Source: Clostridia bacterium
Lineage (GTDB): Bacteria; Bacillota; Clostridia; Christensenellales; CAG-917
DNA length: 64,000 bases
Assembly: GCA_900763875.1 (NCBI GenBank)
Contig: CAAFLX010000001.1
Coordinates: forward strand, 10,752 to 74,751
Direction of reading: 5' to 3'
The translations under genes were made by a program, and so were the position numbers. The notes under the pieces are model-generated. The model was not told where the DNA came from, did no database searches, and saw only the letters and a list, made by a program, of their open reading frames with translations. Below are positions 1 through 64,000 of the stretch, in pieces (positions within the stretch are counted from its first letter, which is position 1; each line of letters starts with the position of its first letter).

Positions 1-65
1 TATCACGCACGCTTGCGTGCATATCACTGCAACGCAGTTGCGCATACCGTGTATAAGTGTGTGGA

Positions 66-1121
66 TTAAAAGCCGAAGTTGCCGGGGGTCATAATAAGAC
101 CGCTGATTAGACTTAAAATTGCGGCGAGAAGGACGACATGGACAACGTAGACGATGAGGGCGTGTTTGCCAAAGAAACAGACTGCTTTTTCGACTGCTTT
201 TGCAATGATTGTCGTGACTTTGCCTGCGCCCAGCATAAAATTGAGGGTGTTTATTGAAAAATCGCGAAGGGATTTTTTGTCCGATTCGACGTTTGCATAG
301 AGGGCGTCGCACGTCTTTTTGTAGAGGGATTTGGCAAGGTCGAAACGCACGAGGGAGAGGCGTTCGTAATAGAATAGCTCGCCGATTAGCACGCCTGCAA
401 AGTAGAAGGCGGTGTAGGGTACGAGGGTGAACAGGTCGCCGGGAGAAAACTCGTATTGAGTGTAGAACAGCGACGGGTTGCCCCAAAAGTCGTAGGGCGG
501 AAAGACGATTGCAAAAATCTTGGGCGTGTCGGCAGGGGGCGTGTAGCAAAAATAGAGGCACAATGTCACGACGATGAGCGCGACGCTTGCAAGTATCATT
601 GCAAGGCGGTTGTCCCTGACAAGAAAGGATATGAGCGCATAAAGGAGCATCGACACGGCAAGGAAATCAAGCACGCCAAAGGCGACGAATACGCCGCTTA
701 TGCCCATTCCGTATTGCGCGATATACGAGCCTAGCGTGTACAGCAGCGCGATGAACAGCAGTTGAAAACCGCGCTTTGCGTTGTTGTGCGAAAAGGTGCA
801 GGATATGCCCGAAATCGAGAAGAAAACAAACAAAACTATCGGGTGAATCACGTCGCGAACGCCGCTTGCGCTGCCGTTGATCCAGTTGTAGCAAAATATC
901 GTGAAAGCGTCGCCCACGCCTTGTTTTGCAAAGCCGACGCCGTACCATTGGTCGCCGAAATAAGAGCCTAGCAAAATCGCCAAATGGTCGAGAATCATAA
1001 GCAGCACGCACAAGCCTCTGAGAAAGTCGATTTCCCAGATTCTTTTGCGTTTGCGCTTTGGCAAAAGCGTGATTTGAACGTCGTCGCCGACGAGAGGATT
1101 TTTCTGCACGGTTTTTTGCAT
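66..1121 (-). CDS. Polytopic membrane protein, DUF1624 / heparan-alpha-glucosaminide N-acetyltransferase-like acyltransferase family
   Basis: 351-aa ORF with many hydrophobic segments. The N-terminal motif RIWEIDFLRGLCVLLMILDHL resembles the DUF1624 signature. It is divergent from the giant gene. No clear SD is visible upstream. Confidence 0.6.
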   Translation of the reverse strand: MQKTVQKNPLVGDDVQITLLPKRKRKRIWEIDFLRGLCVLLMILDHLAILLGSYFGDQWYGVGFAKQGVGDAFTIFCYNWINGSASGVRDVIHPIVLFVFFSISGISCTFSHNNAKRGFQLLFIALLYTLGSYIAQYGMGISGVFVAFGVLDFLAVSMLLYALISFLVRDNRLAMILASVALIVVTLCLYFCYTPPADTPKIFAIVFPPYDFWGNPSLFYTQYEFSPGDLFTLVPYTAFYFAGVLIGELFYYERLSLVRFDLAKSLYKKTCDALYANVESDKKSLRDFSINTLNFMLGAGKVTTIIAKAVEKAVCFFGKHALIVYVVHVVLLAAILSLISGLIMTPGNFGF

Positions 1122-1179
1122 AGGAAGAATATAACATTTATTGATTCGGCTGTCAATCGACGGTGAATTTCTGCAGGAA

Positions 1180-1500
1180 GCGGTGAAAAACGGTGCGGTT
1201 AGATGTGCGAAAAATGTCGAAATTTTAATAAAAGCGGCAAAATTCGAAAATTTGCAAAAAGCGGCGAACGAAAAATTTTTTTTGCGAAATCTATCCGTGT
1301 CAAAAAATTGTCAAAAAACCTCGAAAAAAGCAAAAACCGCAAGATTAGATTGCCAAAAACGCAAGTTTTTTGGCGAAAAAAAGAGATAGTATACAAATTT
1401 TGGCAAATAAAGGAATTTTTGCAAAAACGCGGCGTAAAATATGGTGCAAAAACCGCGTTTTCCGCAACCGGTAGTGGTGCAAAAAAGCACGCACCACTAG
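1180..1500 (+). repeat. A-tract-rich intergenic region with recurring TTGCAAAAA-like motif
   Basis: At least 10 variants of (T)TGCAAAAA / GTCAAAAAA / GGCGAAAAA, e.g. 1252-1260, 1299-1307, 1308-1318, 1351-1359, 1371-1382, 1416-1428, 1443-1454, 1476-1488. Several are spaced about 10-12 bp apart. No credible ORF. Confidence 0.6.
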
Positions 1501-1532
1501 GGATTGTAATCGGCATTCTAATAAGATGAGTA

Positions 1533-1561
1533 TTGACAAAGCGCAAGAAAAACTGTATAAT
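1533..1561 (+). promoter_or_regulatory. Sigma-A type promoter of the giant gene (TTGACA-17 bp-TATAAT)
   Basis: Exact TTGACA at 1533-1538 and exact TATAAT at 1556-1561, 17 bp apart. This is followed by a roughly 60-nt leader and GGAGGA at 1615-1620. Confidence 0.65.
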
Positions 1562-1625
1562 TGGACTGTATAATAATCTACACGTATGCACTACACGCGT
1601 AAGAGCGTACGTTTCGGAGGAGATT

Positions 1626-4600
1626 ATGAGAATGAGAAAGTTATCGCTCGTATTGATGCTCGTGCTGGTTGGCGTGATGCTGTTCGGCATGGTCGCATGC
1701 AATCCGACACAAGGCGGAGGCAACGTTGAAGCACCCGTCATTCCTACGCCGCAACCAGACCCCGACACCCCGAGCAATGCAACGTACATTGGCTCGCAGA
1801 CGGCGTGGAACACGTTGAAAGAAGCGGCTCTTGCAGAGGCCGGCGCAGAAAAAGACAAACGCTACATAAACGTTGACACTGCTTTCGTGCTCGGTTTTGC
1901 AAAAGACGGTTCGGACTCCGTGGTGGTTGCTCGCTTTGCAAGCAAGATCGACAGATCCGACGACAGCAACAGCCAAATCTTGGTTGAAATGCGCAAGATC
2001 AATCGCGAGGCGAACGGCAAGAAATTGGACAAAGACGCCATTTGCGAATTGGCGGCAAAAGGCGAAGGCTCGCTTTTGATGGGTATGTACTACTATCAAG
2101 GCAAGCTCGTCACAGACCTTCGCGGCATCAAGAAAGACGACGGTTTGCACGTGGTGTACACCAACTCCGTCAATATGACCAATTTTGTTGCCAGATTCTC
2201 GGACGCTCTCGACAAGCTCAATCTCTCGTCGCTGTTTTACGACACTCTTATGGGTTATGACATCGGCGGACTCGTCAACAGCCTCATCAAGATAGATTTG
2301 GCGCATTTGACCGTTGAGGAGTTGATTGTCAACGTTCTCTTCGGCGCAAGCAAGAGCACCCTCACCGATTACGGCAACGGGGAGCAACTTTTGCGCATAC
2401 CTTGCGATCTCGGCCTTATCGTGAGCCTTATCCCGATCGTTCAAGGCTTGATTCCCGAAAACATCATCGACCTTGTCAAAGACGTGGTCGGGCTTGATTT
2501 GGGCAAACTCGGCGCACTTGCGGGTATGGCACTCAATCTTGACGCATACATCGTCAACGGCGCGCTCAAGAGCGTCAATTTCGGCATCGACCTCAATCTC
2601 AACTCTTACGGCGTTGAGGGCGTGCAAGAAAAGTATGAAATCTTCCAATCCGAAATCGGAATTTCCATCGGTCACGCCAAAGCTGATTTTGCAGGAACCC
2701 CCGATCTTGACTTGATCAGCAAAGAAAACGGACTTCTCACAACAAAGCGCAACGCGCAAAACCTCGCTTTGAAAGAAGGCGAAAAATCTCTCTATGACAC
2801 CGTTCAAGAAAGCACGGATCACTATTCCTTCCTCACTCTTGACGGCGCGATAACTCTTTCTCTGGATTTCAACAAAAAGACCGTGAAGATCGACGATATT
2901 ATCGGTTCGTTCGGCACGCTCATTTCAGGTCTTCTCGAAAAGAACCTCAAGCCCGAGATGCTCCAAGCTCTCGCCGCACTCTTTGCAAAAGACATCAATT
3001 TCGAGCAAGGAAGGGTGCAAATCACAATCAAGGCTCAAGGTGAAATCAACACTCAAGACGCAACAAAAACAAGGCTCGCCGTCGAGATTCTCGGCAGAGA
3101 CGGCGCAAAACGCGCAACGGCATACTACACCGGTGAAAAAAACGGTGTGTATATCGACGTGAGCGGAATGCTCGGCTCGAACGGCACGAAGTTTAAGATT
3201 GACGACATCAACGTCAACGAATTGCTCGGTCAACTCATCGACAAGTTGTTTGACACCATAAAGGGTGCAATCGACGGTCTCAAGGGCGGAGCAACCACTC
3301 AAAATATCCAAAAAACCCTTGTTGAAAACGGTCAAATCGTCATTCAACACGGCGCGTTCAGCGCGGACGACTCCGAGGGTAGTGTGGACGTGCTTGCTTT
3401 GATAAGCATGATTCTCGATCACGTAAACCTCGATATGGACGGCAATATCTTCAACATCAAGGGACTTGACGTGCAGCTCACAAGAGATTTGATTGACGTC
3501 ATTCTCGGCTTGGTGTTCAAGGGCGAAAACGCAGGCGCAAATATCCCGATTACGGGTGCGGAACTCAAATATACCAACTTCGGCACGTACAAAAACAAGA
3601 ACCTCTCCTTGACGGCAAATCTCGGCGTTGACAACGCCGCTCCGCTCGTTGGAGTGGGGTTGGGAGTCGATCTCCTCTTTGGCAACATCAAAAATCTCGA
3701 CGCTTTCAACGCGACCTTTGACAGGCTCAAAGCAGAGCTTGCCACAAACGAGGGCGCGTATTTGCCCATTCTCAAGAACGGTGCGTTCAACACCGATTTG
3801 CTCCACGTCAATTTGTCCACGGGACTTTCAATCGACGTGAACACGCTCAAGAGCGAACTTGCAAAAATCACCGTGGATATGCCCAACCAAGACGTCGGAA
3901 CGCTTTTCAAGGGCGTGCTTTTGACGGCTTTGATTGAACTTGGCAACATCGACGGCGGTCTCAAACTCGACATCAACGCGGACGTTGACCTTTCGGGCGG
4001 AATCAATGCCGACGCTATCCTCGATTTGGTGCTCAAATCGTCGGCTATGATAAAGATAAGCAGAAAGTCGGACGTCGAAGGCACAAATCCGCTTCTTGCG
4101 CTCTACTTGCAAGACGGTTGGGCGTACCTCAAAGCAGACTTGCTCTGTCTCAACGTCAAGACAATCAAGGTCAACGTCAGAGAACTTCTCGACGCACTTG
4201 GCGTTGGCAGCTCGAACAATCAAGGCAACAATCAAGCTCTCACGGCAGGCGAAGGCGACAACAAGGAAGATAACAAGGAAGACAACAAGGACGAGGGTAT
4301 GGACATCAACAAGGTGCTTGGCTTTGTTGCGGGCATCGTGGACGGTTTCAACCTCGGCAACAACGCGCTTGAAATCGTGCTCGTGTCCAACCTCTTCGAG
4401 CAAGTGCTTTCTATGCTCAACATCGAGGGAGTGAAGATCGAGTTTGCAAGCACCGAATTTGACGGCGGCATTCGCATCGGTCTCAACGACGGGCTTAATT
4501 TGACCCAACTTCAACTCGGCGTGTTTGTGTCCTTGGGCAACAACGTCAACTTCAACGTGGCAATCAACGGTCTGTCCGCAGGCTTGAACGACAAGGCGAC

Positions 4601-7600
4601 AAACTATCTTGTCAACGACAAACAACAAGAAACCGATTATACGGAAATTCTCAAATACCCCTTCCTCGGTCTTGACCTCACGCTCGGTTTGAATCTCGAA
4701 GCCGACCAAGGCTCGAAAGAACTTGTGTTCGGCAAGGGTACGCACTGGAAAAACGACAAGAACGAGTACGTCGAAATCAAAACGACCCCCGTTCCCGACG
4801 GCTATACGGGCAAACTATATTATAAGGATTCAAAGGGTATCTTCAAAGAAGAGAATATAACCAAAGCAACCCTCGCTTTCGACGAGGAAATCGACCTCAA
4901 TTACGAGTTGCGCGTGGCAGGTCAACTTGACCTTTCGCCCATTCTCGACTATTTGTTCGGCGCACCGCAAATCAGCACCAAGGGCAACGTAAGCGAGCTT
5001 TTGGTGGAACTCACCGGCAAGAAATTCGGCGACGATCGCAAGGTGTTGCTCGGACTTTACTATGTGGGCAATTCGCTCTATATCGACGCAAAGAACTTTG
5101 GTTTGGACAAGGTCAGAACGGACGTTGACCTCTATGAGGTCATCCTTTCCTTGCTTGCAAAAGATTCCACGATCAACATCAACGGCGGCGCAAGCTCCGA
5201 GGCGTTGACGGCAGGCACTCCCGACGCAAACGACCAAGCCGCAAGAAAGGCTCTTGCGCTCGATATCATCGCAACGCTTTCTTCGGACAACGTCAAACTC
5301 AAGATTGCAAAGGGCTTGACGGATATCCTGTATCAACTCATCGGCATCGACACCAACGATATGACCGCGTGGGCGCAAATCGCGTGGGCAAACGTCAAGG
5401 ATAAATTCGACAACAAGCCCGTGCGCGTGAAACTCGACGTCAACAACGCCGCAGGCGTGACTTCGGGCAGTGCGGAAATCTACGTCGGCACAACCGTCGA
5501 AAAAGAGGACGGAACAAAACTCGACCCGATCAAACTCACAATCGGCGGCGATTTTGTCGATTCCGTCAAAGTTGTGCGCAACGGCAAAGAAATCAACATG
5601 GCCGAATATTTGCAAAACAGGGACGGCGATATGTTTGACGCAGTCGAATTGTTCAACGACTACGGCGATATCACCTTGCCCAGCGTGTTTGCAGAAATTA
5701 AGGGCACGTTCAAGGTCGGCGCGGACGCAGGCACGAACTCTTGGACTATCGGCGAGTGGATTGCTCAATTCCTCGACAACAGTCAACCCGAACTCAATTC
5801 GTTTATCAGTCAACTTTTGTTGACCTACAAAGTGCCGGTTGCGGCAGGCGCGGAAATCGGATTCCGTATCGCGCTCAACGCACGCCTCAATCCGCAAATC
5901 CCCATTGACTTTACACAAAACGTCGTATTCAAAGAATACGATGCGTCCGAGCTTTCAAATCTCGCGAAATTCGTTGAAGTGTACAAGCTCGTCAAGACCA
6001 AATACACGCTCCTCACCGACGAGGAACGCACCTCGTTCACGGGCAAAGTGTACGTCAAACAATACATTCCGCAAGGCATTGCGTTGACGGAAGTCACCAA
6101 ACTCGACTACAAGGGCGATGCATACTTGCAAGTTGACGGCAACTACGTCAAAGTCAAAGTCACCGAAGAAAACGCGTCGCAATTTGTAAACGACAAGCTC
6201 TTCAGCGCGGCAAACTTCCTCGACATCGCATACATCGCATCTCACAGCGACCTTGCCGTCGAAATCTACAACAAGAATATCAACAACGTCAACAAGGACA
6301 ACCAAGTCGAAAGCACCTTGCTTGCTCTGCGCGTGCAAAATACGGGTGAAAACGGCGCGGGCAAGTCGGTGAGCACGGTCTATCTCGATTTGAGAGACGA
6401 CTTCCACGTCGCACTTGCAAACCTCGACCTCGGCACGCTCATCGGCGGCTTGCTCAACAAGGACAACAGCGGCAACGAGGGCGGCAATGAGGGCGGCTCT
6501 ACCGCGTCTGCCATGGCGGACGGCAACGAGGGCGGCGGCATCGACCTTATGAGCGTCATCGGCTCGGTACTCGGCGGCGTGATAAGCTATATCGGTCTCG
6601 ACTCCAACGGAGTGAAAGTTAACTTTGCAGAGGGTATGATTATCACTCTCGTGCAAATGCTCGCCAACAAGAAAATCGACCCCGAAAAGTTTGTCAAACT
6701 CAATTCGGACAGAAGTTATCTTGCACTTATGTGGAAGTATAACCTCGCTCTCAATCTCCAAATCGACCCCGTGTATCTAGGTCTCGAAATCAGCGAAATC
6801 AACCTCGGTCTTGGCAAAGAAGACGGCGTGATTCCCAAAGACTTCAACACGGACATCTATACGACGGCAGAGAACCTCAACACGCTCTCTCTCAACGTTG
6901 ACCTCGGTCTTAAATTGAAACTCAAAGGTCAAACAGAGGAAGTGCGCCTTGAAAAATACCTTGATTTGTTGATCAAAGACCTCGCCATCAAGCTCGGTTT
7001 GGAAATGAAGGACGATATCACCTACGATATCAACCTCGGCGTCGGCGCAAAACTCGATTTGAAAGAGCCGAACAATAGTAATATCGTTCTTGAAATAAAG
7101 AATAAGATAACAAATAAAAATATAATAGCGGTTTACGTCAAGGGACAAGAGGTATATTTCGACTTCGGCAGCCTCGGCAGAGACCCGTTCTATATCCAAA
7201 ATACCAATATTTGTGAACTTATCGTCAGCAAACTGCTTGAATTGCTCAAAGGCATCGACAAGGCGGCAGGCAGCGGCGCAAGCACGGCTGCGGACGATTC
7301 TATGACCGTCGGCGTTGACGAAAAAATGCAAGTCTTGCTCGATATCGCAGACGGCAAGCTCGGTATGCTCGTGACGCAAAACGTCCTTGTCGGACTCATT
7401 GCGGCACTCACCTCCAAAGGCAACGGCGAGGGTGGCAACAACGTCAATATCGCAGAGATTCTCGAAAAACTCGACCTCGATATCACGGTGGACGTTGATT
7501 TGCAACTCAAACCCAGCCTCCAACTCGGCGTAAATCTCGACAGCAAGCTCCTCGAACTCGGCGTGAGCGTTGACAACCTCGACCTCGCAACGGGCAACAA

Positions 7601-10600
7601 CAGCGACGCGGCAAAGGGCGTTGAACAAAAAACCGAGGCAGGCACGCAAAAGTATGTGGAATTGTCCCCGGCGGAGCAAGCCTCTTACACGGGCAAGAAG
7701 TTCAAACAAGTCGGCGACAAATTCGAGCAGGCAGATGACGGAACATATAGAAGTTATTATGAGGAGCTTACGAGCGCGCACATCGTCACGTTCGACCTCA
7801 GCCTCATCGTGGACTACTATGCGAGCGCAACGTATGAATACGTTGACGACCTCAAAGTGCTTGAAACCTATTCGCCAAAGGATAGATACACCCTCAGCGC
7901 ACACGACAAGAGATTTGTGCAAGACGACAACGGAAGATATATCCGCGCAGGTTTCGCATTCGACGAATTGCTCAACGTCTTGCTCAATATGGACGGATTG
8001 AAAGATATCCTCAACAAGGCCCTGCCGCAAATCCGTATCGATACAAACAACGACGAAGTCCACTTCGAAAAGATTGAAAACGCCTTTACGCTTGGCGATT
8101 TGCTCAAACGTTTCGGGCTCAACCTCTTCATTTCGGACAAGATGGACGACGGCTTCAAACTTGACGTCAACCTCAAACTCAACTTGCAAAAGATGGGTCT
8201 TGAAGATTTGAGCAAGTTTGACGTTAACAACCTCAATCTCAAAACCTTGCTCAACGGCATCGAAGCAAAGATTTGCGTTGACTTCGACTATGAAAAGGTC
8301 GGCGGCACTGCAAAAATCAACCTCTACTTGCTTGACGGCATCGTTTATATGGATATGAGCGGCATCGGCGGGCCGCGTATTCAAGTCGAGTTTATGGAAT
8401 TGCTCAACAGACTCGGCGTGGTGCTCGGCGCAAGCGAATCCGACGCCAAAGTCGCAGACGACGGCACGGGCAAAGACGAGGGCAAAGACGAGGGCAAACT
8501 CGACGCAGGCAAAATTGTCGGCATGATTGTCGAAAAACTCGTGCTTGCCGCAAAACCGTGGGAACTCGGCTCGGCGAGCAACAGAATCGACAATCTCGGC
8601 GTATTTGTGCGCACCAACCTCATCAACGATTTGTTGACGATGGTGCTCAAACAAACCGTAAATTCCGAAAACGTCGTGCTCCAAGAGGGCGAGAGCGGCT
8701 TGTTCCTCTATCCGCAAACGAATATGTTTGAGAAGTTTGGCATCGACAACGCTCTTGCGTTGCAACTCAAACTTGCGTTTGCCAACAAGAAAGACCCGAT
8801 CAAGGACGATAAGGGCAACGATAAACAATATATGGTTGACCTCACCCTCGGTCTTGACGCGAAAATCGACCTCGAAAGCGTTGACACCGACAAGCCGATG
8901 CTCGACAACGACCAAAAAGTCGAGTACGTCTTGCTCAACGATTATATCAATAATATCGTCGAACTCATCGGCGGCATAAGAGGCGAACATTATCAAAGAC
9001 AAACCGAACTTGTAGACAACAGCGTTTACTACGACTTTGTTGAAGACAAAGAGGGCGAATACTTGCTCAAAACGGGTATGTATCGCAAGCCCAACTTCAA
9101 CATCGACGCAAAGGGCAACTACGTCTTTGACGAAACCACAAAAGAGTATAGGCTCATCAAGGACGGCGAAGAACTGCCCGAGGGCACAAAGCGTTTCAGC
9201 AAAGAGGATCTCACAAACGTCAAGATGTATGCAAACCGTATGGCAACCGTCCAAACGGTGCAAGAAACCAACGACAAAGGCGTGACGGTGAGCAATCAAT
9301 ACGCCTACTTCGTCAAAGAGGCAACGGACGGCGCGTGGGCGTTTAACAAGGCAACCAACAAGTTGGTTGCAAGAGAGCTTGCTCCTCAAAGCGACAAATT
9401 CTATACGCTTGTCAATATGACCGTCTCCGAAAAGGATAAAGACGGCAACATCGTGTTCCGCAACGCACTTTCGAGCGAAGTCAAGCTCTATGAGTACAAG
9501 GCGACCACGGACAAATACGAAGACCAAAACATCTCGCTCAGCGTGAGCGGTCTTATCTACTTCAACTCATCAAGTGCAGAAGTCGTCAATGCAGGCGGCT
9601 TGTTGCCCAATGCTTTCCGCGATATGGTCATCAACTTGCAAACCATGTCCGCATTCAACGCAGGCATCGGTTTGAGAGTGTCTGCAAACGTTGACCTTGC
9701 ATCTCTCGACTTGAAAGGACTTGCGGCAGGCGGCTCGTTTGACGATTTTGTCAAGAACAGCGACTTGAACAAGGTTGAACTTGCAATCGAATTTATCGAA
9801 GTTGACGGCGACGGCTACTTTGCAAGATACGACACGCCAAAAGGCAGCAAAGACGGCAACGAAAAGGTGCTTGGCGGTATGTATTTGAGCGGCGGTACGT
9901 TCTATCTCGACCTCACCGGCATGGTGGGCACTGCCGAAAACTACTCCAAGGTTGAAAACTTCGTTGACTTTGCAAAGAAAGTCCTCGACAAATTCAAAAA
10001 GAAAGACGACAACAACAAGAAAGACAGCGGCGCACAAACCGCAAGCGACGCAAAGAGCATCGAAAAGGCAACTCGCGACGCAATCATTATGCTTGCATAC
10101 AGCGACGCCGGCTTCCAAATTCAAATCACAAAAGCGTTGCTCGCTTTCGTACTCTCGGCATTTATGCCCGACCTCGGCTCTTTGGATGAAGTGTTTGACG
10201 TGTTCAACATCTCCTTGGGCGTTGACCTCGGTCAACCCGTCTACAAGAAGATAGCCGACATCGCCGACAAGGCAGAGCGCGACAAGTTTGACAACGAGTA
10301 TAAGAGCGACAGATACAAACTCTACGAAAAAGAAGAATACACCAAAGTCGAAGATAGCGAGCTTGACGTGTGCTACGTCGTTGGCAATGCCTACTACTTG
10401 GCAAAGACGACCAAAGTCTATGAAAAGACCGCCGACGCCTACGGCGAAGGAAAGGTTGTCGAAAACGGCGCGCTCGACACGACAAAGACTTATGCAGTGC
10501 TTGTCAACAACAGCTATCAAGACATCACCTCTACAGTCAAGGGCAAATACGTCCACTCCAACGCAAACTTCTATGCAGAGGCAGAAACCGTCGTTACGCC

Positions 10601-13600
10601 TATCAGCTTGCGCAGTTACAGAATGTATAGGGAAGTTGACGGCAAAGAGGTTGTGACCGACACTTATATCGTTGGCAACACCTACGTGCGCTACAACGGC
10701 AACAAGTGCAACGTCACGAGCTTGCAAAACCGCAAATTCGGATACGTAAAGGACGAAACGGGCGACTACTACCGCACCGTTAACCTCTATTCGGCAATCA
10801 ACGAGTACTATCTCGGTCTTGACGTTGCAATCGGCGCTGTCAATATGGGTCTCAAACTCGGCGGAATCGAACTTGGTTTCGGCGCAGGTCACGACTTGTT
10901 GCCGGCATATATCCGCGACGGCAAGGCACACTCCCGCATCGTTGAAGACGGCGGCAACAACAAGACAATCGAGTATAACGACGAGCTTACCGTTGCAGAA
11001 AAGGCAAACTTTGCCGACGTGCCCACCAATATGTTCTACGACACCATAATTTCGCTCGGTTTCTCGGTGGAATTCGAGCTTGGCGTCACGGAAGGCACGC
11101 TTGACTTCGGCAAGATTTTGAGCGCAATCATAGGCAACCTCACCGGCGTGGTGGTTGAAATGCCCTCTACGACAAAGGGCTATTCCTCCGCGCACTTCAG
11201 ACTTGACGTGTCCTTGATGATTGACATCTACGACCTTACAAAGTGCGAACTCAAGCTCGAACTCTACAACGTCACCGAAACGGGCTACGAGAGCTTGTGG
11301 CTTGGCGCATACTACGTCAACAACACGGTTTATCTCAACCTCGAAGAAGCGTTCAACATCCAAAAGGTTGCAATCGGCGGTCTTAATATCGCTGAAATCC
11401 TCAAGGATTATATCATCGACTTCGAGAACGAAAACTACTTCACGGCAGGCGCGTCTGCAAGCGCGTCCACGGGTGACGCATTCGTGGCAAACGACGCAAC
11501 GGGCAGCGGCGCAGCCGGCGGCATCAACCTCAGCGACAAAGAACTTGCTTTGTCCTTGCTCATCAACAAAGACTTGCTCACCTTGAAACTCGGCAACAAA
11601 CTCTTTGACACAATCCTTGAGTATATCCCCGAAGATTTGCTCGGCTTTGACATCAAACAGTTGTTCTATGACGAAATCAACGGCGGCGTGCAAGTTGAAC
11701 TCAACACTTCTGAAAGCATCAACCTTTCGGTTGACGTCGCGCTCGGTCTTGACGGCGACAGATACAACAAGGTTGACAAAGTGACGCGCGACAATCTTGC
11801 CGAAAACGTCAAGAACAACAGCGGTCAATTCTACGTGTTCAAACAAAGCGATAGCGGCAACTACGTCAAGGAAAGCAACGGCACTTATGCGCGTGCAATC
11901 ACTCCCGATATGAAAGTGGAGGCGACCGACCGCTATGCAAAATACAGAGTGTTCCGTGACGAGGACACCAACAAACTCTACCTCAAAGAAGTTGTCAACA
12001 ACAAACAAGGCGACGGCAGCGAAGTCTACAAGACTTATGAGGCAGGCGTTTTGGGCGATCCTCTTGCAAACGATGACGACGTTTACAAGCTCACTGCGGG
12101 CGCAATTGCCAACAAGTCGTTTGTAAACGACGGCTCGAAGTACGATATGACGCTCACGCTCGGTCTTGCAATCAAGAATCTCAACGTGGCGTTCACCAAC
12201 TCTCGCACCTACGTCCTCAGCGGCGACGAGCTTGCAGAGTACACCAACTTCGACGACGTTGACAGAATCACCATAAACGAAGTCATCGACGTGACAACCC
12301 TCTTCAAGACGGGCAAAGACAACGACATCGATTTGAGCTCGGTGCTCAAAGCGTTCTTGCCAAGCCTCACCGACGAGCAACTTCTCGTCATCAAGGCGCA
12401 ATCGGACAAGGGCGGCGACGTCGAGCGTTCGTTGCAACTCGTTCTCGAAGGCGATATTCAAATTGCGGCACTGCTCAACTTTATGCGCACAGAGCTTGTC
12501 AAGTATGCAGGCGACGACGACCAATTCGACGGCGATATGGACGTTGCCAAAGTGCTTGAATTGCTCAAAAAAGTGTTTGAGTACTTGAAGAAAAACACCG
12601 ACGAGTTGACAAAACTCATTGCGGATATCGCAAGCTACGTCAACCTCAGTGCAAAACTGCAAACCAAGGGCGGCAACGACACCGAATATCACACAATGCT
12701 CGGTCTTTATATGGTTGGCGGTACGTTCACGCTCCTCGATGCGGAGAAGGGCGAACTCGATCCGCTTCACGCAAACTATATCGACCCCAGCGCGAGATAC
12801 GACCACTACTTCGAGACCAAGAGCGGCAGCTACTATCTTGACGAGGCAACCGGCACTTATAAGTACATAACTTCAAACGAATACGCAGGCACGAGATATT
12901 CCTACGATTCAAGTTATTGCTACAAGAACGAAAAGGGCAACTACAAGCGTGAAAACGGCGGTGTGTTCATTGATTTGAGCTACTTCAATATGCCGTCGGT
13001 GCGCGTTGACGCAAACGAAATCCGCAAACTTGTGAGCGGACTCCTTGCAGCAAACGCTCAAGACGCTATGACCGCCGCTGACGACAAGGGCGACAACAAG
13101 GGCGATGACAAGGGCGATGAAGAAAACAAGAAAGACCCGATCACCTTCCCGCTCGTGAAAGACGACACCATCTTGTCGTATATCAGAACGTTTGTCTACG
13201 GCTTGCAAATCACGTCAAGATACGTCAAAGTTCTTGCGCACGCAGACTATATCAACAGCCTCCTCACGTTGCTTATGGGCGAGGACGCTATCCAATTTGA
13301 CAAAAACAGCTTCACAAACAAGCCCAACGTCACGCTCTACACCGACAACACCAGATACTCCTATGCAAAACTCGACGACCTCGTGACAGAGTTTGAGGAG
13401 AATATCAAAAAGTATGATGTCGAGTCGGAAGAGTACAAGCAACTCCGCAGAGATTTGACCGCAACGCTCAACAGATCAAAGAATATGTTTGAGCTTACAG
13501 AGTATTACGGCACAAACTACACAAAGGGCATCTACTACAAGGATAAAGACGGCGCATTCGTGCAAAAGTCCGAGATGTCCGCGTCCGAGCTTGCAGAGTA

Positions 13601-16600
13601 TGACGAAAAAGTCAAAGCCAACACGGACGGCAAGGGCGAGTTCAAGTATTACGACGTCACCAAAGTCGAGGTCTTCCTCCGCTTGAAAGACAGAGTTACG
13701 AATGAATTGCTCAACGGCGAAAACGCATACGTGCTCTTTGCGTCCGCGTCCCAAACTCAAATCAACAACAGTGAAAAACTTGAATACTTGCAAAAGTACG
13801 GCGTGAACGTGCCCAAACTTTACAAGTACGATGAGGCCACAAAGACGTATGAAGCGGTTGGCAGCACGCTCTATCTTGTCAATCCGCTCAAAGCTCGCAA
13901 CGAGTTCTTGTCCGTCAACCTCTATTTGTGGAATCACAGAGTGTCCATTGCAATCAACGCGCCCTCTATCAACGTGACCAAGTTCCAATACCTCACGGGC
14001 GACCAGGCAAAGGATAAGCTCAACAACAACATCGCCGCAGGCGCACGCTATGAGGATACCGTCGAAGATATGTTCACCAGCGTTGACAAGGTCAGCGACG
14101 GCGTTGAAAACTGGCGTCTTGACTACTACAAAGACGGCAAGTTTGACACTGCCAAGTATGAGGCGAATCCGCGCTACTATGAGTATAGAGGTAAACGTCA
14201 ACCCATCAACCCCGACAGATTGTTTGTAAAGAAAGGTGCAAACAACTATGAAAAGGTCGCAACCGATTGGAGCAGCATGCCCGACTATCTTGCTCAAATG
14301 GCAAGCGAAAAGGCGGAATACTACTTCTTCACCGATACGGCGTACGTGCTTATCAACAGATCGTTTATCTACAAGAGGGAAGTGTACAACGAAAACAAAA
14401 AAGTGCTTATCCCGGCAACCGATACGCGTCCCGATAACGAGTATTGGGTGAAAGTGCAACAAGAAAGCTCCGTTGCTCAACCCGACTTCAAGAACGATCC
14501 TGCTTATGCAGACTACAAGTATAAGGATTACGTTGACACCGACAACCTCTACTACATCTCGCTCACGCTCAGCGGAAGACTCTTCCTCGAAGCAGGCAAG
14601 ATTTATCTCCCGTACAGCGATTACGAGGTGCTTTACAAGAAATTGCACGGCGACGTTGCACCCACCGACGATGTCATCAAGAGCATTGCGTACAAGAAAT
14701 TCCAAGGCGACTACGTCAAGTTGACGGACACGGACAATATCGCAACGCTCAAAGAAAACAAGGGCTTGTACGTTTGGGTGAACAGCGCGCTCGACAAGCA
14801 ATACAGCGGCGTCAACGAGGCTCTCGGCGACGTCTTGGGCAACTTGCTCGGCGCAATGAAGGGCAAATTCCAAGTCACGGAAGATATGACCTTCAACATC
14901 TACTTCTCGATCCGCTTGAACCTCGGCTTCAAACTCTACATTCTCCCGTCCTTCGGTCTCGACGTGCGTGACCTCGACGTGGCAATCGACGTTTGGGGCG
15001 AGCAAAACGACTTGATGGCAAACGGCAACTACGTCACAAGCGAGGATAGAAACAAAAACAACTATGAGGGCAAACTCCTCGACGGTACGAAACCGCATAT
15101 CCTCGGCATCTACTACGACAACGACAAAGACACGGGCAAAGCAGGTCTTTACGTTGACGCAGAGGCATTGCTCGGCAAGGACGCAAAACTCTTTGTGGAT
15201 ATGAGTGAATACTCGCTCGAAGACGTGCTTACGGGGCTTATTGCAGGCATCGGCAAGAAAAACGACGACGCTTCCGTCGCATCCGACGCATCGGACAAGA
15301 ATCCCGACAAGCAACCGTCGGCACAGATGAGCTTGTTCCTCAACATATTCACCAACGCAATCGCAATCAACGTCACTTCGGGCTTTGCAAAGGTCTTGCT
15401 CAAAGAACTTTTGCCCGACAACGCAAGCATTGCGGATATGTTGCCCAACTTCAAGGTCTACGTCAAACAAAACCTCAGACCGTATGACCTTACAATCGGC
15501 GCGCTCCTCTTCAACGAGAAGGGCGACGTCCCCGTGCTCAATCTCGGTCTTGTCATCGAGGGCTTGAACGGTGAAGAAGGCGTGTCGTCGGCAATCGACT
15601 TCGGAAGAAAAGAAGATATTTTGGCAAATCAACAAGGCTCGAACGCTATCTTCTACTATGCAAACTTCTACCGCGACAACGGCAACACCGATTATTCAAA
15701 CTACTACGGAAAGAACTTCCAACTCAAAGACTACGTCCAACTCTATAGAGGCGAGGACGGCAACGACTATTACGTCAAAGAAAAAGGCGGCTATGAGTTG
15801 ACGTCAAACGGCGACGGCACGTATACGGTAACCGCTGCCGCAAACGGCGGATACGCAATCTACAAGAAAGCCGACGGCTCTATCGCAGGCCCGGAAGACA
15901 GATTTATGATGACCGCGCCCGTTATGAGCGAGGTGCTCAAGTCAAGACAAACCGCTTACAACGGCGCAATCTACACCGACGTTGACGGCGTGTATATGTA
16001 CGTGTACGAGCGCCTTGACCAAATTGCCAACAACAATACGTTTGGCAACAAAGGTGCGCAATCTGACGGTAGCAACAGATTCGAGAATTATAGAGCGCTT
16101 GCCAACACTGCGCAATTTGCGGCATTCACAGGCACAATCTATATCATCGACGAAAACAACAACTATGCAAGAGTCAGCAAGGACGATTTGCAAGGATTCA
16201 CGGGCAAGGGCAACTTGCAATACGAGAAACTTGCAAACGGCACTTACAAGGCTATTGACGCCAACAACAACGGCTACACCGATATCGACGAGGCAGACGA
16301 GTTTAAGAAGAACAATCCCGACGCAAAAGTCTACAAGAAAGTCACCGATTTCACCAACTACACCAAGGCTCTCAACCTCAACCTCGGCGACTTGCTCGGC
16401 GGCGGCGAATTTGACGTGGCAAGCGTGCTTGCTGGTCTTGACAGCGTTGAGCTCGGAATGAACCTCGATATCAAGGCGACTCTCAAAGACGTCATCAACT
16501 GGACGTATCAATTCACAAAAGCCATCGACAATGCTCAAATTGCAGAGTATCTCTACGTTGTCGCTATGGCTTTGCAAAACAACAAGGAATTCGAGAGCCT

Positions 16601-19600
16601 TACAGGTCTTAATCTCGACCTCAAAGCGTATCTCAAGATGGCAAACCTCGTCAAGATGCTTGCAGGCGACAAGAGCGTCACTCTCGTTCAAGCACTCGAG
16701 GGCGCAAAGATCTATCTTGAATTGACCTACACCACCAACTTCCACGGCAACGCACAACCCAAGGCTTTGTTGTGGGTGGAAATCAGAGACGGCAAGCTCT
16801 ACGTCAATCTTGACGCAAGCGAAATCGGCGATATCGTCGGTTGGGGCGACTTCTTCTCCTACGGCATCATCGACGGTCTTGACTTGAACGTCCTTCTCGG
16901 CGCAGTCAAAAAGACAACGGCATCTGCACAAGCGAGCGTTGCTGCCGACGAGGAAGAGTCCAACACGGGCTTGATTCCTGCAAATATTTGGAGCGTGCTC
17001 AACGTTGTGATAGGCAGATTGCTCGTTGCAAACGACTTCCTCACGGTCGGTCTCAATGAAACCCTCATTGCAGACCTCATCGGTATGCTTGCAGACAGCA
17101 ATAGCGAGGTCTTGCAGAAAGTGGCTGAGTTCTTGCCCAAGTTGCGCACAACCGACACCAAAGACACCAGCGGTGTGACAATCAACTTCTACGGCAACGC
17201 GCCCAGCATCGATATCAACCTCGGCTTTAAGGTCGGCACTCTCTACTATGAGACGGTCAAAAACTTCAACGCTATGTACGGCAAAGAAGGCAAGTATGTC
17301 AAAACTGCCGACTGGACGGGCACGACGTTCACAAAAGACGGCAACGGCAACTACACTGTCGGCAGCGGCGCAGACAATGACCACACCTACGTGCTGATGT
17401 CCACCGACGATTACGCGCTCGTTGCGTACGCATATCCTGCTTGGGAAGGCGACACCTACGACTACGACACGACAAGCAACACGTTTGTCAAACACAGCGG
17501 CGCAGGCAAGGGTGCATATCTCAAACAAGGCGACTTTGCACTGGCAATCTCCCTTGGCAAGATTTATGCAAGAGTCAACCGCGACTTTACAATCGACAAA
17601 GACGACAAGTTTGCAGACAAGAATGCCGACGGCAGCATCAAATACGATTATTTCGAGTCCGCAACCGGCGCATACGTCAAAGATACGGACGGCACTTACC
17701 GTCTTGCAACCGCGGCGGACAGCGAGGCAACGCACTACGACAGAAAGCCGTCATATGCAAACTACGTCAAGATGCAAGACGTCACCGCACACCTTGAAAT
17801 GTCAATCGACGTTTCCTTGTACGGTAGCGGCAAGGCAGGCAAGAACAACATCATCGATTTGAGCGAAATCCTCGACCTCGTTATGGGTCTTATCGCGCCC
17901 AACAGCGCAATCAGCGGATCGCAACTCAAACTCAACATAGTCAACGAATTCGGCAACGACACCGCTCCGTTCTTCACGCTCGACCTCGTTGCAAACATCA
18001 ACGTACAAACCTTTGAAGTCGAGCTTGGCTTGCAACTCAACAAGCAAGCAAAAGGCTCTTCGACGCCCAAGACTCTGCTTGGCGTGTACGTGGTTGAAAA
18101 CACTGTTTACGTTGACCTTAGCGGTTTGCTCGGCCCGACTGCAAAGATTGCGGTGACCGACCTCAACCTTGACGGATTGCTCGAAGGCGCGCTTGGCAAG
18201 TTTGTCAAACAACCTCAAGCAAGCGAGAGCACCGCAAGCGGAGCAAGCACGGCAAGTAACAGCGATATCGCAACTATCGAGCAAACCATGAAGGATTATG
18301 CATACTTCATGATCAACGTCACGCCGCAAAAAATCTTGCTCCAACTCAATGCAGACCTCATCAACGCCGTGTACAAGAAGATTATGCAAATCCGCGGCCT
18401 CGATTCCACGAAGAATCTGATCCCCGACATCGGCGATTTGCTTGTCAGAATTGACGCGTCCGAGGCAACCGGCGCAAAGAACTACGTCAAGTTCAAGAAC
18501 GATGCGGAAAAAGCAGCTTATACAGGCACAACCTACAAAAAGGTCGGACTCAAATACAAGAAAGTTGAACCGAGCGAAGGTGTAAAGGGCAACTATTATC
18601 AAAAAGGAACGAAGACAACGATAAGCCTCAACCTGAGATTGAGCGACGGTTTGTACTTCTGCCTCGACATCCCGGCGGCGTCTATGACAAAAGACATCAG
18701 CCAAAGCGTTGTCACACAACTCGATCTTGCTCGTGAGGTCAAGGACTTCTACAAGGCTCTCACGGCGGACGAGTTGAGCAAGTACACCGGCACTATTTTC
18801 GACAAGCAAGCCGACGGCAGCTATGTCGAAATTGAAAAGGTCAACATTGTCGATGGCAAGACTTACTACAAGTGGGTCAAAAAAGCAACCGTTCCTTCCG
18901 GTTATATCGAGATACTCTCCCTCGACCTCGAGGCTCTTGTCAATGGCACGGGTACGTTTGATATCTCCGCTCTCAAACTGCCCACGATTGGTCTTTCCAC
19001 GACAATCGAGCTTACAATGACGTCAAAGAACCTCAAACCCGGTGATGACGGCTACGAGGATTCTCTTGCAGGTTGGGTGATCGGCTTGTTCAATAATCTC
19101 CTCGGCGGACAATCTATCCTCGGCAAGTTCACCGCGCTCACACTCACAGGCGACAAACTCTATGACGGCGCAAAAGAGTATGAGGGCAAAGTGTACTACA
19201 AGGACAGCGAGGGCGCATACAAGCCCTTCACGGGCGACGCGTATGTGAATGGAACGACCTACTACAAGTACGACCTTGCCGACATCAATATCACCATGGC
19301 GAGCGAGGCGGTCAACTTCACAATCGACATCTCTGCAAACGTCAATCTTGCTCCGTTGCTTGCATACGGCATCGGCGGCATCCTGTTCAGCGACATCGCA
19401 GTTGACGTCAAAGCAGGCAAACCCATCAACTCCACCATCCTCAGCCTCTACTACCTCGGCTCTTCAAGACTTATGAAGAAGACGAGCGGCAACGGTTGGG
19501 AGATCGGCACGGCAACAAGCGGCACGTACACTGCCAACGAGATCTATTCCGACGCACTCTACATCGACGCAAGCGGTTTGGGACTTGGCAAAATCAAATT

Positions 19601-22600
19601 CCAAGGCATCGCAGGCTTGCTCGGTGCGTCTCCGAGCTATGGCGCAAGCACGGCATCGGACGCAACCGTATGTTCGGACGCGTCCACGCAGGATGCAACT
19701 TCTTCCGACGCAAAAGCGGCGGCAGGCAGTGCATTGTACTTGCAAATCGACCTTGAAAACGGACGTCTCGGCATGACGTTCGACAATGCGTTCATTTCAA
19801 CGCTTGTAGGTTTGCTCGGCATCGACCTCGGCGACATAACGCTTCCGCCTATCAAGTCGGTCAAACTCGACGTCAACCTCGGCACGAGCGGACTTGACTC
19901 AATCAACCTCAACGCTCAACTTGACAGCGTGGGCACTGGTGCGAACATCGCAATCAAGAACGTGTCCCTCGGTCTTGGCGAAAGCAAGGTTGATTCCGAA
20001 AAACTTATCAACACAGTCAAGACGGGCTATGCAGGCTTGACGTTCTCCAAGACGTCCGGCTTGATGTCCCTTGTCCAAAATGCTATCGACAACTTGAAGC
20101 CCGGCCTTTCAATCAACATTCAAAACAAGGTTTGGCAGTTGACGCAGGCAAGAAACGTTTCGTCGGCATACAGAGATTCGAGCATTACGCTCAACGGCAG
20201 AAAGGTCTTTACGGCAACAAACCTCACAAAAGAGTCGAACGTAGAGGCGGCAAAGAGATACAACATTCGTCTTGACCTCAAGAGCACTCTTGCAAAGACC
20301 GGTTTGTCGGCAATCGTTGGCGGCAACAACATCTTTATCACCAACTTGAAACTCGTCACCGGTGGTCTTGCAGGCGCAATCGTACCGTTGATTTCGGCAC
20401 TGAACTGTCTCGACCTTGGCGGTATGATGGGCAGCTCTCCGCTTCTCCAACTTGTCAGCGGAACGGACGGCGACGACGCAACTTACTCCTATCCGACGGC
20501 AACGACCGCTGCGGACGCGTCCGCAACGGCTCAAAGCGGCTGGAATAAGGACAAAACGGCATACAACTATCCGCTCAAGCTCGAAAACCTCATCAAGAGC
20601 GTTGACGTCAACTTGTTCAACGACCACGAATACTGGCCGTATTTTGCAGGCGCAACGCAAGTTTCAAACGGCGCAGGCAAGATTTCAATCAAGGCAACCC
20701 TCGACAAGGACGCTTACAACGAACTTATGATTATGGTGACTTGCATCCTTATGGGCTTGATGAAAGACAAGATTAACAGCCACAACGGCGAGCCGTATTT
20801 CGGTGACATTCAAAAAGTCGGTACGGGCAGCGGCAAGTTGAGTAAATATCTCATCAACGGCATCGGCGACACCAACGAAATCACCAAGTTCTATGACGGA
20901 CTTGACGCTCTTGTGACGGGCAACAAGTCAACACAAGAGAAAGTCAACTATGTCGAACCGTTTGCAAGGTCTTTGCCCGTAACGTTGACCAAGTGGGCGT
21001 TGATGTTTGCACTCGACGCGGCAAACTTGTCTATCAGCTGGGGTACTATTCAAAACCTTGCAAGTGAAGTCATCGAGGACTTGAACAAACTCATCGGCGG
21101 CATTCTTCCCATTCCGTTTGCAAGCGGAGTGATCGATCCGTCAATCAACATCTATATCGACCTCAACCCGATTGCAAGCGAATACGGCTGCACAGACGGA
21201 CAAACCGTCAGACCGGGCATTCAAGCAATCGAAATTATGGTCAACGGCAAAAAGAACGGTGTTGGCGATTCAATGCAGTACAACAAGGCACAAACGACCG
21301 ATCGTGCGCAGATGAGCCGTATGGCTTACGACGGCGGTGCAAGCGCAACCGAGACAACCATTCATCGCAATGAGGCTTGGGACTTCTTTATGATTCGCAT
21401 CACGCCGTACAGCATTGTTGACAAAACATTCCCAACCGGGTTGTTGTACTTCGACGATTCCGATGAAGCGACGCTTATTGACGACAAGTTCGATATACCC
21501 AAGGAAATCGTCATCGAAGACCCTGCAACAAGAACGGGTACTCTCACCACCAACTCGGGTGCGTCCAAGGAATTCCAACTCCGCGACAGCTACTTCTCGA
21601 ACCCCGAATACTTCCCGCAATATGCAAACGTCAAGTTCCCGATTATCATTGACGGTCAGCAAATGAAATCCTACTATGAGAAGTCCGGCTACAAGGATAC
21701 GATGGGCACTTACATCATTTGGGACGCGGCGTCCGTTGACTTGACGGCGGCAACCGAAAAGGATACGAGCGGCAGACGTCTTGCAGGCTATGTGTACGGC
21801 TATGCGCTCAACACCGTGATGTATGCAATCCCCGTTTACGTGACGGACAACTACGCATATCAAAACGTCAACGGTATGATTGCAACCTACACCGAGGATG
21901 CAAACGGAAACTATATCTTCGATGAGGATATCCAAAGCTATCGCGCAATCAAGTCGGGCGAAACCTTGGCAACAGGCACACAGAAATACAAGTTGTCCTT
22001 CACCAAGAAGAAACTCGGCATCGACATCGACGCAACAAGCTCCAAGTACATGGCAGAGCTGCCCGACCTTGTGGAAATCACCTTCAACGACAGAAAGGTG
22101 ACAATGGGCACATACCTTACGGACGCAACGGGCAAGACGCTTTATGCGCTCATCGATCCGTTCGGTTCTGCTCCGAGTGAAAACGGCTATCAAATCTTGC
22201 CGCAACCCACCAAGGAAGAGAAAGACAAGGGCGCAAAGGACAACCTCAACTCCGACGGCAACAAGTATGTGTTGATGCCGGCATACGTGGCAGGTCTTGT
22301 GCGCGAGAAGAACGCCAAGGGCGAAATCGTATTCAAGACGGTCAAAGTCGATGACAAAGAGTACTATGTGCTCAACCGCTCGATGTTGCCCACCGGCAAG
22401 CAATTCCCGGCAGGTACAATCACTTGGAACACCGAAAACTTCAAGTACGATTGGCAAGGTTCAACGTCTTGGAAGAGCGGCGACGCAAGCAATACAATCA
22501 AGGTCGGTCTCACCTATCAATGGGGACTTGGCAAGCCTGTTGAAACCAAAATCGATCTCGAAGCAAAGAACTACAAGATTTCAAGATTGACCTATATGAA

Positions 22601-25600
22601 GGAAACAAAGGACGCAACGTCCAAGGTCAAGTTTGAAAGCGAGCGCGACAAGAATGGCAATTACACCACAATCTTGTCCCTCGACGCAATGAAGATTGAC
22701 CAAAGCACGGCAGACCTTGTCCAATATCTCAACAAATTCAAATTTGTGGACGGCAAGTTTGTCACCGAAGGCTCGATGACGGGCTTTGACGTGACGTGGG
22801 ATACCTCCGAGCTTGAAAAGGCTCTTGCGGCAATCACCGAAAACGGCAAAGTCAACTTCTACAAGGGCATTGACGTGACCGTCAAGGCAAAAGTCGGCGG
22901 ACAAAGATTCAGCGTACGCTCCTCTGTCACCAAGACTCTCACAATTGCCAACAAGGTCGGATTTGTCGGCAAGGACGAAACGTTTAAGGGCAATCTCGCT
23001 CAAGAAGTCAATGTCAGAATCGTTGTCAAACCCTACGTGTTCGACTCGATGCTCACCGACGTGACGTTCGACCAATACAAGTTTGACGCCATAACCGTCG
23101 ACTCGCTTGGCGACACGTTCAAGTTCAACGTCAAAGACGCAAGCGGCAACAAGGTTGCAAAGACGGTGAAGACAGGCAACGGACTTTCACTCAGCGCACC
23201 CTTCATCAAGGTTGGCGACAGATATCTTGACGCCTACAACAACGACGTGCACAAGCTCACGAGCGACGATATCACTTATGAGGGCTATGCCTTGTCAAGC
23301 AAGTATCCGCTCTTTGCAAAACTCACGATTGGCACGGAGTATAGCGGCAAGCAAGAAGTCTACGTGCCCATCGTCATCAACGCTCTCAAGCCGACTGCAA
23401 CCACAATCAACGTCGCGCACGAGGACACTCTCAACCCGACGTGGCATGAGAATGCTATCTACAGCTCCGTTGACGTGGCGTTTGGCGCAACGACTCACAA
23501 GATGTTCCTCGATTGGAGCACCGTGACCTACTACACCAACGCGGCTTGCACCAAGGTCAAGGCAGAACAAAATATCTTTGACGGCGGCACGATTTATGCG
23601 AAACTCGAAGCGTACAAGACGCTCGACAACACCGCAAACGGCACAAAACTCGCACTTGTCAACACTCATACGCAAGACGAGAACGGCAAGGATATCTACA
23701 AGGCTCAAACAATCACGCTCCGCCTCAACGTCGAGCAACAAATCATCAGATCGCTCGGCTACTTCTATGACGAGAGCATCGGCGACTTGGCGGCATACCT
23801 CAGAGCAAACGGTATGACCGAAGACCTCAGAGCAAAACTTGCCGACAAGACAAACTACACGGGCAAGGTCTATCAACAAACGCACGAAAAAGACGGCACT
23901 GCATACGGCATCGACCCAATCAACTTTGCAACGAATCGCGACGATTACTTCAAGACGAGCAAGTGGGGCGACGTCGAAAACGGCACACCTGTGCTTGTCA
24001 ATCTTGTCAAGGGCGAGAATTACATCGCATACGTCAGAGAATTTGCAAGCGTTGTTGCGAGCGCGCCGATTGACGGCATTGAGAAATATGTCTATGCAGT
24101 GATTGGCAATCAAAAAGTTCAATTCAACGTCAATATTCCGTCCTACACGTTCACGACCGGCACGCTTACCGACAGCAACAGCCGCCTTATCCACAAGAGC
24201 GGATCAATCGCCGGCACGATCGAAACGGTGGAGGGCACACAAGTTGACAACAGACTTGCTTTCACCTACGACGTGTACGACGGCTGGAAGTTGCCTGCAA
24301 CCGCAACCGTGACGACGCTCCAAGGCAAGGGAGATGTCAATGTCGCTATCACGTGGCTCGATTACTCCGCTCCGACCAAGGACGAAATCAAAACGGATGA
24401 GGGCGGACAATACGTCGAGCGCAAGTACTTCTTCTTTGACGGACTTGCAATCCGCTATCCGTCGCAAGGCGAGTTCACGGCGAAGATTTATCTCGACAAC
24501 TTCAACGTGAAAGCAGAAGTCAAGCCCAACGGAATGAGCCAAACCTACGACGTGTTCGACAAGTTTGAGTTTGCAACAACCGCAACCGTAACTTTGGGCG
24601 AAAAGACTTACGACAACGTACCTCTCCATTGGCTTGACAAGAGTATGCCGACGGCTGAGGAAATCAAACAAGGCTCGTTCACACGCAAGGCGTACGTCCT
24701 CGGCGGCAACGTCTTTGGCGATATGGTCGCCTTCGACTACACCGTCGCAATCAACAACAACTTCACTCTTGAGGGTATCGAGGGAGGCTACAAAGAAGGA
24801 TTCCGCACAGAACTTACGGCTGACAACTTCTATCAAGGCTTGCTCAAAGACACAACTCTCAAAGTGAACGGCAAAGATATCCCCGTCGAGCTTGCTTGGA
24901 GCGACAACTATACGGCGCAAAGCGGATTCAACGGCGATATGACGCTCACAATCACGAGCAAGGACGGCGACGCGCTCGTGCTTGCAAGCACCGTGACGGT
25001 CAACGTCAAGGTTGCAAGCGCAGGCATCGAAAGCCTTGTCGGCGGCAGCAAGTACACGCTCGACCCGTATGCAAAGGACAGCACGCTCTTTGCAAACGGC
25101 GCAGACGTGCAAGTCAATGTCAAGGGCAGCGCAACTCCGCAAACGGTCAGAGCATACTATGACTTTGACAACGCAGACTTCTATGCCAACGTGTCCAAGT
25201 ACTTCGGCAAGAAACTCAAAGTCAACGTGACCTACAAGTACAACGCAGGCAAGGACGAGCAATCCGAAATCGGCACGATCGAAGTGTACGTAATGAACAG
25301 AACCATTATGTATATGTCCGATTATGACAACCGTTCGATTGTGGTTGACACGTTCGTCAACAAAGACGCGTCATATCTTGCCAACGAGATGAGCGTCACA
25401 ACCGTTGACGGCACGGTGTTCACCGCATACTTCGACTGGGCAGACGTTGACAAGCTCATCAAGAGCGGCACGAGCAACACCGCATATATGGCAACCGCAA
25501 TCGTCGGCATCGAGAGAGCGGACGGCGGCTACGTGTATGAGGATATCACCGGCAACGGAAAGAACGCCTACGTCACGGTTGAAGACTATGTCGCATTCAA

Positions 25601-28301
25601 GAAACAAACCGACAAAGACTTCGAGTTGACAAACGAAAAGAGATACGTGCTTGCAAAACAACGCGTCAATATCCCCGTCACGGTGCTCAACCGTACAATC
25701 GTTGACGCAGAGCTGTTGCTTGGCGATAGCGGACTCAAGTATTTGTACTCCGACTCAAGCAAGTATGCGACAATCACGGACACCCTCATCGGCGACGGCG
25801 CGGCGGACGGCAGATACGTTGACATCGTCTACAACAAGGCGACGGGTATGCCCACCGAGTACGTCTACTACAACCACTTCGCATACGTCGGCGAGAGCAG
25901 GTTGCCGCACTATGTGCAACTCACCTTTGCAAACGGCGATGTGAAAAACTACTACGTCACCTACGAAAACGCTCCGACTGCAAGCGAAGTCGCGCTCCTC
26001 ACCAAGGCTCTCGAAAGAAAGATGACCGTCCATGTGTGGAACGGCGAAGACAAGCAACTCGAAGTTATGGACGCGTTCGAGATGACAATCCGCATCCGCG
26101 TATCCAAGGTTACGCTCACCAACAGCGACCTTGCATACAACGATATGTCGGTTGGCTCTTACAAATACAACAAGGATGTTTACGTTGACGAAAACGGCTC
26201 TGTCTACAACACGGCAGACTATAACAAAGACGTAACATTCTATGTCGGCGCACAATTTGTCAAGGCGTCCGATTGGTGGAACGAGGGTAGAGAGAAAGTC
26301 AACAACCGCTACGAGTACAACTCCACCTACACCAAACGTCACGGCTTCACAGACGCCAACGACGGCGAAGTGTATCCGGGGCTTTACAGCATCTACGGCG
26401 CGGCAAACAACGATACGTTCAAGGCAGAAGGCAGAGAGGGTGACTATAAAGATGTCAAACTCTACTACTTCAACCAAGCCACAAAGAACTACTCCTTGTA
26501 CACGGGCGCGGTGAAATACAATGCTGCAGATACCACTTACAAGACGGCAAATGACGAAGACCTCTATATCCTCACCTACGTCACCACGCAAAAACTTGCG
26601 GCAGAGTGGAATGCAGACAGCGTGAAGTACTCCTACAAGGGCGGCAACGTGGCAGTTGCGGCAACGCTTTCGAGCAAGGTTGCAGGCAACAGCGCAACGG
26701 CAAAAGTTGACGTCACCGTCCACATCAACGACAGCAGAGTCCAAAGTGTTGCAACCGTCACCGGCAATGATTTGTTCAAGAACAACGAAATCGTCATCGA
26801 TCCGTTTGCGAACACCAACGTCTTTGCAAGAAGGAGCGGCTACAACGGCGACCGCTATGAGAAGTCGCCTGTGGCAACCAGCGGTTATGTCAAAAACAAC
26901 CTCGACGGCACTTACAAGCTCGTTGACGGCAAGTACGTCGAATTGACCGAGGAAGAACTCAACAGAGATTACGCCAACTTCCCGACGGAATTGACAATCA
27001 ATCTTGCAGGCAACAAGACGGCAACAGTACCTGTCGTTTGGGACTTCAGCGGCGTCAACGTAACTTATGCAGGCGGCACGTTCACGGCATACGCAATCGT
27101 CGATTACAACGGCACGTTCAACTATGGCAAGAACGAAATCGGCACGCAACGTATCAAGTTTACGGTCAAAGTCCTCGATAGAAGCGTAACTTCCATTGAA
27201 GACGACAGCGCATTGCAAGCACTCAAGGGCTATGCGGATGCAACAACCAAGACCTTCATCAACCCCTACGAGTACGTCAAGCCGACAATGCCCACCGAGC
27301 TTACGTTCAACGAGTACACAGGCAAAGTTGACGGCGAAACGGCAGTCGTGACCTACTCGACCAAGGGCACGGATCGCAAGCTCGTGTGGAGCTATGACGA
27401 GTTCAGACCCACCTACAACGGCGGTTTGGTCTATGTCACTGCAAACCTCATCGGCGTTGACGGCAACGTTCAATCCTACAAGATTCCGTTCCTTGTCAAG
27501 AAGATGATTGCAAACCATATGGTTGCGGCAGAGCCTAAGAAAGTTGACGTCAAGACAACGCTTGTTGCATCGGGCATCTTCGAGTCGAATATTGCAAACA
27601 GCAAGGCAGCCACCAAGTTCCAACTTGATCCCAACAATCCTGAAAGATTGACTATGCCGTTTGCCTACAAGGTTACGTTCACAGTGGCAAACCCTGTGTA
27701 CGACAAGAAAACGGAAACAGTGACCTTTGAAGAAACAACGACAACAGAAACGCTTGACTTCTTCTACGCAATCGTTTCAATGCCCGCCGACACCGAGTAT
27801 AAGGTCACGGCAGATGGCATCACGACCACCGCGAATGAAAAGAGTGCAGTTGTTCAACTTGCCGACCAAGAGCGCGTCACGGTTGACATCGAGCAAATCA
27901 ACAGCGACCTTAAACCGACAGGCATCGTTGCCTCATCGTTGCACACATCAACGCACCTCAACACCCAAACCACCGTTGACGGCAAGACCGTCAACGTGGT
28001 GTGGTTCGGCATTGCAGAGGTCTACTCGGCAAGCAACAAGTCGCAACTTCTTGCAACCTATTCGGTGACGTTCTCCTCGGCAAAATCGACGTTCGAACTG
28101 CCCACGTCGTCCGACCGCAAGATTGTCTACAAACTCTATGCGGCAGTCGGAACCGTTGTTGACCACAACGGTACGCTCGTCACAACAGACATTGCAAAAG
28201 AAGGACAAGCGTTTGTTGACGGCACTGTTGTAAAGGCAGGACAAGTCGTCCCAGCGGCGCAATTCGTGACAGCTCTTGAACCAATCACAATCAACGGCTG
28301 A
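1626..28301 (+). CDS. Giant predicted surface lipoprotein, about 8,891 aa, family not recognised
   Basis: The ORF-track frame is open from 1533 to 28301. Its first 31 codons overlap the promoter, so I assign the start to ATG 1626, 5 nt after GGAGGA. The N-terminus MRMRKLSLVLMLVLVGVMLFGMVAC has a basic n-region, a hydrophobic core and a lipobox-like GMVA|C. The stop is TGA 28299-28301, followed by a hairpin terminator. Composition is rich in D/N/K/G/T/Y/L/V and poor in Cys/Trp, which is typical of extracellular proteins. Confidence 0.9.
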   Translation: MRMRKLSLVLMLVLVGVMLFGMVACNPTQGGGNVEAPVIPTPQPDPDTPSNATYIGSQTAWNTLKEAALAEAGAEKDKRYINVDTAFVLGFAKDGSDSVVVARFASKIDRSDDSNSQILVEMRKINREANGKKLDKDAICELAAKGEGSLLMGMYYYQGKLVTDLRGIKKDDGLHVVYTNSVNMTNFVARFSDALDKLNLSSLFYDTLMGYDIGGLVNSLIKIDLAHLTVEELIVNVLFGASKSTLTDYGNGEQLLRIPCDLGLIVSLIPIVQGLIPENIIDLVKDVVGLDLGKLGALAGMALNLDAYIVNGALKSVNFGIDLNLNSYGVEGVQEKYEIFQSEIGISIGHAKADFAGTPDLDLISKENGLLTTKRNAQNLALKEGEKSLYDTVQESTDHYSFLTLDGAITLSLDFNKKTVKIDDIIGSFGTLISGLLEKNLKPEMLQALAALFAKDINFEQGRVQITIKAQGEINTQDATKTRLAVEILGRDGAKRATAYYTGEKNGVYIDVSGMLGSNGTKFKIDDINVNELLGQLIDKLFDTIKGAIDGLKGGATTQNIQKTLVENGQIVIQHGAFSADDSEGSVDVLALISMILDHVNLDMDGNIFNIKGLDVQLTRDLIDVILGLVFKGENAGANIPITGAELKYTNFGTYKNKNLSLTANLGVDNAAPLVGVGLGVDLLFGNIKNLDAFNATFDRLKAELATNEGAYLPILKNGAFNTDLLHVNLSTGLSIDVNTLKSELAKITVDMPNQDVGTLFKGVLLTALIELGNIDGGLKLDINADVDLSGGINADAILDLVLKSSAMIKISRKSDVEGTNPLLALYLQDGWAYLKADLLCLNVKTIKVNVRELLDALGVGSSNNQGNNQALTAGEGDNKEDNKEDNKDEGMDINKVLGFVAGIVDGFNLGNNALEIVLVSNLFEQVLSMLNIEGVKIEFASTEFDGGIRIGLNDGLNLTQLQLGVFVSLGNNVNFNVAINGLSAGLNDKATNYLVNDKQQETDYTEILKYPFLGLDLTLGLNLEADQGSKELVFGKGTHWKNDKNEYVEIKTTPVPDGYTGKLYYKDSKGIFKEENITKATLAFDEEIDLNYELRVAGQLDLSPILDYLFGAPQISTKGNVSELLVELTGKKFGDDRKVLLGLYYVGNSLYIDAKNFGLDKVRTDVDLYEVILSLLAKDSTININGGASSEALTAGTPDANDQAARKALALDIIATLSSDNVKLKIAKGLTDILYQLIGIDTNDMTAWAQIAWANVKDKFDNKPVRVKLDVNNAAGVTSGSAEIYVGTTVEKEDGTKLDPIKLTIGGDFVDSVKVVRNGKEINMAEYLQNRDGDMFDAVELFNDYGDITLPSVFAEIKGTFKVGADAGTNSWTIGEWIAQFLDNSQPELNSFISQLLLTYKVPVAAGAEIGFRIALNARLNPQIPIDFTQNVVFKEYDASELSNLAKFVEVYKLVKTKYTLLTDEERTSFTGKVYVKQYIPQGIALTEVTKLDYKGDAYLQVDGNYVKVKVTEENASQFVNDKLFSAANFLDIAYIASHSDLAVEIYNKNINNVNKDNQVESTLLALRVQNTGENGAGKSVSTVYLDLRDDFHVALANLDLGTLIGGLLNKDNSGNEGGNEGGSTASAMADGNEGGGIDLMSVIGSVLGGVISYIGLDSNGVKVNFAEGMIITLVQMLANKKIDPEKFVKLNSDRSYLALMWKYNLALNLQIDPVYLGLEISEINLGLGKEDGVIPKDFNTDIYTTAENLNTLSLNVDLGLKLKLKGQTEEVRLEKYLDLLIKDLAIKLGLEMKDDITYDINLGVGAKLDLKEPNNSNIVLEIKNKITNKNIIAVYVKGQEVYFDFGSLGRDPFYIQNTNICELIVSKLLELLKGIDKAAGSGASTAADDSMTVGVDEKMQVLLDIADGKLGMLVTQNVLVGLIAALTSKGNGEGGNNVNIAEILEKLDLDITVDVDLQLKPSLQLGVNLDSKLLELGVSVDNLDLATGNNSDAAKGVEQKTEAGTQKYVELSPAEQASYTGKKFKQVGDKFEQADDGTYRSYYEELTSAHIVTFDLSLIVDYYASATYEYVDDLKVLETYSPKDRYTLSAHDKRFVQDDNGRYIRAGFAFDELLNVLLNMDGLKDILNKALPQIRIDTNNDEVHFEKIENAFTLGDLLKRFGLNLFISDKMDDGFKLDVNLKLNLQKMGLEDLSKFDVNNLNLKTLLNGIEAKICVDFDYEKVGGTAKINLYLLDGIVYMDMSGIGGPRIQVEFMELLNRLGVVLGASESDAKVADDGTGKDEGKDEGKLDAGKIVGMIVEKLVLAAKPWELGSASNRIDNLGVFVRTNLINDLLTMVLKQTVNSENVVLQEGESGLFLYPQTNMFEKFGIDNALALQLKLAFANKKDPIKDDKGNDKQYMVDLTLGLDAKIDLESVDTDKPMLDNDQKVEYVLLNDYINNIVELIGGIRGEHYQRQTELVDNSVYYDFVEDKEGEYLLKTGMYRKPNFNIDAKGNYVFDETTKEYRLIKDGEELPEGTKRFSKEDLTNVKMYANRMATVQTVQETNDKGVTVSNQYAYFVKEATDGAWAFNKATNKLVARELAPQSDKFYTLVNMTVSEKDKDGNIVFRNALSSEVKLYEYKATTDKYEDQNISLSVSGLIYFNSSSAEVVNAGGLLPNAFRDMVINLQTMSAFNAGIGLRVSANVDLASLDLKGLAAGGSFDDFVKNSDLNKVELAIEFIEVDGDGYFARYDTPKGSKDGNEKVLGGMYLSGGTFYLDLTGMVGTAENYSKVENFVDFAKKVLDKFKKKDDNNKKDSGAQTASDAKSIEKATRDAIIMLAYSDAGFQIQITKALLAFVLSAFMPDLGSLDEVFDVFNISLGVDLGQPVYKKIADIADKAERDKFDNEYKSDRYKLYEKEEYTKVEDSELDVCYVVGNAYYLAKTTKVYEKTADAYGEGKVVENGALDTTKTYAVLVNNSYQDITSTVKGKYVHSNANFYAEAETVVTPISLRSYRMYREVDGKEVVTDTYIVGNTYVRYNGNKCNVTSLQNRKFGYVKDETGDYYRTVNLYSAINEYYLGLDVAIGAVNMGLKLGGIELGFGAGHDLLPAYIRDGKAHSRIVEDGGNNKTIEYNDELTVAEKANFADVPTNMFYDTIISLGFSVEFELGVTEGTLDFGKILSAIIGNLTGVVVEMPSTTKGYSSAHFRLDVSLMIDIYDLTKCELKLELYNVTETGYESLWLGAYYVNNTVYLNLEEAFNIQKVAIGGLNIAEILKDYIIDFENENYFTAGASASASTGDAFVANDATGSGAAGGINLSDKELALSLLINKDLLTLKLGNKLFDTILEYIPEDLLGFDIKQLFYDEINGGVQVELNTSESINLSVDVALGLDGDRYNKVDKVTRDNLAENVKNNSGQFYVFKQSDSGNYVKESNGTYARAITPDMKVEATDRYAKYRVFRDEDTNKLYLKEVVNNKQGDGSEVYKTYEAGVLGDPLANDDDVYKLTAGAIANKSFVNDGSKYDMTLTLGLAIKNLNVAFTNSRTYVLSGDELAEYTNFDDVDRITINEVIDVTTLFKTGKDNDIDLSSVLKAFLPSLTDEQLLVIKAQSDKGGDVERSLQLVLEGDIQIAALLNFMRTELVKYAGDDDQFDGDMDVAKVLELLKKVFEYLKKNTDELTKLIADIASYVNLSAKLQTKGGNDTEYHTMLGLYMVGGTFTLLDAEKGELDPLHANYIDPSARYDHYFETKSGSYYLDEATGTYKYITSNEYAGTRYSYDSSYCYKNEKGNYKRENGGVFIDLSYFNMPSVRVDANEIRKLVSGLLAANAQDAMTAADDKGDNKGDDKGDEENKKDPITFPLVKDDTILSYIRTFVYGLQITSRYVKVLAHADYINSLLTLLMGEDAIQFDKNSFTNKPNVTLYTDNTRYSYAKLDDLVTEFEENIKKYDVESEEYKQLRRDLTATLNRSKNMFELTEYYGTNYTKGIYYKDKDGAFVQKSEMSASELAEYDEKVKANTDGKGEFKYYDVTKVEVFLRLKDRVTNELLNGENAYVLFASASQTQINNSEKLEYLQKYGVNVPKLYKYDEATKTYEAVGSTLYLVNPLKARNEFLSVNLYLWNHRVSIAINAPSINVTKFQYLTGDQAKDKLNNNIAAGARYEDTVEDMFTSVDKVSDGVENWRLDYYKDGKFDTAKYEANPRYYEYRGKRQPINPDRLFVKKGANNYEKVATDWSSMPDYLAQMASEKAEYYFFTDTAYVLINRSFIYKREVYNENKKVLIPATDTRPDNEYWVKVQQESSVAQPDFKNDPAYADYKYKDYVDTDNLYYISLTLSGRLFLEAGKIYLPYSDYEVLYKKLHGDVAPTDDVIKSIAYKKFQGDYVKLTDTDNIATLKENKGLYVWVNSALDKQYSGVNEALGDVLGNLLGAMKGKFQVTEDMTFNIYFSIRLNLGFKLYILPSFGLDVRDLDVAIDVWGEQNDLMANGNYVTSEDRNKNNYEGKLLDGTKPHILGIYYDNDKDTGKAGLYVDAEALLGKDAKLFVDMSEYSLEDVLTGLIAGIGKKNDDASVASDASDKNPDKQPSAQMSLFLNIFTNAIAINVTSGFAKVLLKELLPDNASIADMLPNFKVYVKQNLRPYDLTIGALLFNEKGDVPVLNLGLVIEGLNGEEGVSSAIDFGRKEDILANQQGSNAIFYYANFYRDNGNTDYSNYYGKNFQLKDYVQLYRGEDGNDYYVKEKGGYELTSNGDGTYTVTAAANGGYAIYKKADGSIAGPEDRFMMTAPVMSEVLKSRQTAYNGAIYTDVDGVYMYVYERLDQIANNNTFGNKGAQSDGSNRFENYRALANTAQFAAFTGTIYIIDENNNYARVSKDDLQGFTGKGNLQYEKLANGTYKAIDANNNGYTDIDEADEFKKNNPDAKVYKKVTDFTNYTKALNLNLGDLLGGGEFDVASVLAGLDSVELGMNLDIKATLKDVINWTYQFTKAIDNAQIAEYLYVVAMALQNNKEFESLTGLNLDLKAYLKMANLVKMLAGDKSVTLVQALEGAKIYLELTYTTNFHGNAQPKALLWVEIRDGKLYVNLDASEIGDIVGWGDFFSYGIIDGLDLNVLLGAVKKTTASAQASVAADEEESNTGLIPANIWSVLNVVIGRLLVANDFLTVGLNETLIADLIGMLADSNSEVLQKVAEFLPKLRTTDTKDTSGVTINFYGNAPSIDINLGFKVGTLYYETVKNFNAMYGKEGKYVKTADWTGTTFTKDGNGNYTVGSGADNDHTYVLMSTDDYALVAYAYPAWEGDTYDYDTTSNTFVKHSGAGKGAYLKQGDFALAISLGKIYARVNRDFTIDKDDKFADKNADGSIKYDYFESATGAYVKDTDGTYRLATAADSEATHYDRKPSYANYVKMQDVTAHLEMSIDVSLYGSGKAGKNNIIDLSEILDLVMGLIAPNSAISGSQLKLNIVNEFGNDTAPFFTLDLVANINVQTFEVELGLQLNKQAKGSSTPKTLLGVYVVENTVYVDLSGLLGPTAKIAVTDLNLDGLLEGALGKFVKQPQASESTASGASTASNSDIATIEQTMKDYAYFMINVTPQKILLQLNADLINAVYKKIMQIRGLDSTKNLIPDIGDLLVRIDASEATGAKNYVKFKNDAEKAAYTGTTYKKVGLKYKKVEPSEGVKGNYYQKGTKTTISLNLRLSDGLYFCLDIPAASMTKDISQSVVTQLDLAREVKDFYKALTADELSKYTGTIFDKQADGSYVEIEKVNIVDGKTYYKWVKKATVPSGYIEILSLDLEALVNGTGTFDISALKLPTIGLSTTIELTMTSKNLKPGDDGYEDSLAGWVIGLFNNLLGGQSILGKFTALTLTGDKLYDGAKEYEGKVYYKDSEGAYKPFTGDAYVNGTTYYKYDLADINITMASEAVNFTIDISANVNLAPLLAYGIGGILFSDIAVDVKAGKPINSTILSLYYLGSSRLMKKTSGNGWEIGTATSGTYTANEIYSDALYIDASGLGLGKIKFQGIAGLLGASPSYGASTASDATVCSDASTQDATSSDAKAAAGSALYLQIDLENGRLGMTFDNAFISTLVGLLGIDLGDITLPPIKSVKLDVNLGTSGLDSINLNAQLDSVGTGANIAIKNVSLGLGESKVDSEKLINTVKTGYAGLTFSKTSGLMSLVQNAIDNLKPGLSINIQNKVWQLTQARNVSSAYRDSSITLNGRKVFTATNLTKESNVEAAKRYNIRLDLKSTLAKTGLSAIVGGNNIFITNLKLVTGGLAGAIVPLISALNCLDLGGMMGSSPLLQLVSGTDGDDATYSYPTATTAADASATAQSGWNKDKTAYNYPLKLENLIKSVDVNLFNDHEYWPYFAGATQVSNGAGKISIKATLDKDAYNELMIMVTCILMGLMKDKINSHNGEPYFGDIQKVGTGSGKLSKYLINGIGDTNEITKFYDGLDALVTGNKSTQEKVNYVEPFARSLPVTLTKWALMFALDAANLSISWGTIQNLASEVIEDLNKLIGGILPIPFASGVIDPSINIYIDLNPIASEYGCTDGQTVRPGIQAIEIMVNGKKNGVGDSMQYNKAQTTDRAQMSRMAYDGGASATETTIHRNEAWDFFMIRITPYSIVDKTFPTGLLYFDDSDEATLIDDKFDIPKEIVIEDPATRTGTLTTNSGASKEFQLRDSYFSNPEYFPQYANVKFPIIIDGQQMKSYYEKSGYKDTMGTYIIWDAASVDLTAATEKDTSGRRLAGYVYGYALNTVMYAIPVYVTDNYAYQNVNGMIATYTEDANGNYIFDEDIQSYRAIKSGETLATGTQKYKLSFTKKKLGIDIDATSSKYMAELPDLVEITFNDRKVTMGTYLTDATGKTLYALIDPFGSAPSENGYQILPQPTKEEKDKGAKDNLNSDGNKYVLMPAYVAGLVREKNAKGEIVFKTVKVDDKEYYVLNRSMLPTGKQFPAGTITWNTENFKYDWQGSTSWKSGDASNTIKVGLTYQWGLGKPVETKIDLEAKNYKISRLTYMKETKDATSKVKFESERDKNGNYTTILSLDAMKIDQSTADLVQYLNKFKFVDGKFVTEGSMTGFDVTWDTSELEKALAAITENGKVNFYKGIDVTVKAKVGGQRFSVRSSVTKTLTIANKVGFVGKDETFKGNLAQEVNVRIVVKPYVFDSMLTDVTFDQYKFDAITVDSLGDTFKFNVKDASGNKVAKTVKTGNGLSLSAPFIKVGDRYLDAYNNDVHKLTSDDITYEGYALSSKYPLFAKLTIGTEYSGKQEVYVPIVINALKPTATTINVAHEDTLNPTWHENAIYSSVDVAFGATTHKMFLDWSTVTYYTNAACTKVKAEQNIFDGGTIYAKLEAYKTLDNTANGTKLALVNTHTQDENGKDIYKAQTITLRLNVEQQIIRSLGYFYDESIGDLAAYLRANGMTEDLRAKLADKTNYTGKVYQQTHEKDGTAYGIDPINFATNRDDYFKTSKWGDVENGTPVLVNLVKGENYIAYVREFASVVASAPIDGIEKYVYAVIGNQKVQFNVNIPSYTFTTGTLTDSNSRLIHKSGSIAGTIETVEGTQVDNRLAFTYDVYDGWKLPATATVTTLQGKGDVNVAITWLDYSAPTKDEIKTDEGGQYVERKYFFFDGLAIRYPSQGEFTAKIYLDNFNVKAEVKPNGMSQTYDVFDKFEFATTATVTLGEKTYDNVPLHWLDKSMPTAEEIKQGSFTRKAYVLGGNVFGDMVAFDYTVAINNNFTLEGIEGGYKEGFRTELTADNFYQGLLKDTTLKVNGKDIPVELAWSDNYTAQSGFNGDMTLTITSKDGDALVLASTVTVNVKVASAGIESLVGGSKYTLDPYAKDSTLFANGADVQVNVKGSATPQTVRAYYDFDNADFYANVSKYFGKKLKVNVTYKYNAGKDEQSEIGTIEVYVMNRTIMYMSDYDNRSIVVDTFVNKDASYLANEMSVTTVDGTVFTAYFDWADVDKLIKSGTSNTAYMATAIVGIERADGGYVYEDITGNGKNAYVTVEDYVAFKKQTDKDFELTNEKRYVLAKQRVNIPVTVLNRTIVDAELLLGDSGLKYLYSDSSKYATITDTLIGDGAADGRYVDIVYNKATGMPTEYVYYNHFAYVGESRLPHYVQLTFANGDVKNYYVTYENAPTASEVALLTKALERKMTVHVWNGEDKQLEVMDAFEMTIRIRVSKVTLTNSDLAYNDMSVGSYKYNKDVYVDENGSVYNTADYNKDVTFYVGAQFVKASDWWNEGREKVNNRYEYNSTYTKRHGFTDANDGEVYPGLYSIYGAANNDTFKAEGREGDYKDVKLYYFNQATKNYSLYTGAVKYNAADTTYKTANDEDLYILTYVTTQKLAAEWNADSVKYSYKGGNVAVAATLSSKVAGNSATAKVDVTVHINDSRVQSVATVTGNDLFKNNEIVIDPFANTNVFARRSGYNGDRYEKSPVATSGYVKNNLDGTYKLVDGKYVELTEEELNRDYANFPTELTINLAGNKTATVPVVWDFSGVNVTYAGGTFTAYAIVDYNGTFNYGKNEIGTQRIKFTVKVLDRSVTSIEDDSALQALKGYADATTKTFINPYEYVKPTMPTELTFNEYTGKVDGETAVVTYSTKGTDRKLVWSYDEFRPTYNGGLVYVTANLIGVDGNVQSYKIPFLVKKMIANHMVAAEPKKVDVKTTLVASGIFESNIANSKAATKFQLDPNNPERLTMPFAYKVTFTVANPVYDKKTETVTFEETTTTETLDFFYAIVSMPADTEYKVTADGITTTANEKSAVVQLADQERVTVDIEQINSDLKPTGIVASSLHTSTHLNTQTTVDGKTVNVVWFGIAEVYSASNKSQLLATYSVTFSSAKSTFELPTSSDRKIVYKLYAAVGTVVDHNGTLVTTDIAKEGQAFVDGTVVKAGQVVPAAQFVTALEPITING

Positions 28302-28323
28302 GATACGATACAGCCTCAATCGC

Positions 28324-28352
28324 AAAAAGCCTCGCGTCAAGCGAGGCTTTTT
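28324..28352 (+). terminator. Rho-independent terminator of the giant gene
   Basis: GCCTCGC (28329-28335) pairs with GCGAGGC (28341-28347) around the loop GTCAA. The stem is flanked by A5 and followed by T5. Confidence 0.8.
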
Positions 28353-28570
28353 CGTTGGCAAAATGGCAATCGCGCGTGAGCCACCGCTTTGTCTTTGCGG
28401 TTTTTTGTTCTCGGTTTTGTGCATTTTTGCCTTAGATTTTGAGTGTTTTGTCTTACGATTTTGCATTGTCGGGCTGCCGTGCGTTTTGGTGTTTTTCGAC
28501 TTTGTGGCTTGCGATTTTGCGCCTTTTAGGTCGCGCTTTGAAGAAATACGGCTGCTTTGACAAATTTTTA

Positions 28571-28598
28571 TTGAAAATATCACCGCTTGTGGTATAAT
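28571..28598 (+). promoter_or_regulatory. Promoter with extended -10 (TTGAAA-16 bp-TGgTATAAT)
   Basis: TTGAAA at 28571-28576 and TGGTATAAT at 28590-28598. ACGGAGGG follows, then ATG 28629. Confidence 0.55.
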
Positions 28599-28628
28599 AC
28601 ATATAATAAAGAATATACGGAGGGCCCC

Positions 28629-29744
28629 ATGGGACTTATCAAAAGACAACTCCTCAAAGTTATTGGTTGGGAAGACAGTTCCCAAAATACGCTAGTCCAC
28701 AAATTTCAGTATGACGACAGATATGCGATCATGAAAGGATCGGAGCTTATCGTTCGTCCCTCGCAAGCCGCAATTTTTGTGTACCGCGGCAGCGTGTGCG
28801 ACGTTTTCACCGAGGGCAGTTGGAAGCTCGATGAAGGTTCTACCCCCGTACTCACCGCGCTCGCAAACTGGAAATATGCCTTTGAAAACCCCAAGCAAAT
28901 CGACGTGTACTTCGTCAATTTGCGCCGCTTTACGCAAATGAAGTGGGGCACGCCCAACGCCATTATGATGCGCGACAAGGATTTTGGCATGATTCGCATC
29001 TCGGGCCATGGCGAATATTCCTTCCACGTGATGAACCCCGAGCTGTTTATGAAGGAGTGCTTTGGCACAATCCATTCATTCAAGACCGAGGACATCAGTG
29101 AGCATCTCAAATCAATCGTCATTGCGCAACTTACGGATATGCTCGGCGAGTGCGAAATCCCCGCGCTCGAGCTTGCCGCCAACTATCTTGAAATCGGCGA
29201 CACCGTATGCAAGCAAGCAAAGCCCAGATTCAACGAGCTTGGTCTTGACATCGATTCGGTGCTTGTGCGCAACTTCAAGCTCCCCGAACCTGTTGAAAAA
29301 GCAATGGACAAGCGCACCACGCTCGGCGTATTCGACGGCAAAATGGGCGAGTACGCTCAATATGAATCCGTGCAGGCAATGCGCGACGCGGCAAAGAATC
29401 CCGGTATGGGCGGCATGTTTGGCGCGGCAGGCATAGGTCTTGGCATGGGTGCAAGAGTGGGCAACCAATTCGCTCAAAACCTCGACGAGGCTCAAAGCGC
29501 AAAAACCAAGTGCGCAAAATGCGGAGCTTCCATAAAAGCAGGCTCGAAATTCTGCCCCGAATGCGGAGCAAAAGTGGGCGGTGAAGCCACCGTCAAATGC
29601 TCCAAGTGCGGCGCGGACGTGCCTCAAAACTCCAAGTTCTGCCCCGAATGCGGTCAACCTATGAGCGTTGTTTGCTCAAAGTGCGGCGCAAAGGTGAAAG
29701 CAGGCATGAAATTCTGCCCCGAATGCGGAGCTAAAATAGGCTGA
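28629..29744 (+). CDS. SPFH (stomatin/prohibitin/flotillin-like) domain protein with three C-terminal zinc ribbons (COG4260 / YdjI-like)
   Basis: Start moved to ATG 28629, behind GGAGGG. The N-terminal roughly 270 aa resemble the SPFH 'virion core protein-like' family. The C-terminus carries 3 tandem copies of KCxKCGAxxxxxxKFCPECGxK (29505-29741). Confidence 0.75.
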   Translation: MGLIKRQLLKVIGWEDSSQNTLVHKFQYDDRYAIMKGSELIVRPSQAAIFVYRGSVCDVFTEGSWKLDEGSTPVLTALANWKYAFENPKQIDVYFVNLRRFTQMKWGTPNAIMMRDKDFGMIRISGHGEYSFHVMNPELFMKECFGTIHSFKTEDISEHLKSIVIAQLTDMLGECEIPALELAANYLEIGDTVCKQAKPRFNELGLDIDSVLVRNFKLPEPVEKAMDKRTTLGVFDGKMGEYAQYESVQAMRDAAKNPGMGGMFGAAGIGLGMGARVGNQFAQNLDEAQSAKTKCAKCGASIKAGSKFCPECGAKVGGEATVKCSKCGADVPQNSKFCPECGQPMSVVCSKCGAKVKAGMKFCPECGAKIG

Positions 29745-29767
29745 TAAAAGGCATATAATCCCAAGGT

Positions 29768-30838
29768 ATGGCAGACGTTTTCAACTACAACAACACGGCG
29801 GTTGTCAAGTGCAAAAACTGCGGCGCGGATATGGTGTACGACCCCGAAAAGGGCGCGCTTTACTGCGCCTACTGCGACGCAACGCGCACCGTCAACAAGC
29901 GAGGTTGTTCCAAGCGCGACTTTATGTCCTCTCTCAAGGACGGCGAGGTCAAGTTTGACGACTCAACCTACAAATGCCCAAACTGCGGAGCAACGATGAA
30001 ACTTGCTCCCTTCGACACTGCCGTCAAATGCCCCTATTGCGGTGGCACGAACGTTGTTGAGATAAGCGACCTAAAAGGGCTTAAACCCGACAGTATTTTG
30101 CCGTTTGCACTCTCACAACGGCAAGCGTCCACGGCAGGTTTGAAGTGGATAAAGAAAAAACCTTTTGCACCTCTCAAACTCAAAAAGAGTTTCAAAGTGG
30201 ACAACTTCCACGGCGTGTATATTCCGTCGTATGCATTTTCGACCTCAGCGTTTTCAAGCTATGACGGAAGGCTTGGCAAGCGGCGCACGAGAATGGTCGG
30301 CTCAGGCAAAGACCGCCGTATGGAAACCTACACCGAGTGGTACAACGTCAGCGGCAACACCAACAACGCCTTCGACGACGTGGCGGTTGAGGCAAGCACG
30401 CAGCTCGACCAAAAGGAGCTTAACAAAATCTTGCCCTATGACACCGAAAACCTCGAAGCGTACAACAAGGACTACATAGCAGGTTTTGTCGCCGAGAGGT
30501 ATGACACCTCGCTGTCCGACGGATTTGACGTGGCAAAAGGGCAGATGGACGACACCATTCGCACGCGCATCATCAACAGTTACAGCGCGGACGTGGTGGA
30601 CTATCTCAACGTCAAGACGACTTACAGCAACACGAAATTCCACTATATGCTCTTGCCGCTTTGGGTTTGCGCCTATGCCTATCGCAAAAAAAACTACCGT
30701 TTCATCATCAACGGCAGGACAGGCAAATCCACCGGCAAATCCCCGATATCGCCACTCAAAGTTGCATTTGCGGTGCTTGTGGCACTTGGCATAATCGCGC
30801 TGTTCGTGTGGGGGTATCTCACAGGTCAATTTGAATAA
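29768..30838 (+). CDS. Zinc-ribbon protein with C-terminal transmembrane anchor (YdjG-like partner of SPFH proteins)
   Basis: 356 aa. It has two CxxC...CxxC ribbons (CKNCG..CAYCD and CPNCG..CPYCG) and a C-terminal TM helix (VAFAVLVALGIIALFVWGYL). It lies 23 nt downstream of the SPFH gene. Confidence 0.6.
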   Translation: MADVFNYNNTAVVKCKNCGADMVYDPEKGALYCAYCDATRTVNKRGCSKRDFMSSLKDGEVKFDDSTYKCPNCGATMKLAPFDTAVKCPYCGGTNVVEISDLKGLKPDSILPFALSQRQASTAGLKWIKKKPFAPLKLKKSFKVDNFHGVYIPSYAFSTSAFSSYDGRLGKRRTRMVGSGKDRRMETYTEWYNVSGNTNNAFDDVAVEASTQLDQKELNKILPYDTENLEAYNKDYIAGFVAERYDTSLSDGFDVAKGQMDDTIRTRIINSYSADVVDYLNVKTTYSNTKFHYMLLPLWVCAYAYRKKNYRFIINGRTGKSTGKSPISPLKVAFAVLVALGIIALFVWGYLTGQFE

Positions 30839-30872
30839 ATAAAAATTTATATATCTTTTGGAGGTAACAAAA

Positions 30873-31070
30873 ATGATAACCAAAGACATGCTCATCGTGG
30901 ACATTCTAGCACAAGGCGACCCCGACAAGCTCGCGGCAGTGTTGCAAGATAGCGGAATGCATTGTTTGCATTGCATGCTCGCACACGGCGAAACTCTTGA
31001 AGAAGCAGCTGCAGTGCACGGCATCGACGTTGACGAACTTCTTGCAAAGCTCAACGCAGTCATCGGCTAA
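30873..31070 (+). CDS. DUF1858 / hybrid-cluster-protein-associated redox disulfide domain protein
   Basis: 65 aa, ATG 30873 behind GGAGG (30860-30864). Contains the MHCLHC (CxxC) motif typical of the family. Confidence 0.7.
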   Translation: MITKDMLIVDILAQGDPDKLAAVLQDSGMHCLHCMLAHGETLEEAAAVHGIDVDELLAKLNAVIG

Positions 31071-31089
31071 AAAACTGCAAATCAAATTG

Positions 31090-31119
31090 AAAGAACGCCT
31101 TGAAGGACGTTCTTTTTTT
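31090..31119 (+). terminator. Rho-independent terminator
   Basis: AAAGAACG...CGTTCTTT hairpin with one internal mismatch, followed by T7. Confidence 0.65.
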
Positions 31120-31249
31120 GAGCAAAAACCAACATAAATACGCATTTTTTTGCATTTGAAAATGTGAATTTACAGGCAAAATCTTGTGCAAACAGGGCAA
31201 AAATCAGAGTGTATATAGCGAGAAATCAAAACGAATAGGACGGCGGTTC

Positions 31250-31762
31250 TCACATAAAACGGCACAGGACGCAGGCGAGCAATGCTCCAAGCAGCGTGCA
31301 AAAAAGAGATACTGGGATAGCGTAGCGGAGTTTTTTCACCTTGCAGGTTGAAAAGTATACGGCAGAGATATAAAATATCGTTTCGCTGCCGCCTGCAATC
31401 ACCGCCGCGCATCTTGCCGCGTACGAATCCGCGCCGTATTTGTCGATGACCTCTTGCAAAAGACCTATCGTTCCGTTGCCCGAAAGGGGGACGAGAAACA
31501 AGACTTGGCTCACTTCGCTCGGTATGCCGATATAGGCAAGCGGCTTTGCAAACCACGCGCCGATTATGTCTGCAAGTCCGCTTGTTTTGAAAGTTTCTAT
31601 GCACACAAATATGGTTGCGATGTATGGAAAAACGTCAACGACGAGGTTTAGCCCGTCCCTTGCGCCAAGCAAAAAACACTCGTAAACTTTGACTTTTTTG
31701 ACGATGCAAACGATGATGAGAAGTATGAGAAGAATCGGCAAAATATAGGTGCTTACGCTCAT
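31250..31762 (-). CDS. spmB: Spore maturation protein B
   Basis: 170-aa membrane protein with a nucleoside-recognition-type domain. It overlaps the upstream spmA by 4 bp (ATGA). Confidence 0.8.
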   Translation of the reverse strand: MSVSTYILPILLILLIIVCIVKKVKVYECFLLGARDGLNLVVDVFPYIATIFVCIETFKTSGLADIIGAWFAKPLAYIGIPSEVSQVLFLVPLSGNGTIGLLQEVIDKYGADSYAARCAAVIAGGSETIFYISAVYFSTCKVKKLRYAIPVSLFCTLLGALLACVLCRFM

Positions 31763-32418
31763 GCTTTGCCTCGCTTTGTTTTTTGCTTGTAATCACACAA
31801 CATAGGCTTTATCCTACCTTTTGCGTTATATAAAATGTTTGTTGTGTCAGTATCGTTCGATTTGCGGTTTGCGTGAGAGAAAACTTTGCAAAGTATCATT
31901 CCCGACAAAGTTGCAACTCCGCTCGATATTAAAGTTGGCAAAATTATATCGGAGGGGCTTTGTGAATTTGCGCTTGCTCTAAGCGCAATCACGGTTGCGG
32001 GAATGAGTTGAATTGAGGTTGCGTTTATGACAAGCAACATAATCATATTGTCGCTTGCCTTGTCCTTGCCGTCCCACATTGCGTGCATTGCCTTTATGCC
32101 TGCGGGGGTTGCCGCGCCTCCCATTCCGAGCATATTTGCCGCAAGGTTCAAACAAATATTATCATACGCCTCGTCCTTTTCGTTTTTGAAGATTTTGCGC
32201 ACGACGGGGCGCAACAGTTTTGACAGTTTTTTGTCAAGAGCAGTTGCTTCAACCATCTTCAAAACCGAGAGCCACACCGCATATATTGCGCAAAGTTTGA
32301 TTGACAATTCGATTGCGTTTTTCACCCCGTCTATCATAGACGGGAAGGCGGTTTCGGGCGATTTTATCGTCATAAGCACGAGGGACGCGGTGGTCAAAAT
32401 CAAAAACGCAACGTTCAT
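31759..32418 (-). CDS. spmA: Spore maturation protein A
   Basis: 219-aa membrane protein with the typical SpmA N-terminus and LNLAANMLGMGGAATPAG motif. Translationally coupled to spmB. Confidence 0.8.
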   Translation of the reverse strand: MNVAFLILTTASLVLMTIKSPETAFPSMIDGVKNAIELSIKLCAIYAVWLSVLKMVEATALDKKLSKLLRPVVRKIFKNEKDEAYDNICLNLAANMLGMGGAATPAGIKAMHAMWDGKDKASDNMIMLLVINATSIQLIPATVIALRASANSQSPSDIILPTLISSGVATLSGMILCKVFSHANRKSNDTDTTNILYNAKGRIKPMLCDYKQKTKRGKA

Positions 32419-32543
32419 AGAACATTGTATTTTTCATTTTGCAAGGGTATGCACTTCTTATTTACTTTTATAAATAAAAGATGTATAATGTATAAACTCA
32501 ATTCAAAAAACGGGAATCATTAGCCCGTCAAAGAGGTGAAATC

Positions 32544-34568
32544 GTGCAAGACACAAAGCAAGACAAAAAGAAATTTTATATGACGACGGCAATCGCCTAC
32601 GCGTCGGGCAAGCCCCACATCGGCAACACCTACGAGATTGTTTTTTCCGACCTCGTGGCAAGAGCAAAACGTATGGAAGGATACGACGTGTTTTTCCAAA
32701 CCGGCACTGACGAGCACGGCGAAAAGATAGAGCTTAAAGCGCAAGCGGCAGGGCTTACCCCCAAAGAATTTGTCGATCAAAAAGCTGCGGACATCAAGCG
32801 CATTTGGGACTTGATGAACACAACCTACGACAAGTTTATCCGCACCACCGACAAGGAACACGAGGAGCAAGTCCAAAAGATTTTTGAAAAATTCTACAAG
32901 CAAGGCGACATCTACAAAGGCTCGTACAAGGGCTGGTACTGCACTCCGTGCGAGTCGTTTTGGACGGAGAGTCAACTTGTGGACGGCAAATGCCCCGACT
33001 GCGGCGGAAAGGTGGAAATGGCAGAGGAGGAGGCATACTTCTTCAATATGAGCAAATACGCCGACCGCCTTATGCAATACTATGACGAGCACCCCGACTT
33101 CATCGTGCCGCAATCGCGCAAAAACGAGATGGTCAACAACTTCTTGAAACCCGGTCTTCAAGACTTGTGCGTGTCAAGAACGTCGTTCAACTGGGGCATA
33201 CCCGTATCTTTTGACAACCGCCACGTCGTGTACGTGTGGCTTGACGCGCTCACCAACTACATTACGGGCATCGGCTTTGACGCCGACGGCAATTCGAGCG
33301 ACCTCTACAAAAAAGAGTGGCCTGCCGACGTGCATATCATCGGCAAGGACATCGTGCGTTTTCACTCCATCTACTGGCCGATTTTCCTTATGGCACTCGG
33401 CGAGCCTCTGCCCAAGCAGATTTTCGGACACCCGTGGCTGTTGCAAGACGGCGGAAAAATGTCCAAATCCAAGGGCAACGTCATCTATGCAGACGACCTT
33501 GTGGACTATTTCGGCGTGGACAGCGTGAGATATTTCTTGCTCTCTCAAATGCCTTTCGACAACGACGGCGTGATAAGCTGGGAGCTTGTTATGGACACAA
33601 TCAACAGCGAGCTTGTCAACGTCTACGGCAACCTCGTTCAACGCACGATTGCAATGACAAACAAGTATTTTGACGGAATCGTGTGTGACAAGCGTGTTTG
33701 CGAGAGCGTTGACGACGACCTCAAAGCTGTTGCAAAATCGGCAAGAGATAAGGTTTTTGCCAACATCGATGCCTACCGCTCGGCGGACGCACTCGGCGAT
33801 ATATTCTCGGTGCTGCGCAGAGCAAACAAGTATATCGACGAAACAATGCCTTGGGTGCTTGCAAAGGACGAGAGCCAAAAAGACAGGCTTGCCACCGTGC
33901 TTTACAACCTCACCGAAACCATCGTAATTTGCGCAAGTTTGCTCCACCCGTTTATGCCCTCGACCTCGCAAAAAGTTGTGGGGCAATGCGGCGCGACGTT
34001 GCGCTCCTACGACGAGCTTGACAAGTTCGGACTGCTTGCAAACGATACGAAAGTGGCTCAAAATCCCGAACACCTCTTTGCAAGAATCGACGTTGACAAA
34101 GTGAAAAAAGACCTGCTTGCAAAAGGTATTGTCAAAGAGGACAAGCCTGAGGACGAGGCAAAAGCACAAAAGCAAGACAAAAAAACCGAGAAAAAAGAAG
34201 ATAAAAAGACGGACAATATCGTTGATTTGAGCGAGATTGGCATTGACGATTTTGCAAAAGTGCAACTTCGCGTTGGCAAGATTCTCACCGCCGAAAAGGT
34301 GGAAAAAGCGGACAAGCTCCTCAAATTCTCCGTGCAAATCGGCTCTGACGTGCGCACCATTGTGAGCGGCATTGCCAAATACTACACTCCCGAAGAAACG
34401 GTTGGCAAAAACGTTGTTGTCGTCTACAACTTAAAGCCTGCAAAACTGCGTGGAATCGAGAGCCAAGGCATGTTGCTTTGCGCGTGCTATACCGATGCCG
34501 ACGGCAACGAACAAGTCGTGCTTGTTTCCCCCGAAAAGCCTGTGGACAGCGGCAGCGTGGTGAGATAA
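32544..34568 (+). CDS. metG: Methionine--tRNA ligase with C-terminal tRNA-binding domain
   Basis: GTG start 6 nt after AGAGGTG. HIGH-type motif KPHIGN, KMSKS motif, a CxxC..CxxC zinc knuckle, and a C-terminal EMAP/Trbp111-like domain. Confidence 0.95.
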   Translation: MQDTKQDKKKFYMTTAIAYASGKPHIGNTYEIVFSDLVARAKRMEGYDVFFQTGTDEHGEKIELKAQAAGLTPKEFVDQKAADIKRIWDLMNTTYDKFIRTTDKEHEEQVQKIFEKFYKQGDIYKGSYKGWYCTPCESFWTESQLVDGKCPDCGGKVEMAEEEAYFFNMSKYADRLMQYYDEHPDFIVPQSRKNEMVNNFLKPGLQDLCVSRTSFNWGIPVSFDNRHVVYVWLDALTNYITGIGFDADGNSSDLYKKEWPADVHIIGKDIVRFHSIYWPIFLMALGEPLPKQIFGHPWLLQDGGKMSKSKGNVIYADDLVDYFGVDSVRYFLLSQMPFDNDGVISWELVMDTINSELVNVYGNLVQRTIAMTNKYFDGIVCDKRVCESVDDDLKAVAKSARDKVFANIDAYRSADALGDIFSVLRRANKYIDETMPWVLAKDESQKDRLATVLYNLTETIVICASLLHPFMPSTSQKVVGQCGATLRSYDELDKFGLLANDTKVAQNPEHLFARIDVDKVKKDLLAKGIVKEDKPEDEAKAQKQDKKTEKKEDKKTDNIVDLSEIGIDDFAKVQLRVGKILTAEKVEKADKLLKFSVQIGSDVRTIVSGIAKYYTPEETVGKNVVVVYNLKPAKLRGIESQGMLLCACYTDADGNEQVVLVSPEKPVDSGSVVR

Positions 34569-34572
34569 GGGT

Positions 34573-35346
34573 ATGCTGATTGACACCCATTGCCACCTCA
34601 ATGACGAGAAACTGCTTTGCGACGTCGATAGAATCGTTGGTGATTTTCAAGCCGACGGAATCGAAAGCGCGATATGCGTCGGCTACGATATGCCATCGTC
34701 CGAATGTGCCGTTTCACTTGCGGAAAGATTTGAAAAAGTGTATGCGCAAGCCGGCGTGCATCCGCACGACGCCGACACCCTAAACGATGACGCCTGCCAA
34801 AGAATACTTGAGCTTGCAAAAAATCAAAAGGTGGTTGCAATCGGTGAAATCGGGCTTGACTACTTTTATGATTTGAGCGAAAGGGAAGTGCAACGCGCGG
34901 CGTTTGCAAAGCAAATTGAGCTTGCAAGCGAGGCGGAACTGCCCATAGTTTTGCACGTGCGCGACGCATATGAGGACACGAGAAAAATCTTGTTCGATAT
35001 GCAAAAATACATTCGCAACGGATTGCTTTTGCACTGCTATTCAGGCTCAAGCGAGTATGTCAAAATCTTTGACAAGCTCGACGCATACTATGCCTTTGGC
35101 GGCGCGATAACCTTCAAAAACGCAAAGCATAATCTTGAGTCGCTTGCCGTCGTGCCAAGGGATAGGCTTATGCTCGAAACCGATTGTCCGTATATGACGC
35201 CCGTGCCGTACAGAGGCAAAACCAACGAGCCGAAGTACGTTGCGCTCGTTGCAAAAAAAGCCGCCGAGGTGCTGGGCGTGAGCGAGGAAGAAATAGCAAA
35301 AACAACCACACAAAACGCAAAACGGCTGTTTACACGCTTGAAATGA
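34573..35346 (+). CDS. tatD: TatD family metal-dependent hydrolase/DNase
   Basis: Begins MLIDTHCHL and spans 257 aa. It follows metG directly, as B. subtilis yabD does. Confidence 0.9.
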   Translation: MLIDTHCHLNDEKLLCDVDRIVGDFQADGIESAICVGYDMPSSECAVSLAERFEKVYAQAGVHPHDADTLNDDACQRILELAKNQKVVAIGEIGLDYFYDLSEREVQRAAFAKQIELASEAELPIVLHVRDAYEDTRKILFDMQKYIRNGLLLHCYSGSSEYVKIFDKLDAYYAFGGAITFKNAKHNLESLAVVPRDRLMLETDCPYMTPVPYRGKTNEPKYVALVAKKAAEVLGVSEEEIAKTTTQNAKRLFTRLK

Positions 35347-35404
35347 GCGTATAAACGCCGATTTGTGCAAAAAAACAAAAATATAATCTTTTCAGAGAAC
35401 GGAT

Positions 35405-36022
35405 ATGACCAACAATTATGTGTATGAATTTGGCGATAGTTTGTATCTCAACATCACAAACCGTTGCCCCAACAACTGTGAGTTTTGCATTCGCAACGTC
35501 AAGGACGGCGTGAGCGGCAGCGACTTGTGGCTGCTCAAAGAGCCTACTTTTGCGGAACTTGTGGACGATATCGCATTGTACGATTTGTCAAAATATAAAG
35601 AAATCGTTTTTTGCGGATTCGGCGAGCCGATGTGCAACTTGTCGATGATTTCGCAAATCGCGCCCTACCTCAAAAAGAAGGGGTGCAAAATCCGCATCAA
35701 CACCAACGGACTCGGAAATCTCATCAACAACCGCGACGACGTTGCTCGCCTCATCGCGCCATACGTCGACAGCGTGTCGGTATCTCTCAACGCCTCGACA
35801 AAAGAAGTGTATCAGGAGATTTGCAGAAGCAAGTACGGCGAGGCGGCGTTTGAGGCTATGCTCAAATTCACCAAAGATTGCGTCGAGGCAGGCATAGACA
35901 CCACAATGTCCGTGGTTGATTTCATCGGCGAGGACGAGGTCAAAGCGTGCGGCGAAATTGCAGAAAGCGTGGGCGCGCACTACAAGGTGCGTGAAACAAT
36001 CAGAGAAGACACCGAATACTAA
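35405..36022 (+). CDS. Radical SAM protein (TatD-associated type)
   Basis: CPNNCEFC (CX3CX2C) cluster motif near the N-terminus. 205 aa, adjacent to tatD. Confidence 0.7.
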   Translation: MTNNYVYEFGDSLYLNITNRCPNNCEFCIRNVKDGVSGSDLWLLKEPTFAELVDDIALYDLSKYKEIVFCGFGEPMCNLSMISQIAPYLKKKGCKIRINTNGLGNLINNRDDVARLIAPYVDSVSVSLNASTKEVYQEICRSKYGEAAFEAMLKFTKDCVEAGIDTTMSVVDFIGEDEVKACGEIAESVGAHYKVRETIREDTEY

Positions 36023-36036
36023 AAACGGAAAAATAA

Positions 36037-36070
36037 AAACAGCAGTCGTTTTTTTGCGACTCCTGTTTTT
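36037..36070 (+). terminator. Rho-independent terminator
   Basis: AAACAGCAGTCG pairs with CGACTCCTGTTT (12 bp, 1 mismatch), followed by a T-run. Confidence 0.7.
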
Positions 36071-36179
36071 ATCTTTTGTACTTTGAGATATTGTCATTTG
36101 TGGTTTGACGATTTATCTTTGGTACGAGGATAGTGTGGGCGAATAAGCGCGCTTTATTCGTCGTCGGAAAAGGAAACAA

Positions 36180-37022
36180 ATGGAAAACGGCAGTGTAAAA
36201 GACATCATAAGAGGCACAAATTTCCGCTTCAACAAGGCTCTGGGACAAAACTTTATCACCGACGCCAACTTGCTTGACGCGATTGTTGCCGACAGCCAAA
36301 TCACAAGCGACGACGTTGTTGTCGAGATAGGTACGGGCGCAGGCACGCTCACGCGCGCCATTGCAAAGGTTGCAAAAAAAGTCTATTCGTTCGAGGTGGA
36401 TGTCAATCTCCAACCCGTGCTTGCCCTCTCGCTTAAGGGCGTTGGCAATGCAGAAGTCATCTTCCGCGACGTGCTGAAAATGAAGGATAGCGAGCTATGC
36501 CAAATCGTGGGCGACAAGTTCAAAGTGGTGGCAAACTTGCCCTATTACATCACCACGCCGCTTGCAATGCGCTTTATCGAAAGCACGCTTGATGTGGAGT
36601 CAATCACCATAATGGTGCAAAAGGAAGTCGCGCTCCGATTCGTTGCCAAGCCCAACACCGCCGACTATTCTGCAATTACGCTCGCAATCGAAATGGCAGG
36701 GGACGCAAAAATCACCAGAAACGTGTCGCGCAATATGTTTTTTCCCGCTCCGAACGTTGACAGCGCGGTGGTGCGCATAGACGTTGACCGCACAAAACTT
36801 GACGGCGAAAACGCTCCGCTTTTGCACAAACTCGTGCGCGCGTCCTTTGCTATGCGCCGAAAAACGCTTGCCAACAACCTCTCGGTCGCTTTTCAAATGG
36901 ACAAGCAAGAGGCAGGCAAACTCATAGAGGAAGCAGGTTTTTCGCCAATGGTGCGAGGAGAGGCACTCTCGCTTGACGACTACAAAACGTTGGCAAAAAC
37001 CCTTGAAAAAAGCATACAATAA
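36180..37022 (+). CDS. rsmA: 16S rRNA (adenine1518/1519-N6)-dimethyltransferase
   Basis: LGQNFI motif and EIGTGAGTLT SAM-binding motif. 280 aa. Confidence 0.95.
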   Translation: MENGSVKDIIRGTNFRFNKALGQNFITDANLLDAIVADSQITSDDVVVEIGTGAGTLTRAIAKVAKKVYSFEVDVNLQPVLALSLKGVGNAEVIFRDVLKMKDSELCQIVGDKFKVVANLPYYITTPLAMRFIESTLDVESITIMVQKEVALRFVAKPNTADYSAITLAIEMAGDAKITRNVSRNMFFPAPNVDSAVVRIDVDRTKLDGENAPLLHKLVRASFAMRRKTLANNLSVAFQMDKQEAGKLIEEAGFSPMVRGEALSLDDYKTLAKTLEKSIQ

Positions 37023-37093
37023 CTGACGGCGAAAACAAAAAAATGCCAAAAACACGTGCAAATATTACATAATATACCTTGTGAAAAATGCAC

Positions 37094-37193
37094 AAAAAAC
37101 GGCAAAAAAACGGCGTAAAAAAGGCAAAAATACGGTGTAAAAAAGGGTATAAAAACAAGTAGAAAACAGGCAAAAATCAACGGTATAAAATAG
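37094..37193 (+). repeat. Tandem ~11-12-bp A-tract repeats (CGGYRTAAAAAA-like), about 8-9 copies
   Basis: A-tracts start at 37094, 37104, 37117, 37126, 37139, 37151, 37163, 37172 and 37187. The array runs up to the ATG at 37196. Confidence 0.6.
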
Positions 37194-37195
37194 AT

Positions 37196-38128
37196 ATGCT
37201 CAAACACAAATCTCACAACTTAACGGGAATTTTCTTCTGCTCGCTGTGCGCGCTGGTTTGGGGCTTTGCATTTATCGCCCAACAAAAAGCGTCGTCCGAC
37301 GTGCCGACTTTCGCGTTCAACGGTTTGAGATTTTCCCTTGCGGTGGGGGTTATCGGCATATTTATCCTCGTCAATATGCTCATCGACAAAAAGAAGGGCG
37401 TAAAGCGCACGGGGTGGAACAAGTCCACATTGCTTGGCGGCACGCTGTGCGGAATCTGTCTTTTTGTCGCCAACAACCTGCAACAGTACGCCATCGCGCG
37501 CACGACGGTGGGCAAAACCGGCTTTATCACCGCGCTTTACATCGTCATCGTGCCGCTTTTCAACGTGCTTTTGAGAAGGCGTATCCCCGTCAACGGCAAG
37601 TTTGCAATCGCGTTTGCGGTGCTCGGATTTTACGTTATGTGCATCAACGATTCCAGCGGAGTCACCTATGCGGACGTGATTTTGCTCATTTGCGCCGTGA
37701 CTTTTTCCTTGCACATTATGTTTATCGACGTGTTTGTTGACGAAACCGACCCCCTCAAACTCACCTTTACGCAGTTTGTCGTGGCAAGTCTTTTGAGCTT
37801 GCCCGCAATGGCAATCGAAGGTTTTCCGCCTACGAGTGCAGTGGGGCAAAACATAACCTCGATTTTGTACGTCGGCGTAATGTCGGCAGGCGTCGGATTC
37901 ACATTCCAAAGCCTTGGGCAAAAGTACGCGCCGCCCGAGCTTGCAACTCTCATTATGTCCCTTGAATCCGTCATAGCGTTCATTGGCGGCGTTGCGTTTT
38001 TGAACGAGAGTTATTCGGCAAAAGAGTTTGTGGGGTGCATCATAGTTTTGCTTTCGGTGTTCCTTGCCCAGATTTCCTTGCCACAAAAAATGCTCAAACC
38101 CAATTATAGCAAATACTTTATAGACTGA
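37196..38128 (+). CDS. EamA/DMT-family transporter
   Basis: 310-aa protein with about 10 TM segments and two EamA-like halves. No SD upstream. Confidence 0.8.
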   Translation: MLKHKSHNLTGIFFCSLCALVWGFAFIAQQKASSDVPTFAFNGLRFSLAVGVIGIFILVNMLIDKKKGVKRTGWNKSTLLGGTLCGICLFVANNLQQYAIARTTVGKTGFITALYIVIVPLFNVLLRRRIPVNGKFAIAFAVLGFYVMCINDSSGVTYADVILLICAVTFSLHIMFIDVFVDETDPLKLTFTQFVVASLLSLPAMAIEGFPPTSAVGQNITSILYVGVMSAGVGFTFQSLGQKYAPPELATLIMSLESVIAFIGGVAFLNESYSAKEFVGCIIVLLSVFLAQISLPQKMLKPNYSKYFID

Positions 38129-38164
38129 CAAAACTCGGCAAATCCGATTTTTTGACAAAACAAC

Positions 38165-38193
38165 AAAACACGCATTTTATATGCGTGTTTTTT
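38165..38193. terminator. Bidirectional hairpin terminator between convergent genes
   Basis: AAAACACGCAT (38165-38175) pairs with ATGCGTGTTTT (38181-38191). A-run on one side and T-run on the other. Confidence 0.7.
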
Positions 38194-38262
38194 GCACTTT
38201 AAGTGTGAGTTTTGCATTTTCTTATGCCGTATTGCTTGCAAAAATTGCGGTGGGGAATATCT

Positions 38263-38931
38263 TTATTCGTTGATGATTTCAAGCTCCAAAAGCGTTGCAA
38301 CGCCGTTTTGCACTGTGAATTTCACGTTGTAGCAGTTGTAGCGCATGCCGTAAATTCGCTCGTCGTCTTGATAGGACGGGCGAGGGTCTTGCGCTATGCA
38401 ATCGACTATGCGCTTCGAGTCTTCGTCCGAAACGTTTTTCAGTACGTCAAGGTTGTCAACACTCAAAAAGTGGTTGTCGCACTCCGTTGTAAAACCGAAA
38501 ATCGCACTTGGCACGCAGTCGGATTTTAGGTAGGGTTTTACGTCGTATATCGGCGTGCCGTCAAGCAAGTCCGCGCCCTCGACAACAAGAATTTTGCCCT
38601 CGTCGCCGTCCTCGATTCGCACAAGTTTGACAAGGCTCAGCCCCAGCGAATTGGGGCGGAAGGGCGAGCGCGTTGCAAATACTCCCATTTTTTGGTTGCC
38701 GCCAAGCCTTGGCGGGCGCACGGTGGCGCAAAACTCATCGCGGTGTGCTTGTGAAAAGTCAAAGATTATCCACAAATGAGAAAAGCCCTCGACGCCTCTC
38801 AATGCGTCGGGATTGCGAAACTCTTTTTCAAATACGATTTTGCCCTCGATTGGCACTCGTCCGCTTTGGCGCGGTATGCCGAATTTCTCCTTGAAGGGCG
38901 TTTTGATGTGCGCTATCGGTTTGATTTCCAT
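38263..38931 (-). CDS. trmO: tRNA (t6A37-N6)-methyltransferase TrmO (YaeB/TsaA family)
   Basis: 222 aa. Typical N-terminus IGxIxTPFxEKFGxPRQ and the RPNxxGLS motif. Confidence 0.85.
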   Translation of the reverse strand: MEIKPIAHIKTPFKEKFGIPRQSGRVPIEGKIVFEKEFRNPDALRGVEGFSHLWIIFDFSQAHRDEFCATVRPPRLGGNQKMGVFATRSPFRPNSLGLSLVKLVRIEDGDEGKILVVEGADLLDGTPIYDVKPYLKSDCVPSAIFGFTTECDNHFLSVDNLDVLKNVSDEDSKRIVDCIAQDPRPSYQDDERIYGMRYNCYNVKFTVQNGVATLLELEIINE

Positions 38932-39103
38932 ATTCTGCTCCTAAAAAAATGATAGCACGGATTTTTCGTTTTTTCCACACTTTTTGCCTATGCGCTTGAT
39001 TTTATTAAACTATTGTCAAAAATCGCTCTTGAAAAGGGGGATAAAATGTTTTATACTCAACATAGAATCATATATCTACAATAGATATATCGGAGGGAAT
39101 GTT

Positions 39104-40213
39104 ATGAAGAGAACTTATCCGAGTTGGATCGAAGGTCAACTCAACAGCAAACAAACCGAGTACACCAAGCCCACAAAGCTGCTCGACGATGACGGCAAAT
39201 TGCTCTCGCCGGGTTGGGCAAGGCACAACGTTTTCGACTATGATCGCTCAAAGTCGAAACCTGCAAATCGCAAAAAAGAATGGGATTTCTATCAAATCTC
39301 CAACGGCGAGTTTATGGTGCAAATGAATTTTGCCAACATCTCGATCGGCGGATTTGCGCAAGCGTCCATCACCGACCTTCGCCGCCCGCATCGCAAGAGT
39401 AAAATCCACAGCGGTTCGATTATGGAATTGACCGCAATCTTCCTTGGCGGCAAAAAACACATACTCCCAAAAAAAGGCGACGAACCCAACGTTCTTGACC
39501 AAACCGTGGGCAAAACGCATATGAAAGTCGTCACCGAAACCGAGCGTCGAACGATGTATTTCAAGGGCAAATACAAGGGCAAAGACGTTGAGGCAAACTT
39601 CACCATGGACATCATGCCGGGGCTTGAAAACATCACCACCGTTCTCCCGTTTGAGGGCAAGCCCACAAGATACTTTATGACCACCAAGCAAAACTGCATG
39701 CCTTGCGAAGGCACTTTCCGTTGGGGGGACAAGGTTTGGAAATTCGACAAAAAAGACACCTTTGCTTTCCTCGATTGGGGCAGAGTCAACACTCCCTATC
39801 AAATGGTTTGGTACTGGGGCAACGGCTCGAAAGTCGTTCAAACCCCCGACGGCAAAGACCATATGTTCGGTTTTGAAATCACCTGGGGCATCGGCGACGA
39901 ATCGCACGCCACCGAAACCGCCATTTTCTGGGATGGCAAAGCCCACAAGTTCGGCCCCGTTGACGTTGAAGTTTTCCCCAAACCCGACAAGTTTATGCAG
40001 CCTTGGCACTTCATCTCCCAAGACGGGCGTTTCGACTTCACCATGACTCCTTTTTACGACCACCACAGCGACCTCAACGCTCTCAACATTCTTCGCATGC
40101 ACTGCCACCAACTCCACGGCATCTGGAACGGCACCGCAATTCTTGATGACGGCACAAAGGTTGAGGTGAGGGATATGTATGCGTTTTGCGAATACTGCGA
40201 AAACAAATGGTAA
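39104..40213 (+). CDS. DUF2804 family protein
   Basis: Start moved to ATG 39104, behind GGAGGG (39092-39097). KEWDFYQI-type motif. 369 aa. Confidence 0.65.
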   Translation: MKRTYPSWIEGQLNSKQTEYTKPTKLLDDDGKLLSPGWARHNVFDYDRSKSKPANRKKEWDFYQISNGEFMVQMNFANISIGGFAQASITDLRRPHRKSKIHSGSIMELTAIFLGGKKHILPKKGDEPNVLDQTVGKTHMKVVTETERRTMYFKGKYKGKDVEANFTMDIMPGLENITTVLPFEGKPTRYFMTTKQNCMPCEGTFRWGDKVWKFDKKDTFAFLDWGRVNTPYQMVWYWGNGSKVVQTPDGKDHMFGFEITWGIGDESHATETAIFWDGKAHKFGPVDVEVFPKPDKFMQPWHFISQDGRFDFTMTPFYDHHSDLNALNILRMHCHQLHGIWNGTAILDDGTKVEVRDMYAFCEYCENKW

Positions 40214-40214
40214 A

Positions 40215-40337
40215 AAAATGCGATATTTGGCGAACAACTGTGTCAGGTGCGATTGTTCAAACAGTCACGTACAATGAAGTACGCTCCTGTCTGCTCAATC
40301 GCAACCTTCCTTGTTCTTCATCCAAATATCGCATTTT
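40215..40337 (+). repeat. Structured hairpin repeat, copy A (conserved loops, locus-specific stems)
   Basis: The outer stem AAAATGCGATATTTGG pairs with CCAAATATCGCATTTT. The inner stem GTGCGATTG pairs with CAATCGCAAC. The conserved blocks are CGAACAACTGTGTCAG, AAACAGTCACGTACAATGAAGTACGCTCCTGTCT and CTTCCTTGTTCTTCAT. It starts 2 nt after the stop codon. Confidence 0.8.
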
Positions 40338-40495
40338 ACAAACGCTATTGAGCGAATAGCTGTGTCAGAGTCCGCCACCTAAACAGTCACGTACAAGAAG
40401 TACGCTCCTGCCTATTGCTCAAACTGCGCCGAGGCAACGGCAACACGCGGTTGCGTATTGCCGAGAGCCTCGCTTGTTCTCGCAATCACTAACCG
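40338..40495 (+). repeat. Structured hairpin repeat, copy B (degenerate, with an insertion)
   Basis: It shares CGAATAGCTGTGTCAG and AAACAGTCACGTACAAGAAGTACGCTCCTGCCT with the other copies. The 3' half is interrupted by extra small hairpins (CGAGGC...GCCTCG, GCAAC..GTTGC). Confidence 0.6.
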
Positions 40496-40600
40496 CGCAA
40501 CCACTCTTCACTCTCAAAATAAGATGGACAAAAACTCAAACCGCAATTCCGTGCGAGTGCTTGCTTGGTGTTGGCGTGCTCCGCACGCAAGTGGATAAAA

Positions 40601-40680
40601 AATGATATCGCCTACGGCGGTGATATCACCGCGTGATGATATCGTGCGTTGCACGATGATATCCAAACGCTGTTTGGATT
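40601..40680 (+). repeat. Four TGATATC direct repeats interleaved with mini-hairpins
   Basis: TGATATC recurs 4 times at 16-20 bp spacing. The copies are separated by short palindromes, and the series ends with ATCCAAAC-GCT-GTTTGGAT. Confidence 0.55.
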
Positions 40681-41150
40681 GCGGATAAACGAACACTTAT
40701 TCGGAGCGTACTTATAAACGGAATGTGCTTATTCGAAGTGCGAGCCGCAAGGCGGCGAGAAAATGGAGTGCCGAGCTTGACGAAAAGTACGAGAATGCGT
40801 GGCATTTTGTTGCGTAGCCGCCACGCAGGCGAAGTGGCATAATTAGGAAAATGTCCCTATCTATGCGAGTGCCGATTGTCTCCCCCACGAACTACGGATA
40901 ATCTTGTAGAGAAATGCCCCTATTTGAGTGGTGGGAGAAATACCGGCGTGTCCGGAAAGAGGGGGCACATCTAATTTAAGAGTTCACGCCGCGCACCATT
41001 TGTAGAGGGAGAACAAAACACGTGAGGAAGGGGGAAGTTGCAATTTAGAGTTCTAAACTTTCTTTTTTATTGAGAAAAAATCACCCGATTTGCCCAAAAG
41101 AAAAATTATTTCAACAAAATGGTTTATTGACTTGCTTTATGAATTTTTCG

Positions 41151-41159
41151 TGCTATAAT
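41151..41159 (+). promoter_or_regulatory. Extended -10 element (TGcTATAAT) upstream of guaB
   Basis: TGCTATAAT at 41151-41159. TTGACT at 41127-41132 is 21 bp upstream, which is a non-optimal spacer. Confidence 0.4.
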
Positions 41160-41226
41160 AGAAAAAATTTACTATTCCGAGGCTATGCGAGTGCAATCGC
41201 GAGGCGTTAGGAGTGACGGAGGTCGT

Positions 41227-42732
41227 ATGGCAACTTATTTCAATCAACCCTCGAGAACGTTCAACGAGTATTTGCTCATTCCCGGCTACACGGACGAGAA
41301 CTGCATTCCCTCCAACGTGAGCCTGAAAACTCCGCTCGTCAAGTTCAAAAAGGGCGAACAACCTGCAATTTCACTCAATATCCCGATGACTTCTGCCATC
41401 ATGCAATCGGTGAGCAACGACACGCTTGCAATCGCACTGGCAAGAGAAGGCGGGATTTCTTTTATCTTCGGGTCTCAATCAATCGAGAGCGAGGCGGAGA
41501 TGGTCAGACGTGTCAAAAACTACAAGGCAGGATTTGTCGTGTCAGACAGCAACCTCACCCCCGAGCATACTCTTGCAGACGTATTTGCGCTCGTGGCTGA
41601 AAAAGGACACAACACAATCCCCATCACCGATGACGGCACGTCCAACGGCAAGTTGCTTGGTATGGTCACAAGCCGTGACTATCGCGTGAGCCGTATGTCG
41701 CCCGACGTCAAAATCAAGGAGTTTATGACTCCGTTTGAAAAGCTCATCACTGCGCCCCAAAACACAACGCTCATCGAGGCAAACGACATCATTTGGGATC
41801 ACAAACTCAACTCTATCCCCATCATCGACGACGAGGGCAGACTATTGTATATGGTCTTCCGCAAGGACTACGACCAACACAAAATGAACCCCGACGAGTT
41901 GCTTGACTCAAACAAGAGATATATGGTTGGCGCAGGCATCAACACTCTCGACTACGAACAACGCGTCCCCGCACTCATCGAGGCAGGAGCGGACGTGCTT
42001 TGCATCGACTCGTCCGAGGGCTACACGATTTGGCAAAAGAAAACCCTCGATTATATCCGCAAGAACTACGGCGACAAAGTCAAGGTCGGCGCAGGCAACG
42101 TCGTTGACAAGGACGGCTTCAACTTCCTTGCGGACTGCGGCGCGGACTTCATCAAAGTGGGCATCGGCGGCGGCTCTATCTGCATCACGCGCGAGCAAAA
42201 AGGCATCGGCAGAGGTCAAGCGACCGCTCTTATCGAGGTTGCCGAGGCTCGTGACGAATACTTCAAAAAGACGGGCGTTTATATCCCCATTTGCTCGGAC
42301 GGCGGCATCGTGCAAGACTACCATATGACTCTTGCTCTTGCAATGGGTGCGGACTTCCTTATGCTCGGCAGATACTTTGCTCGTTTCGACGAAAGCCCCA
42401 CCAACAAGCTAGTCATCAACGGCAACTACGTCAAAGAGTACTGGGGAGAGGGCAGCAACCGCGCAAGAAACTGGCAACGTTACGACCTCGGCGGCAAGAG
42501 CGGTCTTGGCTTTGAAGAGGGCGTTGACAGCTACGTCCCCTATGCAGGCAGCCTCAAAGACAACGTCCGCAAGAGCCTCTACAAGGTCAAATCCACGATG
42601 TGCAACTGTGGCTCGACAACACTCGAAGCACTCCACAAAGACGCCAAAATGACTCTCGTTTCGGCAATCAGCATCAAGGAAGGCGGCGCGCACGACGTGA
42701 TTCAAAAGAACACCACTTATGCAAACAACTGA
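41227..42732 (+). CDS. guaB: IMP dehydrogenase
   Basis: Start moved to ATG 41227, behind GGAGG (41216-41220). CBS-pair insertion and catalytic loop [11 protein letters not shown]. 501 aa. Confidence 0.95.
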
Positions 42733-42753
42733 CAAATTTTGAAAAACTAACGG

Positions 42754-42782
42754 TTGAGGGCGAGGTTTTTCCTCGCCCTCAA
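42754..42782. terminator. Perfect 12-bp hairpin between convergent genes
   Basis: TTGAGGGCGAGG-TTTTT-CCTCGCCCTCAA. The T-run after it is weak. Confidence 0.6.
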
Positions 42783-42989
42783 TTCATATATAGGAGTTTT
42801 TCGTATTTACGATACAAAATAAACGCGCATATCCATACAAATTTTGTGTTTGCAAGCACTATCGCAAAGCATATTTTCACTCATTTTGTTGTTGCAAGTT
42901 CCATAAAGGGCGCAATATCCATATGTTATGCTTAGTTTCGATTGCCATTTGCCTTTCACCGTTTGCCGTATTGCCGCCATATGATTGAA

Positions 42990-43958
42990 TCAGGGGAGTT
43001 TTGCAAGGAGAACGAGGTCAACGAGCTTGCCCGATAGCCGAGATTTTTCAACGAGAGAATCGTCAACTATAGTGCCGCGACCTGCTATTGTTGCTCCCGT
43101 ATAGGTTTTTAGGTCTGCCGTCAAAACTCTGCCGAGCAGAAACGTATAATCGGATATTATGCGCGCGGGCGTGCGACAATCGTCCTCGGATTCGGGCGCG
43201 TCGAGAAGTTTGAGCGCATTGTTTGAAAAATAGGGAGAATCCTCGCTCGCTTTGATTGCCATAGGTGCGGATTCGATTTGAATAGGCGCAAAAATCGGCT
43301 GTAACGACGTCGGCTCTGCATTAAAAGGCTGTTGCTCGGACTGTTGAGCGAGCTGTTGCTCTGCGCCAAGCGGCTGTTGAGGGGACGTTTGCAACGCATC
43401 AAGGGGTTGTTGTGCTGTTTGAATTGATTTTTGAGAGGGCGGTTGATTTTGAGATTTACGTAGCGCAAGTACTGTATAGTCGCTTTCGGGGCGCGGAAGG
43501 GTTATGGTTTTCGGCTTTGATTGCTTTTGCGATTTGAGCAACAAAACGTCGCCGACGCTTGCCACGTTTTGAGGTGTGAATTGGTCTTTATCCGTGTAGA
43601 TTTTGCTCACTTTTCCGCTTTTTGAAAACTCGACCTTTTGAATTTGCCCCTTTAGAATGCCGTTTTGCGTGTACGCGCTCATTCCGAGGACGTTGCTTGA
43701 ATAGAGGGTGAAGTCAACGTCTTCGACATTGCGGACGTTCACGCCGTTTTGCACGATTATGGCATCGAAACAACTTTGTACGTCGCCAAGGGGCAGGAGC
43801 AAGTCGCCTTCGTCTTTATCGCTTGAGAGGACAAAATATGCAATAGTCGCGCAAGTTTTTGAAAAATATGCATTTTTTATGCGCCCGATGAGGGTTGAGC
43901 CGTCGCGGTCGATGACGGGCTTGAATAAAAGAGAAGAGAGTTCAATCATAATTTTCAC
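42990..43958 (-). CDS. PRC-barrel domain protein (YlmC/YmxH-like) with Q/P-rich central spacer
   Basis: 322 aa. The N-terminal PRC-barrel-like segments are of a type common in sporulation proteins. The central region is low-complexity, rich in QQP/QPL. Confidence 0.55.
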   Translation of the reverse strand: MKIMIELSSLLFKPVIDRDGSTLIGRIKNAYFSKTCATIAYFVLSSDKDEGDLLLPLGDVQSCFDAIIVQNGVNVRNVEDVDFTLYSSNVLGMSAYTQNGILKGQIQKVEFSKSGKVSKIYTDKDQFTPQNVASVGDVLLLKSQKQSKPKTITLPRPESDYTVLALRKSQNQPPSQKSIQTAQQPLDALQTSPQQPLGAEQQLAQQSEQQPFNAEPTSLQPIFAPIQIESAPMAIKASEDSPYFSNNALKLLDAPESEDDCRTPARIISDYTFLLGRVLTADLKTYTGATIAGRGTIVDDSLVEKSRLSGKLVDLVLLAKLP

Positions 43959-44131
43959 CTCGATTTAGAGTATGGTTTTTGCAAGTTTTTTATGATTGTT
44001 TCATTTTGCAAAAGTGCGGATAGAACACGCAAAAACGTGACGATAAAAGTCGAAAATCGCGATAGAATACCGCTTTTTTCGACAAAAAACGATTGTCGTT
44101 AAAAATACGATTTGTACAACAAAAAACGGGG

Positions 44132-44187
44132 TTATCCACCGAGTTGTCCACAATTTCAGGTCAAAATGTGGATAACTTTGTGGAAAA
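44132..44187. promoter_or_regulatory. Cluster of four DnaA boxes
   Basis: TTATCCACC (44132-44140, 8/9), TTGTCCACA (44144-44152, 8/9), TGTGGATAA (44167-44175, 9/9 reverse) and TGTGGAAAA (44179-44187, 8/9 reverse), all compared with TTATCCACA. Confidence 0.6.
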
Positions 44188-44233
44188 GGTGGTATTTTTA
44201 TGCTTGCATGAATATGATTTCTTTTGTAACTAT

Positions 44234-44950
44234 ATGCGTGTCGAATCCTGTCGTAAGAAAGAAGCAACCAAAATTTTGATTTTGTGCGGTTTGATTGCCG
44301 TTTTGCTTGCTTATAGCGTGAGCGCGCCTTTTGTTGCGTACGTGATTAGGCTTGAAAACTTCGAGGCGAGAACAATCGTGATTGACCCGGGGCACGGCGG
44401 CGAGGACGGCGGCGTAAAGGGTGCAAAAAGCGGCGTTGAGGAAAAAACCTTGAATCTAATCATTGCAAATTATCTGGGCGAAATGCTGATTGCGCGCGGA
44501 TTCGAGGTTGTATATACGCGCAAAAACGACGCTATGCACACGTTCGAGGGCGTGAAAAACAACAAAAAACGCGCGGATATGTTTAGGCGCGGACAGATTG
44601 TAAACGAGGCAAAGCCGCTGCTTGTTGTGAGCATACATATGAACTTCTATTCTTTGCCCACACGGCGAGGCGCGCAAATGTTTTATTCGGGCAAAAACGA
44701 CGGCTCGAAAGAGCTTGCTCAATCCTTGCAAAACGCGCTCAATGCCCAAATCAACTCAAAAGAGGGAGGCAGGACGTATGGCGCGCTAAAAGCGGAAAAG
44801 TACATTTTGGAGTGCAGTCCCTATCCCTCGGCAATCGTGGAGTGCGGATTTTTGAGCAACTATGCCGACGAAATCGCCCTGCAAAAACCCGAATATCAAA
44901 TGCGAATGGCAATGGTTTTATGTTGCGCAATCGAGGCATTTTTGAGGTGA
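44234..44950 (+). CDS. cwlD: N-acetylmuramoyl-L-alanine amidase, CwlD-like (germination-specific type)
   Basis: Amidase_3 motif IDPGHGGEDGG, an N-terminal TM anchor, and 238 aa from ATG 44234. An in-frame TTG at 44204, 11 nt after AAGGTGG, is an alternative start. Confidence 0.75.
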   Translation: MRVESCRKKEATKILILCGLIAVLLAYSVSAPFVAYVIRLENFEARTIVIDPGHGGEDGGVKGAKSGVEEKTLNLIIANYLGEMLIARGFEVVYTRKNDAMHTFEGVKNNKKRADMFRRGQIVNEAKPLLVVSIHMNFYSLPTRRGAQMFYSGKNDGSKELAQSLQNALNAQINSKEGGRTYGALKAEKYILECSPYPSAIVECGFLSNYADEIALQKPEYQMRMAMVLCCAIEAFLR

Positions 44951-45052
44951 CGAAAGAGAGTTCTTGTGACCGTATCAAAAGCGAGTCGGCAACGGCTGAG
45001 CGTTTGATTGTTTGAGTTTTGTCTTTAATTGCGCGCGCTTGCGCGAAAAACC

Positions 45053-45081
45053 TTGATTTCTACTTTTTTATCGTCTATAAT
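45053..45081 (+). promoter_or_regulatory. Promoter TTGATT-17 bp-TATAAT placed 8 nt before an ATG
   Basis: TTGATT at 45053-45058, TATAAT at 45076-45081, ATG at 45090. No SD lies between them. Confidence 0.55.
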
Positions 45082-45089
45082 ATAGCATT

Positions 45090-45506
45090 ATGACAAACGC
45101 ATTTGCATTTCCGTGTCAAAAAATCCTCAAAAAACACAGCGACGACCAAGAAATCGCCCTCATTTTGAAGGATATAGAAAACGCCCAACAAGGCGTTATG
45201 ACCTTTTCCAAAGAAGTGAAAAAATATATGCTCCAATTCATTCATTCGCGCTATGACGACAACGAAGAGGTTATGTCGCTCATAGACGTGTTGCGCAAGT
45301 GGAGCAAGTATGAAACTTTCAATTTTCTTGAAATTTTTCAACTTCAAGACGAGTGTTATTTTTGGTACGACTTTCTGCACGCATACGGCGCGTGGAAGGT
45401 GATTGGCAAGACTTACGGATTCAAAGACGAGGACGAGGCTCTTGCCGTGCTTGTGAGGCTTGTCAAACTTGACGAGAGTGTATTCAAATCCTATCCGGAG
45501 TTGTGA
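45090..45506 (+). CDS. Hypothetical protein (138 aa)
   Basis: Clean ORF whose end overlaps the radC start region. I recognise no motifs. Confidence 0.6.
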   Translation: MTNAFAFPCQKILKKHSDDQEIALILKDIENAQQGVMTFSKEVKKYMLQFIHSRYDDNEEVMSLIDVLRKWSKYETFNFLEIFQLQDECYFWYDFLHAYGAWKVIGKTYGFKDEDEALAVLVRLVKLDESVFKSYPEL

Positions 45507-45508
45507 TT

Positions 45509-46249
45509 ATGCAAAAGGGCGTACACGAAGGGCACAGAGAGCGCATGCGCGAGAAGATTCGCAAAAGCGGCATAGGGGCGTTTCAACAGCACGAAGTTTT
45601 GGAATACCTGCTTTATTCGTTTGTGCCGAGGAAGGATACCAACGAGATTGCGCACGCGCTGATTGACAGATTCTCCTCTCTTTCGGGCGTGCTAAACGCA
45701 AGTGAAGACGATTTGGCAAAGGTGAGCGGAATGACTCAAAACGCGGCGTTGTTTTTGGCAACTTTGCCCGACGTATTCAGAGCATACGTGGACGGCGTGA
45801 ACAGCGACGGCGTGGCAAGGCAGGACTTGTCGGGCAGAGGCAGAGCGCGCAACTTTATGTGCTCAAGGCTTTTCGGGCTGAATCAAGAGCATTTGTGCGT
45901 GGCTGCGCTTGACGCTCACGACAAACTTATCAAGTGCGAGATTATCGAGCAGGGCAGCGGCGACGCGGTGCGCATGGACGTGAGAAAACTCGTGGATTTT
46001 GCACTGAGGACGGGCGCAAGCGCAATGCTTATTGCCCACAATCACCCAAGCGGCAACATCTTGCCATCGCAAAAAGACGTCACTATGACGCAAGAGGCGA
46101 TGTCCACGCTTTCGGGTATCGGAGTCGAACTTCAAGATCACCTTATCTTTGCAGGCAGTGAATATTACTCCTTTGAAGAGAATGGGACTATGGAAAAAAT
46201 CAAAAGCATACAAGAAGGCTTAAGAGAAGGTATAGCATTTTATGAGTGA
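45509..46249 (+). CDS. radC: RadC-like JAB-domain protein
   Basis: HNHPSG JAMM motif. ATG 45509 lies behind GGAG, and GTG 45503 is an alternative start. Confidence 0.85.
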   Translation: MQKGVHEGHRERMREKIRKSGIGAFQQHEVLEYLLYSFVPRKDTNEIAHALIDRFSSLSGVLNASEDDLAKVSGMTQNAALFLATLPDVFRAYVDGVNSDGVARQDLSGRGRARNFMCSRLFGLNQEHLCVAALDAHDKLIKCEIIEQGSGDAVRMDVRKLVDFALRTGASAMLIAHNHPSGNILPSQKDVTMTQEAMSTLSGIGVELQDHLIFAGSEYYSFEENGTMEKIKSIQEGLREGIAFYE

Positions 46250-47690
46250 CACAGTAAGAACGAGATTTGCACCGTCACCGACGGGCTTTATGCACATTGG
46301 CAACTTGCGTACGGGCTTGTACGCATTCCTTTTCGCGCGCAAAAACGGCGGAAAGTTTATTCTTCGCATCGAGGATACCGACCAAGAACGCAAGGTCGAA
46401 GGCGCGGTGGAAATGGTCTATCGCACCCTTGCGACGGCAGGTATAACCTATGACGAAGGCCCTGACAAGGACGGCGGCTACGGCCCGTACGTTCAAACGG
46501 AAAGAATGGGGCTTTACAAGGAGTACGCACAAAAGCTCGTGGAGCTTGGCGGCGCGTACTATTGTTTCTGCGACAAGGAAAGGCTTGAAAGCCTCAAAGA
46601 CGAGAACGGCGTTCACACCTATGACAAGCACTGCCGCAACCTCTCAAAAGAGGAAGTGCAAAGACGGCTTGACGCAGGCGAGCCGTACGTCATTCGCCAA
46701 AAAGTGCCCGATGGCGTGGTTTCGAGTTATGTCGATATGGTTTTTGGCGAGATAAGCGTTGACAGCGCGGACATCGAGGACGGCGTGCTTTTGAAGAGCG
46801 ACGGCTTGCCCACCTACAACTTTGCAAACGTCGTGGACGACCACCTTATGGGCATAACGCACGTGATAAGAGGCACGGAATATTTGAGCTCCACTCCCAA
46901 ATACAACCTCATTTACGACGCTTTCGGCTGGGATAGACCGATGTATATGCACCTGCCCCCGATTATGAAAGACCAAACGAGAAAGCTCTCAAAACGCTTT
47001 GGCGACGCCAACTTCGAGGACTTTATCTCAAAAGGATATTTGCCCGAGGCGGTTGTCAACTACATCGCGCTCCTTGGCTGGTGTCCGAAGGACAACAAGG
47101 AAAAGATGAGTATGGACGAGATGATCGAGGCGTTCGACGTTGACGGAATCTCCCATTCCAGCTCCATTTTCGACGAGGCAAAAATGCGTTGGCTCAACGG
47201 CGAATACCTCAAAGCAATGAGTCTCGAAGACTTCAAAAAAGTTGCCGCTCCGTGGATTGAAAAGGCAATCGGTGGCAAAGATTACGACGTTTGCGAGCTT
47301 GCCTCGCTTATGCAAACGAGAGTTGACATTTTGAGCGAGATTCCCGACAAACTTGCGTTCTTGAACGAGTTTGGCGAGTATGATCTCGATATGTACGTTC
47401 ACCAAAAAATGAAGGTGGACAAGGACGTTGCGCTCAAAGCGGTCGAAGTGTCGATTGCGGCTCTCAAAGACTTCGAGGATTGGAGCGCGGACGCAATCAA
47501 GGAGCAAATCAAAACTTGTGCCGAGCAAGCCGGTATGAAGGGCGGACAGGTTATGTTCTCCATGCGCGTTGCTTTGACGGGCGCGCCCGTCACCCCCGGC
47601 GGAGCAATCGAAATGGCAATGGTTCTCAAAAAAGACGAAACTTTGCGCCGCTTGAATTATTCTCTCGAACTTCTCAAAAACGCACGATAA
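46242..47690 (+). CDS. gltX: Glutamate--tRNA ligase
   Basis: RFAPSPTGFMHIGN (HIGH) motif and KLSKR (KMSKS) motif. 482 aa. Overlaps radC by 8 nt. Confidence 0.95.
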   Translation: MSDTVRTRFAPSPTGFMHIGNLRTGLYAFLFARKNGGKFILRIEDTDQERKVEGAVEMVYRTLATAGITYDEGPDKDGGYGPYVQTERMGLYKEYAQKLVELGGAYYCFCDKERLESLKDENGVHTYDKHCRNLSKEEVQRRLDAGEPYVIRQKVPDGVVSSYVDMVFGEISVDSADIEDGVLLKSDGLPTYNFANVVDDHLMGITHVIRGTEYLSSTPKYNLIYDAFGWDRPMYMHLPPIMKDQTRKLSKRFGDANFEDFISKGYLPEAVVNYIALLGWCPKDNKEKMSMDEMIEAFDVDGISHSSSIFDEAKMRWLNGEYLKAMSLEDFKKVAAPWIEKAIGGKDYDVCELASLMQTRVDILSEIPDKLAFLNEFGEYDLDMYVHQKMKVDKDVALKAVEVSIAALKDFEDWSADAIKEQIKTCAEQAGMKGGQVMFSMRVALTGAPVTPGGAIEMAMVLKKDETLRRLNYSLELLKNAR

Positions 47691-47730
47691 ACCTGTGCTT
47701 TTGATGAGATAAACATTATATTAGGTTGAT

Positions 47731-49656
47731 ATGACACAATCATTCTGCAAAAAAACGACAATATTCGCACTTGTTGCAACGCTGATTTTTGCAAGCGTTT
47801 TCGCAGTGCTTTTCACTCCGTATTCGACTGCCGAGGCTTTGAGCTGGGGTGGAAAAGATATGAGCGAGCAGTGGTATTATGCCGAGGAGTTTTTGGATAT
47901 CGCCGCCGCAAAAGAGGCTGTTGCAAAGTGGGATAAGTCAAAGATTGCAAAGCCGATTACGGTGGCTGTGGTGGACACGGGCATAGACGCAAATCACGAA
48001 CTTTTTGCCTTAGATAAGAACGGCGTGAGCGTGCTTTCAAAAAACGACAAGGGCGAGATTCTCGGCTACAACTCTCAAACGGGTGCGGACAAGGACGGCA
48101 ACGTTGTGATAAGTGACGCAACGAGCAAGCACGGCAGCAAAGTTGCGGGCAGCATCGCAATGCTCATTCGTGAATTCGGGCTTGAAAATTACGTCAAGAT
48201 TTATCCCATCAAAGCAAACGACGGGAGCAGTGACAATTTCAAACTTACAAGTCTTACGAGCGCGATAAACTGGGCGGTTGACAACGCAAAAGCCGACGTC
48301 ATCAATATGTCGCTGGGCTTGACCGCTGCAAATATTGCCGAGCTTAAAAGAAAGAAAGAACTCACCGCAACCCAAGAGAACGCATTTTCGACGGCGGTTG
48401 AAAACGCTCGTCGCAAATCGGTGGTCGTGGCGGCGGCAGGCAACAATCAAAAGTCCGACAAAAACGCCGACGACCTCTATTATCCTGCAGCATACCCCGG
48501 CGTGTTGTCTGTGATGAACGTTGACAAAAACGGAATTTACAAAACTTCCAACTTCGGCGCAACCTACACGCTCTGCGCTCCCGGCGTGAACGTCTACACG
48601 TCAAAAGGTTATCAAAACGCAAACGCTTACGGCACTGAAACGGGCACGAGTATGGCGGCGACTTTTGCAAGTTTTGCAACCGCTCTTTTGAAGTTGAGAT
48701 GTCAAATCGAGGGCAGGGATATGGATTCCGTCAAGCTCGCAAAAACCGTGAGCGCACTCTTGACAAAGACCGTCGAGAAAAACGGCGTAAGTTTCAAATC
48801 TCTTGACCTAAAATCGATTGCAACGGGGGATATGGACAAAATCGACTACAATTACGAACCCCCGAAAACCGTTGCAATCAGGCACAATGGCACTCTCGGC
48901 ACGGGTGAGTATGTAGGTATGATTTATATGCGCGCCGACCACGCTTTGCCGGTCACGTTCTATGCGCAAGTAAATCCCGTGGGCAAGGTTGACCCCGACG
49001 TTGAAAATTCGCTCGAATGGAGCATTACAAGGATAAAATCCGCCGATGACGACACCCCCGTTTCCTCTCCTCAAACCATTGGCAGCGGCACGAGCGTGAC
49101 CTACACTCCGACAAGGGGCGGCGACTTCATTGTTTCGGCAAAAATCCCCGGCTATGCCACCGAGGTGCAAACGGTGCAAATCCACGTGGAATACGGCAGT
49201 TATTATGTTGGCGAAGTCAGAGTGACTCTTGCAAGCGAGGCAAACAAAGACGTGGCGGACGCACCCTCTTTGGCAACGCTCTACACCACGGAAACAACGC
49301 GATTTGCGCTCACGGGCGTGCAATACCTCAACCCCGACGTCGAAACGCAATGGTTTGTCAACGGCAAGTACGTTGCCTCGGGCGCAACTTTTGACTTTAC
49401 GCCAAAGAAAGCGGGGACGTATTTCATCACCGCCAAGTACGGCGACAACGCCACGGTTGACTTTCAATACAAGTTCACCGCCAACGTCAAGTCGTTCATT
49501 GCCCGTCCTCTCGACCTATCTATGTTGATACTCGGTTTGACTGTCGTAGTCGGCGCAATCGTCACGGTGTGCGTTCTGTCCGTGCGCAAGAAAAAGACGG
49601 CAAAAGATGTTGCGGAGCAAACCGAAACAAGCGAGCAAAACGAAACAAACGATTGA
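47731..49656 (+). CDS. Subtilisin-like (S8) serine peptidase with signal peptide and C-terminal TM anchor
   Basis: Catalytic motifs VVDTGID (Asp), HGSKVAG (His) and GTSMAA (Ser). N-terminal signal sequence and a C-terminal hydrophobic helix followed by RKKK. Confidence 0.85.
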   Translation: MTQSFCKKTTIFALVATLIFASVFAVLFTPYSTAEALSWGGKDMSEQWYYAEEFLDIAAAKEAVAKWDKSKIAKPITVAVVDTGIDANHELFALDKNGVSVLSKNDKGEILGYNSQTGADKDGNVVISDATSKHGSKVAGSIAMLIREFGLENYVKIYPIKANDGSSDNFKLTSLTSAINWAVDNAKADVINMSLGLTAANIAELKRKKELTATQENAFSTAVENARRKSVVVAAAGNNQKSDKNADDLYYPAAYPGVLSVMNVDKNGIYKTSNFGATYTLCAPGVNVYTSKGYQNANAYGTETGTSMAATFASFATALLKLRCQIEGRDMDSVKLAKTVSALLTKTVEKNGVSFKSLDLKSIATGDMDKIDYNYEPPKTVAIRHNGTLGTGEYVGMIYMRADHALPVTFYAQVNPVGKVDPDVENSLEWSITRIKSADDDTPVSSPQTIGSGTSVTYTPTRGGDFIVSAKIPGYATEVQTVQIHVEYGSYYVGEVRVTLASEANKDVADAPSLATLYTTETTRFALTGVQYLNPDVETQWFVNGKYVASGATFDFTPKKAGTYFITAKYGDNATVDFQYKFTANVKSFIARPLDLSMLILGLTVVVGAIVTVCVLSVRKKKTAKDVAEQTETSEQNETND

Positions 49657-49711
49657 TTGAAATACATTTGCGTTGACCAAGCAATCTGTATTGATAATTC
49701 AAAAAGAATTG

Positions 49712-49739
49712 AAAAACGGCACTTTTCAGTGCCGTTTTC
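49712..49739. terminator. Bidirectional terminator between convergent genes
   Basis: AAAACGGCAC-TTTTCA-GTGCCGTTTT, a perfect 10-bp stem with A/T runs on both sides. Confidence 0.8.
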
Positions 49740-49741
49740 GA

Positions 49742-50473
49742 TTAGTTTTCGGGTTTTTTCCAAAGGTTGTTGCGCTCGGGGTGGTATATCGCGCCGAGTA
49801 TGCGCTGTTTTGCAAACGGTATGTCCTTGCAAATAGTTTTTATGAGGTTTTTCATATACTCTCGTTGTGACTCGTGATTCATAGGGCAGGGGTTGTGCAC
49901 GAGCGGCAAATTGAGGCGTTTCACGGTGGATATGATGTCGTATTCCTCGATATAAATTAGAGGTCGAATGAGCGCGACGCCCGATTTGTCCATATACGCC
50001 GTCGGGGGAAAACAAGAGAATCTGCCCTCATACAAGAGGGACAAAAGCATAGTTTCGGCAACGTCGTCGGCGTTGTGACCGAGCGCGAGTTTGCCGCCGC
50101 CGAGGCGGTTTATTTCGTTGTTGAGCGCGCCCCTTCTCATCTTTGCGCAGAGGGAGCAGGGATTTGATTCCTTGCGCTCGTCAAATATGATTTCGGCAAT
50201 ATCCGTTTTCAAAAGGTGGTGGGGCACGCCAAGACTCTCACAGTAGTCAATCAAGGCTTGCATCTCGTTTCTATCTGTGTCTTTAAGCCCCATATCCACG
50301 GTGATAGCCTCAAGGGTGTATCGTTCGGGCGAAAAGCGGCGGTAGTCGGCAAGCGCGCGCAAAAGCAGAGTGCTGTCCTTGCCTCCCGACAGTCCCACGA
50401 AAATTCTGTCGCCGTCCTCTATCATACGGTAGTCTTGAACGGCTCTTCTCATTGCGGATAATATTTTTTGCAT
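49742..50473 (-). CDS. ttcA: PP-loop ATPase, tRNA 2-thiocytidine biosynthesis TtcA-like
   Basis: SGGKDS PP-loop and CSLCAKMRRG motif. 243 aa. Confidence 0.8.
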   Translation of the reverse strand: MQKILSAMRRAVQDYRMIEDGDRIFVGLSGGKDSTLLLRALADYRRFSPERYTLEAITVDMGLKDTDRNEMQALIDYCESLGVPHHLLKTDIAEIIFDERKESNPCSLCAKMRRGALNNEINRLGGGKLALGHNADDVAETMLLSLLYEGRFSCFPPTAYMDKSGVALIRPLIYIEEYDIISTVKRLNLPLVHNPCPMNHESQREYMKNLIKTICKDIPFAKQRILGAIYHPERNNLWKKPEN

Positions 50474-50616
50474 AGTGCGTTGTTGAAATAAAATTGTTGT
50501 TGCAATACTGTTTCGACAAAATTATATATAAGCGCGCGAGATTTTGCAAGCGGAACGGCGCAAATCGCCTTGACATAAACCGAGAGGATATTTATACTTT
50601 TGGTGAGGAAACCGCA

Positions 50617-51462
50617 ATGATCGAGCAACTTATCACCCAACTATCCGACGCCATAGGCAACCCATATTTGACGCTGTACGTGATTTCGATTATACCCATA
50701 ATCGAGTTGCGCGGAGCAATTTTGTTTATGCCGTATATGTTTGACACCATCGGCGAAATGATGTTGGGTATGCTTTGCTGCATCGCAGGTTCGACCACGG
50801 TCATCGTGCCGCTCATTCTCGTCACAAGACCGCTTTTGAGAAAGTTGCGCCACTCCAAGTGGTTTTCAAAAATTGCCAAGCGTATGGAAGTCAATCTCGC
50901 CGACAGGGCAGAGAGCGCGTACAGCGAGGAGAAAAACGACAAAATCGACGAACTAAAAGCCAAGCGCAGTCGCAAGCCCCTCTCCAAGGACGGCAAAAAG
51001 TTTTTGGGGCTGTTCGTATTTGTGGCAATCCCTCTTCCGATGACGGGGGCGTGGACAGGCTCGTGCATAGGCAGCTTTTTGGATTTCCCCGTGTGGAAAG
51101 CGTCGCTTGCGGTGTTTTTTGGCAATATCATAGCAGGGCTTATCCTCACGACAATCGCCTATTTTTTGCCGCGCCAGTATGCCGACGTGTTCCTCTACGG
51201 ATTTGTGGTGTTGGCGGTCGCAATCGGGTTTATGCTCTACTTCTCGCGCTCCAAACGCCTCGAAAGAAAGCGCACGGCAGAGCTTGAAAAGTACGCAAGC
51301 AAAAGCGAGTACGAGCTTGCGCTCCTCAAAAAAGAAGCGGACGAGGACGGCAAAATCCTCATCAAAAAAGAGTACGTTGACGAAAACGGCGACAAGCATA
51401 TCGTCATCGGTCACGACGAAAAACGCAACAAATCCATCGTCGATAAGGACGACCTAATCTGA
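50617..51462 (+). CDS. Small multidrug-export-like membrane protein (COG2426) with K/E-rich C-terminal extension
   Basis: Start moved to ATG 50617, behind GGTGAGGAA. IPIIELRGAI motif and 4-5 TM segments. The charged tail is about 70 aa. Confidence 0.6.
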   Translation: MIEQLITQLSDAIGNPYLTLYVISIIPIIELRGAILFMPYMFDTIGEMMLGMLCCIAGSTTVIVPLILVTRPLLRKLRHSKWFSKIAKRMEVNLADRAESAYSEEKNDKIDELKAKRSRKPLSKDGKKFLGLFVFVAIPLPMTGAWTGSCIGSFLDFPVWKASLAVFFGNIIAGLILTTIAYFLPRQYADVFLYGFVVLAVAIGFMLYFSRSKRLERKRTAELEKYASKSEYELALLKKEADEDGKILIKKEYVDENGDKHIVIGHDEKRNKSIVDKDDLI

Positions 51463-51562
51463 AAGCCCAATCCAAAACGCAACCTTGTTTTTTATAGAAA
51501 CGGTTGTGTTTTTTTTGGAGAAGTTGTATAATATCTTCGAAATAAAATTTGGAGGCAACACT

Positions 51563-52492
51563 ATGCCATTAGTCACATCAACCGAAATGTTCAAAAAAGC
51601 ATATGCAGGCGGTTACGCAATCGGTGCGTTCAACGTCAACAATATGGAAATCATCCAAGGTATCGTTGAAGCCGCAACTGAGGAGCAAGCTCCACTCATT
51701 CTTCAGGTTTCCTCCGGCGCAAGAAAATACGCAAACACAACCTACCTCACCAAGATGGTTGAAGCGGCAGTCGAAACCAGCGGTCTTCCCATCTGCTTGC
51801 ACCTCGACCACGGCGATACTTTTGCGCTTTGCAAGGACTGCGTTGACAGCGGCTTTACTTCCGTTATGATCGACGCAAGCGCACATCCGTTTGCAGAAAA
51901 CATCTCAATCACAAAGCAAGTTGTCGAGTACGCTCACGACCACGGCGTTGTCGTCGAGGCGGAACTTGGCAAGCTCGCAGGCATCGAGGACGCTGTCAAC
52001 GTCTCGGCAAAAGACGCTCAATTCACCGATCCCGACCAAGTCGAAGAGTTTGTCCACAAGACCGGCGTCGATTCCTTGGCAATCGCAATCGGCACGTCCC
52101 ACGGCGCATACAAATTCAAAGGTCAACCGCAACTGCGTTTCGACATCCTCGAAGAAGTCAGCAAGCGTTTGCCCGGTTTCCCCATCGTCTTGCACGGCGC
52201 GTCTTCCGTTCCTCAAGACCTCGTTGCCAAAATCAACCAATACGGCGGCAGTATGCCCGGCGCACAAGGCGTCCCCGAAGAGATGCTCCGCAAAGCAGCG
52301 TCCATGGCTGTTTGCAAAATCAACATCGACTCCGACCTCAGACTCGCCGTCACCGCCACCATTCGTGAGCACTTTGCTCTCAATCCCGCCCACTTCGACC
52401 CCCGCCAATACCTCGGCCCGGCAAGAGAAGCAGTGAAACAAGTGGTGAAGCATAAGTTGGTGGATGTGCTTGGCTGCAACGGCAAAGCCTAA
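51563..52492 (+). CDS. fba: Class II fructose-1,6-bisphosphate aldolase
   Basis: Start moved to ATG 51563, behind GGAGG (51551-51555). LHLDHG and VLHGASS motifs. 309 aa. Confidence 0.95.
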   Translation: MPLVTSTEMFKKAYAGGYAIGAFNVNNMEIIQGIVEAATEEQAPLILQVSSGARKYANTTYLTKMVEAAVETSGLPICLHLDHGDTFALCKDCVDSGFTSVMIDASAHPFAENISITKQVVEYAHDHGVVVEAELGKLAGIEDAVNVSAKDAQFTDPDQVEEFVHKTGVDSLAIAIGTSHGAYKFKGQPQLRFDILEEVSKRLPGFPIVLHGASSVPQDLVAKINQYGGSMPGAQGVPEEMLRKAASMAVCKINIDSDLRLAVTATIREHFALNPAHFDPRQYLGPAREAVKQVVKHKLVDVLGCNGKA

Positions 52493-52614
52493 AACGACGC
52501 TATTGAGCGAATAACTTCGTCAGAGCCTGCCCCATAAACAGTCACGTACAACGAGTACGCTCCTGTCTATGTTGGCAGGCTCTTCCTTGTTCTTCATCTC
52601 AATATCGTCGTTTT
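52491..52614 (+). repeat. Structured hairpin repeat, copy C
   Basis: The outer stem AAAACGACGCTATTGAG pairs with CTCAATATCGTCGTTTT. The inner stem AGCCTGCC pairs with GGCAGGCT. The conserved blocks are the same as in copy A. It starts at the fba stop codon. Confidence 0.8.
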
Positions 52615-52720
52615 AACCACAGCAAATAACTTCGTCAGAGCCTGCCTCATAAACATTCACGTACACAGAGTGCGTTCCTGTCTATATGTTGGCAGGCTCT
52701 TTTTCGTTCTTGATTTCACT
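52615..52720 (+). repeat. Structured hairpin repeat, copy D (diverged)
   Basis: CAAATAACTTCGTCAG, the AGCCTGCC/GGCAGGCT stem, AAACATTCACGTACACAGAGTGCGTTCCTGTCT, and CTTTTTCGTTCTTGAT. No outer stem. Confidence 0.65.
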
Positions 52721-52761
52721 TCGCGTAGAGGACGAACAACACATATGAAAAAGACGTAGTA

Positions 52762-52790
52762 TTGACAGGGTGTGGCCGAAATGATATTAT
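52762..52790 (+). promoter_or_regulatory. Promoter TTGACA-17 bp-TATTAT with TG extension
   Basis: TTGACA at 52762-52767 and TGATATTAT at 52782-52790. Confidence 0.55.
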
Positions 52791-52940
52791 AAAAGTGCGA
52801 CCAATCTAAATGCGACTATACAAAACGATGAATCGGGAAACAGGCGCAATGCAAAAAAGCACGTTTGTTTTCTCGGTGCAATGTTTCTTCAAAGTAACCC
52901 AAATTGAACGAAAAATTGAAAAACGGGAGGTTTTACAATT

Positions 52941-54398
52941 ATGAAAAGGCTACTTTTATGTTTGTTGTCACTTGTTTGTGCCGTATGCTTGTTTGCTGCA
53001 TGCAACAAAGATACACGATATAAGATAACGTTTCAGGACTTGTCCGCACTGCCCGATGGCATAGAGAGCGTCAAAAACGGACAGGGAACTATGGCGAGCG
53101 GAAGCGGAAACGTCGAAACCATCTATTTTACGTCTGGCAAAGGCGGCTCGTTTTTTGTGACGGTCACGTTCAAAGACGGCTACGATAAAGGCGACTTTAA
53201 GATTTTTGCCAACGGAAAGGAAGCGACGATCAAAAACGACAACGACAAAGTCGTTGATTACGAAGTTTATCCGACTTCCGACGTCCACATTACTTTTTCG
53301 GGCAAGCCCACATTAAAAAGTTTCAACGTGACGGCGACCTATGACGACAACGATCAGGAGCAAGTTTTAGACGAGTTTTCCTATGAATTGAAGTGCGTAT
53401 TCGGAACGGAAGAATCTGCGCCCGTAAAAGCAGCCACTCTTGCAGAATTGAAAAACAAAATCAATTCGGACATAAAAACCGTCAAATACGGCACGAAAAT
53501 CACTATAACGGCTACACATACGGGTGAAATTGCTTTTCCTGCCGACAATACGATTCATTGTCAATATTCGGGACATTACAAGTATGTTGAAAAAACAACA
53601 AAAATCGTCGGCGATAAACAGCTAAAAACTTGGGAGATTGCGGTTGTGTCCGACGTTGAAATACAACTGCGCCTCAGCTCTACCGCACAATCGTATTCGC
53701 GCAGCGTATACACTGACACAACGGTTTTGTATAGCGGAGTGTATGACGGCGATTTCAACGAGATAGCAACGCTCCAAGCACTTTACGATACGAATGGCAA
53801 AATTTACGCGCCGCTCCGCGATAACGCCGTTGTCCGTCATCTTGCCGAAAAATATAAAAAACTTACTATAAACGGCAAAACCGCGGACGGTAAATTTTTC
53901 TATAACCAAGCGGATAAACGTTGGTATGTTGAGCTCGACAAACCCTCAACCTACCCAAACGGAAGGGCGGACGGTTATGACGTTGATTTTGCCAAAGGCG
54001 TGGACGATTATATGAGCGGCGACTCCGCCTTGACGCGCGACAACATCGAGTTTAAGTCGCAGATTATGGACTGGGGCGAAAACCAATATCTCATGGTATG
54101 TGACGAATACGATGGTTATCGGCTCAAAAACAATAGATATTCGCTTGGTTTATGCTTTGCAAGCACCACGAACGATATCAAGGTGATTGTCAACGGCACA
54201 AAAGAAGTCGTTTTCCGCAACATACAAACGGTTGACGAAGAAACCAAAGAGTTTGCAACGATTTATCGTCGCGGCGGAAATAATGCCGAATATAACGGAA
54301 GTTACGGGGGTAACAACGGCAAAGACGAAACGCACAGAATTGCTTTCGATCCGTCAACAATCGGAGAAATAACGCGCGTTGAAATCGTGCTTGTTTAA
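52941..54398 (+). CDS. Hypothetical lipoprotein (485 aa)
   Basis: Signal peptide with the lipobox LFAAC. I recognise no domains. Confidence 0.75.
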   Translation: MKRLLLCLLSLVCAVCLFAACNKDTRYKITFQDLSALPDGIESVKNGQGTMASGSGNVETIYFTSGKGGSFFVTVTFKDGYDKGDFKIFANGKEATIKNDNDKVVDYEVYPTSDVHITFSGKPTLKSFNVTATYDDNDQEQVLDEFSYELKCVFGTEESAPVKAATLAELKNKINSDIKTVKYGTKITITATHTGEIAFPADNTIHCQYSGHYKYVEKTTKIVGDKQLKTWEIAVVSDVEIQLRLSSTAQSYSRSVYTDTTVLYSGVYDGDFNEIATLQALYDTNGKIYAPLRDNAVVRHLAEKYKKLTINGKTADGKFFYNQADKRWYVELDKPSTYPNGRADGYDVDFAKGVDDYMSGDSALTRDNIEFKSQIMDWGENQYLMVCDEYDGYRLKNNRYSLGLCFASTTNDIKVIVNGTKEVVFRNIQTVDEETKEFATIYRRGGNNAEYNGSYGGNNGKDETHRIAFDPSTIGEITRVEIVLV

Positions 54399-54431
54399 GA
54401 GTTGCGGAGAAAGTCGGGTGACATAATTCCC

Positions 54432-54460
54432 TTGACAAATCGGGGGTGCGGGGTTATAGT
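54432..54460 (+). promoter_or_regulatory. Promoter TTGACA-17 bp-TATAGT of the small ORF
   Basis: TTGACA at 54432-54437 and TATAGT at 54455-54460, followed by AGGAGG at 54474-54479. Confidence 0.6.
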
Positions 54461-54492
54461 TTTCTCATCAAACAGGAGGCGGAAGTGCGGAT

Positions 54493-54636
54493 ATGACAAT
54501 AAATACGGTTTTTGACAACAACAATGCGTTTTCTTCTGCTTTCAAGGCGGTTGCTTTTGCGAGCGGCTCTCAATTTGTCGAGGGCGGATATTGCTATTAT
54601 TACGGTGGTATGGACAAATCTCGCAAAGGATGCTGA
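54493..54636 (+). CDS. 47-codon Tyr/Phe-rich small ORF (candidate leader peptide, or a small secreted peptide)
   Basis: I translated it by hand because it falls below the ORF-track length cut-off: MTINTVFDNNNAFSSAFKAVAFASGSQFVEGGYCYYYGGMDKSRKGC. It has its own promoter, SD and terminator, and contains 5 Phe and 4 Tyr codons (YCYYY at 54589-54603). Confidence 0.55.
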   Translation: MTINTVFDNNNAFSSAFKAVAFASGSQFVEGGYCYYYGGMDKSRKGC

Positions 54637-54663
54637 CTGAGACGGTTTTGAGCTGTACAAAAT

Positions 54664-54694
54664 AAAGGCGATTCCTTTGCGGAGTCGCTTTTTT
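54664..54694 (+). terminator. Rho-independent terminator / attenuator hairpin
   Basis: GCGATTCC (54668-54675) pairs with GGAGTCGC (54681-54688). The stem is 8 bp including one G-U, the loop is TTTGC, and T6 follows (54689-54694). Confidence 0.7.
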
Positions 54695-54700
54695 GATAGC

Positions 54701-54842
54701 GTTGCGGTGCTTTGTAAACAACGATTGCACACTTGTCAATGGCGATTGCACGCTTTGCAAACAATGATAGCACACTTGACAACAGCTGTTGCACGCTTTG
54801 CAAACAACGCTTGTCAATGGCTGTTGCACGCTTGGAAAAAGG
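54701..54842 (+). repeat. Array of ~6.5 direct repeats with mostly 21-23-bp period (TTGCACRCTTTGYMAA-like, two alternating subtypes)
   Basis: TTGCAC-like heads occur at 54702, 54725, 54746, 54768, 54789 and 54824. The subtype GATTGCACGCTTTGCAAACAA alternates with GATTGCACACTTGTCAATGGC / GATAGCACACTTGACAACAGC. Confidence 0.7.
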
Positions 54843-54920
54843 CGGCATGGGCGGCGGAGATGTATATGCGAGGGGAATCCGCAATCGGGAGCAAGGGCGC
54901 GCAAACGGTTGAGAGTGCGT

Positions 54921-54960
54921 CGAAAACGTGCGAAAATCGGGCAAAATATGCGAAAAATCG
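54921..54960 (+). promoter_or_regulatory. Four A-tracts in exact 10-bp phase upstream of the pheA promoter region
   Basis: CGAAAACGTG CGAAAATCGG GCAAAATATG CGAAAAATCG. TATAAT hexamers follow at 54988-54993 and 55004-55009. Confidence 0.6.
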
Positions 54961-55027
54961 GACGTAATGTGAAAAAAGAGGTGGATTTATAATCATAATT
55001 GATTATAATGGATGCAAAGAGGTAGTT

Positions 55028-56128
55028 ATGCAAGACATCAAACAATCAAGGCAAATCATCAACGAAGTGGACGAGCAGATGGCGCGTCTGTTTGAGCAAC
55101 GCATGCAGGCGTGCGAGCAAATTGCCCTTTACAAAAAAGAGAACGGTTTGAGCGTGCGCGACAGCGAAAGGGAAGAGCAGGTTGTTGCAAGCAACAGCAA
55201 ATATATACAAGACGAGAATCTCGTGCCGTATTATAGGGATTTTGTCCGAGCCACGATGGACGTATCTTGTCGCTATCAAACCGCGCTCATGCGAAACATG
55301 CGCGTTGCGTATTGCGGGATCGAGGGCGCGTTTGCGTACATAGCCGCAAAAAAAATGTACCCCGATGCAGAATACGTTGCGTTTTCAAACTTTCAGGACG
55401 CATACGACGCGACGGCGAGCGGAGATTGCGATTGCTCGGTTTTGCCGCTTGAAAACAGCTATGCAGGCGAAGTCGGCGAGGTGATGGACTTGATTTTTTC
55501 GAAAGATTTGCACATCAATCAGGTGGTTGACGTTGCCATCGCGCACAATCTCATCGCTAAAAAAGGCGCGCAAATCGAGGATATTAAAACCGTAGTGAGT
55601 CACCCTCAGGCACTTGCCCAGTGCGAGGAGTATATAAAAGCGCACGGCTTTGAAACGAGGGCGTATTCAAACACCGCGCTTGCTGCAAAATTTGTTGCCG
55701 AGGCGCAAGATTCGAGCGTGGCGGCACTTGCCTCCGACGAAACGGCAAGAATGTTTGACCTTGACGTCCTTGACGCTCACGTCAACGACAATGCAAACAA
55801 TACAACGAGATTTGCGGCGTTTTCAAGGTCGGAAAATTTGTCTGCTTCCGTCGCAAAAAGAGCGGATGAAAACTTCATTTTGGCGTTCACCGTGCAAAAC
55901 GAATCGGGTGCGCTTGCAAGCGCGCTCAACATCATCGGCGCGCACAATTTCAATATGCGCACTCTCCGCTCAAGACCTATGAAAGACTTGCAGTGGAACT
56001 ACTATTTTTACATCGAGGCGGAGGGCAATATCCGCACCCAAAACGGCAGAGATATGATGCAGGAACTTTCCGCGCTTTGCGCCAAGCTCAAACTCGTGGG
56101 CAGTTATTTTGCAAACAACGTGAGGTAG
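55028..56128 (+). CDS. pheA: Bifunctional chorismate mutase / prephenate dehydratase (P-protein)
   Basis: N-terminal CM_2-like helix region, a PDT domain with the TRF motif (NNTTRFAAF), and a C-terminal ACT domain with SRP (LRSRPMK). Confidence 0.9.
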   Translation: MQDIKQSRQIINEVDEQMARLFEQRMQACEQIALYKKENGLSVRDSEREEQVVASNSKYIQDENLVPYYRDFVRATMDVSCRYQTALMRNMRVAYCGIEGAFAYIAAKKMYPDAEYVAFSNFQDAYDATASGDCDCSVLPLENSYAGEVGEVMDLIFSKDLHINQVVDVAIAHNLIAKKGAQIEDIKTVVSHPQALAQCEEYIKAHGFETRAYSNTALAAKFVAEAQDSSVAALASDETARMFDLDVLDAHVNDNANNTTRFAAFSRSENLSASVAKRADENFILAFTVQNESGALASALNIIGAHNFNMRTLRSRPMKDLQWNYYFYIEAEGNIRTQNGRDMMQELSALCAKLKLVGSYFANNVR

Positions 56129-56131
56129 AAG

Positions 56132-57136
56132 ATGATTTTGAAATCAAAAGCCGAAGGTCAATACTATGATATTGTGGTTGAAAGAGGCGTTCTGAACAAC
56201 ATAGGACAACTTGTCAATCTTCAAAGAAAAGTGCTTATCGTCACCGACGACGGCGTGCCGAAAGAGTATTCTCAAACGGTTGCCGCCGCAAGCAAAACGC
56301 CCGTGGTCGTCACCCTCAAACAGGGCGAGCAAAGCAAAAACTTTGACAATTTCAAGCTCATTCTTGCCACTATGCTCCAAAACGGTTTCACAAGAAAGGA
56401 TTGCGTTGTGGCAGTGGGCGGCGGCGTTGTGGGCGATATTGCGGGATTTTCGGCGGCGTGCTATATGCGAGGCGTGGAGTTTTTCAACGTCCCGACAACG
56501 CTGTTGTCACAACTCGACTCGTCCATAGGCGGAAAAACCGCGATTGATTTCGAGGGCGTGAAGAACGTTGTGGGAAGTTTTTTTGAGCCGTCAAAAGTGA
56601 TAATCGATTTGGACACGCTCAAAACGCTCGACGATAGACAACTGCACGCAGGGCTTGTCGAGGGTATAAAAATGGCACTCACCTCGAATAAGAGGTTGTT
56701 TGAAGCAATCGAAAATAGCGTGGATTTGCAAAAAGATTTGCAACTCATCGTGCAAAGCTCGCTGATAATAAAACGCGACATCGTTGAAAAAGACCCAAAA
56801 GAAAAAGACTTGCGTATGGTGCTGAACTTCGGTCACACGCTCGGTCACGCAATCGAGAGCGCAAAAAAAGGGAAGCTCCTGCACGGAGAGTGTGTGGGAA
56901 TCGGTATGCTTGCAACTTGCTCAAACAGCGTAAGACAAAGGCTTGTAAAAGTGCTTGAAAAATACAATTTGCCGACAAAGGCGGATTGCGACAGAGAGGA
57001 ACTTGTGAGGCTTATCGCCCACGACAAAAAGTCGCAAGGGGACAAAATCCGCACCGTCATAGTGGACGCGCCCGCCGCTTGGCGATTTGTGGATATGACG
57101 GCAGACGAAATCGTTGAAAGAGAGGACAGATTATGA
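56132..57136 (+). CDS. aroB: 3-dehydroquinate synthase
   Basis: GGGVVGDIAGF motif and HGECVGIG motif. 334 aa. Confidence 0.9.
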   Translation: MILKSKAEGQYYDIVVERGVLNNIGQLVNLQRKVLIVTDDGVPKEYSQTVAAASKTPVVVTLKQGEQSKNFDNFKLILATMLQNGFTRKDCVVAVGGGVVGDIAGFSAACYMRGVEFFNVPTTLLSQLDSSIGGKTAIDFEGVKNVVGSFFEPSKVIIDLDTLKTLDDRQLHAGLVEGIKMALTSNKRLFEAIENSVDLQKDLQLIVQSSLIIKRDIVEKDPKEKDLRMVLNFGHTLGHAIESAKKGKLLHGECVGIGMLATCSNSVRQRLVKVLEKYNLPTKADCDREELVRLIAHDKKSQGDKIRTVIVDAPAAWRFVDMTADEIVEREDRL

Positions 57137-58230
57137 AAAACACGTTTGGACAAAGCGTATCGCTCACGGTGTTCGGCGAGAGCCACGGAGCAGGCGTAGG
57201 CGTAGTGCTTGACGGGCTTTGCTCGGGCATTGACGTCAAAGACGAGGATATCAAACACGCTCTTGCAATGCGCGCGCCGTCTATGACAACGGACACTGCA
57301 AGACGAGAAAGGGACGCATATCAAATTCTATCGGGCGTGTTCAACGGCAAGACGACGGGCAGTCCTATTTGCATTTTCATACCCAACGAAAACACGGACA
57401 GCAAGGCTTATGAATACGGAGTCGCTCGCCCCTCGCATGCCGACTATGCCGCATTTTGCAAGTATGGCGGATTTGAAGATTATAGAGGCGGCGGACACTT
57501 TTCGGGCAGAGTGACGGCAGGCATTGTCGCTGTCGGCGCAATCTTGAAAGAGGCGTTAAAAAGAGTCGGAATCTCAATCGGCACACATATCCTTGAATGT
57601 GCCAACGTGCGCGATAACGAGTTTGACGATATACAAAACGAGGTTTTAACCCTCGATTGTACAAAATTCCCCGTTTTGAACGAGGAGAAAGGCAAAGAGA
57701 TGATTGCTTGCATAGAGGACGCAAAAGCGCACCTTGACAGCGTTGGAGGCATAACTCAAACCGCTATCGTGGGCGTGCCGTCGGGCGTTGGCGAACCTAT
57801 GTTCGACAGCGTTGAGGGGGTGCTTGCGCACGCTCTGTTTGCAATCGGCGGCGTAAAGGGCGTGGAGTTCGGAAAGGGGTTTGCGATGAGCAAGATGTTC
57901 GGCTCTTGTGCGAACGACGCTTTTCAAATGAACAACGGAAAAGTCACGACCAAAACCAACAACAACGGCGGCATAAACGGCGGCATTGCCAACGGTATGC
58001 CAATCGTGTTTAACCTTGCAATCAAGCCTACGCCGTCCATTGCAAAAAAACAAAACACCGTTGATTTTGTCAGCGGCAAGAACAGCCAAATCGAGATTGT
58101 TGGCAGACACGACCCTGCAATCGTAAGGCGAATTTGCCCGGTTGTGAACAGCGTAAGCGCGCTTGTGACGTGCGACTTGCTTGCTCAAAGATACGGAACG
58201 GACGTGTTCAAAAAGGGTATAAATCGATGA
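57133..58230 (+). CDS. aroC: Chorismate synthase
   Basis: The N-terminus FGQSVSLTVFGESHG is typical. 365 aa. Overlaps aroB by 4 bp. Confidence 0.95.
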   Translation: MKNTFGQSVSLTVFGESHGAGVGVVLDGLCSGIDVKDEDIKHALAMRAPSMTTDTARRERDAYQILSGVFNGKTTGSPICIFIPNENTDSKAYEYGVARPSHADYAAFCKYGGFEDYRGGGHFSGRVTAGIVAVGAILKEALKRVGISIGTHILECANVRDNEFDDIQNEVLTLDCTKFPVLNEEKGKEMIACIEDAKAHLDSVGGITQTAIVGVPSGVGEPMFDSVEGVLAHALFAIGGVKGVEFGKGFAMSKMFGSCANDAFQMNNGKVTTKTNNNGGINGGIANGMPIVFNLAIKPTPSIAKKQNTVDFVSGKNSQIEIVGRHDPAIVRRICPVVNSVSALVTCDLLAQRYGTDVFKKGINR

Positions 58231-59471
58231 AGTACGGGCTTGTCGGTGAAAAACTGGGGCATAGTTATTCTTGTGAAATCCACGCTCTAATCGGGGACTA
58301 TGACTATAAGCTAACCCCTCTTGCAAAAGACGAGGTGGCGGAGTTTTTTAAGCGCAGAAATTTTTGCGCCGTCAACGTCACGATACCATACAAGGAAACC
58401 GTGATACCCTTGCTCGACGTCGTATCGCAAGAGGCAAAAGCAATAGGCGCGGTGAATACCGTTGTCAATCGCGATGGAAAACTGTTTGGGTATAACACCG
58501 ATTTTTACGGAATCAAGGCTCTTTTGCAAAAGGCGGATATTGACGTTTGCGGCAAAAACGTGCTTATCCTCGGCACGGGCGGTACGGCAAAGACGGCTGC
58601 TGCAGTGATGACGGCTTTGGGTGCAAAGAGGATAGAAAAGGTTTCTCGCTCGAAAAAAGAGGGAGCAATCGACTATGACGAGGCAAAAAAACGGGTTGAT
58701 ACGCACATAATCTTCAACGCAACGCCCGTGGGGACGTTCCCGAACGACGAGGGTTTGCCCTTGGATTTGAGCGGCTTTGAACGGCTTGAAGGAGTGCTTG
58801 ACGCAATTTATCATCCGCTTGCCACAAATCTCGTTCTCGGCGCAAGAGAGAAAGGGTGCAAGGCGGAGGGCGGACTGTATATGTTGGTTGCGCAAGCCGT
58901 GTATGCGTCAAGGTTGTTTTTTGGAAAAGAAATAGGCGACGTCGGCAAAGACGAGATTGACGATATATACGACAAAATCCTCGCACAAAAACAAAACGTC
59001 GTGCTTGTCGGTATGCCTTCGTCGGGCAAATCGACAATCGGCAAGAGAGTTGCAAAGATGCTCGGTCGCAAGTTTGTTGACACCGACGACGAGATTATAA
59101 AGAAAATCAAAATGCCTATTTCCGAGTTTTTTGCAAAGTTCGGCGAGAGTGAATTTAGAAAAATCGAGAGCGAGGTCATTGGCGAGATTGCAAAAGAGAG
59201 CGGAATCGTGATTGCAACGGGCGGTGGCGCAGTGCTTGCAAAACAGAACGTTTTCGCGCTCAAACGCAACGGTAAACTTGTGTTTTTGGACAGAAAACCG
59301 ACAAATCTCGTTGCGACCGAAACAAGACCGCTGTCCTCGAATAGGCAAGATTTGCAAAGGCTGTATGAGCAACGATACCCGATTTATTCGGCGTGCGCCG
59401 ACCTAAAAATCGAAAACGACGGCACTATCGACGATGTTGTGCGCGAAGTCGTAAAGGAGTTTGAAAAATGA
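58227..59471 (+). CDS. aroE: Fused shikimate dehydrogenase (N-terminal) / shikimate kinase (C-terminal)
   Basis: Start moved to ATG 58227, which overlaps the aroC stop as ATGA. The N-terminal roughly 250 aa are AroE-like (NVTIPYK, GTGGTAK). The C-terminal roughly 160 aa carry the P-loop GMPSSGKST and are AroK-like. Confidence 0.85.
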
Positions 59472-59902
59472 AAATATTGGTGCTTAACGGGCCGAATATC
59501 AATATGCTGGGCATACGCGAGCCGCAAATTTATGGCAATCGCACTTACAACGACCTCGTGCAAAGCATACAGAAATATTGCGACGACAAGGGCGTTGAAG
59601 TGGCGTTTTTTCAGTCCAATCACGAAGGCGCGCTCATAGACAAGATTCAAGACGCCTACTTTTCAAAGGTGGACGGAATCGTGATAAACCCTGCCGGATA
59701 TACGCATACAAGCGTGGCTATCGCCGACGCGTTGAAGGGCGTGAATATCCCGTTTGTCGAGGTGCATATCTCAAACGTTGACGAGAGAGAGGAGTTCAGA
59801 AAAATCAGCTTTGTGAGAAACTATGCGCTAAAAACGATTTCGGGCAGAGGATTCGAGGGGTATATCGAGGCGATAAAAGTTCTTGAAAACTTGAAAAAAT
59901 AA
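59468..59902 (+). CDS. aroQ: Type II 3-dehydroquinate dehydratase
   Basis: [23 protein letters not shown] is the typical type II N-terminus. 144 aa. Confidence 0.95.
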
Positions 59903-60017
59903 AGTAAACCACGTTTGCAACAACAATAATCAACGGAAAATAACAATAACCTCAAAACAACGAGAATTTGAAAATCGCAGGGTAGTTCCGATGGCGATTT
60001 TGTAAAACGAAAAGAAT

Positions 60018-61223
60018 ATGAGAGTGACTTTTGAAAAATCCAAAGCGGTTGGAAGCGTTGCCGCTCCGCCGTCAAAAAGCGTTGCGCACAGATTGTTGAT
60101 TGCGTGCGCGCTCTCGCGTGCAAAAAGCGAGGTTCGGGGCATATCGGACAGTGAGGATATGCTCGCAACGCTGGATTGCATAAAGGCACTTGGAATAAAC
60201 GTCAGAAAGGACGGCGACGTCGTATACTTCGACGGCGGAGAAAACCGCACGGGAAATACGCCCGTTTTCGATTGCAGAGAGAGCGGAAGCACGTTGAGGT
60301 TTTTCTTGCCCGTTGCAAGCGTGTTTTGCGACGAGTGCGTGTTTGTAGGCTCAAAAAGATTGCTTGAAAGAGGCGTTGACGTGTATGAAAAAACACTTGG
60401 CGAACACGGCGTAAAAGTGCGTTGCGACGGCGGAAAAATCACCGTGTCGGGGTGGCTTGAAAGCGGCGTTTACACCCTCCCCGGCGATGTGAGCAGTCAG
60501 TACGTTTCGGGACTTGCGTTTGCGCTTGCGCTCCTAAAGGGCAACAGCGAAATAAGGGTTTTAGAACCCGTCGAGAGCAGGGCGTATATTGATATGACGA
60601 TTGAAGTTTTGAAAAAGACAGGCGTTGAAATCGTCGAAAAAGAAAGGAACGTGTTTTTTGTCAAGGGCGAGCAAAAGTACCGAGGAGGAACATACGAGGT
60701 CGAGGGCGATTGGTCAAACGGAGCAATGCTCCTTGCGCTCAAAGAAGTCGGCGGCAACGTCGAGGTGACGGGACTTGACGAAAACAGCGTGCAAGGGGAC
60801 AAGGTTTGCAAGCAAATTTTCAAATGTCTTGATGAGGAAAACGCCGTTGTCGATCTTGCAAATTGTCCCGATTTGGCACCGATTGCGTTTGTTGTGGCGG
60901 CTTTGAAAAGAGGCGCGACGTTTGTCGGAACAAGGCGGCTCAAAATCAAGGAGAGCGACCGCGCTATGGCTATGGCGCAAGAGCTTGCAAAGTTTGGGAT
61001 TTGCGTTGATGTGCGCGAAAACGAGGTTGTTGTGCATAAAAACGATATAAAAACACCGTGTTGTGATATTTGCGCACACAATGACCATAGAATCGTGATG
61101 GCGTGCAGCGTGCTGTTGAGCCTCGTTGGAGGCACGATTGACGGCGCACAGGCGGTGAGAAAAAGTTTCCCGAATTTCTTTGAAAAAATGGGAGAGCTTG
61201 GAGTGAGATATGAAGTTGAATAA
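60018..61223 (+). CDS. aroA: 3-phosphoshikimate 1-carboxyvinyltransferase (EPSP synthase)
   Basis: PPSKSVAHR motif and LPGDVSSQYVSGL motif. 401 aa. Confidence 0.9.
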   Translation: MRVTFEKSKAVGSVAAPPSKSVAHRLLIACALSRAKSEVRGISDSEDMLATLDCIKALGINVRKDGDVVYFDGGENRTGNTPVFDCRESGSTLRFFLPVASVFCDECVFVGSKRLLERGVDVYEKTLGEHGVKVRCDGGKITVSGWLESGVYTLPGDVSSQYVSGLAFALALLKGNSEIRVLEPVESRAYIDMTIEVLKKTGVEIVEKERNVFFVKGEQKYRGGTYEVEGDWSNGAMLLALKEVGGNVEVTGLDENSVQGDKVCKQIFKCLDEENAVVDLANCPDLAPIAFVVAALKRGATFVGTRRLKIKESDRAMAMAQELAKFGICVDVRENEVVVHKNDIKTPCCDICAHNDHRIVMACSVLLSLVGGTIDGAQAVRKSFPNFFEKMGELGVRYEVE

Positions 61224-62079
61224 GGATATGAAGATTCTTATTGTCGGTGTTGGATTGATTGGCGGAAGCTATGCGGAGGCTCTTTCAAAAAAAGGCTATG
61301 AGGTGGGCGCGATAGACAGCAGAAAAGAGGCTGTCGCGTTTGCCATTGAAAAAGGGTATATAGCAAGCGGAATGAGCGAGGTCGAGGGCGAGTACGTTGC
61401 AAAATTCGACCTTGTTGTGTTTGCGCTTTATCCGCACGCTTTTGTAGAGTGGGTGGAAAAAAATCAAGCGTTTTTCAAGAGTGGCGCAATTATAACCGAC
61501 GTGACGGGCGTGAAAGGGAGCGTGGTTTTCAAAGTGCAGGATATGCTCCGCTCGGACGTGGAGTTTATAAGCGCGCACCCTATGGCAGGCAGAGAGTGCT
61601 CGGGCGTGGAGAACGCAAAAGCGGAGATTTTTGACGGCGCAAATTATATCGTCGTCCCGACGGATAAAAATACGCAGGGCGCAATCGAGTTGTGCAAGGA
61701 TTTGGGCAAAACGCTGGGATTCGGGCGCGTTTGCGAGCTGTCCGTAAAGCAGCACGACGAGATGGTGGGATTTTTGTCGCACCTCACGCATTGCATTGCC
61801 GTGTCGCTGATGGTGTGCAAACAAAGCGAGCATCTTGCCGATTATACGGGCGATTCGTTTAGAGATTTGACGCGTATCGCAAAGATAAACGACGAGATGT
61901 GGAGCGAACTGTTTTTGGCAAATAAGGACGAAATCGTCGAGCAAATGAACCTTTTTGAGGAGCATTTTGAAAAACTTAAAGAATGTATTCAAAATGACGA
62001 TAGGGACGGAATAAGGCAAATGATGCGCCTCTCGAGCGCGCGCCGTAAGGCTTTCGACAAACGATACGAGGAGAAGTAG
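61210..62079 (+). CDS. tyrA: Prephenate dehydrogenase
   Basis: Rossmann motif ILIVGVGLIGGS and the HPMAG motif. 289 aa. ATG 61228 is an alternative start. Confidence 0.9.
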   Translation: MKLNKDMKILIVGVGLIGGSYAEALSKKGYEVGAIDSRKEAVAFAIEKGYIASGMSEVEGEYVAKFDLVVFALYPHAFVEWVEKNQAFFKSGAIITDVTGVKGSVVFKVQDMLRSDVEFISAHPMAGRECSGVENAKAEIFDGANYIVVPTDKNTQGAIELCKDLGKTLGFGRVCELSVKQHDEMVGFLSHLTHCIAVSLMVCKQSEHLADYTGDSFRDLTRIAKINDEMWSELFLANKDEIVEQMNLFEEHFEKLKECIQNDDRDGIRQMMRLSSARRKAFDKRYEEK

Positions 62080-62080
62080 T

Positions 62081-63109
62081 ATGAACGTGGAATTCAAAAG
62101 AAAAATGCCAACTTTGCAGGAAATCAAGGAAATGTACCCAATCGACGACAAGCTCGCCGCTTTGAAAAAGGATAGAGATGACGCACTCAAAAATATTTTC
62201 GAGGGCAAGGACGACAGATTTTTGCTTGTCATAGGCCCTTGCTCTGCCGATAGAGAGGACGCCGTGCTCGACTATATTTCAAGGCTTAGGGACGTGCAAA
62301 ACAAGGTTGAGGACAAAATCTTTATCGTGCCGCGTATTTATACCAACAAACCGCGCACAACCGGCGACGGATACAAGGGAATGCTCCACCAGCCCGATCC
62401 GCACGCAGGCGAAAATATGCTCAAAGGGCTTATCTCCATACGAAAACTGCACATTAAGGCTCTGCGCGAAACGGGATTTTCTTGCGCCGACGAGATGCTC
62501 TATCCCGAAAATCACCTCTACCTCTCGGACGTGCTTTCATACGTCGCGGTCGGGGCTAGGTCGGTTGAAAATCAGTTCCACCGCCTCACCGCAAGCGGTT
62601 TGGATATCCCTGTCGGCATGAAAAACCCCACCAGCGGCGATTTGTCCGTGATGATGAACTCGATACGCGCCGCTCAACATCCCCATACGTTTGTGTACAG
62701 CGGGTGGGAGGTCAACTCAAAGGGCAATCCGCTCGCTCACGCTATCCTGCGCGGCTCGGTGGACAAAAACGGGCAGACTATCCCAAACTATCACTATGAG
62801 GATTTGCGCAGGCTCGCCGATTTGTACGCACAAAGCGGTCTTGCAAATCCCGCCGTCATCGTCGATACCAATCACTCTAACTCCGCAAAAAAATTCTTCG
62901 AGCAACCGCGTATCGCCAAGGAAGTGCTGCACAGTATGCGCGAGGCGGCAGATATCAAAAAAATCGTCAAGGGCTTGATGATTGAATCCTACATCGAGGA
63001 GGGCGCGCAATCTCCCGACGACGGCGTGTACGGCAAATCTATCACCGACCCCTGCCTCGGCTGGCAAGACACGCAAAGGCTCATCTTCGACCTTGCAGAG
63101 CAACTGTAA
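62081..63109 (+). CDS. aroF: 3-deoxy-7-phosphoheptulonate (DAHP) synthase, class I
   Basis: LLVIGPCS and KPRTT motifs. 342 aa. The paralogue name (aroF/G/H) cannot be decided from sequence. Confidence 0.85.
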   Translation: MNVEFKRKMPTLQEIKEMYPIDDKLAALKKDRDDALKNIFEGKDDRFLLVIGPCSADREDAVLDYISRLRDVQNKVEDKIFIVPRIYTNKPRTTGDGYKGMLHQPDPHAGENMLKGLISIRKLHIKALRETGFSCADEMLYPENHLYLSDVLSYVAVGARSVENQFHRLTASGLDIPVGMKNPTSGDLSVMMNSIRAAQHPHTFVYSGWEVNSKGNPLAHAILRGSVDKNGQTIPNYHYEDLRRLADLYAQSGLANPAVIVDTNHSNSAKKFFEQPRIAKEVLHSMREAADIKKIVKGLMIESYIEEGAQSPDDGVYGKSITDPCLGWQDTQRLIFDLAEQL

Positions 63110-63111
63110 AC

Positions 63112-63147
63112 AAAACGTCCCGAACGAAACGAACGGGACGTTTTTTT
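63112..63147. terminator. Terminator of the aromatic operon
   Basis: AAACGTCCCG (63113-63122) pairs with CGGGACGTTT (63134-63143), a perfect 10-bp stem, followed by a T-run. Confidence 0.85.
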
Positions 63148-63207
63148 GTGTGGAGAAACAATCGCTTTGGTGGCTGCTTGTGAAACTGTTTGGATATGAG
63201 GGCGAGA

Positions 63208-63939
63208 TCAGTCTAGCAATTTGCCGTCTATTGAAATTGTTGCGACTTGCCAAGGGATAAATTTGCCGCTATCTTGCAAGGCTTTTTTGACTGCGTTTTC
63301 TATGCCGCCGCAACAGGGAACTTCCATTCGCACAACGGTTACGCTTTTGACGTCGTTGTTTTTGATGATTTCAGTGAGTTTTTGAGAGTAGTCCACCGAG
63401 TCGAGCTTGGGACAGCCTATAACGGTGATTTTTCCTCTCATAAATTCTTCGTGCATATTGGCGTAGGCATAGGCTGCGCAGTCTGCCGCAACAAGCAATT
63501 TTGCCCCCTCGAAATAGGGCGCATTTGCGTTGACAAGTTTGATTTGGCAAGGCCATTGACCGAGTCTCGACGTGGGCTTGGCAAGCATCGTGCTTTGGTT
63601 TTGTTCATTGTTGGAGGCGCGATTGAGCGTCATAGCCTTTTTACCGGGGCAACCCTCGTGAGAGAGAAAGACGCCGCCGTTTCTCATTTTTTCTTGCATT
63701 CTGGCTTGTTTATTTTTTAAAACCGCATCCTCGTTGTATGCTGCCGCTTCTCTTTCAACAAAAGATATCGCGCCTGTAGGGCAGGCTGGCAAACAATCTC
63801 CGAATCCGTCGCAATAATCGTCTCGTGTGAGTTTTGCTTTGCCGTTTATCATTTCGATTGCTCCTTCGTGACACGCATTTGCGCATGCACCGCAACCGTT
63901 GCACTTGTCTTCATCTATTTGGATAATTTTTCTTTTCAT
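63208..63939 (-). CDS. 4Fe-4S dicluster domain protein
   Basis: CNGCGACANAC and CLPACP ferredoxin motifs, with a C-terminal CPKLD...CCGG region. 243 aa. AAGGAG SD upstream. Confidence 0.75.
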   Translation of the reverse strand: MKRKIIQIDEDKCNGCGACANACHEGAIEMINGKAKLTRDDYCDGFGDCLPACPTGAISFVEREAAAYNEDAVLKNKQARMQEKMRNGGVFLSHEGCPGKKAMTLNRASNNEQNQSTMLAKPTSRLGQWPCQIKLVNANAPYFEGAKLLVAADCAAYAYANMHEEFMRGKITVIGCPKLDSVDYSQKLTEIIKNNDVKSVTVVRMEVPCCGGIENAVKKALQDSGKFIPWQVATISIDGKLLD

Positions 63940-63944
63940 TGGTT

Positions 63945-64000
63945 TTACTCCTTGTTTATAACTTCAAAACCTTGTTCCTCAAAGGCTTTTGCAATGATTT
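63945..64000 (-). CDS. 3' end of an upstream gene, truncated by the window edge
   Basis: The reverse-strand frame is open to the window edge and reads ...IIAKAFEEQGFEVINKE*. Only 18 codons are visible. Confidence 0.3.
   Translation of the reverse strand, partial: IIAKAFEEQGFEVINKE

Follow-up and report, generated by a model that had tools for sequence, protein, structure and literature searches.

Two long hairpins stand in tandem behind the stop codon of a DUF2804 gene in a Clostridia bacterium, and a second pair stands behind the class II fructose-bisphosphate aldolase gene on the same contig. What kind of element is repeated here, and does it act as RNA or as DNA? A first-pass annotation made from the letters alone had proposed a structured RNA with conserved loops and covarying stems. 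We examined this proposal in the window (the whole 64-kb stretch of DNA analyzed here), in other genomes and in metagenomes.

Hairpin repeats in the window

A covariance-model search of the window matched only the four copies A, B, C and D, and the 16-nt core of the repeat occurs there four times (0.6 expected by chance). The unit is a rod of four helices, P1–P4, in which P1 and P3 are variable and the internal-loop blocks and the apex are conserved. P1 is typically 17–18 bp long, has the stop codon at its base and follows the family consensus (T)AAAAC.GCGCTATTTGG. Next come P2, whose 7 bp include one conserved mismatch, an internal loop of about 6 by 7 nt that is also conserved, and the variable P3 (10–14 bp). 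The conserved apex starts with a short helix, followed by an internal loop that contains UC, and ends in the 6-bp P4 and a variable loop.

Table 1. Positions of the repeats, their parts and neighboring features in the window
Feature	Position	Strand	Basis
DUF2804 gene	38984-40213	+	ORF list; Pfam PF10974, E 6e-87
TAA stop codon of DUF2804 gene	40211-40213	+	ORF list, Pfam, sequence
Copy A, intact, 3' of DUF2804 gene	40215-40337	+	Sequence, fold, covariance model (122.4 bits)
Copy A, P1	40215-40230 / 40322-40337	+	Sequence
Copy A, left block (P2 + internal loop, CGAACAACTGTGTCAG)	40231-40246	+	Sequence
Copy A, P3 (inner stem)	40247-40255 / 40296-40305	+	Sequence
Copy A, apical core AAACAGTCACGTAC..GTACGCTCCTG	40259-40289	+	Sequence
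Copy A, P4 mini-hairpin CGTAC / GTACG	40268-40272 / 40279-40283	+	Sequence
Copy A, right block TTCCTTGTTCTTCAT	40307-40321	+	Sequence
Copy B, degenerate tandem follower of A	about 40340-40482	+	Alignment; covariance model (46.6 bits, 40352-40438)
Aldolase gene (class II fructose-bisphosphate aldolase)	51563-52492	+	Pfam PF01116, start codon
TAA stop codon of aldolase gene (first three bases of copy C)	52490-52492	+	Sequence
Copy C, intact	52490-52615	+	Sequence, fold, covariance model (140.6 bits)
Copy C, P1	52490-52507 / 52598-52615	+	Sequence
Copy C, left block	52508-52523	+	Sequence
Copy C, P3	52524-52535 / 52569-52581	+	Sequence
Copy C, core	52536-52565	+	Sequence
Copy C, right block	52582-52597	+	Sequence
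Copy D, degenerate tandem follower of C	52621-52716	+	Alignment; covariance model (69.9 bits, model positions 33-125 only)
Strong promoter-like site (TTGACA, 17-nt spacer, TG, TATTAT)	52762-52790	+	Promoter scan
Gene downstream of the promoter-like site	52941-54398	+	
Plain terminators	49713-49738; 38165-38191		Terminator scan

The sequence, alignments and folds confirmed everything that the annotation had stated about the sequences of the two loci, including the mini-hairpin in the core and an outer stem laid out like a terminator, with an A-run, a GC-rich stem and a T-run. The intact copies A and C have their unpaired blocks in common and differ in their stems, each of which is self-complementary. 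The predicted fold of copy A has an energy of −50.9 kcal/mol (z = −9.1) and that of copy C −56.5 kcal/mol (z = −10.7), and none of 200 shuffled sequences folded as well in either case. The second copy of each pair had been described as degenerate, and the alignment and the weaker covariance-model scores of copies B and D agree with this. Copy B retains the left arm of P1 (40340-40352), the left block and the core (40381-40410), lacks the P3 and P1 right arms, and carries an additional GC-rich hairpin (approximately 40429-40473); its fold reaches a z of only −1.5. Copy D has lost P1, and its core is mutated (AAACATTCACGTAC..GTGCGTTCCTG). Its P3 is of the same type as that of copy C, indicating that copy D is a tandem duplicate. 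From the positions of the two stop codons, the hairpins start 0–2 nt past the stop codon or on it, in line with the earlier statement that they begin within 2 nt of it. Copy C is identical in two other assemblies of the same species, but since these assemblies are identical at the aldolase locus compared, they are not informative about strain-level polymorphism.

Family size and hosts

Many further copies of the repeat were found in both genomes and metagenomes. A scan for the core pattern detected 83 stretches in species-representative genomes and at least 120 stretches in metagenomes, mostly from the human gut, and the covariance model identified 104 copies within 595 kb. The apex of 28–30 nt is identical in hosts with GC contents of 32–57%, which are labelled as several phyla. 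The annotation had left open a match to an Rfam family or a known MITE. Rfam 15 gave no matches over the whole window at the gathering thresholds; at E values up to 10 nothing credible covered the copies, the best scores (11–15 bits) belonging to models of eukaryotic snoRNAs and lncRNAs, and at eight further loci, including variant types, nothing overlapped the elements. Searches of phages, plasmids and viral contigs found neither the core nor a parent insertion sequence. A full-text literature search for the core, as DNA or RNA and on either strand, returned unrelated primers only, although a MITE already described would have surfaced there, and keyword searches returned general papers, none on this element. 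The repeats thus form a large family of hairpins of about 130 bases, present in uncultured gut Clostridia and some other anaerobes, which is apparently undescribed.

Covariation and strand

Among the 104 copies, standard base pairs occupy 94.9% of the predicted pair positions, compared with 69.1% in shuffles, and the proportion falls to 36–44% when the partners are slid by 1–3 columns. A MAFFT alignment, which is not fitted to the structure, gave 91.0% versus 73.8%. The nested helices had been said to change in sequence around conserved loops with their pairing kept, and 29 of the 32 pairs indeed change on both sides. The apical helices also covary between the subtypes (ACGUAC/GUACGU, AUGUAC/GUACAU, and GCGUAU/AUACGC). 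The center carries the most information and the ends the least, approximately 0 bits outside alignment columns 20 to 149.

The two strands are not equivalent. Because the minus-strand folds of copies A and C are better by about 16 kcal/mol, the antisense strand was suspected at first. In the commonest apex, type I, the antisense fold is better by about 8 kcal/mol through tandem G-A and G-U pairs. On the plus strand, the variant apices have a conserved U-G wobble, and there they fold equally well or better. In P3, G-U exceeds A-C on the plus strand (38 versus 14); in P1 there is no such enrichment (38 versus 40), and the mismatches look like neutral noise. We rejected the antisense strand as the general functional strand, since the asymmetry is confined to the type I blocks, the variants fold at least as well on the plus strand, and the orientation follows the gene. 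A small open reading frame on the minus strand (ATG AAG AAC AAG ...) was also discarded because of an early stop in copy A and an apical loop varying from 3 to 8 nt. Likenesses noticed by eye to boxA, the anti-Shine-Dalgarno sequence, the C/D box, the K-turn and the sarcin-ricin loop were set aside as too short and not conserved across the subtypes.

Position relative to genes

Eighty of 105 copies lie directly past the stop codon of a co-oriented open reading frame, and 13 more are tandem followers. The sense orientation noted at the two loci of the window holds for all copies: among about 100, none is antisense to its upstream gene. The orientation tracks the gene and not the direction of replication, and at three loci with copies on both strands, each stands behind its own gene. 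The core most often lies 41–43 nt from the stop codon in genomes, with the same peak in metagenomes, and the distant variants are still anchored at 42–57 nt. For about one-fourth of the copies, the open reading frame ends within P1 or P2, 21–33 nt before the core. In tandem followers, the base of P1 frequently contains a TAA that does not serve as a stop codon, suggesting that the TAA is inherited as part of the unit.

The copies stand behind housekeeping genes that are not related to each other (58 proteins with 85 Pfam families), and the flanking genes, among them those for aldolase, IMP dehydrogenase, ribosomal proteins, release factor and UvrA, are in conserved order. In one Peptococcaceae genome, two copies are located between rplF and rplR, inside the spc ribosomal-protein operon. 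P1 of these copies begins 15 nt past the stop codon, and its T-run and A-run, on the 5' and 3' sides respectively, are in the opposite order from the Clostridia type.

Conservation and turnover

In ten orthologous pairs, the element is 95% identical (1193/1255), whereas the four-fold sites of the adjacent genes are 67% identical (209/310). The identity of the stems between orthologues is bimodal: a stem is either nearly identical or replaced as a whole. Loci L002 and L055, for example, differ in the P1 stem and the stop codon and agree at 89 of 90 interior positions. The same stem types occur at unrelated loci in many combinations. Whole-stem replacement in orthologues and the recurrence of stem types led us to conclude that much of the covariation reflects the swapping of modules and not stepwise compensatory mutation. 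The earlier view of covariation as the hallmark of a functional RNA is therefore premature: the covariation is very strong, but much of it comes from exchange between copies. The outer stems, regarded earlier as locus-specific, are not strictly so, since the left outer arm of copy B is the same as that of copy C.

Other signs of turnover were found. Gene-proximal copies are intact and distal copies degenerate; arrays at different loci have a common spacer; and two related genomes contain near-identical copies with this kind of common spacer behind three different genes. At one locus, the order of main-type and variant copies is exchanged, and a remnant of the 3' end of the gene separates them. 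Small nested inserts are present. Some copies at stop codons are present in one species and missing from a sister species whose upstream protein is 97–100% identical over the last 120 residues. Direct repeats spanning the P1 boundaries of 53 copies had a mean maximal length of 3.75 nt, compared with 3.73 nt (sd 0.12) for permuted partners, and this test, together with inspection by eye, led us to reject TA, TAA and TTAA as target-site duplications. No transposase was found beside any copy, and in a weak test, a tblastn search of the 83 loci (595 kb) with an approximate IS200 TnpA query, nothing scored better than E = 0.09. Classical transposition finds no support, given the lack of target-site duplications and the ends being the least conserved part.

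Likeness to transcription terminators

The outer half of P1 consists of A4, a GC-rich stem and T4, the same design as that of the plain bidirectional terminators of the window. The likeness to intrinsic terminators, including families of conserved sequence like that of the mycobacterial TRIT motif, lies in the succession of A-run, GC-rich stem and T-run that follows a gene directly, and it extends to genomic position: in an aldolase orthologue of 88% identity, a plain terminator lies downstream of the stop codon in place of the missing element. Between the stop codon of the aldolase gene and the next promoter, the terminator scanner, which cannot score a "loop" of 95 nt, reported no separate classical terminator, only short stems within copies C and D. 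In 34 of 62 cases, the open reading frame that comes next behind an array is convergent; in the remaining ones it is usually more than 100 nt away. The element differs from intrinsic terminators in that its "loop" is a conserved folded domain of 95 nt, its U-run comprises only about four bases, which are able to pair with the A-run, and the variant inside the spc operon has its T-run and A-run on the sides opposite to those of the Clostridia type. The annotation had also considered insertion of a small mobile element into terminator hairpins. Insertion into the loop of a ready-made terminator fits poorly with a P1 that has a family consensus and a fixed length and whose base is mostly at the stop codon; the four plain terminators checked in the window lie from approximately 3 to more than 70 nt from the flanking stop codons.

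Comparison with described repeats

ERIC sequences (IRU) are imperfect palindromes of about 127 nt that lie in transcribed intergenic regions and form a long RNA hairpin. Their copy number varies largely between related genomes, they have been reported to be more conserved than neighboring synonymous sites, and their orientation affects the fate of the mRNA. The present element resembles ERIC in length (about 130 nt), in its conservation (95% against 67% at four-fold sites) and in its location in transcribed 3' regions. It differs in having no sequence similarity to ERIC, in a host of another phylum, and in copies that are all sense to the upstream gene and anchored at the stop codon. The stems vary and the loops are conserved here, whereas the whole sequence is conserved in ERIC; tandem arrays are common, and the TA target-site duplication is absent.

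REP, BIME and REPIN sequences are extragenic palindromes mobilized by RAYT transposases, often located near stop codons or operon ends, clustered, and persistent over long vertical descent; the host uses them as 3' stabilizers of mRNA or as terminators. REP units measure 20–40 nt and have a GTAG motif and a conserved stem, and the orientation alternates within BIME clusters. The copies described here, in contrast, are about 130 nt long and arranged head to tail, it is their apex and loops that are conserved, and their consensus contains no GTAG motif; the weak tblastn search of the loci brought up no RAYT gene. Correia elements (NEMIS) and bacterial MITEs of 100–155 nt form long hairpins in transcripts near genes, with possible functions in termination or as RNase III sites. 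Size, hairpin in the transcript and proximity to genes are similar in our element, but it has none of the conserved terminal inverted repeats, target-site duplications and insertion in both orientations that characterize MITEs.

Interpretation

An array with its start at the stop codon and the same sense as the gene is, by its position, transcribed as the 3' end of that mRNA, and the arrays most likely form the folded 3' end of the mRNA of the upstream gene. As the best explanation, held tentatively and with slightly less than even confidence, we propose a repeat family of the REP/ERIC kind that serves as a 3'-end or terminator hairpin of mRNA, has loops that bind a factor, and is propagated by tandem duplication and by recombination among its copies. 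The gene-proximal copy would form the 3' end of the transcription unit and work as an intrinsic-terminator stem, as a barrier to 3' exonucleases, or as both, and the conserved loops and apex may be the docking site for a putative trans-acting factor. The family would spread and turn over in the manner of REP or ERIC repeats: units may be duplicated in tandem at the gene-proximal end and exchanged by recombination or gene conversion through the conserved blocks, and distal copies would decay. In favor of this reading we count the conserved structure of a large family, its ties to gene and transcript, the ends of transcription units at which copies lie, the bimodal stem identity and common spacers that point to turnover, and signs of selection, namely the conservation of orthologous copies above four-fold sites, the intact state of gene-proximal copies, the G-U excess in P3 and the plus-strand folding of the variant apices. 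Termination, stabilization and factor binding are functions that we infer from these features of the sequence and its positions.

Several observations speak against this 3'-end reading. P1 shows no excess of G-U and its mismatches resemble noise; the antisense fold of the type I apex suits a reading at the level of DNA or of an antisense transcript; the U-run is short and pairable with the A-run; and a strong terminator would be harmful at the position of the copies in the spc operon. The model also leaves unexplained the identity of the apex across hosts of 32–57% GC and the acquisition of copies exactly at stop codons. A more novel reading is a new class of cis-acting RNA module, or RNA-and-DNA module, anchored at stop codons, whose near-invariant apex AAACAGUCACGUAC..GUACGCUCCUG is read by a dedicated factor that either couples translation termination to 3'-end formation or installs copies at stop codons. 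We consider such a module unlikely, and we know of no bacterial mobile element with stop-codon-specific targeting.

Should the 3'-end interpretation be correct, a substantial group of uncultured Clostridia of the human gut would share one folded module that marks where many of their core genes end. Such a module would make it possible to annotate transcription-unit ends in metagenome-assembled genomes by sequence, would add a new family to the RNA databases, and would offer, in its invariant apex, a defined bait for the protein that reads it. Stop-codon anchoring, strict sense orientation and the wholesale swapping of stems are not explained by any described repeat family, and these three features make the questions familiar from REP and ERIC, namely whether such repeats are selfish or functional and how their sites are chosen, testable in a new lineage.

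The main rival to the 3'-end reading is a purely selfish, non-autonomous mobile DNA in the manner of MITEs or REPINs, a possibility to be taken seriously, albeit doubtful. The apex and loop blocks would then be recognized by a transposase, HUH nuclease or recombinase whose gene lies elsewhere, the hairpin would matter in single-stranded DNA, and position and orientation would merely reflect the insertions that survived. This would account for a multi-copy family with subfamilies whose P3 and P1 types recur at unrelated loci and genomes, for the near-identical copies behind three different genes, for the copies new at a stop codon in one species and absent from its sister, for the nested inserts, and for the copies within an essential operon. 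The better antisense fold of the type I apex and the missing G-U excess in P1 are consistent with it too, and an apex that stays the same despite very different host GC suggests horizontal spread or an element-encoded partner. The lack of target-site duplications argues against mobile DNA, as does a conservation profile with the center highest and the ends lowest, the reverse of a MITE. A near-palindromic transposon should be found in both orientations, yet no copy is antisense, and the orientation is set by the gene, not by replication. Moreover, no transposase is encoded near any copy, the core was not found in viral contigs, phages or plasmids, and orthologous copies are far more conserved than synonymous sites.

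The remaining explanations assign the hairpin other roles. In most copies the stop codon precedes the P2 block by 15–17 nt, roughly the length of mRNA that lies under a ribosome beyond the A site. P1 is of fixed length, typically 17–18 bp, and is rooted at the stop codon. A ribosome terminating there would unwind its left arm and thereby release the right arm and the U-run, so that translation of the upstream gene would decide between termination, read-through and decay of the mRNA. The anchoring that persists in the distant variants and the separate copies kept by convergent genes are compatible with such an RNA switch, and it has been proposed that stable structures right after stop codons govern termination and re-initiation (PMC7518266). 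Against this switch, deduced from the geometry, speak the one-fourth of copies in which the open reading frame ends in P1 or P2, the displaced P1 of the Peptococcaceae copies and the unused TAA of tandem followers; we regard the switch as improbable. A very improbable alternative is a trans-acting small RNA, a stable hairpin of approximately 100–130 nt freed from the 3' UTR by processing, which would base-pair with its target mRNAs through the pyrimidine-rich strands CUUUCUUGUUCUUCAUC and GCUCCUGUCU. These conserved 3'-side strands are CU-rich, partly unpaired in the fold and common to many copies, and the end of a transcription unit, where the element lies, is the typical position of small RNAs derived from 3' UTRs. 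Dozens of loci with one seed sequence would be unusual for a regulator, however, and CUC is replaced by UAGG or UGGG in the variant apices, indicating that the supposed seed is not conserved.

Finally, the hairpin might be a recombination site read as folded single-stranded DNA, comparable to integron attC sites, at which hairpin tips or adjacent genes are exchanged. We find this hardly credible, and identity with attC was rejected on consensus and genomic context. In most copies, the boxes GAATAAC and GTTCTTC do not fit the core sites RYYYAAC (R'') and GTTRRRY (R'), and they lie inside P1 and not at the ends. The pattern of conservation is reversed, as the apex is the most conserved part here and the variable part in attC; the neighbors are core housekeeping genes in conserved order instead of cassette arrays; and no integrase was seen nearby. 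The likeness lies elsewhere: attC sites conserve structure above sequence, follow the stop codon of a co-oriented gene and fall in a comparable size range, all of which is seen in our element, and in L002 and L055 both arms of a stem have been exchanged together with the rest identical.

Architecture and covariation of the element

The sequence readings given in the first-pass annotation for copies A and C were confirmed against the window sequence, and each copy folds into a single long hairpin (-50.9 kcal/mol, z -9.1, and -56.5 kcal/mol, z -10.7, respectively), with 0 of 200 shuffles equally stable in either case. Copy B has no right arm left in either stem and has an additional GC-rich hairpin, and in copy D the outer stem is gone and the core is mutated. 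The 16-nt apical core occurs four times in the window versus 0.6 expected, and copies A-D are the only covariance-model matches in the 64 kb.

The covariance model (R1) was built from a MAFFT alignment of 71 full copies (A2), and searching 595 kb of fetched loci with it yielded 104 plus-strand copies (alignment A4). The consensus structure is a rod. The outer stem P1 (17-18 bp; (T)AAAAC.GCGCTATTTGG pairing with CCAAATATCGCG.GTTTT(A)) leads into P2 (7 bp; GAAUAAC with GUUCUUC, including a conserved U-C mismatch), an internal loop (UGCGUC facing CUUUCUU), P3 (10-14 bp, beginning AGAGCC and otherwise variable), and an apex composed of a 4-6 bp helix, a UC-containing internal loop, the 6-bp P4 (ACGUAC with GUACG), and a loop of 3-8 nt. 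Information content reaches zero right at the ends of P1. The earlier proposal that nested helices change in sequence and keep their pairing around conserved loops was borne out: in the model-fitted alignment, standard pairs occupy 94.9% of the pair positions (69.1% in shuffles, and 36-44% when partners were slid by 1-3 columns), with both-sided changes in 29 of 32 pairs. When P2 and further apical pairs were added, the MAFFT alignment gave 91.0%, 73.8%, and 35-44%, respectively. Copies scoring lower against the model show apex subtypes whose apical helices covary as well (for example, CAAC-UC-AUGUAC..GUACAU-UA-GGGUUG, CUCG-UC-ACGUAC..GUACGU-UG-GGCGAG, and ACAG-UC-GCGUAU..AUACGC-UA-GGCUGU). 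Loose clustering of the 104 copies gave ~32 types of P3 and ~53 of P1.

Coordinates of element copies and other features (window positions unless a locus is named)
Feature	Position	Strand	Remarks
Long ORF	1533-28301	+	8,922 codons; numerous internal repeats of 25-40 nt
Tandem repeats (family D5)	29511-29741	+	three, ~69 nt each, within ORF 28587-29744
Plain bidirectional terminator	38165-38191		AAAACACGCAT-ATAAA-ATGCGTGTTTT
TAA of DUF2804 gene	40211-40213		followed by copy A
Copy A	40215-40337
Copy B	about 40340-40482		degenerate, head-to-tail behind copy A
Gut-1-like match (RF01706)	40600-40667	+	~110 nt past copy B
IMP dehydrogenase gene	41185-42732		~520 nt after the Gut-1-like match
Plain bidirectional terminator	49713-49738		AAAACGGCAC-TTTTCA-GTGCCGTTTT
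TAA of class II fructose-bisphosphate aldolase gene	52490-52492		first bases of copy C
Copy C	52490-52615
Copy D	52621-52716		degenerate, head-to-tail behind copy C
Strong promoter-like site	52762-52790		downstream of aldolase stop codon
Two copies between rplF and rplR	L070 3499-3830		Peptococcaceae genome, spc ribosomal-protein operon
Spacer-sharing arrays	L061 1-760; L060 1600-2250; L011 1-600; L044 1-330	-
Nested insert in a variant copy	L066 about 2080-2130
Nested insert in a variant copy	L012, downstream of 6858	-

Family size and host range

The further copies that the first-pass annotation had proposed to seek were found in number. In species-representative genomes, 83 stretches match the core pattern AAACAKTCACGTAC-N3-8-GTRCGYTCCTG, the majority from uncultured gut Clostridia (UMGS1170, CM_BacCAG2167.82, Firmicutes CAG:475, a Hadza gut genome, UMGS1688, UMGS1042, UMGS1043, TM09-10, and a Christensenella sp. 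are among the carriers). The identical core with divergent flanks is present in genomes labelled Opitutales, Alphaproteobacteria, Berkiella, Peptococcaceae, Caccopulliclostridium, and Bacteroidaceae. The metagenome scan found at least 120 stretches with the core; among the matches listed, most are from human gut, and some, from other metagenome assemblies, are divergent and rich in AT. The apex is unchanged across hosts of 32% to 57% GC, and such sharing of one apex by hosts of very different GC content is unusual. Viral contigs, phages, and plasmids gave no match to the core, the proposed Rfam comparison returned no family in Rfam 15, and the core sequence was not found in the searchable literature; the family appears to be undescribed so far.

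Stop-codon anchoring and orientation

The position at stop codons and the orientation are the most striking result. A stop codon of a long co-oriented ORF lies 21-57 nt before the core in 66 of the 77 assessable exact-core copies, the stop-to-core distance of exact-core genome copies has its mode at 41-43 nt, and the metagenome copies, among the matches listed, independently give the same peaks. In a set of 105 copies (all model matches plus window copy B, which is below the cut-off of that search), 80 directly follow a co-oriented stop codon, 13 stand in tandem behind another copy, and of the 11 left over most lie behind a variant copy scoring under the model threshold; none of the 105 is antisense to its own upstream gene. 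P1 typically reaches 16-18 nt past the P2 block, and its base usually holds the stop codon; a smaller number of the ORFs end instead at a TAA within P1 (CTAAAYRG variants) or P2 (GAATAAC). In three species (loci L046, L065, and L016), the UvrA frame traverses the left arm of P1, where an out-of-frame TGA stands at the base; the frame stops at the TAA within the GAATAAC box, and the element thus encodes its final six residues (GVLFGE). At three 8-kb loci, convergent gene pairs included, both strands have copies, and since each copy lies behind its own gene, orientation goes with the gene and not with replication direction. Upstream of the copies stand core genes that are unrelated to one another (58 proteins with 85 Pfam families in all); among them are those for aldolase, PEP carboxykinase, the gamma subunit of pyruvate:ferredoxin oxidoreductase, aminoacyl-tRNA synthetases, ribosomal proteins L1 and L6, a release factor, UvrA, and MinE.

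Conservation, stem replacement, and arrays

Between orthologous loci, either the element is nearly unchanged or a whole stem is replaced. Across ten pairs without such replacement, which were selected and are not all independent of one another, the element is 95% identical (1193/1255 positions), versus 67% (209/310) for four-fold sites in the last 100 upstream codons, and even the "variable" stems are kept (P1 93%, P3 96%). In the other pairs, P1 and/or P3 show ~45% identity with blocks and apex unchanged. For example, L002 and L055, whose upstream proteins are identical across the last 100 residues and whose stop codons differ (TGA in one, TAA in the other), match at 16/36 positions in P1 and 89/90 in the interior. 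Conserved loops with swappable stems are an unusual combination.

Main-type and variant copies have exchanged order behind the same gene between species, and a duplicated, decayed version of the final codons of that gene (GCA AGA TTT TTT TAA) precedes the displaced copy. L012 has a variant copy adjoining the stop codon; L015, L052, and L062, with upstream proteins 97-100% identical across the last 120 residues, have none there. In two related genomes (UMGS1688 and a BRZ_LA genome), arrays of two to four near-identical units with a period of ~170 nt share a 45-nt spacer (ACACGTTTCTTTCCGTGGGGGAGAGAAGACGC.GGATTGTCG.TGTTCTC), and unit and spacer stand behind three different genes, each ending AAG TAA. 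As a rule, the copy nearest the gene is intact and those farther from it are decayed; no target-site duplication was found at the element ends. Two variant copies carry, at the identical point in the left internal loop, a nested insert of ~50 nt (ACGCGATTGAC..GTAGCAATCGCTATTCCGTCACTTCGTTCCTTA) that has a small hairpin of its own. The insert is absent from the orthologous L077 copy, and its GTCACTTCGTTCC part is found again elsewhere in L077, which suggests a second, smaller repeat family targeting the element.

Ends of transcription units

By crude ORF calls, the next ORF past the last array copy is convergent in 34 of 62 cases and otherwise usually more than 100 nt off. Between the aldolase stop codon and the promoter-like site, the terminator scan found no separate classical terminator and flagged only short stems within copies C and D; an aldolase orthologue (88% identity) has a plain terminator 3' of its stop codon in place of the element. 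The outer half of P1 shares an A4, GC-stem, T4 design with plain terminators of the window such as those at 38165-38191 and 49713-49738; the latter has almost the same sequence as the base of P1 in the L028 and L079 copies. The two spc-operon copies of L070 argue against a simple strong terminator. They occupy a gap of ~330 nt, which is the same in a matching fermentation-metagenome contig (L089), and in their P1 the two runs have traded places relative to the Clostridia type, the T-run lying 5' and the A-run 3'. In spc operons, rplF and rplR normally almost adjoin.

Interpretation

The element behaves like a REP- or ERIC-type repeat, being dispersed, array-forming, and recombining between copies, and in its working it is closest to ERIC or REP elements and to conserved-sequence terminator families. 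The first copy of an array is under strong purifying selection, and its position and orientation only make sense for a transcript; from this we infer that the element would make up a folded 3' terminus on the mRNA of the upstream gene. Our preferred reading, held tentatively and at somewhat less than even confidence, is a repeat of the REP/ERIC kind serving as an mRNA 3'-end or terminator hairpin with factor-binding loops. The outer half of P1 is built like a plain bidirectional terminator of this genome, and the conserved P2, internal loop, and apex are a candidate docking platform for a putative factor. Stop-codon anchoring with strict sense orientation is itself unusual. A switch coupled to translation termination is an improbable reading of the element; that the copies are a source of trans-acting small RNAs is more doubtful still.

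The strand on which the fold is selected bears on the main alternative, a purely selfish DNA element read by a putative enzyme, which we regard as unlikely. The antisense strand of copies A and C folds ~16 kcal/mol better than the sense strand, and over the 71 aligned copies the advantage averages ~13 kcal/mol. This asymmetry lies entirely within the conserved blocks of type I, the commonest apex type, where additional tandem G-A and G-U pairs form on the antisense strand; no asymmetry is seen in the variable stems of the 71 copies. In variant apices, the sense-strand fold is equal or better, with "UC" pairing with "GG" via a conserved U-G wobble, and the ratio of G-U to A-C is 38:14 in P3 and 38:40 in P1. 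Taken with the strict sense orientation, the strand evidence favours selection on the transcript; the support is weaker than the raw covariation numbers imply. An attC-like recombination site is highly improbable, and the element does not match the defining features of attC itself in core sites and genomic context. It does not match those of a MITE either, with its lack of target-site duplication, ends that are not the conserved part, and single orientation, or those of REP/BIME in unit size, motif, and alternating orientation; the element fails membership in every Rfam family.

Other features of the window

The Gut-1-like match is full-length and sub-threshold (40.5 bits, with the gathering score at 50; E 3e-6 for a search of 1.1 kb) and is made of three hairpins with GATATC-like motifs. 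The long ORF at 1533-28301 presumably encodes a giant repetitive surface protein; the covariance-model search of the window found no element copy behind it. Each of the ~69-nt repeats encodes a zinc-ribbon-like C-x2-C ... C-P-x-C-G motif.

Follow-up and report, generated by a model that had tools for sequence, protein, structure and literature searches.

The window analysed here, a stretch of 64,000 nucleotides from a contig of a Clostridia bacterium, carries on its forward (+) strand the aromatic operon pheA-aroB-aroC-aroE/aroK-aroQ-aroA-tyrA-DAHP synthase (55028-63109). Assignment with Pfam gave the pheA product the domains CM_2, PDT, and ACT, identified aroE-aroK as a fusion, and bore out the gene content from pheA to aroF that the initial annotation had ascribed to this region. 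The gene order is identical in L146, a contig of the same species, and in L147, both of which came from a search for AroF homologues that returned only those with at least 79% identity. Upstream of pheA, on the same strand, lies a short transcription unit which had been read as a ribosome-mediated Tyr/Phe attenuator. When the sequence was checked, its promoter, Shine-Dalgarno (SD) sequence, 47-codon ORF with the YCYYY run, terminator with T6, and 9-bp complement were all found exactly where they had been placed.

The leader promoter (54432-54460) matches the consensus at 11 of 12 positions, with TTGACA at 54432-54437 and TATAGT at 54455-54460 separated by a 17-nt spacer, and is one of only two sites with this score between 52500 and 56500. 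Both hexamers are unchanged in an alignment of nine close-relative sequences, and the GGAGG of the SD sequence is likewise invariant among close relatives. The SD sequence itself, AGGAGG as read from the sequence (54474-54479), stands at the rather long distance of 13 nt from the ATG, and GGAAG sits 7 nt from the same start codon. The leader ORF (54493-54636) extends over 47 codons from the ATG at 54493 to the TGA at 54634-54636 and encodes the 47-residue product MTINTVFDNNNAFSSAFKAVAFASGSQFVEGGYCYYYGGMDKSRKGC; homologues were found 5' of pheA in relatives, and it is annotated as a 47-aa gene in L146. As in a classical attenuator, an SD sequence and a start codon are thus present in the 5' leader, and the short ORF is predicted to be translated. 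Its regulatory codon run, TAT TGC TAT TAT TAC (Y C Y Y Y, 54589-54603), provides four Tyr codons within five, in addition to the five Phe codons that the ORF holds in total, and these codons match the products of an operon that contains both pheA and tyrA. In the whole 64-kb window, the leader is the sole small SD-preceded ORF combining an amino-acid run with a terminator, an overlapping ORF in an alternative frame excepted.

Downstream of the leader ORF and ahead of pheA sits an intrinsic terminator (54668-54694), whose hairpin GCGATTCC-TTTGC-GGAGTCGC (54668-54688; -11.6 kcal/mol) comprises a stem at 54668-54675/54681-54688 and a loop at 54676-54680 and is followed by T6 at 54689-54694. It is unchanged in close relatives. 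The 5' strand of the proposed antiterminator, segment 2 (54620-54631), stops 3 nt short of the TGA, and its core CGCAAAGGA (54622-54630) is the perfect complement of TCCTTTGCG (54673-54681). By our own estimate, roughly one such 9-bp complement would be expected by chance in about 660 nt, and two are listed; the pairing alone is therefore not significant, and it is the conjunction of leader ORF, codon run, terminator, and pairing with conservation in relatives that is. An anti-antiterminator strand, segment 1 (GCUUUUGCGAG, 54553-54563), which holds the Phe22 codon (54556-54558), pairs with 54620-54630 in the minimum free energy (MFE) fold of the free transcript. The earlier proposal that an upstream copy of the complement, CTTTTGCG at 54554-54561, could pair with segment 2 is thus reproduced by this fold.

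The initial annotation had staked its reading beforehand on the ORF and its pairing segments being conserved in relatives, and conservation was found. The genomes of 40 related Clostridia species have a homologous leader unit 5' of pheA, with the promoter, SD sequence, ATG, F/Y run, antiterminator strand, and terminator all retained and with covariation. A scan of gut metagenomes for the P1 hairpin described below yielded 75 contigs, in 72 of which PheA is the first operon protein downstream and the parts just named are likewise retained. Among these 72, 67 have PheA beginning with residue 1 at a distance of 163-249 nt from P1; in three more its start lies about 910 nt away, past a DUF554 gene, and the remaining two gave a partial match. 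The leader family was seen only 5' of pheA, in some loci with DUF554/GNAT in between. A scan of loci L041-L070 for any F/Y leader with a terminator uncovered one further member of the family (L051) and no new leader type. Leaders resembling uORFC-13-1 were sought in the distant loci L058, L060, and L067-L070 (Acholeplasmatales, Erysipelotrichaceae, and others), again with no new type, and the Acholeplasmatales loci examined had no leader of that type adjoining the matched gene. A search of a plasmid database with the leader returned no match.

The relatives also show how the run is read. They carry 4-12 F/Y codons at the position equivalent to the YCYYY run of the window, and in 50 unique F/Y runs the third codon position is C in 115 instances, compared with 5 and 8 for positions 1 and 2. 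An ORF with SD sequence and ATG spans the run in the F/Y frame in 31 of 40 loci and in neither of the other frames in any (0/40 each). The F/Y tract is thus read as codons, with the third-position C bias as the mark of a codon-level constraint.

As for the RNA, the terminator helix covaries over the 40 sequences, with 93.5% paired and five pairs showing double changes. Segment 2 appears in relatives as GCAAAGGA(C)G, and its start precedes the leader stop codon by a median of 14 nt and in no case lies beyond 2 nt past it. For the antiterminator, the 8-bp helix has 84% of its cells paired, compared with 40-62% for the whole nine-pair structure when the partner is slid; covariation is modest in a fixed-column alignment (13 double-change cells versus 6.5). 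The duplex of segment 2 with the terminator beats 99% of shuffles in the window, and the per-locus antiterminator duplexes range from -10 to -24 kcal/mol, with p<=0.05 in 24 of 40. On the side of segment 1, CTTTTGC/CCTTTGC is kept in close relatives, and analogous long 1:2 helices occur in relatives together with a P1 hairpin.

Constrained folding, which the initial annotation had proposed as a check, was applied both to the full-length RNA and to the nascent transcript. In equilibrium folds of the full-length leader, the terminator formed in every ribosome-masked state, and such folds were rejected as a model of the switch in favour of nascent-transcript folds. Given that the full-length RNA at equilibrium is always terminated, the switch has to be kinetic, and the attenuator model depends on co-transcriptional kinetics. 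In the nascent-transcript folds, 54620-54631 pairs with 54670-54681 unless a ribosome at the stop codon masks segment 2, which reproduces the originally proposed logic of a terminator formed under a ribosome at the stop codon and an antiterminator otherwise. A ribosome on the Tyr run leaves segment 1 uncovered, and this segment might then compete for segment 2. A separate measure over the 40 loci, the sequestration of the terminator 5' arm in truncated transcripts, was dropped: whatever the state, the free arm pairs weakly with something, and the measure told nothing about the switch.

From the parts of the attenuator and their observed conservation, covariation, codon phase, geometry, and in silico folds, the leader is most likely a ribosome-mediated transcription attenuator that monitors the charging of tRNA-Tyr and tRNA-Phe and governs read-through into pheA-aro-tyrA-aroF. 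The Tyr/Phe reading originally put forward is supported by the conserved unit, its covariation, and the nascent-transcript folds. The response to tRNA charging and the kinetic order of folding would run as follows. Transcription would begin at the promoter at 54432-54460, and a ribosome would load on the leader ORF at 54493. With Phe and Tyr plentiful, it would run to the TGA at 54634 and cover segment 2 (54620-54631), whereupon the terminator (54668-54688 with U6) would fold and transcription would stop. With Tyr or Phe in short supply, it would stall on the Tyr codons of the run (54589-54603), or on the Phe codons that lie within or close to segment 1 (54556, 54574), leaving segment 2 free to pair with the emerging 5' arm and loop of the terminator; RNA polymerase would then continue towards pheA past the antiterminator. 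In untranslated RNA, segment 1 (54553-54563) would hold segment 2, and the terminator would form.

Two further helices accompany these elements. P0 (54475-54543) joins the SD region (54475-54485) to codons 14-17 (54533-54543) in the MFE fold; its duplex has an energy of -20.3 kcal/mol in the window (p=0.025 against shuffles), and most relatives have a similar duplex (median -16.4 kcal/mol; p<=0.05 in 16 of 39). P0 could possibly limit repeated initiation on the leader ORF. The P1-equivalent hairpin (54566-54585), likewise taken from the MFE fold, lies within the leader ORF, carries the Phe28 codon in the loop, and aligns with the strongly covarying P1 of relatives, GCAGUACGA-UUUUUU-UCGUACUGC. 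P1 and the terminator together have 90.7% of cells paired and 72 double-change cells, compared with 22.7 in shuffles (0/500). The loop holds a single Phe in the window (Q-F-V) and F-F or F-Y in relatives, where the main run follows P1. In most relatives, P1 is a perfect GC-rich stem of 9-11 bp with Phe codons in the loop and a U-rich F/Y tract directly 3' of it, and in L022 it was scored as an intrinsic terminator by a terminator finder.

P1 may have a pausing or synchronising role. The GC-rich stem, the U-rich tract, and the terminator score in L022 also raise a bolder idea, which we put forward only tentatively and regard as doubtful, namely that P1 may be a translation-reversible pause or termination checkpoint that would, together with P0, make up a two-checkpoint attenuator undescribed for classical systems. 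P1 would then hold or abort RNA polymerase until an arriving ribosome melts it, and the U-rich tract would double as the sensing codons and as the pause or termination signal. Were this true, the checkpoint would supply the synchrony needed for leader-peptide attenuation in a Firmicute whose transcription and translation are otherwise uncoupled.

The initial annotation put the unit 330 bp upstream of the operon. The gap from terminator to pheA, 340 nt in the window, owes its length to a species-specific insertion, the corresponding gap in relatives being 29-175 nt. In about 25 species, only 29-61 nt separate the end of the terminator from the pheA ATG; a further promoter would not fit there, so that pheA has to be transcribed by read-through. 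The species-specific spacer (54700-54933), outside the attenuator proper and absent from all relatives, contains repeats of about 21 and 43 nt belonging to two families, D1 and D2; 78 nt of it are missing in L146, and no copies of the 235-nt insert were found in the window or in relatives. Just 5' of the pheA RBS lies the palindrome TTATAATCA-TAAT-TGATTATAA (54986-55009), near-invariant in the close group and kept in sister species that have no leader. This survival of the palindromic block makes a second promoter or operator possible, and the palindrome is a candidate second regulatory site or promoter.

The leader might be decoupled from pheA in this species, yielding only a short terminated transcript while most pheA expression comes from its own promoter or operator within the block at 54940-55010. 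This alternative can point to the 340-nt spacer with its strain-variable repeat array and to the block TTTATAATCATAATTGATTATAATG, near-invariant and retained in the leaderless L003, L005, L007, and L010, in which something there must drive or control pheA. Even so, it appears improbable, for 54695-55027 contains no good sigma-70-type promoter (the best site, at 54909-54937, scores 9 of 12), the TATAAT copies in the palindrome, as read from the sequence, lack a usable -35 or TGn, and the intact promoter, SD sequence, segment 2, and terminator in both the window and L146 argue for continued selection. Both controls could also act side by side. Given the 340-nt gap and a block kept without the leader, pheA may have its own promoter in the window, with the attenuator perhaps governing a part of its transcription there and not the whole.

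It could also be supposed that the terminator/antiterminator switch is real but set by an RNA-binding factor (a protein, tRNA, or metabolite) acting on the hairpins, with the ORF merely incidental. P0, P1, and the 1:2 helix are conserved beyond the needs of a minimal leader-peptide attenuator, and the fold of the leader has a z-score of -3.07, both in line with such a factor. An incidental ORF is nevertheless hard to reconcile with a frame that stays open through the run to segment 2 in all 40 loci and for F/Y only, with the codon-level constraint on third positions, and with a stop codon whose position relative to segment 2 is conserved. Rfam, applied with gathering and E-value thresholds to the window, eight distant-group loci, and the leaderless loci, returned only a tRNA and a chance snoRNA match; the T-box (RF00230) had no match over the window at the gathering score and none at E<=10 in 54380-55060. 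We hence consider a factor-operated switch quite unlikely.

Apart from the F/Y codons and the RNA-constrained segments, the peptide varies freely among relatives, which argues against a bioactive peptide. Within the leader ORF, L146 differs from the window by four substitutions giving four amino-acid changes (T I N T to T R N A; A F S to A L S, with one Phe lost; and S Q F to S R F). That the ORF is instead an independent small-protein or RiPP precursor with a GG motif and a Cys-bracketed core, unrelated to pheA regulation, takes up the secreted or modified peptide alternative of the initial annotation and is rejected here as exceedingly unlikely: it could appeal to the complete transcription unit, the gene call in L146, and the GG preceding YCYYYGG, whereas the ORF has no Pfam match, maturation and export genes were not found nearby, the peptide is unconserved outside the F/Y run and the stretches encoding RNA helices, relatives lack the C-terminal Cys and GG, and the unit never occurs apart from pheA, in many cases at a distance of only about 30 nt.

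The attenuator reading has several precedents. Two F/Y-rich aromatic amino acid attenuators, uORF-12 and uORF-13, were predicted in Firmicutes by Stav et al. in 2019 (PMC6429828). There, uORF-13 has F-Y-F codons in the loop of a hairpin P1 and is reported mainly 5' of aroF and tyrA, with pheA not among the associated genes named. The present leader resembles uORF-12 and uORF-13 in its short F/Y ORF before a terminator stem, in its position 5' of shikimate and Tyr/Phe biosynthesis genes, and in its hosts (Clostridia, other Firmicutes, and metagenomes), and the present pheA family also has the P1 hairpin of uORF-13 with Phe/Tyr codons in the loop. It departs from uORF-13 as there described in standing before pheA and in having the main F/Y run after P1 and not only in the loop. 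Neither motif is in Rfam 15, and the present family may be the same as uORF-13 or distinct from it. Brewer et al. (2021, PMC8632094) described the uORFC-13-1 motif 5' of aroF, narrowly distributed in Acholeplasma and environmental sequences, which shares with the present leader a promoter, an RBS, a uORF whose Phe codons fall in a stretch of U, an adjacent intrinsic terminator, and a shikimate gene; it differs in the aroF context and in having at least one Phe codon where an F/Y run is found here. Since uORF-12, uORF-13, and uORFC-13-1 had already been predicted in Firmicutes, the contrast with Proteobacteria drawn by the initial annotation was overstated (PMC6429828, PMC8632094); that no T-box occurs in the window holds by Rfam. 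His leader-peptide attenuators have likewise been predicted in Firmicutes by comparative genomics (Naville and Gautheret 2010, PMC2965389; Ashniev et al. 2022, PMC9413887) and set a precedent for such attenuation in place of T-boxes, albeit for another amino acid, operon, and set of lineages.

In its logic, the leader is comparable to the E. coli pheL-pheA leader and to trpL, with a leader ORF, a cognate run, and 1:2, 2:3, and 3:4 pairings, and as in pheL-pheA the gene controlled is one for chorismate mutase/prephenate dehydratase (PMC3082878; PMC1183508; PMC11802643). There is no sequence or covariance-model similarity to pheL-pheA, and Phe_leader of Rfam has no match in the window, so that the leader would act alike but stands outside that sequence family. 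It also differs from pheL-pheA in its longer ORF (47 codons in the window and 40-69 in most relatives), its mixed Tyr/Phe codons, its extra hairpin within the ORF, its Clostridia host, and, in the window, the whole common pathway and tyrA downstream. Experimental support exists for the aroR leader 5' of aroF in Corynebacterium glutamicum, which, as summarised in PMC11802643 (Neshat et al. 2014), is reported to respond to Phe and not to Tyr. That leader peptide is a mixed Phe-Tyr-Phe one attenuating a shikimate-pathway operon, in Actinobacteria and with another peptide, RNA structure, and first gene, whereas the run in the window is Tyr-dominated.

The leader is thus most likely a well-supported member of an already predicted kind, with a classical mechanism. 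Leader-peptide attenuation is often regarded as a proteobacterial and actinobacterial device, and the leader adds to the evidence that Firmicutes use it for Phe/Tyr biosynthesis instead of T-boxes or TRAP. Its strongly covarying in-ORF hairpin, natural variants of the F/Y run, and sister species without the leader make the family useful for study and a convenient system for ribosome-sensing attenuators in organisms believed to couple transcription and translation only loosely. With more than 110 loci examined, none of which belongs to an Rfam family, the finding offers a well-supported regulatory annotation for the aromatic operon of widespread uncultured Clostridia of the human gut, and in some lineages the leader would also link the DUF554 membrane protein to aromatic amino-acid supply.

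The leader begins with a forward-strand promoter (TTGACA 54432-54437, 17-nt spacer, TATAGT 54455-54460), which is one of two 11/12 matches found between 52500 and 56500. It is followed on the same strand by a Shine-Dalgarno (SD) sequence AGGAGG (54474-54479), an ORF of 47 aa running from ATG 54493 to TGA 54634-54636 with five Phe codons and, inside 54589-54603, four Tyr codons, and a terminator, GCGAUUCC-UUUGC-GGAGUCGC (54668-54688, then U6). The antiterminator strand CGCAAAGGA (54622-54630, +) can pair without mismatch with UCCUUUGCG (54673-54681), a 9-bp match that by itself is about what chance would provide in 660 nt. All of these elements were located on sequence checking as the initial annotation had described them, and the upstream copy of the complement, CUUUUGCG (54554-54561, +), which lies in segment 1 (54553-54563), was seen to pair with the antiterminator strand in the minimum free energy (MFE) fold of the free leader (z-score = -3.07). 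This fold combines the pairing of segment 1 with segment 2 (54620-54631) and that of the terminator arms, 3 and 4 (54668-54688). Across the 64-kb window, and barring an overlapping alternative-frame ORF, the leader is the sole SD-preceded small ORF with an amino-acid run and a terminator after it; the conjunction of ORF, codon run and terminator is not a chance outcome. Rfam returned no match for the leader, T-box included, in agreement with the earlier impression that no T-box is present.

Downstream, the operon runs pheA (CM_2+PDT+ACT), aroB, aroC, an aroE-aroK fusion, aroQ, aroA, tyrA and DAHP synthase. The fused gene (58224-59471, +) encodes a shikimate dehydrogenase-shikimate kinase; neighbouring genes share 4-nt overlaps, a sign that translation may be coupled from one gene of the operon to the next. 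Directly upstream of the leader lies a gene (52941-54398, +) for a 485-aa predicted lipoprotein (signal peptide then Cys) with no Pfam match; it also precedes the leader in the same-species contig L146 and is absent from that position in another contig, L147.

A comparative search for similar leader ORFs, as had been proposed, was made by a PheA scan with one genome per species, yielding 70 loci from uncultured Clostridia, with labels including Firmicutes bacterium CAG:475, Acutalibacteraceae and Oscillospiraceae. Homologous units, each a small F/Y-rich ORF with SD and ATG, were recovered upstream of pheA at 40 of the 70. The close group (PheA identity 81-87%) encodes a leader peptide ..SAFxAVSFAxASRFFEGGYYYYY.., and its promoter hexamers, GGAGG, ATG, GCAAAGGA(C)GC and entire terminator are invariant or almost so, while the distant group (55-68%) encodes ..SFNAVRFYSYCxFYYYGW.. 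or ..AVRFFAYCFFYYFYFYFYG... The apparent peptide motif AVRF(F/Y)(S/A)YC is an RNA constraint rather than a peptide constraint, because the stretch coding for it forms a perfect hairpin, P1 (GCAGUACGA-UUUUUU-UCGUACUGC); in the relatives, Phe codons lie inside its loop and the F/Y run directly 3' of it. An exact-pattern scan of metagenomes for P1 gave 75 contigs, mainly from human gut, in 72 of which the first operon protein encountered downstream is PheA. The match begins at residue 1, 163-249 nt past P1, in 67, starts ~910 nt downstream behind a DUF554 membrane-protein gene in three, and is partial in two.

Whether the tract acts as codons or as part of a functional peptide was addressed by reading frame and by strain comparison. 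At 31 of 40 loci the F/Y frame contains an SD-and-ATG ORF spanning the run; the other two frames contain one at no locus. Among 50 unique runs, C falls at codon position 3 115 times and at positions 1 and 2 5 and 8 times, as UAY/UUY wobble variation, a count that is partly circular since the runs were delimited in frame; the ORF-frame test is independent of this. To judge from these patterns, the F/Y tract is read as codons. In L146 (AroF 98% identical), the leader ORF differs from that of the window by four substitutions, all of which change an amino acid (T I N T to T R N A; A F S to A L S; S Q F to S R F). A Phe is lost through one of them and P1 is strengthened by another, and the leader peptide is free of selection as a peptide. 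The rival reading of a secreted or modified peptide is disfavoured by these residue changes, by the absence of any Pfam match to the ORF and by the lack of maturation genes found near the leader, the last already remarked upon in the initial annotation and borne out by the neighbourhood and Pfam.

Structural conservation was tested on alignment A2 (40 sequences) with shuffles (n=500) and slid controls. P1 and the terminator are 90.7% paired (slid controls 39-55%), with 72 double-change cells vs 22.7 in shuffles (0/500). In the window register the antiterminator is 84% paired over an 8-bp helix, the whole 9-pair structure giving 40-62% when slid, and its covariation is modest (13 cells vs 6.5; 2/500). 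The register shifts together with the terminator in some lineages, as at the PheA locus L013 with GAAGCCGC opposite GCGGCUUC. At single loci, the post-run region forms its best duplex with the 5' arm and loop of the terminator at -10 to -24 kcal/mol, about as strong as the terminator itself, and 24/40 reach p<=0.05. The start of segment 2 lies a median of 14 nt ahead of the leader stop codon and at most 2 nt past it, so that a ribosome at the stop codon passes over or sits on it.

The folding check suggested at the outset gave a divided answer: equilibrium folds of the full-length window RNA form the terminator under every ribosome mask, whereas nascent transcripts ending at 54681 or 54684 pair segment 2 with 54670-54681 in all states but that with a ribosome on the stop codon. 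In the trp leader of E. coli, too, the terminator is the stabler structure. The Phe22 codon sits in segment 1 and that of Phe28 in the P1 loop (window equivalent 54566-54585), and a ribosome stalled at either would mask segment 1. One stalled on the Tyr run would leave segment 1 exposed, so the outcome would hinge on kinetics or a queued second ribosome. The SD region (54475-54485) is engaged in a further helix, P0, with 54533-54543 (-20.3 kcal/mol, p=0.025). Most relatives have an analogue at ORF codons about 10-17, such as GGAUACGGAA with UUCCGUGUCC for the distant group. P0 could confine initiation to the first ribosome and may hold leader translation to one round. That P1 and the U-rich codon tract serve as a translation-reversible pause or terminator synchronising ribosome with polymerase is conceivable, if rather unlikely.

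A gap of 29-61 nt separates the end of the terminator from the pheA ATG in about 25 species, so transcription of pheA there must pass through the terminator. In the close group this gap measures 140-175 nt, and in the window 340 nt owing to an insert at about 54700-54933 with repeats of about 21/43 nt. Its units (~21-nt periodicity) resemble TTGCACGCTTTGCAAACAA and TTGCACACTTGTCAATGG and embed palindromes such as CAACAGCTGTTG; no further copy occurs in the window, and none was found in any other species compared. Since the L146 insert region is 78 nt shorter, its copy number evidently differs between strains; the insert may represent either a plain tandem expansion or a repeated series of protein-binding sites. 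A perfect 9-bp inverted repeat, TTATAATCA-TAAT-TGATTATAA (54986-55009), lies some 10 nt before the pheA SD, within a conserved block (about 54950-55027); it may serve as an operator, a promoter or an RNA hairpin. With its flanks it is almost invariant in the close group; in one relative group an A-to-G change would preserve an RNA pair (G-U) while disrupting the DNA palindrome. Promoter scanning and sequence reading found no convincing -35/-10 pair in the block, which may carry an independent promoter or operator because it persists in sister species without the leader (L003, L005, L007 and L010). The main caveat for the window is hence that its attenuator is intact but may not be pheA's only control.

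In those four species (PheA 84-86% identical) the F/Y leader is wholly absent, and pheA is preceded by unrelated 5' regions (e.g. L010:3450-3940) with lengths of up to about 550 nt. Shared by L003, L007 and L010 as conserved sequence with a T run at the end, and unmatched in Rfam even at E<=1, these may represent a different, undescribed regulatory element in the leader's place. Elsewhere, a GNAT acetyltransferase gene separates leader and pheA (species locus L051:1044-1839), and in metagenome contigs L082, L122 and L145 pheA comes second after the F/Y leader, behind a gene for a DUF554 membrane protein of 236 aa (Pfam E=4e-68); the placement of this gene under the same leader hints at a role tied to aromatic amino-acid supply or transport. 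Three other metagenome contigs carry leader variants, natural or from assembly, with the F/Y run deleted (L071), TAG-interrupted (L126) or frameshifted (L128), which, if real, are natural attenuator mutants.

The conserved unit, codon frame, covariation and nascent folds support the initial proposal of a Phe/Tyr leader-peptide attenuator, following the same logic as the paradigms trpL and pheL (PMC1183508, PMC3082878). In Corynebacterium glutamicum, experiments support aroR, a leader with mixed Phe-Tyr-Phe codons (PMC11802643), and His leader peptides have been predicted in Firmicutes (PMC2965389; PMC9413887). Starting from Clostridium novyi, Stav et al. (2019) found uORF-12 and uORF-13, two "aromatic amino acid attenuators" that are distributed across Firmicutes and metagenomes (PMC6429828), and Brewer et al. 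(2021) reported uORFC-13-1 upstream of aroF in Acholeplasma (PMC8632094). uORF-13 comprises a short ORF, whose F-Y-F codons fall in the loop of a P1 hairpin, and a terminator downstream, mostly before aroF and tyrA (PMC6429828). The pheA-linked leaders share this design, including the placing of aromatic codons in a hairpin loop; compared with uORF-13 as described, they differ in lying exclusively before pheA, in placing the main F/Y run after P1 and in being absent from Rfam. The kind of attenuator is therefore not new to Firmicutes, having been predicted there already, but the pheA-linked leaders appear to be a new, well-populated group within it.
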